Below, piece after piece: positions 1 through 19,963 of a DNA stretch of 19,963 nt. The stretch's first letter is position 1; every line of letters starts with the position of its first letter. The position numbers were made by a program, and so were the translations under genes. The stretch is taken from positions 1 through 19,963 of the forward strand of contig JAEOTX010000116.1 in the NCBI GenBank assembly GCA_016839605.1, read 5' to 3'. The notes below the pieces were generated by a model. That model was not told the origin of the DNA and searched no databases. It saw only the letters and a program-made list of their open reading frames with translations. The DNA comes from Candidatus Thorarchaeota archaeon (lineage in GTDB: Archaea > Asgardarchaeota > Thorarchaeia > Thorarchaeales > Thorarchaeaceae).

Positions 1-1
1 A

Positions 2-1561
2 GATCCCGGTACTGGCACAGGGGACCAAACTGATCCGGGATATTATCCTCCGTATATGCCGTACATCTATGTTGAGGATGTTGACAGCAATGTCTATTGG
101 ATTCAGGAGGACTATGTCTATGACTACTCCTACAACTGGTCTTTCTCCAATCTCCTTGTTGTTGTAGTCCTGGACCCAGACGCATCATACATGTCGTGGT
201 TGTCTGGAGTTAATTGGTTCGTTGAGCCTACTGCGACTGACATATGGGGCTTGATGTGGTATCCAGAACCCGTTGCACTGACAGGTGATGAGGTTTTCAT
301 CTATTCCACCTTCTATCTCTCTGAGTATAACTCGAGCTACTACTACAGTGCCAATTACACTTGGTATGATGATGACATGAATCCTGTCGATGCAAATGAT
401 GTCATTCCCAATCTCAAGGAAGAGTATTCATGGGCCGCATGGATGAATGAGTCCTACGAGTATGACTATGAGGGTTCCTTCACAAGCTATGGTTTTGACA
501 TCAGCGAGATGTTTAACGACGGCGAAACTTCTCAATGGATGGATCACTACTTCTCAGGGCTTTCTGCTTTCAATGACACCAATGGAAACGGAATCATGGA
601 CATAGTATACGATCCGATTGAGATGGACTATGATGAGGATGGCATAGTTGATTGGGTCTACTATGAGATGAACGCGACCGCGTCTGAGTTGGTCTATGAC
701 TTCTACGCGGAGTCAGCTGAACTTGGCAATGTTGTTCTGCCACAGCTAAATGATGATGAACAAATCGAATGGAGTGCTGAGGTCGTTGATATTGAGGGCA
801 ACCTCATGACTGCCTATCCTTATCCTGAGCCAATCTGGTGTTTCTGCGGTACAGACGCGCCACCTGAAGAAATAGCAGAACCAGAGACCGTTCCTACAGC
901 TGTTGACCGATTGGAGATGGTCTACCGGTTTGAAGTGACAGATAAGGCTGCGGTACTCAAAGTGGACCAGCACTTTGGTGACTTCACGAATCCAGAGACT
1001 GGAGTTATCCTACCTGAGGTAGATGGTCTCAGTTTAGCCGCAAAATACTGGAGTTCCTTCTCCAGCTACACAATCACTGGAGAACTCTATGACGGAACCG
1101 AAGTTGGTGTAGCCATGCCAGAAAGTGCACCAGCGCCCGAAGGCACGCTCAGATTCGAGGAAGTAAGAGAGCAAGAGACCGATCTTCGCACCACTATCGA
1201 ATTCGGCGGAACTTATCTCTGGGGTAAAGATGGCGGAACTTACGATGTAGGAACTGCGATTATTCCCACGTATTTCTACGCTATGCCATTCGCAGAACAG
1301 GGCGCACCTGCTGCTGACCTTGCATTTGGAGCTGACATGTGGTACATGCAGACCTACTACTATGCATCCTGCTACGCGGAGTGGGACGGACACGCCATCA
1401 CGCACGACCCAATCTTCACTGTGTTTCCACTATCAGCACCTGGTCCTATCACTTCATTAATCGGACTACTCACCAATTCTGCCATTCTGATTGGTGCGGT
1501 GGGAGTTGTAGCAATTGCAGTAGTTTGCGTTCGCGTCAACAATGAACGGAAGTCTTTCTAG
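2..1561 (+). CDS. Acidic, Tyr/Trp-rich cell-surface protein with C-terminal membrane anchor (5'-truncated)
   Basis: The frame is open from position 2 (DPGTGTGDQTDPGYYPPY-M...), so the start lies outside the window. Very D/E/Y-rich, with DxNxNG/DxDxDG Ca-binding-like motifs (DTNGNGIMD, DYDEDGIVD) and N-x-S/T sequons. An HDP motif precedes a hydrophobic C-terminal helix (SAILIGAVGVVAIAVVCV) and a short basic tail. Confidence 0.8.
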   Translation, partial: DPGTGTGDQTDPGYYPPYMPYIYVEDVDSNVYWIQEDYVYDYSYNWSFSNLLVVVVLDPDASYMSWLSGVNWFVEPTATDIWGLMWYPEPVALTGDEVFIYSTFYLSEYNSSYYYSANYTWYDDDMNPVDANDVIPNLKEEYSWAAWMNESYEYDYEGSFTSYGFDISEMFNDGETSQWMDHYFSGLSAFNDTNGNGIMDIVYDPIEMDYDEDGIVDWVYYEMNATASELVYDFYAESAELGNVVLPQLNDDEQIEWSAEVVDIEGNLMTAYPYPEPIWCFCGTDAPPEEIAEPETVPTAVDRLEMVYRFEVTDKAAVLKVDQHFGDFTNPETGVILPEVDGLSLAAKYWSSFSSYTITGELYDGTEVGVAMPESAPAPEGTLRFEEVREQETDLRTTIEFGGTYLWGKDGGTYDVGTAIIPTYFYAMPFAEQGAPAADLAFGADMWYMQTYYYASCYAEWDGHAITHDPIFTVFPLSAPGPITSLIGLLTNSAILIGAVGVVAIAVVCVRVNNERKSF

Positions 1562-1594
1562 GAGCGGGAAACCCCCGCTCCACCCTTTTTCTTT
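1561..1594 (+). terminator. GC-rich hairpin plus T-tract terminator
   Basis: GGAGCGGG-aaacc-CCCGCTCC (8-bp stem, 1561-1581) directly at the stop codon, followed by acccTTTTTcTTT. It lies between convergent genes. Confidence 0.75.
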
Positions 1595-1600
1595 GAATAC

Positions 1601-2404
1601 TCACTTTAATCTATCAAGGCAAGAATCCGCATAGATTTTTGCCTCGATTATGTTACTTGGATTTCTATGAGAAACTTCAACGGTCAGCGCTTTATCATAG
1701 CCTCCTTCATGGAGACTCTGGACCATCCTGAGAAGGTCGACTTCCCCGCATCCTGGGACTAAATATTTCCGATAGCCATTATCATCCACAAGGCTTCCGT
1801 CACTGTCTCTGAAGTGGACATTGAGGATGAGGTCCTCATAGTCCTTGATAATCTGGCTGATGTCTGTTCCATTGATATGCATGAATTCCAGATCGATAGT
1901 GACTCCCAAGGGCCTTCCACCATTCGCAGAAATCAAGTTCAAAATGAATTGGTCTACTTGATGTAGATATGGCACATTCTCAATGGTCAATATGCAGTCT
2001 GATTCTTCTGCGAGGTCAAGTAATCTGTCAAGTCGGGTCTTCCACTCATCACTCTCGTCTATCATCACTTGGTCCGGGGGATGAAAAACAGCTACCTGAA
2101 CCCCCAGACTTTGAATGAAGGGAAAGACCACGTCCGTAGATTTCTTGAAATCCTCATCATCAAAAGCAACTAGAAACTTGGGCAGATGTATTGAGTAGGG
2201 ATTGAGTCCATAGTCCTCGATTGTGTGTTGGAACGTGTGTCTGACCTTTCTAGGCCTGTCATCCATCCAGACCTCAATATTCTCGTAACCCGCGTCCTTG
2301 ATTCTCCTTAATGTTTGAATCAAATTCTGCAGCAGATTCTCGTCAGAGGAGGCTGATCGAATTCCTCCGAGAACAGAACAGGACACGAACACATCTTTCA
2401 CCAT
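1601..2404 (-). CDS. Sugar phosphate isomerase/epimerase (xylose isomerase-like/AP endonuclease 2 TIM barrel)
   Basis: Motifs GYENIEVW, VFHPP, LTIENVP, VTID, NVHFRD, PGCGEVD and LTVEV are typical of this metal-binding barrel family. Confidence 0.85.
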   Translation of the reverse strand: MVKDVFVSCSVLGGIRSASSDENLLQNLIQTLRRIKDAGYENIEVWMDDRPRKVRHTFQHTIEDYGLNPYSIHLPKFLVAFDDEDFKKSTDVVFPFIQSLGVQVAVFHPPDQVMIDESDEWKTRLDRLLDLAEESDCILTIENVPYLHQVDQFILNLISANGGRPLGVTIDLEFMHINGTDISQIIKDYEDLILNVHFRDSDGSLVDDNGYRKYLVPGCGEVDLLRMVQSLHEGGYDKALTVEVSHRNPSNIIEAKIYADSCLDRLK

Positions 2405-2524
2405 AGACGGTTGACATCCAATATTCTAGTACTAATTAGCATAGAGTTGTAGGAATTTGCTGACCATGCGGTATATATTGGAGGACTTACTAGACTAAAA
2501 TACTATCACAACTGGTGAGAGAAT

Positions 2525-2890
2525 ATGGCAAATGACGAACAGATGTTAGAAGAACTGAAGGAGATACGGAAACTCTTGACCCCGCCAGAGCCTAAACCGC
2601 CTCCGGAGGGATTCGTCAATGAATTCACAGACTTCCTGTCCAAGTACAAAGTTCTTGGGTTGGCAGTGGCTTTCATTCTTGGTCTTTACTTGGGTGCGCT
2701 CGTGCAAGCGATGGTTACAGACCTGATAATGCCACTCATAACAATCTTCATTCCCGATATTGCCTGGCAGGAACTGGCATTTGGGAATTTCCTATATGGC
2801 CATTTCATTGGTGAGCTGATAACTTTCATTATCATTGCTTTCGTTGTCTTTTTGTTGGTGAAGTTCGCATCAAAGATTGGAATTGATTAA
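2525..2890 (+). CDS. mscL: Large-conductance mechanosensitive channel MscL family protein
   Basis: S1 helix FVNEFTDFL, TM1 VLGLAVAFILG...LV...DLIMPLI, YGxFI and TM2 LITFIIIAFVVFLLVK. A GGTGA RBS lies just upstream. Confidence 0.9.
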   Translation: MANDEQMLEELKEIRKLLTPPEPKPPPEGFVNEFTDFLSKYKVLGLAVAFILGLYLGALVQAMVTDLIMPLITIFIPDIAWQELAFGNFLYGHFIGELITFIIIAFVVFLLVKFASKIGID

Positions 2891-2901
2891 CTTCACTATG
2901 A

Positions 2902-2948
2902 TCTCACCCATCTCTACTCTTCAAGGATGGGTGAGACAATTCCTTTTT
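2902..2948 (+). terminator. Hairpin plus T-tract terminator after mscL
   Basis: Perfect 11-bp inverted repeat TCTCACCCATC (2902-2912) / GATGGGTGAGA (2926-2936), followed by caattccTTTTT. Confidence 0.65.
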
Positions 2949-2986
2949 GAGGGCGATGAATACAATCTATAGCGGGAGCCAACAAG

Positions 2987-3271
2987 ATGACAAAACGATA
3001 CAATATCATAGCTAAGATATCCGAGCTCCGCAGCGAACCTTCGGGAAATCCCTGTAGTATGTACCAGCTCGGTACCGAGTTCGATCTGTCCAAGCCTGAA
3101 GAGCGAGTAAAAATCTGTAGATGGGCGTATAACTCGCTGCTACCATTCATCGCAGTGTTAGAGTTCGGTGGTGCTCTACCTTGGGAACCAGATCCTGAAC
3201 GTGCCTTTGTGGCATGTCCTGATCCCCATAATGTAGTGGTCTTCGAACTGATTCGCAAGGAAGAGGTGTAG
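2987..3271 (+). CDS. TIGR04076 family protein (small Cys-containing protein, function unknown)
   Basis: Pattern C-x2-Y-x2-G-x2-F ... ICxWAY..L.PF...L.FGG..PWE ... ACPDPxNxVVFEL.R. Confidence 0.8.
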   Translation: MTKRYNIIAKISELRSEPSGNPCSMYQLGTEFDLSKPEERVKICRWAYNSLLPFIAVLEFGGALPWEPDPERAFVACPDPHNVVVFELIRKEEV

Positions 3272-3281
3272 AGGAGGCAAG

Positions 3282-6200
3282 CTATTCCTCTTTCTTGTCT
3301 CCATTTTCGTCACTGAGAAGACTCTCTACATCATCCAAGAACTTCTCTTCATCAGAGACCTCAGTTGCAGGCTCCTCTATCTTGACCTCTAATTCGGTAG
3401 ATGGTTCCGAATCTTCAGGCGCAGGTACAACCACCAACTTCTCCGGCTCTTCTGCTGGAGGAGGCGTAGCATCGACTCTGACCTCATCAATGGATGTTAA
3501 TGCGAGATTCCCCATCTCAATGGCATCCATGATAATTGTATAGACTCGCGCTTCTTCAAGACCACATGACGTCATCTCTGTAGCAAGCTCTTCCAGGTCA
3601 AAGCCGCCTGCATCATCAATACGATGAATGCGTTCCTCGATGCACTTGGTCTTTCGTGGGAATGATTTGCCCTCTGAAACTGTGTAGTCGCGAAGGAGCC
3701 GCCCATCCATGATGTCATCAAAGAAGGCCGTAAACTGAGCCTCTGTTTCAGGTTCAATAGTCGTCAATGGCACTTCAGGATACATGTTATCGAAGACGAA
3801 TCCGATAGCCTCAGCAAACTCCACCATCCTAAGCTCCTGCCCCTTCGAGGGCGGAGTCAGAGATATGAAGGCGCAGAGCAGATTCTCAGTGGCAACAGTC
3901 CTTATGATATCTGATATTGGTGTCACCACCCAATTCTCTTGGTTAACGTTGAACTCGCTCCTGAAAGTGCTAATAGCACTCACAAATCCTGACACGAGAA
4001 GTTCATCGAGTCCTTCCTTCAACATCTTCGAATAGATGGGAATGCCTGTGTTTTTGTGAAGGACAATCACACCAAGGAGGCCCTTGACATCGTCAAAACG
4101 ACGCTTGACAACCATCGCATCTAGATAGCGCCTTCTCTGTCTTCTGATATACGCTCTGCGACCTGCAAAACCGATTGCTGCTATTCCCATGATTGCTATG
4201 TAGGGAGAGTATCGCCTGATGGTCCTGTTCAAAGCTTCAATCTCGCTGAGAATTGGTTCAAGTTCAGCCTCATAGTAATCTGATTCAATCTCGTAGTTCT
4301 CAATTGTGACGTATATTCTTACTAACGTAGTGGATTCGATACTAGGCATCTGAAATGACGCGGTATATTGGCCTGGTAGACCTTCTACCATCGGCCGAAT
4401 TTCCCCCGGTCCTATTTCACTGATTAGTTGATATTCAACAGCGGCTCCAGGAACGGGATTGCTTGTTTCGGACTCGAATAGGTGAAGAATCAGGGTGTTA
4501 TGCGCTCCCTCCACAGCAGTCAGGCCTTGGTCAATATCGATCTCGATTGCTACAGGTAGCACCTCAAGCTCAAATTCAATAAATCCGCTAACGTGGTCGG
4601 TCATATTTGCTGTGAAGAACACCTGCCACTTACCAATAGAGTCAGCTACAAATCCCAGGAAGTACAGATCCCCTACCTGTGACAAAGACACAGTCAGGCC
4701 TTCAGCAGGCAAAGTAGAGATTGATAGATCGGCCGAGCTTATGTTTTGTCCAGTATCAGTCCTAACATAAGTAAGTGTGAGGTTGTATTCATCGGTGAAA
4801 TAAGTGGAGTCTGATTCCAGCCCTCCAACTATCATTAGCTCAGTTGGAATTGATCTAACAACAAGAGTAAATCCTACCGTAGAGTTTAGGTAATTGGGTA
4901 GTGTGGCACGTATGGCAAACTCGTAGGTTCCTATAACGGAAGGTGTGAGTGTAAGTGTATATTGCCCGCCTGACACTTCAGCTACTGCATGGGCTAATCC
5001 GCTTGGAGGATGCAGCACTAGAATTGTCGCACCTACCAAGCCATTCAATGCGTCGTCTCTGAATGTAATCTGAACCATATGGCTCTGATCAACTGATATC
5101 GTCGCTCCAGAGTCGTCAATCGTCAGAATAGTGGGTATCTCTCGCACTGTGAGACCGAAAGATGCAAACTGGGTATCGTAGTCTGTGAGATTCGCTCTAA
5201 TCAGAATTGTGAAAATCCCTGATGATGCTGCTGTGATCTCAATTGAATAGAAGCCTAGTCCTTCGTTAATCGTAGCTCCGATGCCTAGTCCTGCGGCAGG
5301 GACTACGTCTATGACTGTAACATTGGCCCCGCTCAGTCCGAAGCTAGTTGTATTGGTGAACTGAACAACCAATCTATAGGTATCACCAAAATACGCGAAA
5401 TCAGCAGTCCCATTGAGCCTAATGAGATTAGAACCGCGTCCTCTCACAATTACAGTATAGCCTAGGGTAGAATTGAGATAATTAGTCATACTTGCCTTGA
5501 ACGCCATCTGATAGGTTCCAGGTGTAAGAGCAGTGATGGTCACATTGTAAAGACCGCCGGATAGTTCTGATATCTCAAATGAAAGTCCTCCCGGCGGATT
5601 CAACACACTAACAGTTGCCCCAGCTATGCCTGTAGAGCTCTCGTCTCTGAATGACAGCTCTACCGATTGGCTATCGCCCACAGACAATGTAGTACCTGCA
5701 CTGTCTGCTGTGAGTACGGTGGGGATTTCATTCACCGTTATTGTGAATGCTGTTGTTTGGGTAACATGATCCGTCAAATTTGCATTGATGAAGATAGTAT
5801 ACGTTCGAGCCGCCGATGAGGTCAGAACGATTGAGTAGTAACCATTTCCTTCATCGACGGAGAGTCCTGCAGTCAGACCTGTAGAGGGATCAATGTTTGT
5901 CACACTGACATTTGCCCCAGCAAGCCCGTAGCCTGTACTATTTCGGTACTGAACAACGAGCCTATAGGATGCTCCTAATTGTGATACATCAGAGGTACCG
6001 TTTATGGGAACCAAGACAGTGGCGAACCCTCTCACGATTATGGTATATCCTAGGGTGGAATTGAGATAATTAGTCATACTTGCCTTGATAGCTATCTGAT
6101 AAGATCCAGGTGCAAGGGGAGTGATTGTGAGATTGTAAAGACCACCGGATAACTCCGATATCCAGAATGATAGTCCAGCAGGTGGGTTCAAGACATTGAT

Positions 6201-8975
6201 AGAGGCTCCAGGTATGCCTGTAGAACTCTCATCTCGGAATGACAGCTCTACAGATTGGCTATCGCCCACAGACAATATAGTAGCTGCACTGTCTGCTGTG
6301 AGTACGGTGGGGATCTCATTCACCGTTATTGTGAATACTGCGATTCGGGTGATATGATTCGTCAAATTTGCATTGATGAAGATATTATACGTTCGAGCCG
6401 TCGATGAGGTCAGAACGATCGAGTAGTAGCCATTTCCTTCATCGACAGAGAGTCCTGCGGTCAGACCTGAGGACGGGTTGATGCTTGCCACACTGACATT
6501 TGCCCCAGCAAGACCATAGCCTGTGCCATTTTGGTACTGAACAACCAGTCTATATGGTACCCCTAGCTGACCTATGTCAGATGTACCATTTGTAGAAACC
6601 AAGACGGTGTCTACCTCTCCAACTATGAGTGTGAAGGAGTCTGAATTGCTATAGTGGAATGCTTTCGAGGCTGTAATGATTACTGTATAAGTTCCTGACT
6701 TCGAGCTTGTGATATTGATTGAATAATCTCCTGGACCCGTACTGCTCTGCCCAAGTAGCTGGAGACCACCCTGCGGACCTGTATAGTTCATCTGGATTGT
6801 GGCTCCACTGATCCCAAGACTAGACTCCAATTCATAGCGCATTTCTACCGCAAACTCTTCGTAGAGTCCCACTTCAGTAGGCAGGGGTCCAACCGAGGTC
6901 AATTGGAAATTGGTGCGAAGTGTTGACACTATTGTGAATTGGCAAGTCACATCATCATAGTATGGCCTTGAGGCATTCACGACTACTACAAACTGACCAG
7001 CACCTACAAGAGATGTGTCAAAGTCTGCCTGCCACCAATTATGTATTGGATTGGCCAGGCAGTTTATGATCATCATTGACCAGTTCGCAACCACCGATGC
7101 GGATGCGTCCAGGATGAAATCGGTCGTATCATCATCTACATAGTAGAGCATATTTGTGATCAGCAGTCCTGTATCAGTTTCCACCAATGTCTCTCGAGGC
7201 GTGAGGCTTGCAGTGTGATACATATCGAATACTGCGTAATCATAAGCAATCTCTGTACCATTTGTCCATAATGCAATGACTTCCCACTGACCTGCGGAAG
7301 TATTTGCTCCACCCAATATCCAATGAGAGCTATTGACAATTCCATTATTCATGGCACTGATGGAATCATAAGCCCATGTTGTTGAATTAGGAAGTATCCA
7401 TGTTATGTTGACTGGACTACCATCTGTGGGATTGCCTGCAGCAGCACCAATCTCAATCTGAGCCCTAGTGGTATTGCCTGGTCTAAATAGAGAATTCTCG
7501 GACCATTGTTCTGTGCTTTCGTTCTGTACTTGAATTGATACATTCTGCGCATAGTTTGGAGATTGGAGGTCAATCTCCCACCACCCACTTCGGCTCATCT
7601 CGCTATTGGGTACATGGATGCGGCCAGGAGAAATCGTGCAGTTATCTGTGATGTCAATGGTGAGTGGATCTAAAACGGTAGCATTCTCCCAGTCATTAGG
7701 ATACAGCAAGTCCACTGTAACACCATCATACTCTATTGATGGGGTCATATATGTGAAAAACGCCAAGTCCGAACTTTGTCCTGCAGTTACAGAATATTGA
7801 ACACCTTGTTCCGAAAGGTCCGTTGTCCATGATGAATTGATAATGCGATGATAGAGAGAAGTGACAGTATAGGAAAAGATGACACTGGTATTTGATGTGA
7901 CCTCAACTTGCAGCGGATCTACAGTCCAAAAGCTTGGATTTGTAATAGATGCTGTTCCTGCACCTGATATAGGTGTAGAGAATGCTCCCGCATGGAATGT
8001 TAGTTCGGCTGACTGTGGAGTCGGAGTTGCGACACTCGTGAATACAATGTTATCCAATTGCACTGTGATATTTTGTACGTTTTCCATCCCATCATGCTCT
8101 CTGAGGGGGTCATCATCATAGTCTGTATTATTGAAGACTTCAATATCTCCGACAGCAATATACAATCCTAGATAGATCGAAAACGTGCTCCATGCTGATG
8201 GAATGGTAAAATCGTGTGATATGCTGACCCAAGCATCATGCGAGCTCAATGTATGCATTGGATAGTACCATCCATCACTCTCTAGTTGCCAGAACACACC
8301 AACGTCCCCTCCCAGCGAATCATTGTTTTGTGGATCAAGTGGACCCGTAGCGTAGCGGAAATCGAATTCCAACTTGAAATCAAGCGTGGATGGTGTATTA
8401 TTTATCACCTGCTCAAATGCAACCTCCGTTCCCCAACTATGAATGTAAGATGTGCCACGACTAGGATGGTAGTTATACTCCCCCATGTTCCTACATTCAA
8501 CATACTTTCCAGTGGAATTGAATGAAGCAATCTGTGTATTCGAACCTCCATCAATACTATAATTGGTCCACGGATCCGTTCCATAATCGAATGTGCCGTT
8601 GATCCCATATAATCTCTGGAGATCCCACACATCAATGCTAGTGGAATTCATAAACCAGCCATTTGTGTCATCAATTGTGATATCGCTTACAGTGTTCGAA
8701 CCAGTGTCCGTTCTCCCTCGCTTTCCATCTGTTGTCTGATACCCTGATTGCCGAATTCTGATAGGATCAAGCACCCCACTACTGGGCTCTGCGGATATGG
8801 TGAAAGCCTTACTCTGAACCGAATCTCCGTCTTGTAGTGTTTGATCTGATTGTGAAGCGAATGGGAGATCATTATTCGATTCTGGTGTTGAGATGACTCC
8901 CGGAGTGGAAGTTCCAATAAGACCTATCATGAGCATAGCAAAGAGCCCTATGACTGCGTGCTTACCTACTTTCAT
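3282..8975 (-). CDS. Giant single-pass surface glycoprotein: signal peptide, Ig-like repeat stalk, TM helix, cytoplasmic longin-like domain (~1897 aa)
   Basis: The probable start is ATG 8975 (MKVGKHAVIGLFAMLMIGLIG, signal-peptide-like); the ORF extends to 9038. The ectodomain is S/T/G/N-rich and beta-strand-like with many sequons and ~100-aa repeats. TM YIAIMGIAAIGFAG is followed by RRAYIRRQRRR (positive-inside). The cytoplasmic part has GVIVLHKNTGIPIYSK...LVSGFVSAISTF and an acidic tail. Confidence 0.85.
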   Translation of the reverse strand: MKVGKHAVIGLFAMLMIGLIGTSTPGVISTPESNNDLPFASQSDQTLQDGDSVQSKAFTISAEPSSGVLDPIRIRQSGYQTTDGKRGRTDTGSNTVSDITIDDTNGWFMNSTSIDVWDLQRLYGINGTFDYGTDPWTNYSIDGGSNTQIASFNSTGKYVECRNMGEYNYHPSRGTSYIHSWGTEVAFEQVINNTPSTLDFKLEFDFRYATGPLDPQNNDSLGGDVGVFWQLESDGWYYPMHTLSSHDAWVSISHDFTIPSAWSTFSIYLGLYIAVGDIEVFNNTDYDDDPLREHDGMENVQNITVQLDNIVFTSVATPTPQSAELTFHAGAFSTPISGAGTASITNPSFWTVDPLQVEVTSNTSVIFSYTVTSLYHRIINSSWTTDLSEQGVQYSVTAGQSSDLAFFTYMTPSIEYDGVTVDLLYPNDWENATVLDPLTIDITDNCTISPGRIHVPNSEMSRSGWWEIDLQSPNYAQNVSIQVQNESTEQWSENSLFRPGNTTRAQIEIGAAAGNPTDGSPVNITWILPNSTTWAYDSISAMNNGIVNSSHWILGGANTSAGQWEVIALWTNGTEIAYDYAVFDMYHTASLTPRETLVETDTGLLITNMLYYVDDDTTDFILDASASVVANWSMMIINCLANPIHNWWQADFDTSLVGAGQFVVVVNASRPYYDDVTCQFTIVSTLRTNFQLTSVGPLPTEVGLYEEFAVEMRYELESSLGISGATIQMNYTGPQGGLQLLGQSSTGPGDYSINITSSKSGTYTVIITASKAFHYSNSDSFTLIVGEVDTVLVSTNGTSDIGQLGVPYRLVVQYQNGTGYGLAGANVSVASINPSSGLTAGLSVDEGNGYYSIVLTSSTARTYNIFINANLTNHITRIAVFTITVNEIPTVLTADSAATILSVGDSQSVELSFRDESSTGIPGASINVLNPPAGLSFWISELSGGLYNLTITPLAPGSYQIAIKASMTNYLNSTLGYTIIVRGFATVLVPINGTSDVSQLGASYRLVVQYRNSTGYGLAGANVSVTNIDPSTGLTAGLSVDEGNGYYSIVLTSSAARTYTIFINANLTDHVTQTTAFTITVNEIPTVLTADSAGTTLSVGDSQSVELSFRDESSTGIAGATVSVLNPPGGLSFEISELSGGLYNVTITALTPGTYQMAFKASMTNYLNSTLGYTVIVRGRGSNLIRLNGTADFAYFGDTYRLVVQFTNTTSFGLSGANVTVIDVVPAAGLGIGATINEGLGFYSIEITAASSGIFTILIRANLTDYDTQFASFGLTVREIPTILTIDDSGATISVDQSHMVQITFRDDALNGLVGATILVLHPPSGLAHAVAEVSGGQYTLTLTPSVIGTYEFAIRATLPNYLNSTVGFTLVVRSIPTELMIVGGLESDSTYFTDEYNLTLTYVRTDTGQNISSADLSISTLPAEGLTVSLSQVGDLYFLGFVADSIGKWQVFFTANMTDHVSGFIEFELEVLPVAIEIDIDQGLTAVEGAHNTLILHLFESETSNPVPGAAVEYQLISEIGPGEIRPMVEGLPGQYTASFQMPSIESTTLVRIYVTIENYEIESDYYEAELEPILSEIEALNRTIRRYSPYIAIMGIAAIGFAGRRAYIRRQRRRYLDAMVVKRRFDDVKGLLGVIVLHKNTGIPIYSKMLKEGLDELLVSGFVSAISTFRSEFNVNQENWVVTPISDIIRTVATENLLCAFISLTPPSKGQELRMVEFAEAIGFVFDNMYPEVPLTTIEPETEAQFTAFFDDIMDGRLLRDYTVSEGKSFPRKTKCIEERIHRIDDAGGFDLEELATEMTSCGLEEARVYTIIMDAIEMGNLALTSIDEVRVDATPPPAEEPEKLVVVPAPEDSEPSTELEVKIEEPATEVSDEEKFLDDVESLLSDENGDKKEE
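4843..6606 (-). repeat. Three intragenic tandem repeats with 588-nt (196-aa) period, each made of two Ig-like domains
   Basis: Matching anchors are exactly 588 nt apart: ctgtctgctgtg at 5701/6289, accaagac at 6010/6598, and gtgggNat at 5131/5719. A 30-nt exact run occurs at 5471/6059. The copy nearest the membrane is more diverged. Confidence 0.9.
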
Positions 8976-9051
8976 CAAGTTCGCCTCGAGAGAGTGGATT
9001 CGACTTGCTCGTTGAGCTAGTCTAAGAAGACTATACACACAGAAGGATGCA

Positions 9052-10236
9052 TCACTTCGATCCTGATATTGGCACCAACCGTGTGTTCACAAAGTCTTCC
9101 AACTCTCTCGCTCGCTCTGAAATTATATTATCATACTTAGCATGGACTTTCTGAAATAACCTGTAACTAATTCGGTATTCCTTTCCATTTTTCTCAAGTT
9201 CCCAACGGCCTACCACTTCGCCATCAATCCAGATTGTAGGTCTAATCTCACCTGACACGTTTGTCGCACCTGTCACCTTCGCATCTGGCGAGGGAGGGAT
9301 ACAATCTGGGGGCCAATAATGCTTCCTTAATTTTGGAAAGACACGTGCTTTCATCTCGTCATCTAGATACCATGAACGGTCAATGAATGCCTTTGGCAAG
9401 TGATCCTCATAGGGGAGAAACCATACAAGTGAATCCGTCGGACTCTCAAGGGAAGAAGCACGGTCAAAGTCACTTGAGGTCATCAGCTTGGTCTTCCCAG
9501 CCATGTCAATCTGTACAGTGTCTTCCCCGAATGTTTCAACAGCGGCCTTTGTTCGAGTTTTTGTTGTGGGGAGCCACCAAGATATATCATCGATAGACAC
9601 TGGACCAAATCGTTCGATATACTTGAGAATGACTTGGTCGAGGGCATCATCCTCAGAAGTATCATCCAAATGGAATCCTTTGACCCATTTCTCTAGAAGT
9701 GCATATGCTGTAGTTGAATTTCGTGCATGACTAGCAGTAGCGCGAATCACTTTGCCGGATGTTGCCGCTAGATGAAACAGAGGCCGTATCTGTCTGGCAT
9801 GTTCAGGGACCAGTTTCTTGATCTCTCGCATCGTTTTCGGACCGTTCTCTAGCGTTGCGAGGATGGACTCCTTCAATGATTCGATTTCTTGGTCACTGAG
9901 GTGTCTGATATCTGGATGCTGCCGCATCTTCTTGTAGAATGAAACTCTGGTGGCATGAATCACCGTTGAAAGATTGTCAATATGCACGACATGGACCGTT
10001 CCCCTGAAGGCATTGAGCCTTAACAGACGGTCACCAGTGTTCAAAGACTTGAATACTGCTTCTGCATCGTAGTCTCCTATCCTTGCCCAGACTGAGAGAT
10101 ATGGGGTCCAATAGTCAGTTGAGTGAAGGCCCAACTGAGTCTTGGCAATTTCATAGAAGTCAGGTCGCTTCTTGTCAAATGCATGCTGCTTTCTCAGGTG
10201 ATTCAGACGGACCTGTTCCACAGTCAATTCCTTCAA
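9052..10236 (-). CDS. AlkZ/YcaQ-like (HTH_42, winged-helix) DNA glycosylase family protein
   Basis: GLHSTDYWTPYLSVWARI, RGTVHVV, YIERFGPVSIDDISWW, FLPYED and PTIWIDGEVVGRW are all typical HTH_42 motifs. TTG start. Confidence 0.85.
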   Translation of the reverse strand: MKELTVEQVRLNHLRKQHAFDKKRPDFYEIAKTQLGLHSTDYWTPYLSVWARIGDYDAEAVFKSLNTGDRLLRLNAFRGTVHVVHIDNLSTVIHATRVSFYKKMRQHPDIRHLSDQEIESLKESILATLENGPKTMREIKKLVPEHARQIRPLFHLAATSGKVIRATASHARNSTTAYALLEKWVKGFHLDDTSEDDALDQVILKYIERFGPVSIDDISWWLPTTKTRTKAAVETFGEDTVQIDMAGKTKLMTSSDFDRASSLESPTDSLVWFLPYEDHLPKAFIDRSWYLDDEMKARVFPKLRKHYWPPDCIPPSPDAKVTGATNVSGEIRPTIWIDGEVVGRWELEKNGKEYRISYRLFQKVHAKYDNIISERARELEDFVNTRLVPISGSK

Positions 10237-10352
10237 AGAAATAACCCCTTGAGTTCTTGCTGTCCTTACAACATATGAATTAGACTGCGAATATCAAAGC
10301 AAAATGAGATATGAATTAATCAAGAAATCCTCTACTTCTATAGCCTAAGACA

Positions 10353-10407
10353 CCCGTTTACGGCAAATCCACTCGTAAACGGGGCGGCCTGATTTTGCCG
10401 AGTAAAC
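10353..10407. repeat. Overlapping inverted repeats (GTTTAC/GTAAAC) just after the stop of the 77-aa gene
   Basis: CCCGTTTACG (10353-10362) / CGTAAACGGG (10374-10383) is a perfect 10-bp pair. The same left arm GTTTAC-GGCAAA-TC also pairs with GATTTTGCC-GA-GTAAAC (10391-10407). Confidence 0.7.
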
Positions 10408-10408
10408 T

Positions 10409-10642
10409 CTACCTTGCAGCGCCGATGATTAGAAGCAGAACACCTAGCACTATAAGTATCAACATAATCTCTGTGAAGAGATATCCTGCAAGCTCAATCG
10501 AGTAGAGATTAAGCATAGTGAATAGGTCAGTTATCACTGGTAAACTGATCCCAGCTAGTCCTAGGATAATTGGTAGAAGCCCGAAGATTATCAGGATTAA
10601 TCCAAGAAGTGCCATTCCTTTACCCATGAGTTTCATCTCCAT
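10409..10642 (-). CDS. Small two-helix membrane protein, hypothetical
   Basis: Two long hydrophobic stretches. A TTTATA box lies 28 nt upstream on the minus strand. The start Met is ambiguous. Confidence 0.7.
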   Translation of the reverse strand: MEMKLMGKGMALLGLILIIFGLLPIILGLAGISLPVITDLFTMLNLYSIELAGYLFTEIMLILIVLGVLLLIIGAAR

Positions 10643-10669
10643 GTGGATACTCTTCCTTTGTACTGCCGC

Positions 10670-10675
10670 TATAAA
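10670..10675 (-). promoter_or_regulatory. TATA box (TTTATA) for the 77-aa membrane protein gene
   Basis: Matches the archaeal TATA consensus at appropriate spacing from ATG 10642. Confidence 0.5.
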
Positions 10676-10734
10676 TAGATATGTAGGCTTTGGAAGGGAA
10701 TTCTGAATGCATATCTAAGCTATACATTCATGCA

Positions 10735-11187
10735 CTATTCAAGACCTGTGATTGTGATTGGACCCTTTGCGTCAGAGTAGCCTCTTACCTCTACAATTCT
10801 AGCTCCAATGCCTCCCGCAGCACCACTCAAAAACCAGATCTGATAGATGGCGGAAACGTAAGTCATGTTGGTTAATGGGCTCCAGCCCAGGCTAACTCCA
10901 AGGCTACTCCAAACAAGCATATCCACGGCTGAAGTAAGAATCATGAAAATGATTCCCGCTGACATGCCTTTGACTAAAGCGCACATTTGGAATCTGAGGC
11001 TGCACCCACCGCCAACAAGATTCCTGTAGGTTATTGGAATTATGACAAGTGGGACTCCAATGAGATATACGCCCCAATAGTACGGATCCCCTACTAATAT
11101 CGTGACAATCAGGAGAGAAACATACAAGGGAATCCAGTATTTTGGAATCCATAACCAAGACTTGATCTCTTCAAATGCCTCCAACAT
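10735..11187 (-). CDS. Hypothetical integral membrane protein (~4 TM helices)
   Basis: 150-aa ORF with four hydrophobic segments and a GGGCSLRFQMCAL loop. It fills the gap between neighbouring features. Confidence 0.75.
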   Translation of the reverse strand: MLEAFEEIKSWLWIPKYWIPLYVSLLIVTILVGDPYYWGVYLIGVPLVIIPITYRNLVGGGCSLRFQMCALVKGMSAGIIFMILTSAVDMLVWSSLGVSLGWSPLTNMTYVSAIYQIWFLSGAAGGIGARIVEVRGYSDAKGPITITGLE

Positions 11188-11307
11188 GAATCACTGAGTC
11201 TATGGGGTTGATTTTTCCTTAATCATATCTTGGGTTGCTACCAGCTGCACCAGACTTGGACAGAGCTGGACACTTATTAGATGGCTGTTTGAGATAATTT
11301 GAACGGG

Positions 11308-11315
11308 CTTATATG
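11308..11315 (+). promoter_or_regulatory. Putative TATA box (cTTATATg) upstream of the candidate ncRNA
   Basis: TTATAT at 11309-11314 is preceded by purine-rich gaacggg, about 25 nt before the first helix of the structured region. No + strand ORF follows. Confidence 0.45.
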
Positions 11316-11337
11316 CTTCGAGCCATCAACACTAATC

Positions 11338-11645
11338 TGAGGCAGACCTGACACCAAAGAGGCCTCACAGAGTCGCCCCAGTGCCGTTTCTGGGAGCACT
11401 TCACTCTGGTGTCCAAGATTGTGCAACTTACAATGAACGGTGTGGCAATTCATGAACGAGTAAAACAGCAACGTCAAAAGGTGCCGTGTCATAGACGGGG
11501 GTGACCTAATCCACGGTTCTAAAGGAGAGTCCTTTAATCCGGAATCAGAAGGAGGAAGATTTCGGAATCGTGATAATAATGCGCCTTTCTGTTATCAGGA
11601 CCGTCTTTGAACCGTGGACGGTCACGCCTATACCATTGGTCTATT
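11338..11645 (+). ncRNA. Candidate ~300-nt structured non-coding RNA of unknown family
   Basis: Hand-found helices: TGAGGC/GCCTCA, GACACCA/TGGTGTC, GAGT/ACTC, CCCAG/CTGGG, ATTGT/ACAAT, GTGACC/GGTCAC, TCCACGGTTC/GAACCGTGGA, TAAAGGA/TCCTTTA, TCCGGAATC/GATTTCGGA and TGATAATA/TGTTATCA. The wobble pairs are G-U on the + strand. It occupies the only large non-coding gap. The ends are approximate. Confidence 0.6.
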
Positions 11646-11660
11646 CCTAAAAAAGGAGGA
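11645..11660 (-). terminator. Oligo-T terminator for the histidine phosphatase gene
   Basis: The minus strand reads tcctccTTTTTTagga about 35 nt after the stop codon at 11688. Confidence 0.4.
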
Positions 11661-11687
11661 ATATCTGCGCATTTTATTGCCTTGGTT

Positions 11688-12392
11688 TCAAACCTTCATA
11701 TTCTCTGCAGTTCGTGCATCAAATACAAATACTTGGTTCTTGATCAATGATAATCCGAACCCTCCGAGATAGGGGGGTCTCTGATCATCGCGTGCTTCCT
11801 CTTTCATAAACGTCTTTCTTGCGCCCATCAGGAACAAATCATGAGTCACAAGGATGTGCATCAAACCTGGTTCTGATGCTCTGAGTATGTCCACTGTTCC
11901 GTTTGTGACTCTATTAGTGAATTCTTCAAACGGCTCAATTCCATCGCCTAACTCTCCCCTTCCCCAAGAAGTTACAAAGCTAGCAACTCCAACGCCATCG
12001 TCACCGACTTTCTCCCAGAGCTGTGTGTCAGTGACAATAGGTCCCAACAGCAAGAATAATGGTTTCACAGATTGCACATTGCCGCCATTCTGTCTGATTC
12101 CCTCAGCGATTTCTTCGGCAGTCTGTTTGCACCTTGGAATCGGGCTATGAAAAATCCTTACGGATCTGCTGGTCGGGAGTCTTCGACCGAATTCTCCTGC
12201 CATGGCTTCACCCAAAGACGTGATGCCGGTTTGAGACATCTCATCCAGACTGCGGATTGCTACTCGGTGCGAATGACGAACAAGTAGCATGAGTGGCCCT
12301 TTCTCTGCAATCGAGTTGGACCAAGCAGTTAGATTCCTTGCGTCTACAAGCCAGTCTTGAGTGTCCCATTCATCCAAATTGCTTGTCAACAT
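11688..12392 (-). CDS. Histidine phosphatase (phosphoglycerate mutase-like) family protein
   Basis: LLVRHS (RHG-type motif), IT..GE..A, HSPIPRCKQTA and ILVTHD. Confidence 0.88.
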   Translation of the reverse strand: MLTSNLDEWDTQDWLVDARNLTAWSNSIAEKGPLMLLVRHSHRVAIRSLDEMSQTGITSLGEAMAGEFGRRLPTSRSVRIFHSPIPRCKQTAEEIAEGIRQNGGNVQSVKPLFLLLGPIVTDTQLWEKVGDDGVGVASFVTSWGRGELGDGIEPFEEFTNRVTNGTVDILRASEPGLMHILVTHDLFLMGARKTFMKEEARDDQRPPYLGGFGLSLIKNQVFVFDARTAENMKV

Positions 12393-12472
12393 GATTCGTC
12401 CTGATTCAATGAGTCCGTTCTATTCGTTCATATTTTGCTTATGCTATCCATATAACTAGTTACTGCCCCTCT

Positions 12473-13213
12473 TCATGGAAATTTCTCAAGAAGAGCTTTG
12501 ATATGATTGATAACCAACAGGTCTGGTGGCGCGTTCTTGGCTTCATCTGGGCGATTCCAAGTGATTAGAATTGGGAGCATTTGAGCCTTACGCGCTGCCT
12601 CAACATCTAGTTCTATAAAATCCCCAATAAATGCACATCTCATTGGGTTGATACCCATGTGCCTGGCTATCTTGAGAAGCATATACGGTGATGGTTTCTT
12701 GTATCCTGGAACCATTGAGTGTTCCACAGTGACAAAGAGATCCAGAATTGAGTCTCTCTTGAGAATCCCCGAAGGGTCCTCCCAACGATTTGAGGCCAGC
12801 CCAAGCTTATATTCCCTTGAATGAAGCTCTTCCAGTACTTCCTTGCATTCAGGAATGAGAGCGGACTGCCACGGAATCACTGTTGCCTCCCATTTCTCAG
12901 TTATCTCGTTAGCCAATCTATCAAGATCCTTATTCACTCCGAGAGAACTGAGAAGTTTTTTTCCATACTCCACCCATAGTTCATGAGACGGGCTCCATCT
13001 TGATGGGACACCTTCTGCAATCATGAACTCGTTCAACCATGTTCTTGCGGCTTGATACGCCAGTCCTAGTTCTTGATCCGAACAATTCGCCAATTCGTCA
13101 AGCCTCATTTCTTTGAGCCATATACGAGTCAATTTAGAAACCCAAACATCAGAACGATAAAGGGTGTCATCAAGGTCAAAGATGATACCTTTGATCATGT
13201 CAAGAGACGTCAT
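12473..13213 (-). CDS. HAD-superfamily hydrolase (subfamily IA)
   Basis: Motif I IIFDLDDTL, motif II LASN, motif III KP, motif IV FIGD...DVEAA. The likely start is ATG 13213 or 13198; the ORF extends to 13258. Confidence 0.9.
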   Translation of the reverse strand: MTSLDMIKGIIFDLDDTLYRSDVWVSKLTRIWLKEMRLDELANCSDQELGLAYQAARTWLNEFMIAEGVPSRWSPSHELWVEYGKKLLSSLGVNKDLDRLANEITEKWEATVIPWQSALIPECKEVLEELHSREYKLGLASNRWEDPSGILKRDSILDLFVTVEHSMVPGYKKPSPYMLLKIARHMGINPMRCAFIGDFIELDVEAARKAQMLPILITWNRPDEAKNAPPDLLVINHIKALLEKFP

Positions 13214-13345
13214 CGCATGTGAATCGGGACCTAGCTGCCTAATCAACGTTCTCTGCAATCAGGAGCATCACAGATAATCTGACGATGCTATGAGACAACT
13301 CTTCTTGTGAGCTTTTATAGTCGAGAGGCATCCAATTTCCTGCCG

Positions 13346-14263
13346 GTGATTAACTTGGACCTGATAGACAAAGGCATTCTGTCTGATTTGCTGAATAATT
13401 GCAGAATTACATATGAGGACCTGTCCCGAAGGCACGGGATTTCTGCAAATGCAGTCAAGAAAAGGGTCCTGAAATTAGAAGAGTCAGGTGTTATCGATCA
13501 CTACTCCATTCGATTATCCCTCGCAATGTTGGATGCTCAGTATCTATTTGGCCTACTTCAGACAGACGGGTCCCAGGACGAAGAGGTCTTTGTTAACAAA
13601 ATAGGCGATAGTCCTTCAATTGTTGCTGCAGCTGCATATAGTGATGGTCATTACGCTCTAGTTGCAGAATATATCAGCACAGTGGAGTTGATGGAACTGG
13701 GCACGTATTTGAGGACCCTTGATGGAGTGGAGGATGTCGAACTCCATACACTGGTATCAAAGAGAGGAGCAAAGACGGATTTGAGCACTAATCACCTCAA
13801 GGCCCTTTACTATCTTCGAGATAATCCTAGAATCAGTATTGTCGACCTCGCCCGAGAGAGCGGCATGACTGCGAGACGTGTGAGGCGCCTAGTCACAGAG
13901 CTTGTTGAAGGTGACAGCGTCTTTTTCACTGCCAATTTGGAGCTTGGAGAAGCGGGGAGTATTCCTTTTCTGGCAAGAGTAGCATGGAATGAGCGGAATA
14001 CAGAATACGAATCTGTCATCGAATGGCTCATGAGTAAATATCCTGACTCACTATGGGAGTGGTATATTTCTGTTTCAGAACCTGTTATCTTCTGTCTATT
14101 CACGGCTGAAGACCTGAACGAGATGAATTCTAAGGCGAGGGAGATACGCCAGCAGGACTTTGTTGATCGCGTAAAGGTGATAGTATCGTCCTATCATGAT
14201 GGCTTTGGGGGTCCGAGAAGCCGCCGATTGGATGAGCTGATTCAAGAGGTCCTCAAGAAATAG
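13346..14263 (+). CDS. Tandem (double) Lrp/AsnC-family transcriptional regulator
   Basis: Two AsnC-type wHTH units (LDLIDKGILSDLLNNCRITYEDLSRRHGISANAVKKRVLKLEESGVI and LKALYYLRDNPRISIVDLARESGMTARRVRRLV), each followed by a RAM-like domain. Likely GTG start at 13346; the ORF begins at 13307. Confidence 0.88.
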   Translation: MINLDLIDKGILSDLLNNCRITYEDLSRRHGISANAVKKRVLKLEESGVIDHYSIRLSLAMLDAQYLFGLLQTDGSQDEEVFVNKIGDSPSIVAAAAYSDGHYALVAEYISTVELMELGTYLRTLDGVEDVELHTLVSKRGAKTDLSTNHLKALYYLRDNPRISIVDLARESGMTARRVRRLVTELVEGDSVFFTANLELGEAGSIPFLARVAWNERNTEYESVIEWLMSKYPDSLWEWYISVSEPVIFCLFTAEDLNEMNSKAREIRQQDFVDRVKVIVSSYHDGFGGPRSRRLDELIQEVLKK

Positions 14264-16128
14264 CTCTCATTGGTCAATGGCGCATCGAACTCTCCCAGGT
14301 CGTCACCATAGATCTCCTCGTAGACTGATATAGTGGTGCTCTCCTTATCTGGGGGCCGTACAAGCAATCTGAGACCTCCTGCAATCCTAGAGAGACCGCC
14401 GCTCTTCCATAGATAGAAGATGAGCCACGCTCCTAGAATCCAAAAGTATACGAATCTATAGCACACGAATGCAATCCAAGAGAGGACAATAGGGACAATA
14501 TGATGTCTTTTGAAACCAGAATCTTCTTGTTTCATCTCAAGATTCTGGTAGTCATATAATATCGACACAAACGGTGCTAGGGCGAGTAGATAGAACTTGT
14601 AAGCTCCTCGTGGATAGAACAGCTGGACACACATCACTGCTACAAATCCCCAGAGAAGAGCCTGAGTGACAAGCTCTTTTACACGTCCTTGTGTATCTTG
14701 AGGTTTAAAGATAGCAAAAGTGCCGTAGACCACAAGTGCACAGATTATCAAAAAGACATAGTTTACCAAGAGGAGTGCTATCATGTCTGTAAACCACGAT
14801 GGTGCTCCAAGCCAGAGGAAGAAAGTATTGAGGTGGACAGTCATCCAAAGGTCTGGGATGAATGTACGAAGAGTGTCATAGTTCCCTGTGTTCCAGAAGA
14901 GCATCTGGTTCAGGTACTGCTCTGGACTTACAATGAGGAAGGGCACTGACACAAGGAAAACGATGCCTGCATAGATTATTGTGTGCTTGATGAACCCTCG
15001 TACATTGTCAAGCTTTTTGCCTCCTAGCCGCTTCTTCAGCAAGACAATGGAGAGGATTGGAAAGAAGACCACAGCCAGCTGTTTGTATAGGGTGGCAACC
15101 GCAATTGCTGCAATAGAAAGTTCTTCTCTCTCGGTTAACGCGAGATAGAATGAGACCATTGTGAAGAAGACATAGGGAGTAGGATTCAACCACATGAAAC
15201 TGCCATAGAACAGTGTGAAGGGATTGAGGAGATACAGAATCATTGCATAGATAGGATATTTCTCCTCATGCGATATTGATTTGGCAATCATATACACGAA
15301 ATAGCCTGTTCCAACATTGAAAGCGAAAAGCGGCACGCCTGGTAACCAAGATGGCACACTACCAAGAATGGATACCGTGTAAATCCACATGGGTGGATAG
15401 AGATAGATCGCGAGCTCGCTCGAATATGCCCACGCCCCCTCTCTCAGTGATGGTACCCATGAGAGATAGAAGAACTGATAGTCGTTATACAGCTCCACAT
15501 GAATCAGGTCCTCGAAAATCTCAGGAAGTCCAAGACTGTATGACGCGAGGGTGAATGTGCGGAGGAAGAAGAGTATCAGATTGATACTTACTCCAATCAC
15601 AAAGTATCTCTTCCAACCTGCAAAACTCCATCCCAACGCTGCCATTATAATGAACAGCCCGGCGAAACCAATGGTGAAGGTTGGATAGAATCCAGAAGGA
15701 AGAATTACATAGTAGTACGTCCAGGAAACCAGGTCTGGACCATTATTGAAGAATACGATGTACAAATCAAGCTCTGTAGTAGGCGAGACCTCATAGCTCG
15801 TTCTCTCCCCGCTCCCAAACTGAAGAAGTGCAACTACATCTTGAATTGGAGTCCCAGAAAGATATCTCTCATATTCCGTTGATGTGAGCAAGTATCCGGT
15901 GGTGTTCTCAGCTAGATATTGCTCTGGAGGTAGCATCTCTATTCCAAATTCGTAGTCTGCGTCACCTAGTTCCATGAAGATATGATCAGTGGCACTGCTT
16001 GAGCCCTCAACGATTACATTGAATCCACTTCGAGTTGTTCCTGGTACAGAGAAATGCAAAGCAAATCCAGCTATGGCAATTATTATTCCCAGGACAATGA
16101 TGCCTCTTTGGGCTATCCTCCTATCCAT
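14242..16128 (-). CDS. Multi-pass GT-C fold glycosyltransferase (GT87/PIG-M-like) with extra N-terminal extracytoplasmic domain
   Basis: Many TM helices, an acidic loop motif HVELYND, then YLYPP, YLLNP, ATLYKQ..VFFP and PFL. ATG 16128 has a GGTGA RBS; the ORF extends to 16191. Confidence 0.7.
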   Translation of the reverse strand: MDRRIAQRGIIVLGIIIAIAGFALHFSVPGTTRSGFNVIVEGSSSATDHIFMELGDADYEFGIEMLPPEQYLAENTTGYLLTSTEYERYLSGTPIQDVVALLQFGSGERTSYEVSPTTELDLYIVFFNNGPDLVSWTYYYVILPSGFYPTFTIGFAGLFIIMAALGWSFAGWKRYFVIGVSINLILFFLRTFTLASYSLGLPEIFEDLIHVELYNDYQFFYLSWVPSLREGAWAYSSELAIYLYPPMWIYTVSILGSVPSWLPGVPLFAFNVGTGYFVYMIAKSISHEEKYPIYAMILYLLNPFTLFYGSFMWLNPTPYVFFTMVSFYLALTEREELSIAAIAVATLYKQLAVVFFPILSIVLLKKRLGGKKLDNVRGFIKHTIIYAGIVFLVSVPFLIVSPEQYLNQMLFWNTGNYDTLRTFIPDLWMTVHLNTFFLWLGAPSWFTDMIALLLVNYVFLIICALVVYGTFAIFKPQDTQGRVKELVTQALLWGFVAVMCVQLFYPRGAYKFYLLALAPFVSILYDYQNLEMKQEDSGFKRHHIVPIVLSWIAFVCYRFVYFWILGAWLIFYLWKSGGLSRIAGGLRLLVRPPDKESTTISVYEEIYGDDLGEFDAPLTNESYFLRTS

Positions 16129-16254
16129 GAACTCACCTGAAACCCCTGAACATACATGGGCTAATAAGAGGCTTAGGGTGCATTTCTTCAACCATTGCGC
16201 TGGTAGGTTATCTTATCTTCACCTAGCTTGAGGATGAAGAATTCTGCTCTGCTT

Positions 16255-17253
16255 CTACTTCATCTTCTCTTCATAGTACACATTGGGTGTATATGTCCGA
16301 GGCCAATGTGGGGCATTGTCTAGAATTGATTCTATCTCATCCAGAGTTGTCTTAGAAAGGGTGATATCTGACGCCTCTGCGTTCTCGATTACCTGCTCTG
16401 GTTTGGTCGCACCAATCAATACAGCTGATACCTCCGGCTTTCTAAGAATCCATGCTAGGGCAAGTTGCGTCATTGAGATGTTCATCGACTCTGCGATTGC
16501 TGTCATCTTGACGATTTTCTCCTGAACTTCCTCTGTCAGATACTTGAGGAAGCCCTCCATACGTTTTCCACGGCTGTCCTCTGGGATTCCATTGTTGTAT
16601 TTTCCAGTAAGAAGTCCCTGATACAGTGGACTCCACACCGTTAAGCCCATGCCGTGACTCTTTGCCACCGGCATTATCTCAAGTTCGATGTGTCTGAAGA
16701 GCATGTTATACATTGGCTGTTCCACGATGGGTCTCTGCAGTCCATGCTCCTTGGCAATCGCATGAACACGCTCCAATTGAGCCGCAGTCCATACCGATGT
16801 CCCCCAATATCGAACCCTCCCAGAGTGGATGAGATCATCCATGGTTTCAGCTGTTTCTCGAATTGGGGTTGTCGTGTCAAACCTGTGCAGGTAGTAGATG
16901 TCGATATGATCTGTACCCAGACGGTCCAACGTCCCATCTATTGCGTTCATAATGTTCTTGCGACTGTTTCCCCAGTCTGTGACTGCATCGCTTGTTGGCC
17001 AGAAGACTTTGCTCGAAATCACGAGGTTATTCCTGTCAATGTTCTCTTCAACTAACCACTCACCAATCACACTCTCTGCCTTTCCGCCGGCATAAGCCTC
17101 GGCGGAGTCAATGAAATTAATACCCTGTTTCAGGGCAGTGCTCATACAGTCCTTCGCTATCTGTTTCTCAACAGATCCGCCATACGTCAACCATGAGCCA
17201 AGGGACACATCGCTAATCTTCAGTCCGCTCTTGCCTACCTTGCGATATTTCAA
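16255..17253 (-). CDS. Aldo/keto reductase (Kv-beta-like subfamily)
   Basis: LGSWLTYG, catalytic tetrad in FIDSAEAY / ISSKVFW / YYLHRFD, WSPLYQGLLTGKY and QLALAWIL...IGATKPEQ..EN. TTG start with a GGAGG RBS. Confidence 0.93.
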   Translation of the reverse strand: MKYRKVGKSGLKISDVSLGSWLTYGGSVEKQIAKDCMSTALKQGINFIDSAEAYAGGKAESVIGEWLVEENIDRNNLVISSKVFWPTSDAVTDWGNSRKNIMNAIDGTLDRLGTDHIDIYYLHRFDTTTPIRETAETMDDLIHSGRVRYWGTSVWTAAQLERVHAIAKEHGLQRPIVEQPMYNMLFRHIELEIMPVAKSHGMGLTVWSPLYQGLLTGKYNNGIPEDSRGKRMEGFLKYLTEEVQEKIVKMTAIAESMNISMTQLALAWILRKPEVSAVLIGATKPEQVIENAEASDITLSKTTLDEIESILDNAPHWPRTYTPNVYYEEKMK

Positions 17254-17485
17254 ATCAAGTCCTCCTGTTCAGAGAACGAACTTAACTATCTTAAAGTTAT
17301 TGTTGAAGCCGCTCGCTTATCGTATTTCAGGCCCCACAGTCTTGTGCTTGTCTTGGCCTACATCTACTTGTAGCCCTATCAGAGGAGAGGTTGAACTCTC
17401 CTTGACACCTCTTTTTCTATCAAAGAGCAAGCTTGAAAGCAGCATCCAAGCTAACTCTGTACGAGCTCAGATTTGGGTGGACAAT

Positions 17486-17701
17486 ATGACTTGCTATTTT
17501 CGACATATCACACGCGTCTTTGAGGAGATAGGCATAGAGGTCACTAAAGAGAATAAACGTGCTATTGATCAGATGATTCACGAGTTAGTTGGTGTGGAAT
17601 ACAAGGACTGTTCTACTGCTTGGAAGAAAGTAAAGAAGAGGCTTGCAGAAAACGAAGATGGTTTTATCGCCAACCTTGGAGCAAGAATCGCAAAGATGTA
17701 A
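17486..17701 (+). CDS. Small hypothetical protein (71 aa, MTCYFRH...)
   Basis: ATG 17486 is preceded by GGTGG. The helical, charged sequence has two Cys and two His. The upstream part of the 196-aa ORF overlaps the AKR gene and is unlikely to be coding. Confidence 0.75.
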   Translation: MTCYFRHITRVFEEIGIEVTKENKRAIDQMIHELVGVEYKDCSTAWKKVKKRLAENEDGFIANLGARIAKM

Positions 17702-17752
17702 ATCATTGCATATCCGACACAGTGATATCATACAACCTACTCACAAAGCATC

Positions 17753-18787
17753 ATGACAGGGGCAGAGGAAAGCAGTTCAGGCAGGGGAAGCCTTCCTGTT
17801 TATTTTGACGAAGATGCCAATCTTGACCTGCTAGATGATATCGTTTCAATCATCGGATATGGCAATCAAGGTCGAGCTCAGGCTCTCAACCTGCGAGATT
17901 CAGGAGTCGACGTCATTGTGGGCAATGTCAGAGACCAATATTGGGAGACCGCAGCGTCTGATGGGTTTGAGGTACTTGAAATTCGAGAAGCCGTTAAGCG
18001 GGCTCGCTTTGTGATGATTCTGATTCCAGATGAAGTCCAACCCGAGGTGCTTGAAAAGAGCGTCCTTCCCGTAATGACTCGAAACAAGATCTTGTGTTTT
18101 GCCTCTGGTTACAACATCACCTTCGGGCAAGTCACCCTTCCTGATGACTTTGATACGATTCTTGTAGCTCCCCGGATGATTGGTGTTGGCGTGAGAGACG
18201 CCTATGAAAACGACCGCGGATTCTACGCTTTCATTGGTGTTCACAACAACTCGTCGGGAATGGCAATGCAATATGCTATGGCTATTTCAAAAGGTATTGG
18301 AGCCACTAAGCCTAGTGGGGCACTTCTTGAAGTGACATTCAGACAGGAAGCAGAGCTCGATCTGTTCAATGAGCAATGCTTCGGTCCTGCATTCGGCCAG
18401 GTCCTAACAACAGCTGTGGACGTTGCTGTTGAAGCTGGTTACCCCCCTGAGGCTGTGCTCGTTGAAATCTACATGTCTGGCGAACTGGCGTATACAATGG
18501 AGAAAATCGCCAAGATGGGTACTCTGAAGCAGTTAGAGCTTCATTCTCCAACAAGCCAGTATGGGAGTATGTCCCGTGGTATAAGGTATGCAAATCCTGA
18601 GCTCCGTGAGCAGATGCAAAAGTCTCTTGGAGAGATTCAAGATGGCTCATTCGCTGAGGAGTTCGCCAAGGAATACGAGCTCGACTTGGAGATTCTAGAT
18701 GACATGAAAGAGATGGCGCAAGATGTACCTATTGTGGTTCTGGACAAGGAAGTCCGGAAGAAACTCCGATTTAGAAGTGACAAATGA
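17753..18787 (+). CDS. ilvC: Ketol-acid reductoisomerase, class I (short)
   Basis: IIGYGNQGRAQALNLRDSG, ILIPDEVQ, FASGYNI, TFRQEAELDLFNEQ, AGYPPE, SPTSQYG and IQDGSFAEE. Confidence 0.92.
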   Translation: MTGAEESSSGRGSLPVYFDEDANLDLLDDIVSIIGYGNQGRAQALNLRDSGVDVIVGNVRDQYWETAASDGFEVLEIREAVKRARFVMILIPDEVQPEVLEKSVLPVMTRNKILCFASGYNITFGQVTLPDDFDTILVAPRMIGVGVRDAYENDRGFYAFIGVHNNSSGMAMQYAMAISKGIGATKPSGALLEVTFRQEAELDLFNEQCFGPAFGQVLTTAVDVAVEAGYPPEAVLVEIYMSGELAYTMEKIAKMGTLKQLELHSPTSQYGSMSRGIRYANPELREQMQKSLGEIQDGSFAEEFAKEYELDLEILDDMKEMAQDVPIVVLDKEVRKKLRFRSDK

Positions 18788-18862
18788 CGAGGTTTTGTTG
18801 TTTCTCTGCGTTGAGGTAAGGGTTGATAGGCGCGAGACCCCCGAAACCCTCGGTGCTAATCA

Positions 18863-19561
18863 TTGAGAGCCACAGTAGATGACATCACCGTGATCAGGTC
18901 TGGAACAACTCTTCGCGACCCTGAGGCCTGGGATTCTCGATACGATAATGAGAACCATCGAGACTGGGAGCAGTTTCTAAGGACCTATAGTCTTGCCACA
19001 GTGACGCTTGTCAAAACAGACGGGTTGAACATATTGATAGACACAGCATGGGAACCCTTAGAGACCAAGACGAACCGTCTAGTTCTGGAACTCCAGTATC
19101 ACGAACTCGGGCCAGAAGATATTGATGAAATTTTCATCACACATTGGCACGGTGACCATTTCCTCAACATATCCCTTTTCCAAAAAGCTCGAGTCTTCTA
19201 TGCGGGATGTCCTCCGAGATTCATAAAGAATAGAATGACTGACATGAATGCAGAGAATGAAACGATAAAGCTCAGGGAAGGTGAGGATTGGCATTCGGGG
19301 CTGTCCATCATTGCTACACCAGGTCATTCTAATCATGATCACTCTGTTGTAATGAATCACAAGAAGAGAGTGTTTGTAGCCGCCGGGGATTCAATCGTTT
19401 CCAAGATGTACTATCATACTGAAACATTCTTTCCTAATGAACGAATGGAGAAGCATCTTGGTGAATTGAAAGATTCATTCAAGAGAATCATCGATCTAGC
19501 AGATTTCATCATTCCTGGGCATGACGGACCGTTCTATAACTACAAGAAAGGAGAAGTATGA
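18863..19561 (+). CDS. Metallo-beta-lactamase-fold hydrolase (MBLAC1-like)
   Basis: ILIDT, ITHWHGDH, TPGHS, AAGD and IIPGHD. The TTG start is uncertain. Confidence 0.88.
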   Translation: MRATVDDITVIRSGTTLRDPEAWDSRYDNENHRDWEQFLRTYSLATVTLVKTDGLNILIDTAWEPLETKTNRLVLELQYHELGPEDIDEIFITHWHGDHFLNISLFQKARVFYAGCPPRFIKNRMTDMNAENETIKLREGEDWHSGLSIIATPGHSNHDHSVVMNHKKRVFVAAGDSIVSKMYYHTETFFPNERMEKHLGELKDSFKRIIDLADFIIPGHDGPFYNYKKGEV

Positions 19562-19565
19562 AGGC

Positions 19566-19963
19566 TCATTCTTCTCCATCCATTTCCTTGAAATCTAGCG
19601 AAAGCGAGTTGATGCAATACCTGAGTCCGGTAGGATTGGGGCCGTCATCAAAGACATGCCCTAGATGACCTCCGCAGTTCTTGCAGACAACCTCGGTCCT
19701 CCTCATCCCATAGCTATTGTCCGGCGTGAGGTCGACACTCTCGTTGGAGAGTTTTTCCCAGAAACTGGGCCATCCACTTCCTGACTCGAACTTAGTGTCT
19801 GACGAGAAAAGTTCGTTTCCACAGCCGGCGCAAACGTAGACACCATTCTCTTTATGATACACATACTTCCCACTGAAAGGGGGTTCTGTTCCGCACTGTC
19901 TGAGAACTTTGAATTGCTCAGGATCGAGAGTCAATTTCCATTCTTCTTCTGATTTCTCTACCA
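19566..19963 (-). CDS. msrB: Peptide-methionine (R)-S-oxide reductase MsrB (5' end at or just beyond the window edge)
   Basis: [42 protein letters not shown] and RYCINS. The frame continues upstream as VEKSEEEWK to the window edge. Confidence 0.95.

Follow-up and report, generated by a model that had tools for sequence, protein, structure and literature searches.

The eukaryote-like proteins of Asgard archaea include small GTPases and proteins with longin or roadblock domains. One giant gene of a Candidatus Thorarchaeota archaeon, described here, bears on how these components connect to membranes in cells that have no organelles. The gene lies in a window of 19,963 nucleotides (the whole stretch of contig JAEOTX010000116.1 that was analyzed). 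A reading of this window made from the sequence only had proposed a receptor-like protein whose ectodomain is coupled through a single transmembrane (TM) helix to a cytoplasmic longin domain of Mon1/Fuz type. The data strongly support a type-I, single-pass surface protein, probably N-glycosylated, with a large head on an Ig-like stalk. As strongly supported is a cytoplasmic part in which a juxtamembrane helix leads into a longin-fold domain and then a small winged-helix-like domain, followed by a disordered acidic tail with a conserved short motif at its end. No description of the protein family was found in the literature, and the stretch is present in DNA metagenome contigs only, with no RNA dataset containing it listed.

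The longest open reading frame spans 3282..9038 of the minus strand, opening at a GTG codon at 9038 (1918 aa). Because the N-termini of orthologues begin at the methionine of the sequence M[KR]xGKHAVIGL, the start was placed at the ATG at 8975, residue 22 of this frame, defining a gene at 3282..8975 (−; stop codon 3282-3284) that encodes approximately 1897 aa. A predicted N-terminal signal peptide or signal anchor (MKVGKHAVIGLFAMLMIGLIGTS..., 8889..8975, −) is the one region of the protein in which Kyte-Doolittle 19-mers exceed 1.6, and this hydrophobic segment is kept among orthologues. The ectodomain (residues 47-1611; 4206..8900, −) contains 45 N-x-S/T sequons compared with 19.2 ± 4.0 in shuffled sequences, and the four paralogues carry 2.2–2.8 sequons per 100 aa. 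Its stalk (4434..6854, −) consists of about eight Ig-like modules of approximately 98 aa, recognized from blastp repeats and from Pfam matches to Big_1 and CarboxypepD_reg which, like a further match of the ectodomain to MG2, are weak. Three double-module repeats of approximately 192 aa lie within the stalk (6605-6030, 6017-5442 and 5426-4854, −); when one unit was compared with the protein by blastp, full copies were 82% and 48% identical and half-shifted copies 26–29% identical. These repeats are visible at the protein level only, there being no tandem repeats in the DNA of the gene, and self-comparison of the whole protein by blastp returned the identity match only. An alignment profile including the stalk matched PDB entries solely in the Ig-like stalk columns, to the Ig domains of intimin/invasin.

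The TM helix, YIAIMGIAAIGFAG (residues 1613-1626; 4161..4202, −), was recognized by its hydrophobicity and corresponds to a hydrophobic 15-mer found ahead of the module in 103 of the 104 relatives with enough upstream sequence. Directly after it comes the Arg-rich helix that had been noted previously (RRAYIRRQRRRY...VKRRFDD; 4083..4160, −), modelled by AF2 as helix 2-26 with pLDDT of approximately 95 and including a KxRFDD motif conserved in the consensus of the domain-only alignment. The 15 residues following the TM helix contain seven K/R as against three in the preceding 15, and all 45 sequons of the ectodomain contrast with none in the tail. The C-terminal module is therefore assigned to the cytoplasm, and the receptor-like single-pass layout proposed by the sequence-only reading is borne out. 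The protein comprises a predicted signal peptide, a sequon-rich ectodomain, one TM helix and a cytoplasmic module of approximately 200 aa.

The first domain of this module (residues 1653-1782; 3693..4082, −) adopts a longin fold. From an alignment of 48 sequences, AF2 produced a model of the cytoplasmic module with mean pLDDT 90.4 and pTM 0.85 and the element order H-E-E-H-E-E-E-H-H. DSSP placed the elements after the first helix at E28-35, E41-46, H53-70, E79-81, E86-90, E94-100, H106-126 and H137-150, which is the five-stranded beta-beta-alpha-beta-beta-beta-alpha-alpha order of longin domains. The strings from which such a domain had been predicted, LLGVIVLHKNTG...LDELLVSGFVSAISTF, occupy residues 1654-1692 (window 4079-3963). 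Of the 48,161 chains searched with VIA-align, 39 reached a Z of at least 8. Among the 50 rows listed, rows 1-24 were longin-type proteins or complexes (titles as read; Z 9.1–11.1), aligned mostly over model residues 27-156, led by Sec22 (3egd_C; Z 11.1, rmsd 2.9 Å, 119 aligned) and AP-3 sigma (7p3x_S; Z 11.0, 2.4 Å, 113 aligned), with a Lokiarchaeota longin (8yqg_B; Z 10.2, 3.5 Å, 131 aligned) and CPLANE (7q3d_C; Z 9.7) also present. Roadblock, MglB, LAMTOR and Mon1-Ccz1 entries came next (Z 9.0–7.5). Foldseek, one of the checks that had been called for, likewise returned longin/roadblock superfamily proteins and no other fold among the matches listed, with a probability of about 1.00 for many of the longin matches and E-values of only 8e-4 to 1e-2. 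The proposed longin fold is thus supported by the modelled structure. The longin domain is also the most conserved region among relatives, being 78–89% identical where the ectodomain is 40–52% identical (P0147 and P0149).

This similarity was not detectable in sequence. Pfam assigned no family to the tail at E≤1, and models for longin families (PF13774, PF19036, PF04099 and others) matched none of 19 tail members. Six families each matched one of the 19 members (E at least 0.11) and were rejected as unrelated; the only NCBIfam match, to DNA polymerase III epsilon (E 0.0027; 17 bits, where the cut-off is 236), was taken as chance. A domain-only profile compared with PDB sequences gave a best E of 0.19, and none of the sequence searches of Pfam, NCBIfam and PDB connected the tail with proteins known to act on GTPases. 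Longin domains also serve in SNARE regulation, in adaptor cores and in SRX, and function cannot be read from the longin fold alone.

The best structural matches are eukaryotic longins, namely those of Sec22b/VAMP7/Ykt6, AP sigma and mu N-termini, zeta/delta-COP, TRAPP sedlin/synbindin and SRX, which share the fold and the order of elements (Z 9.1–11.1, with rmsd 2.4–3.7 Å over 107–131 residues for most rows) but no similarity detectable by Pfam or PDB sequence searches. Longin SNAREs have an N-terminal longin domain and a C-terminal TM helix; here the order is reversed, to ectodomain, TM helix and longin domain, with an extra juxtamembrane helix before strand 1 and an ectodomain of 1600 aa attached. 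No SNARE motif or coiled-coil SNARE segment follows the longin domain. Ragulator/LAMTOR and MglB have a related fold (Roadblock3 9jue_D, Z 9.0; MglB 3t1r_A, Z 8.7; LAMTOR about 7.5) and have in common with this protein the idea of a membrane-fixed platform, although Ragulator is anchored by the lipid of LAMTOR1 and the module described here by the TM helix of a surface protein. The helix ahead of strand 1 is as in roadblock domains, whereas the two C-terminal helices are as in longins; Robl_LC7 (PF03259) matched neither the tail nor the 19 members, and the roadblock Z-scores of 7.5–9.0 lie below those of the longin rows.

Approximately 70 residues after the longin domain (residues 1783-1850; 3489..3692, −) look winged-helix-like, with three helices and flanking strands in the model. 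The evidence is weak: modelled alone the subdomain had pLDDT 73, Foldseek found no match at E≤1e-3, and VIA gave a best Z of 7.0, with ten chains at Z of at least 5 and none at 8 or above. Many of the rows were WH or RRE domains, including an MCM WH domain (2m45; Z 5.5, rmsd 2.4 Å over 57 residues). To this extent the winged-helix-like segment recognized earlier, FDLEELATEMTS...AIEMGNL (residues 1813-1845; window 3602-3504), stands. The acidic, Pro-containing tail that had also been noted covers the last 68 aa (3285..3488, −), with 25 D/E and eight P; it varies in length among relatives, and the 12 of its residues within the AF2 model are of low confidence (pLDDT approximately 60 at the model end). 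A newly noted feature of the tail is the motif FLDDVESLL (residues 1900-1908; 3315..3341, −), which fits [DE]xxxL[LI] and is covered by the stretch EEKFLDDVESLLSDE. Among 19 aligned tails of 32–112 aa it forms the sole block conserved at 80% or more, and the resulting pattern, F-x-x-[DE]-[VI]-E-x-L-L, resembles an acidic dileucine signal. The strict pattern occurred in 18 of 219 tails as against 1.9 ± 1.3 in shuffled sequences, and is restricted to one subclade, whereas the loose [DE]xxxL[LIMV] by itself was not enriched (20/219 versus 24.9 ± 4.5). Other subfamilies have different terminal motifs, e.g. PFIDR, DFAEFF and DLPxGPVxM.

The module of approximately 205 aa recurs in 142 of 1.84 billion cluster representatives with the same layout, at most 120 residues following it in all 121 matches with a complete C-side, and is therefore not a chance pattern. 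At E≤1e-5 a match was present in 327 of 400 genomes of the phylum; for the window's own family the figure was 82 of 85 genomes, and in five other families 25 of 28 matches fell within open reading frames of at least 660 aa. The layout is multi-copy across Asgard genomes, with five paralogues in this one, and members are often found in tandem arrays. Paralogy spans whole proteins, head and tail together. This multi-copy, phylum-wide family covalently joins a longin domain, its most conserved part, to the cell surface, and may account for some of the 'complex surface proteins' on cultured Asgard cells.

The Mon1/Fuz label of the sequence-only reading is supported indirectly only. Domains of the Mon1/Fuzzy/HPS1 first-longin type (PF19036) have the same fold as the tail, but SNARE, adaptor and TRAPP longins scored higher (Z 10–11) than Fuzzy (CPLANE 7q3d_C, 9.7) or Mon1/Ccz1 (7.7–8.3). 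None of the 19 tails matches PF19036, and a single longin domain is present, followed by the WH-like domain of approximately 70 aa and the variable low-confidence tail, where tri-longin subunits have three. What remains is a transitive link through a family of soluble Thorarchaeota proteins of approximately 300 aa, to which the tail profile was matched by hhalign (98.2%, E 4.5e-14, 95 columns) and of which 13 of 25 members match Fuz_longin_1 (PF19036). Shared features of this family are a G-x-P-[IV]-[YF] hairpin and, after it, a helix with the pattern S-G-F-x-[ST]-A-I-[ST]-x-F. These soluble proteins, the next neighbours of the tail in the ESM Atlas, come from the same lineage and have a homologous longin core with winged-helix-type domains after it; unlike the giants they have two clear wHTH domains (TrmB in 21/25, HTH_47 in 17/25, HTH_NPRL3 weakly in 2/25) and neither TM helix nor ectodomain. 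This genome encodes one such protein at C38:967-1869 and weaker candidates at C57:2-1231, C156:24505-25713 and C218:26027-28048, and PF19036 was matched in it only on C38 and C171 (E 0.02). The C38 gene is unlinked to all five giant genes and adjoins a gene for a ParA/MinD-like ATPase. Liu et al. report an 'NPRL2-like' longin family in most Thor MAGs (bioRxiv 10.1101/2020.10.19.343400). This is probably the soluble family, although no more than two of its 25 members match HTH_NPRL3, and those weakly. The tail model itself has the NPRL2/NPRL3-like order of longin then WH-like domain, with no Pfam match, and VIA listed the GATOR1/SEA-complex entries 8fw5_C and 8adl_S at Z 7.6–7.8; the NPR2 model matched nothing in this genome or in controls, and so is uninformative.

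The reading that we favour, plausible if still short of probable when taken as a whole, is that the longin module acts as a docking platform linking the surface protein to a soluble partner. Fixed to the membrane, the module would hold this partner beneath the surface protein, so that contacts made outside by the ectodomain could be coupled to the site or action of a cytoplasmic switch, and the tail motif would provide a second docking site. The partner would most likely be one of the small GTPases of the genome, or else a soluble longin/roadblock protein pairing with the tail. Such pairing is modelled on the longin/roadblock pairs of TRAPP, Mon1-Ccz1 and Ragulator; that GTPases dock on such pairs in these complexes and in MglB is established (summarized in PMC10933270). 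The abundance of small GTPases and roadblock proteins expected of an Asgard genome holds for this one, and its potential partners comprise 28 Ras-family matches, eight Roadblock matches and the soluble longin+wHTH relatives of the tail. Complex prediction for a homodimer of the 236-aa tail (score 0.02, mark 0.42) is neutral on pairing. If the tail does dock a GTPase or a soluble longin, the family would represent a concrete coupling of surface to cytoplasm built from trafficking parts.

Besides the negative sequence searches for a GTPase-related family and the varied roles of longin domains described above, two further observations count against a platform: in fold the tail comes closest to SNARE and adaptor longins and not to subunits of GEFs, and no conserved neighbour points to a partner at 20 close and 15 distant loci. 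Within the window's own family, 20 loci showed no recurrent gene in the same direction, the commonest neighbour (7/20) being convergent and part of a wider synteny, and the window's own neighbours are housekeeping genes. None of 124 neighbours at the 15 distant loci matched the models for Ras, Arf, Roc, Roadblock or Longin (E≤1e-5). Three nearby genes were considered as partners and rejected. A Ras-domain gene approximately 2.2 kb from the paralogue on C67 is taken as chance, since there are 28 such genes in 3.08 Mb and five paralogues. A 377-aa LRR gene follows the copies on both C204 and C4, but these loci are 83–87% identical, and thus duplicates or strain variants, so that the two adjacencies amount to a single event. 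Within the window, the giant gene has a double-wHTH gene 4.3 kb away, but none of the seven paralogues of the latter elsewhere lies beside another giant.

An unlikely alternative to the docking platform, though one with some support, is regulation of gene expression from outside in, with no GTPase involved: the tethered longin domain would pair with a soluble longin+double-wHTH protein (TrmB/HTH_47-like) and retain it at the membrane or release it, in the manner of membrane-bound anti-sigma or sequestered transcription-factor systems. Longin and roadblock domains often pair with a like domain, and the soluble wHTH proteins described above are the nearest detectable longin relatives of the tail and are encoded in this genome. 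Fusion of NPRL2-like longin domains to two-component signalling domains in Asgard archaea, also reported by Liu et al. (bioRxiv 10.1101/2020.10.19.343400), is in keeping with such a role. Against this, the soluble gene lies apart from the five giants and beside the ParA/MinD-like ATPase gene, and DNA binding by the soluble wHTH domains is putative. The winged helices of eukaryotic NPRL2/3 bind proteins, not DNA.

To a similar degree we doubt that the tail only sorts the protein or organizes the envelope, placing, clustering or retaining it through the motif and tail-tail contacts with neither switch nor signal; the site might be a protrusion, for example, or a lattice beneath the membrane. The F-x-x-[DE]-[VI]-E-x-L-L block, conserved where the rest of the tail varies, the different terminal motifs of other subfamilies, the multi-copy and often tandem arrangement and the paralogy of head with tail all fit this alternative. 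Cultured Lokiarchaeia are described as being without an ordered S-layer and having 'complex surface proteins' (PMC9834061). A folded module of 200 aa conserved above the ectodomain nevertheless exceeds the needs of a simple anchor, and the motif is confined to 18 of 219 tails in one subclade. Sorting machinery that recognizes motifs of this kind is not known from archaea. Even as a mere anchor or sorting handle, the tail would still define a large family of Asgard envelope proteins that as yet has no name.

The motif also allows the docking platform to be extended, to a receptor/cargo system made from eukaryotic trafficking parts. Eukaryotic [DE]xxxL[LI] signals are read by the AP sigma subunit, itself a longin fold, and AP2 sigma with a dileucine peptide (2jkr_I) was among the VIA matches at Z 9.1. 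Like eukaryotic type-I receptors with acidic dileucine signals, this protein is a single-pass glycoprotein with a cytoplasmic tail, here containing D-V-E-S-L-L, but the likeness is one of pattern only and the motif belongs to one subclade; to our knowledge there is no archaeal adaptor. That the longin platform recruits or regulates an Asgard small GTPase and that FLDDVESLL is in addition read by a longin-fold protein, either a soluble relative or the longin tail of this protein itself (in cis or in trans), would be a decidedly long shot as a joint proposition. If true, two eukaryotic devices would have a forerunner here: the GTPase platforms tethered to membranes (Ragulator, TRAPP, Mon1-Ccz1) and the recognition of dileucine cargo by adaptor sigma subunits.

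Very little favours a link to actin, in which the longin/roadblock-like module would attach the surface protein to filaments of lokiactin or to proteins that regulate them. An actin gene lies approximately 1 kb downstream of one family member (L072) and a gelsolin-repeat gene approximately 4 kb from another (L074), together two of the 15 distant loci, and profilin, roadblock and longin have a core fold in common (PMC10933270). Neither gene is in an operon with its family member, however; chance can account for two such loose adjacencies among 15 loci, and profilin was absent among the 50 VIA rows listed. Finally, it is barely credible that the longin fold arises from faulty modelling or that the C-terminal module lies outside the cell: sequence searches matched the tail to no family in Pfam or PDB and the TM stretch is short (14–17 residues) and below Kyte-Doolittle 1.6 over 19 residues, but the pLDDT of 90.4 derives from a 48-sequence alignment, all 50 VIA rows and all Foldseek rows listed are longin/roadblock-type (titles as read), sequons (45 versus none) and positive charge place the module inside, and the hydrophobic segment is kept in 103 of 104 relatives.

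The longest ORF of the window lies on the reverse strand, spanning 9038 to 3282, and encodes 1918 aa. Nine of nine relatives have an N-terminus comprising a methionine, then a basic stretch and then a hydrophobic segment, and close orthologues open with M[KR]xGKHAVIGL, corresponding to residue 22 of the window ORF; because relatives begin at the residue-22 methionine, the real start is the ATG at 8975, giving a product of approximately 1897 aa (residues are numbered here on the 1918-aa ORF). All strings quoted in the sequence-only reading were located in the translation at the positions it gave, namely the hydrophobic stretch YIAIMGIAAIGFAG followed by RRAYIRRQRRRY (residues 1613–1626, window 4202–4161), the hairpin and helix LLGVIVLHKNTG...LDELLVSGFVSAISTF (residues 1654–1692, window 4079–3963) and FDLEELATEMTS...AIEMGNL (residues 1813–1845, window 3602–3504), all on the reverse strand, and the acidic Pro-containing end that it described has 25 D/E and 8 P in the final 68 residues. 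Across the whole protein a Kyte–Doolittle mean above 1.6 over 19 residues was reached only by the N-terminal signal-like segment; the second hydrophobic stretch is short (14–17 residues), and the K/R count rises from 3 in the preceding 15 residues to 7 in the following 15. The 1565-aa part between the hydrophobic segments contains 45 N-x-S/T sequons versus 19.2 ± 4.0 in composition-matched shuffles, whereas the 292-aa C-terminal part contains none (0.9 expected), and the same inter-segment part of the genome's four paralogues carries 2.2–2.8 sequons per 100 aa. The sequon count is the strongest topology indicator, and together with the charge distribution fits a predicted type-I protein, glycosylated outside and with a cytoplasmic C-terminus, so that the earlier placement of the C-terminal module inside the cell stands. 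Weak Pfam matches to the ectodomain were CarboxypepD_reg (E 3.2e-8), Big_1 (E 3e-6, below cut-off) and MG2. At the protein level, a 192-aa unit at residues 812–1003 is repeated at 1008–1199 (82% identical) and 1205–1395 (48%), and half-shifted copies (26–29%) span residues ~729 to 1535, therefore indicating about eight Ig-like modules of ~98 aa; an alignment profile that takes in this Ig-like stalk matched intimin/invasin Ig domains in the PDB. No domain could be assigned to residues 47–700.

The tail C-terminal of the TM helix matched no Pfam or NCBIfam family, profile search against the PDB found no relative (best E 0.19), and 19 tails scanned singly for families gave no match either. An AlphaFold2 model of residues 1627–1862, built on a 48-sequence alignment (mean pLDDT 90.4, pTM 0.85), consists of a long juxtamembrane helix (model residues 2–26), strands 1 and 2 (28–35 and 41–46), a helix between the strand pairs (53–70), three strands (79–81, 86–90 and 94–100) and two C-terminal helices (106–126 and 137–150). 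This modelled order of elements is that of a longin domain, with the extra N-terminal helix resembling roadblock. Foldseek against the PDB gave, among the matches listed, longin/roadblock-type entries only (COPI, AP sigma, Sec22b, LC7 roadblock, Fuzzy, LAMTOR, MglB and Mon1-Ccz1), with probabilities near 1.00 and modest E-values (one at 8.1e-4, the others 3e-3 to 1e-2). VIA-align against 48,161 chains placed 39 at Z ≥ 8, and rows 1–24, judged by their titles, are longin proteins or complexes with longin subunits: Sec22 (3egd_C, Z 11.1, rmsd 2.9 Å over 119 residues), AP-3 sigma (7p3x_S, Z 11.0, 2.4 Å over 113), VAMP7 (Z 10.5), synbindin (Z 10.4), a Lokiarchaeota longin domain (8yqg_B, Z 10.2, 3.5 Å over 131), sedlin (Z 10.0), SRX (Z 9.7), CPLANE (7q3d_C, Z 9.7) and Lst4 (Z 9.6), the matched chains of complexes being in part those we take to be the subunits concerned. 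Roadblock-related rows follow (Asgard Roadblock3 Z 9.0, MglB 8.7, LAMTOR ~7.5), and Mon1-Ccz1 entries score 7.7–8.3. The prediction of a longin-like fold was thus borne out by the model and both structural searches.

Since the longin matches cover model residues 27–156 only, residues 1776–1862 were modelled separately on a 29-sequence alignment, giving three helices flanked by short strands (pLDDT 73, pTM 0.57). VIA returned ten chains at Z ≥ 5 and none at Z ≥ 8, headed by RiPP-recognition-type winged helices (7ly4_A, Z 7.0; TbtB, MibB, NisB); winged helices of the classical kind were listed too, namely the MCM C-terminus (2m45, Z 5.5, rmsd 2.4 Å over 57 residues), MCM8, SAMD1, SelB, APC2 and cullin. 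Foldseek gave no match at E ≤ 1e-3. The description of this segment as winged-helix-like is fair, if weakly supported. The cytoplasmic tail consists of a longin domain, this small domain and a motif-bearing disordered end.

HMMER search of 1.84 billion representatives found 142 proteins with the tail domain, 83 of them at E ≤ 1e-30. Their layout is constant: of the 104 relatives whose N-side is complete and includes 60 or more residues ahead of the domain, 103 have a hydrophobic 15-mer within 70 residues upstream of it, and the protein ends within 120 residues of the domain in all 121 with a complete C-side. Lengths reach at least 1000 aa in 64/142, and the shorter relatives we take to be mostly pieces from short contigs. 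Where a name is given it is mostly 'hypothetical protein', with 'carboxypeptidase-like regulatory domain-containing protein' in two cases, and the named sources are mostly Candidatus Thorarchaeota, with Hermodarchaeota, Sifarchaeia and Promethearchaeota. Five copies are encoded in the genome that the window comes from (3.08 Mb, 80% complete), on contigs C41, C241, C67, C204 and C4, homologous over their full length (ectodomain 28–35% identity, tail 31–47%), those on C204 and C4 being near-duplicates (83–87%). At E ≤ 1e-5 the domain profile matches 327/400 genomes of the phylum and 82/85 of the window's own family, in which all of the best 150 places listed fall, often as tandem arrays (three copies inside 12 kb on contig C1 of genome G329). 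In five genomes from five other families 25/28 matches lie in ORFs of at least 660 aa, and at each of 15 loci from these families the domain sits close to the C-terminal end of a 737–1991-aa gene product. The layout thus extends across the phylum, whereas the close form that includes the winged-helix part is mainly thorarchaeotal; a large Asgard family combines a surface protein with a longin tail. Some distant members (L065, L066, L067, L068, L071) extend ~170–300 residues beyond the matched longin region, as in a 1400-aa protein with the domain at 972–1186, and may carry further cytoplasmic domains. In two relatives (P0147, P0149) identity is 40–52% in the ectodomain versus 78–89% in the longin domain and 82–85% in the winged-helix part, with 32–43% in the acidic tail; no other part of the protein is as conserved as the cytoplasmic module.

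The 'Mon1/Fuz-type' label held only transitively. The tail did not match PF19036, its single longin domain contrasts with the three found in tri-longin GEFs, and by fold Mon1/Fuz entries score below the longins of SNAREs, adaptors and TRAPP. Weak tail-profile matches in the same genome pointed to soluble proteins, among them a 301-aa longin protein with two wHTH domains (C38:967–1869, reverse strand; TrmB E 2e-6, Longin E 0.0036, HTH_NPRL3 E 0.0065, Fuz_longin_1 E 0.044). Its family has 246 matches, nearly all Thorarchaeota proteins of ~300 aa, many with precomputed PF19036 and PF16221. Profile–profile comparison of the tail domain with this family gave a probability of 98.2% (E 4.5e-14, 95 columns) from strand 1 to helix 2, aligning the hairpin G-x-P-[IV]-[YF] and the helix S-G-F-x-[ST]-A-I-[ST]-x-F, and the ESM Atlas returned the same neighbours of the tail. 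Fuz_longin_1 matched 13 of 25 soluble members (best E 6.6e-6), Longin 7, Intu_longin_1 5, HTH_NPRL3 2 and Robl_LC7 1. The motif likeness noted earlier therefore reflects a genuine, if remote, homology with longin domains of eukaryote-like type generally, and is not evidence of tri-longin GEF membership. We infer that the soluble family is the 'NPRL2-like' longin family which passages of Liu et al. (bioRxiv 10.1101/2020.10.19.343400) place 'in most Thor MAGs' and also describe fused to two-component domains. At the C38 locus (L056, 49–1869) a ParA/MinD-type P-loop ATPase gene (C38:49–813, reverse strand) lies 154 bp after the longin gene and co-directional with it, and a TackOD1-domain protein is encoded 2.7 kb upstream. 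A 682-aa TPR protein (C218:26003–28048, L019) carries the hairpin and SGFISAISSF longin signature in its C-terminal ~130 residues (profile E 7.7e-7), which shows that soluble scaffold proteins carry the longin domain too.

In our tentatively preferred reading, the tail would be a platform fixed at the membrane on which a small GTPase, or a soluble longin/roadblock partner, docks. As had been expected, the genome is rich in candidates (28 Ras-family and 8 Roadblock matches), and these are unlinked to the giant genes. The giant gene has unrelated neighbours in the window (MscL, a xylose-isomerase-like TIM barrel, an AlkZ-like glycosylase, a HAD hydrolase, KARI and others), and 20 loci from the window's own family show no recurrent co-directional neighbour; the commonest neighbour cluster (7/20 loci) is convergent in 7/7 and immediately downstream amid further shared genes in 6/7, thus indicating orthologous synteny. 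The 6-kb surroundings of 15 distant members hold 124 genes, and no Ras, Arf, Roc, Roadblock or Longin model matched any of these at E ≤ 1e-5; MeaB and an MMR_HSR1 fragment are the sole GTPases. Passages of PMC10933270 place Asgard GTPase, roadblock and longin genes mostly outside operons. That the tail instead sequesters a soluble longin and wHTH regulator is unlikely; such proteins are encoded in the same genome and have a longin core homologous by profile, and the C38 gene is unlinked to the five giant genes.

An equally doubtful alternative, in which the tail acts as a handle for sorting or for organising the envelope, draws on its disordered end. The residues past the winged-helix part number 6 to 114 across tails, and in 19 aligned tails of this gene's subclade (32–112 residues) conservation reaches at least 80% in a single block, F-x-x-[DE]-[VI]-E-x-L-L, which in this gene reads FLDDVESLL (residues 1900–1908, window 3341–3315, reverse strand). 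It matches the eukaryotic acidic dileucine consensus in pattern, as a lead only; in eukaryotes the reader of such signals is the sigma subunit of adaptor complexes, which has the longin fold. The strict form [DE][VIL][DE]x[LM][LIMV] occurs in 18/219 tails versus 1.9 ± 1.3 in shuffles, a count that overstates independence because the carriers are related, and the loose form [DE]xxxL[LIMV] is not enriched (20/219 versus 24.9 ± 4.5); the weight of the motif is its conservation within an otherwise freely drifting region. Other subfamilies end in PFIDR, DFAEFF or DLPxGPVxM, suggesting putative subfamily-specific docking sites. A cytoskeletal link is very improbable: an actin gene (L072:8586–9623, forward strand; Pfam Actin E 9.6e-115) lies ~1 kb downstream of one distant member and a gelsolin-repeat gene (L074:2528–3391, forward strand) ~4 kb from another, an adjacency at 2/15 loci that may be chance. 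That the longin assignment is an artefact is scarcely credible. The giant gene is real, intact and conserved and encodes a single-pass, probably glycosylated surface protein.

Asgard longin-domain proteins are already known; full-text literature searches returned no account, for Asgard archaea, of a longin domain that is transmembrane or linked to a surface protein, and by these searches the fusion to a surface-receptor layout is undescribed. The words 'transmembrane' and 'winged' are absent from Tran et al. 2024, as are 'transmembrane', 'membrane protein' and 'Ig-like' from the main text of Liu et al., whose figures and supplements may bear on this, and the corresponding passage of Rodrigues-Oliveira et al. 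leaves the 'complex surface proteins' of Lokiarchaeum unnamed.

Several further genes were observed in the window and at other loci. Window 13307–14263 (forward strand), 4.3 kb from the giant gene, encodes 318 aa comprising two wHTH domains (HTH_24/AsnC-type and MarR), and similar double-wHTH genes of ~315 aa accompany family members in L063 and L064 at distances of 3.7 and 5.8 kb; the proximity is probably chance, since none of seven further paralogues in the genome lies beside the other four giant genes. A paralogue at C250:5352–6239 (reverse strand) has one in-frame TAG inside the match, which may mark a pseudogene or reflect an error in sequencing. Directly downstream of two of the five giant paralogues, and co-directional, are genes for a 377-aa LRR protein (LRR_8, E 3.7e-13; C204:1535–2668, L023, and C4:4037–5170), ~90% identical by eye where their giants are 83–87% identical; as these loci are near-duplicates, the adjacency reflects a single event or else heterogeneity of strains within the MAG. 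Window products of 649 aa (14242–16191) and 150 aa (10735–11187), both on the reverse strand, matched no Pfam family at E ≤ 1e-3. Window 2–1561 (forward strand) encodes the C-terminal 519 aa of a large protein running off the window start, rich in Tyr, Trp, Asp and Glu and matching no Pfam family; it ends in a hydrophobic helix LIGAVGVVAIAVVCV and a short basic tail, RVNNERKSF, and is probably a second, C-terminally anchored surface protein lacking the longin tail.

Follow-up and report, generated by a model that had tools for sequence, protein, structure and literature searches.

The stretch at positions 11338-11645, proposed to encode a single structured RNA, is most probably a composite of two modules of different origin: an IS607-type mini-transposon (module A) and an older, conserved RNA (module B). 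These positions refer to the window, the 19,963-nt stretch of a Candidatus Thorarchaeota contig that was analysed here. Module A carries the scaffold of a TnpB omega-RNA and has counterparts in many copies in related genomes. Module B is a candidate for an undescribed, lineage-specific structured non-coding RNA, as judged from its conservation and predicted fold. The original prediction had seen here a single stand-alone RNA of about 300 nt with a TATA box of its own; its observations were partly confirmed and its interpretation is partly supported by the analysis described below. The features are listed in Table 1.

Table 1. Features in and around the candidate RNA (positions in the window)
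Feature	Position	Strand	Basis
AT-rich box TTAATCATAT + CTTGGG	11219-11234		In all seven lineages, recognisable in outgroup species
206-nt gene-less IS607-type mini-transposon (MITE), module A	11235-11440	+	204-nt body plus terminal GG; orthologous sites empty, 15-copy alignment
Left-end subterminal repeats TTGGACA (11256-62) and CTGGACA (11266-72), 10 nt apart	11256-11272	+	Kept across copies
BRE/TATA box of the mini-transposon, GGGCTTATATG	11305-11315	+	TATA box of the original prediction; same place in nearly all 15 copies
Omega-RNA (reRNA) scaffold of the mini-transposon	11338-11440	+	Covariation; R2 matches at tnpB 3' ends
Single-copy structured ncRNA candidate of about 236 nt, no known family, module B	11440-11675	+	R1 matches, conservation, z -3.38
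Long rod GUGACC/GGUCAC (11501-06/11620-25) and UCCACGGUUC/GAACCGUGGA (11510-19/11609-18)	11501-11625	+	RNAalifold; encloses the junction
Invariant hairpin UCCGGAAUC/GAUUUCGGA, loop AGAAGGAGGAA (11547-11557)	11538-11566	+	Identical in seven lineages
Terminal hairpin UAUUCCU/AGGAAUA with second AAGGAGGAA, then CUGCGC and U4 (11672-75)	11642-11675	+	All lineages

The gap and its division in two

The candidate lies in the sole gap of about 500 nt in the window (11188-11687), as had been noted, between two minus-strand genes that encode a 150-aa membrane protein (ATG at 11187) and a 234-aa His_Phos_1 protein (stop at 11688). All five genes that flank the gap are on the minus strand. That the gap holds no credible open reading frame was also borne out: the only one of at least 60 aa (11277-11492, minus strand) crosses from one module into the other and lacks conservation. 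The strong fold claimed for 11338-11645 was recovered at -104.6 kcal/mol, with a shuffle z-score of -3.64 on the plus strand against -2.48 on the minus strand, in agreement with the strand that had been favoured, and the TATA box is indeed present (TTATAT, 11309-11314).

A DNA search of 60 relatives, on the other hand, split the query in two. The segment from about 11334 to 11441 had many matches per genome, on both strands and in other genera of the family; BLAST scored at least 11 copies per genome in sister genera, and position 11441 was the sharp end of all of them. Five species of the same genus each had a single match to the segment 11439-11675, with 84-89% identity. The two domains and A-rich linker that had been assigned to one RNA are therefore better described as two modules of different origins, and the dispersed MITE-type copies that had been named as refuting an ncRNA were found for the 5' domain and the TATA box, and not for the 3' part.

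Module A is a gene-less IS607-type mini-transposon

The orthologous site lacks the element in G002, G005, G011, G014 and G015, and in the metagenome contig L042, which is the closest relative by its membrane protein (87% identity) and in which the genes are arranged in the same order. Without the element, the site reads ATCTTG-GG-TGTGGCAAT (exact reading cited for G002, G011, G014 and L042) and the filled site ATCTTG-GG-(204 nt)-GG-TGTGGCAAT. In the aligned orthologous loci, five sister species run on uninterrupted (...CCCTTAATCATATCTTGGGTGTGGCAAT...), whereas the window has 206 additional bases between CTTGGG and TGTGGC. GG stands at both junctions in the window, with no target duplication, and GGT at both junctions in most of the 15 copies that were aligned.

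The ends of the element were defined from these 15 copies, drawn from eleven genomes and aligned over the full ~200 nt; bounds of 11233-11438 are as valid as those given in Table 1. In the alignment, the left end consists of TGCnAACAGCTGC and, after it, a pair of TTGGACA motifs with a spacing of 10 nt, which are probable TnpA-binding motifs. The right end has two TGTCCAA-type motifs and the terminus ...ACAATGAACGG(T). In the window, the right-end motifs are TGTCCAA (11410-16) and TGTGCAA (11420-26), again 10 nt apart, inverted relative to the left-end pair and kept in the 15 copies. The body of the element has no terminal inverted repeats. Nearly all 15 copies also share a G-rich run and then a TTTATATA-type box, about 25 nt ahead of the RNA scaffold, and we infer that the BRE/TATA box at this place in the window acts as a promoter. 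In five sister genomes, a covariance model of the module A RNA (R2) counted 62, 51, 48, 23 and 13 copies; the genome of the window has 3.

These results bear directly on the idea of one evolved, stand-alone structured RNA or ribozyme at 11338-11645 that would be served by the TATA box and closed by a helix between its two ends. The entire stretch does fold well (z -3.64), a TATA box lies about 25 nt upstream, no Rfam family matches, and this one genome may indeed produce a chimeric transcript of about that length. Yet the 5' third and the TATA box are missing from six related lineages and occur in tens of copies elsewhere, and two of the proposed helices, the end-joining one and an internal one, are not kept in relatives (see below). 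As an evolved unit, such an RNA is already refuted by the empty sites of the sister species, and we hold this reading to be extremely unlikely. The TTATAT box belongs to the mini-transposon and is not the own promoter of module B, and no evidence for a ribozyme was found.

The scaffold of module A and its link to TnpB and TnpA

The RNA encoded by the 3' half of the mini-transposon is modelled with three helices, UGAGGC/GCCUCA (11338-43/11362-67), CAGAGU/ACUCUG (11368-73/11403-08) and CCCAG/CUGGG (11377-81/11390-94). Compensatory changes were seen in 6 of the 11 modelled pairs, with 18 cells changed on both sides, and the covariation score was matched by none of 500 shuffles. Taken alone, this 5' domain folds no better than its shuffles (z -0.19), yet its helices covary across copies.

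R2 matched 7 of 30 tnpB loci taken from five genomes, always at the 3' end of the gene, where the tnpB stop codon falls within the scaffold, directly before TGTCCAAG. The matched loci include a 702-aa TnpB-like ORF in the window's own genome (G000:C236). The TnpB-like ORFs linked to the scaffold are unusually long, with 528-731 aa in four of the five loci examined. One locus (L094) holds a complete element, in the order left end, TATA box, tnpB and right end. At another (G023:C18; L099:1236-1280), a left end of the same family, GGGT followed by TTGATAACAGCTAC..CCAGACAAACCTAGACAT, is situated directly upstream of a 206-aa ORF with HTH_17/MerR and Resolvase domains, a predicted protein whose domain content is that of the IS607 TnpA architecture; at G023:C18, a distance of 8 kb separates the left end next to TnpA from the right end next to TnpB.

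Taken together, the empty sites, the GG dinucleotide without duplication, the paired repeats, the covarying RNA, the overlap with tnpB and the TnpA-linked left end therefore identify module A as an IS607-type mini-transposon with a TnpB omega-RNA scaffold. An IS200/IS605 PATE was also considered and gave way to an IS607 element in view of the insertion at GG, the direct repeats near the ends and a TnpA of the serine type. A search of the window's own genome (80% complete) did not find a Resolvase gene, so that mobility of module A here would need a TnpA that is missing from the assembly or has been lost.

A serine-recombinase TnpA acting in trans would have inserted module A at a GG dinucleotide. 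The module has kept both ends, the promoter and the omega-RNA scaffold, whose counterpart in full-length relatives lies over the 3' end of tnpB. The promoter would drive a plus-strand transcript from about 11340 past the right end into the flank, and the first 16-20 or so bases of that flank (from 11441 onward) would be the TnpB guide against the empty site. Short contigs in four RNA libraries, in which the scaffold (11377-11441) continues into other flanks, lend this some weak support, as they fit transcription through the right end, DNA carry-over being possible. The same four libraries had no cover of 11442-11750, which has no bearing on the expression of module B either way.

Module B is conserved, single-copy and confined to one sub-clade

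A covariance model of module B (R1) matched once per genome in 6 of the 17 species of the genus (266-303 bits) and in L042 (236 bits), giving seven lineages in total. Neither a further 69 genomes of the family nor a set of 150 Asgard genomes gave a match, and a search of six outgroup species at the syntenic gap was negative with filters off; R1 is insensitive to remote relatives because it was built from near-identical sequences. Exact-pattern scans added one new lineage (L042) and one duplicate from metagenomes, gave no module B match among viral sequences, and returned nothing beyond the five known species from genome records. In the DNA sequencing runs X6-X14, 27-36% of the sequence words of module B are present. 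No paralogues were found by BLAST in the genome of the window.

The gene order is the same in all seven lineages: an AlkZ-like glycosylase, a 77-aa ORF, the membrane gene, the RNA, the HisPhos gene where present, and HAD. Four lineages have lost HisPhos and retained module B. Outgroup species of the genus have no module B, and 67-101 nt lie there between the membrane gene and HisPhos; module B was thus gained in the sub-clade. Its mean pairwise identity is 0.89 (0.92 in the core), compared with 0.82 for the neighbouring coding sequence and 0.68 for its third positions, and the comparison with L042 gives 0.82 for module B and 0.57 for third codon positions of the neighbour. A run of 31 nt that comprises the UCCGGAAUC/GAUUUCGGA hairpin and its loop is identical in all seven lineages, and further runs of about 12-20 nt are either invariant or differ in one lineage only. 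Judged from these alignments, module B is under strong purifying selection at the nucleotide level.

The gain of about 240 nt relative to the outgroup species is a clean one, and its left boundary falls within 0-3 nt of the CTTGG where the mini-transposon later landed. Module B might accordingly be seen as the fixed, domesticated relic of some other mobile element or guide-RNA scaffold, which would have used the same GG in the ancestor of the sub-clade. We consider such an origin very unlikely: module B is single-copy everywhere, has no similarity to other loci, tnpB 3' ends or viral contigs, lacks the TTGGACA repeats, and is under purifying selection with no decay.

A search of the window against Rfam 15 gave no match at gathering score and, at a permissive threshold (E up to 10), a chance-level SNORA50 match only (E 3.5). 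Module B of G000 (the genome of the window), G002 and L042 likewise had chance-level matches only (E 1.7-8.3, far under the gathering scores), and the matches to SNORA50, sR33, MIR5292 and FTX were all discarded as such. The models of archaeal SRP RNA (RF01857) and RNase P RNA (RF00373) have no match in the window, and both RNAs are encoded elsewhere in this genome, at C101 (91.4 bits) and C46 (158.5 bits), respectively; the original prediction was therefore right in excluding them. Inspection by eye, with no formal test, gave no convincing match to box C/D, H/ACA or K-turn motifs. The earlier proposal of an independent, unclassified non-coding RNA can accordingly be kept for the 3' part (11440-11675), which is conserved, single-copy and without an Rfam family, and has to be given up for the 5' domain.

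Predicted fold and strand of module B

Module B is more stable than its shuffles on the plus strand (z -3.38) and, to a lesser extent, on the minus strand (z -2.61). The RNAalifold consensus has 58 pairs. A closing helix, GUGUGG/CUGCGC, is followed by the long rod with its extensions, and the rod encloses a junction with the invariant hairpin and a small GGUG/CGCC hairpin. The terminal hairpin, together with the CUGCGC-A-UUUU that comes after it, is probably the 3' end and terminator of module B, the latter role being assigned to the U4 run by the oligo-T rule for archaeal transcription termination. Alternative local hairpins are GACCGUC/GACGGUC, which competes with the rod, and GAAAGG/CCUUUC.

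Conservation in seven lineages was not accompanied by significant covariation. The score of module B was reached by 36 of 500 shuffles, with one pair changed on both sides and most pairs invariable; the rod helices are near-invariant, so that covariation cannot confirm the rod, and the closing helix varies by transitions at wobble pairs, where pairing is kept by default. The modelled fold thus rests on thermodynamics and conservation. Among the helices of the original prediction, UCCGGAAUC/GAUUUCGGA proved invariant in all relatives, whereas TGATAATA/TGTTATCA is not maintained, its 3' strand varying in relatives without compensation (GCTACCA, GCTATCA, GTTACCA). The helix proposed to join the two ends, AGACC (11344-48) with GGTCT (11638-42), fared no better. 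One of its strands lies in the mobile insertion and the other in a variable part of the older RNA, for which the relatives have GGTAT, GGCAT or CACAT, and it is therefore not an evolved helix.

Module B could instead work as DNA or on the minus strand, to which all five flanking genes belong, for example as an intercistronic terminator and leader or a protein-binding region in the HAD-HisPhos-membrane gene row. A T6 run (the complement of 11649-54) after the stop of the upstream gene would fit this, as would the fact that the minus strand beats its shuffles too (z -2.61). On the other side, the plus strand is the more stable one in all seven module B sequences, by 6-17 kcal/mol, and has 54 G-U cells against 34 in the best minus-strand fold. 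The terminal hairpin of G014 contains a U-G pair that is feasible on the plus strand only. When the pairs predicted on the plus strand were read on both strands, 96% of cells paired on the plus strand and 84% on the minus strand, a call that is partly circular because the structure had been predicted on the plus strand; the reverse test gave a narrower difference, 97% against 90%. Moreover, minus-strand transcription that ended at a T6 terminator would stop at the start of the element and miss most of it, and 236 near-invariant nucleotides would seem to far exceed the needs of a terminator or operator. A role on the minus strand or as DNA is thus distinctly unlikely, and module B is treated below as a plus-strand RNA.

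SD-like loops of module B

Module B contains four AAGGAG motifs, two of which are invariant, as AAGGAGGAA, one in the loop of the junction hairpin and one in the terminal hairpin. It also has three CCUUU runs and an A/C-rich 5' leader. In this genome, the 16S rRNA (G000:C82) ends in CCUCCU, the complement of AGGAGG, and SD motifs are used, with a peak at -13 before start codons; the AAGGAGGAA loops are therefore perfect SD mimics. Module B might on these grounds be a decoy that acts in trans, with its two invariant loops as binding sites for 16S rRNA, at the anti-SD end, or for an RNA-binding protein, which we put forward as a speculation that is on balance unlikely. Still less probable is the broader proposal that module B is the first member of a new class of regulatory RNAs in archaea, one that would act in trans as an SD mimic and whose AAGGAGGAA loops would titrate the anti-SD end or a GGAG-binding protein, and which in this genome would have come under the promoter of a guide-RNA mini-transposon.

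An SD motif in module B could also simply serve translation. An AGGAGG in a hairpin loop stands 11 nt before an AUG, a spacing within the tail of the SD distribution of this genome, and would start a heavily structured message for a peptide of 23-27 aa ((M)VIIMRLF..TVFEPWTVT..), possibly similar to a type I toxin. The frame is open in all seven lineages, and four of the five changes in the TVFEPWTVT stretch are synonymous. However, dN/dS in this frame is 0.74, no better than in the other plus-strand frames (0.8-1.13), the AUG is lost in G000 and L042, and G005 and L042 have premature stops; on these three counts, coding potential of module B was rejected. In addition, long runs are invariant at every codon position, and with two Arg in its hydrophobic part the peptide appears too short and polar for a membrane helix. 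A peptide-coding function of module B is accordingly quite improbable.

Promoter of module B and a possible chimeric transcript

No promoter of module B could be placed with confidence. The TTAATCATAT box lies about 31 nt upstream of the ATG of the membrane gene and is probably the TATA box of that minus-strand gene, and it is possibly a bidirectional promoter that natively served module B too. Against its being the TATA box of module B, the start would fall about 13 nt inside the predicted closing helix. The GG at 11233-11234, next to the box, is the target dinucleotide of the mini-transposon.

The sequence of events that we favour is as follows. Module B was there first, as a single-copy gene for a plus-strand RNA whose origin lies within one sub-clade of a genus of Thorarchaeota. 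The later insertion of module A parted it from the conserved TTAATCATAT box, and the promoter of the mini-transposon may now be its sole driver. Being cut off from this box, module B is probably made by read-through, as a 3' extension of the mini-transposon transcript that would reach the U-run at 11672-75. There is no run of four or more T before that point, and the transcript may therefore include all of module B. The product would be a chimeric RNA of about 335 nt, limited to this one genome and close to the RNA that had originally been imagined.

Discussion

The present case shows how a mini-transposon with its own promoter and a folded guide RNA can pass for one half of a large new non-coding RNA. 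At the same time, a clean and dated IS607-type insertion, with the empty site preserved in sister species, offers a target and guide pair for the long TnpB proteins of Asgard archaea. To the best of our knowledge, almost no regulatory RNAs have been characterised in Asgard archaea, so module B, if confirmed, would be useful, above all if it is built on exposed SD-like loops. Its general importance is limited, since it occurs in seven closely related lineages only.

Among known RNAs, archaeal SRP RNA and RNase P RNA are similar to the candidate in size, strong structure and a long rod-like helix; however, neither covariance model matches module B. A parallel in function may be drawn with the bacterial CsrB/RsmZ sponge RNAs, which like module B present GGA-containing purine motifs in hairpin loops or single strands, over some 240 nt that end in a hairpin and a U-run. 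This is a functional analogy only, with no match in sequence or structure, and just two of the four AAGGAG motifs of module B are invariant. A CsrA homologue (PF02599) was not found in the genome of the window (G000, 80% complete), and we know of no sponge system of the CsrB/RsmZ type in archaea.

Module A, by contrast with module B, adds to a kind of element known from the literature, the IS607 elements that carry a TnpB reRNA. IS607-family members such as IS607, IS1535 and ISC1926 insert at a GG target and have a terminal GG, without target duplication or terminal inverted repeats and with subterminal direct repeats (PMC6188088). Module A has all these properties in common with them, and the left-end repeats agree with the type of subterminal motif described for the family (PMC6188088). 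Moreover, a left end of the module A type adjoins a gene for a TnpA of the MerR-HTH/serine-recombinase type. The RNA of module A likewise resembles the TnpB reRNA (PMC8612924) in its position, which covers the 3' end of tnpB and extends no further than the right end of the element. An IS607 TnpB with a reRNA derived from RAGATH-18 has been described (PMC11061315), yet the module A scaffold matches neither RAGATH-18 nor any other Rfam family, and the TnpB-like ORFs linked to scaffolds of its type are unusually long. Unlike the full IS607 elements, module A is gene-less, with a length of 206 nt, and its own BRE/TATA box is fused to the scaffold. With MITEs and PATEs it shares a short length, a high copy number (13-62 per sister genome), the lack of a transposase and the retention of the parental ends, which here are of the IS607 type, with neither terminal inverted repeats nor target duplication. 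It differs from them in that it has retained more than its ends alone, namely, a promoter and a functional-looking guide-RNA scaffold.

The intergenic gap and its neighbours

The histidine-phosphatase gene adjoining module B, the conserved single-copy structured RNA candidate, is absent, through loss, from four of the seven lineages compared (the window and the sister-lineage loci L030–L034 and L042), and the retained copies are only 57–67% identical, as against 79–87% for neighbour genes. The gene has undergone either fast evolution or replacement. At the other end, the left boundary of module B, judged against the outgroup loci L035–L040, falls within 0–3 nt of the CTTGG site at which the mini-transposon was later inserted, and this GG may act as a hotspot for repeated insertion. 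Within this intergenic gap, two outgroup species carry a distinct insert of ~270 nt, which appears to code for a small hydrophobic ORF of ~50 aa on the same strand as the membrane gene.

Coordinates of the features discussed (G000, genome of the window; C, contig; L, extracted locus)
Feature	Location	Strand	Remark
Histidine-phosphatase gene adjoining module B RNA	window 11688–12392		
GG where the mini-transposon inserted	window 11233–11234		
Distinct ~270-nt insert, same gap	L039:1220–1488		outgroup species
Distinct ~270-nt insert, same gap	L036:915–1176		outgroup species
TnpB-like ORF with scaffold at 3′ end	L092 = G000:C236:546–2654		702 aa
TnpB-like ORF with scaffold at 3′ end	L095		705 aa
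TnpB-like ORF with scaffold at 3′ end	L096		731 aa
TnpB-like ORF with scaffold at 3′ end	L093		528 aa
Extra stretch at 16S rRNA 3′ end	G000:C82:~4538–4569, outside window	minus	16S rRNA model match

Relatives of the mini-transposon

The four tabulated TnpB-like ORFs, which carry the omega-RNA scaffold, are exceptionally long; their Pfam match is confined to a C-terminal TNB (zinc-ribbon) domain, and a Pfam search found no domain in the N-terminal ~600 aa. In a related genome (G023:C18:16.1–24.8 kb; L099 and L096), a TnpA-side left end lies ~8.5 kb from a TnpB-side right end on the same contig. Both belong to the mini-transposon's family and could delimit a large, cargo-carrying composite IS607 element.

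Translation initiation and 16S rRNA in G000

Across the whole genome, the Shine-Dalgarno-like motifs GGAGG, AGGAG, GGTGA and GAGGT, counted ahead of long ORFs relative to their first in-frame ATG, give a clear peak that starts 13 nt before this codon, so a sizeable share of this Thorarchaeote's genes use Shine-Dalgarno initiation. At the 3′ end of its 16S rRNA, ~31 nt (UGAGCCAGAUAUCCUGGCUUGGCAGCAAUC) separate the usual GGAUC from ACCUCCU; this stretch, immediately 5′ of the anti-Shine-Dalgarno, is possibly an insertion or a small intron. The match covers 2131 nt, compared with a model length of 1478 positions.
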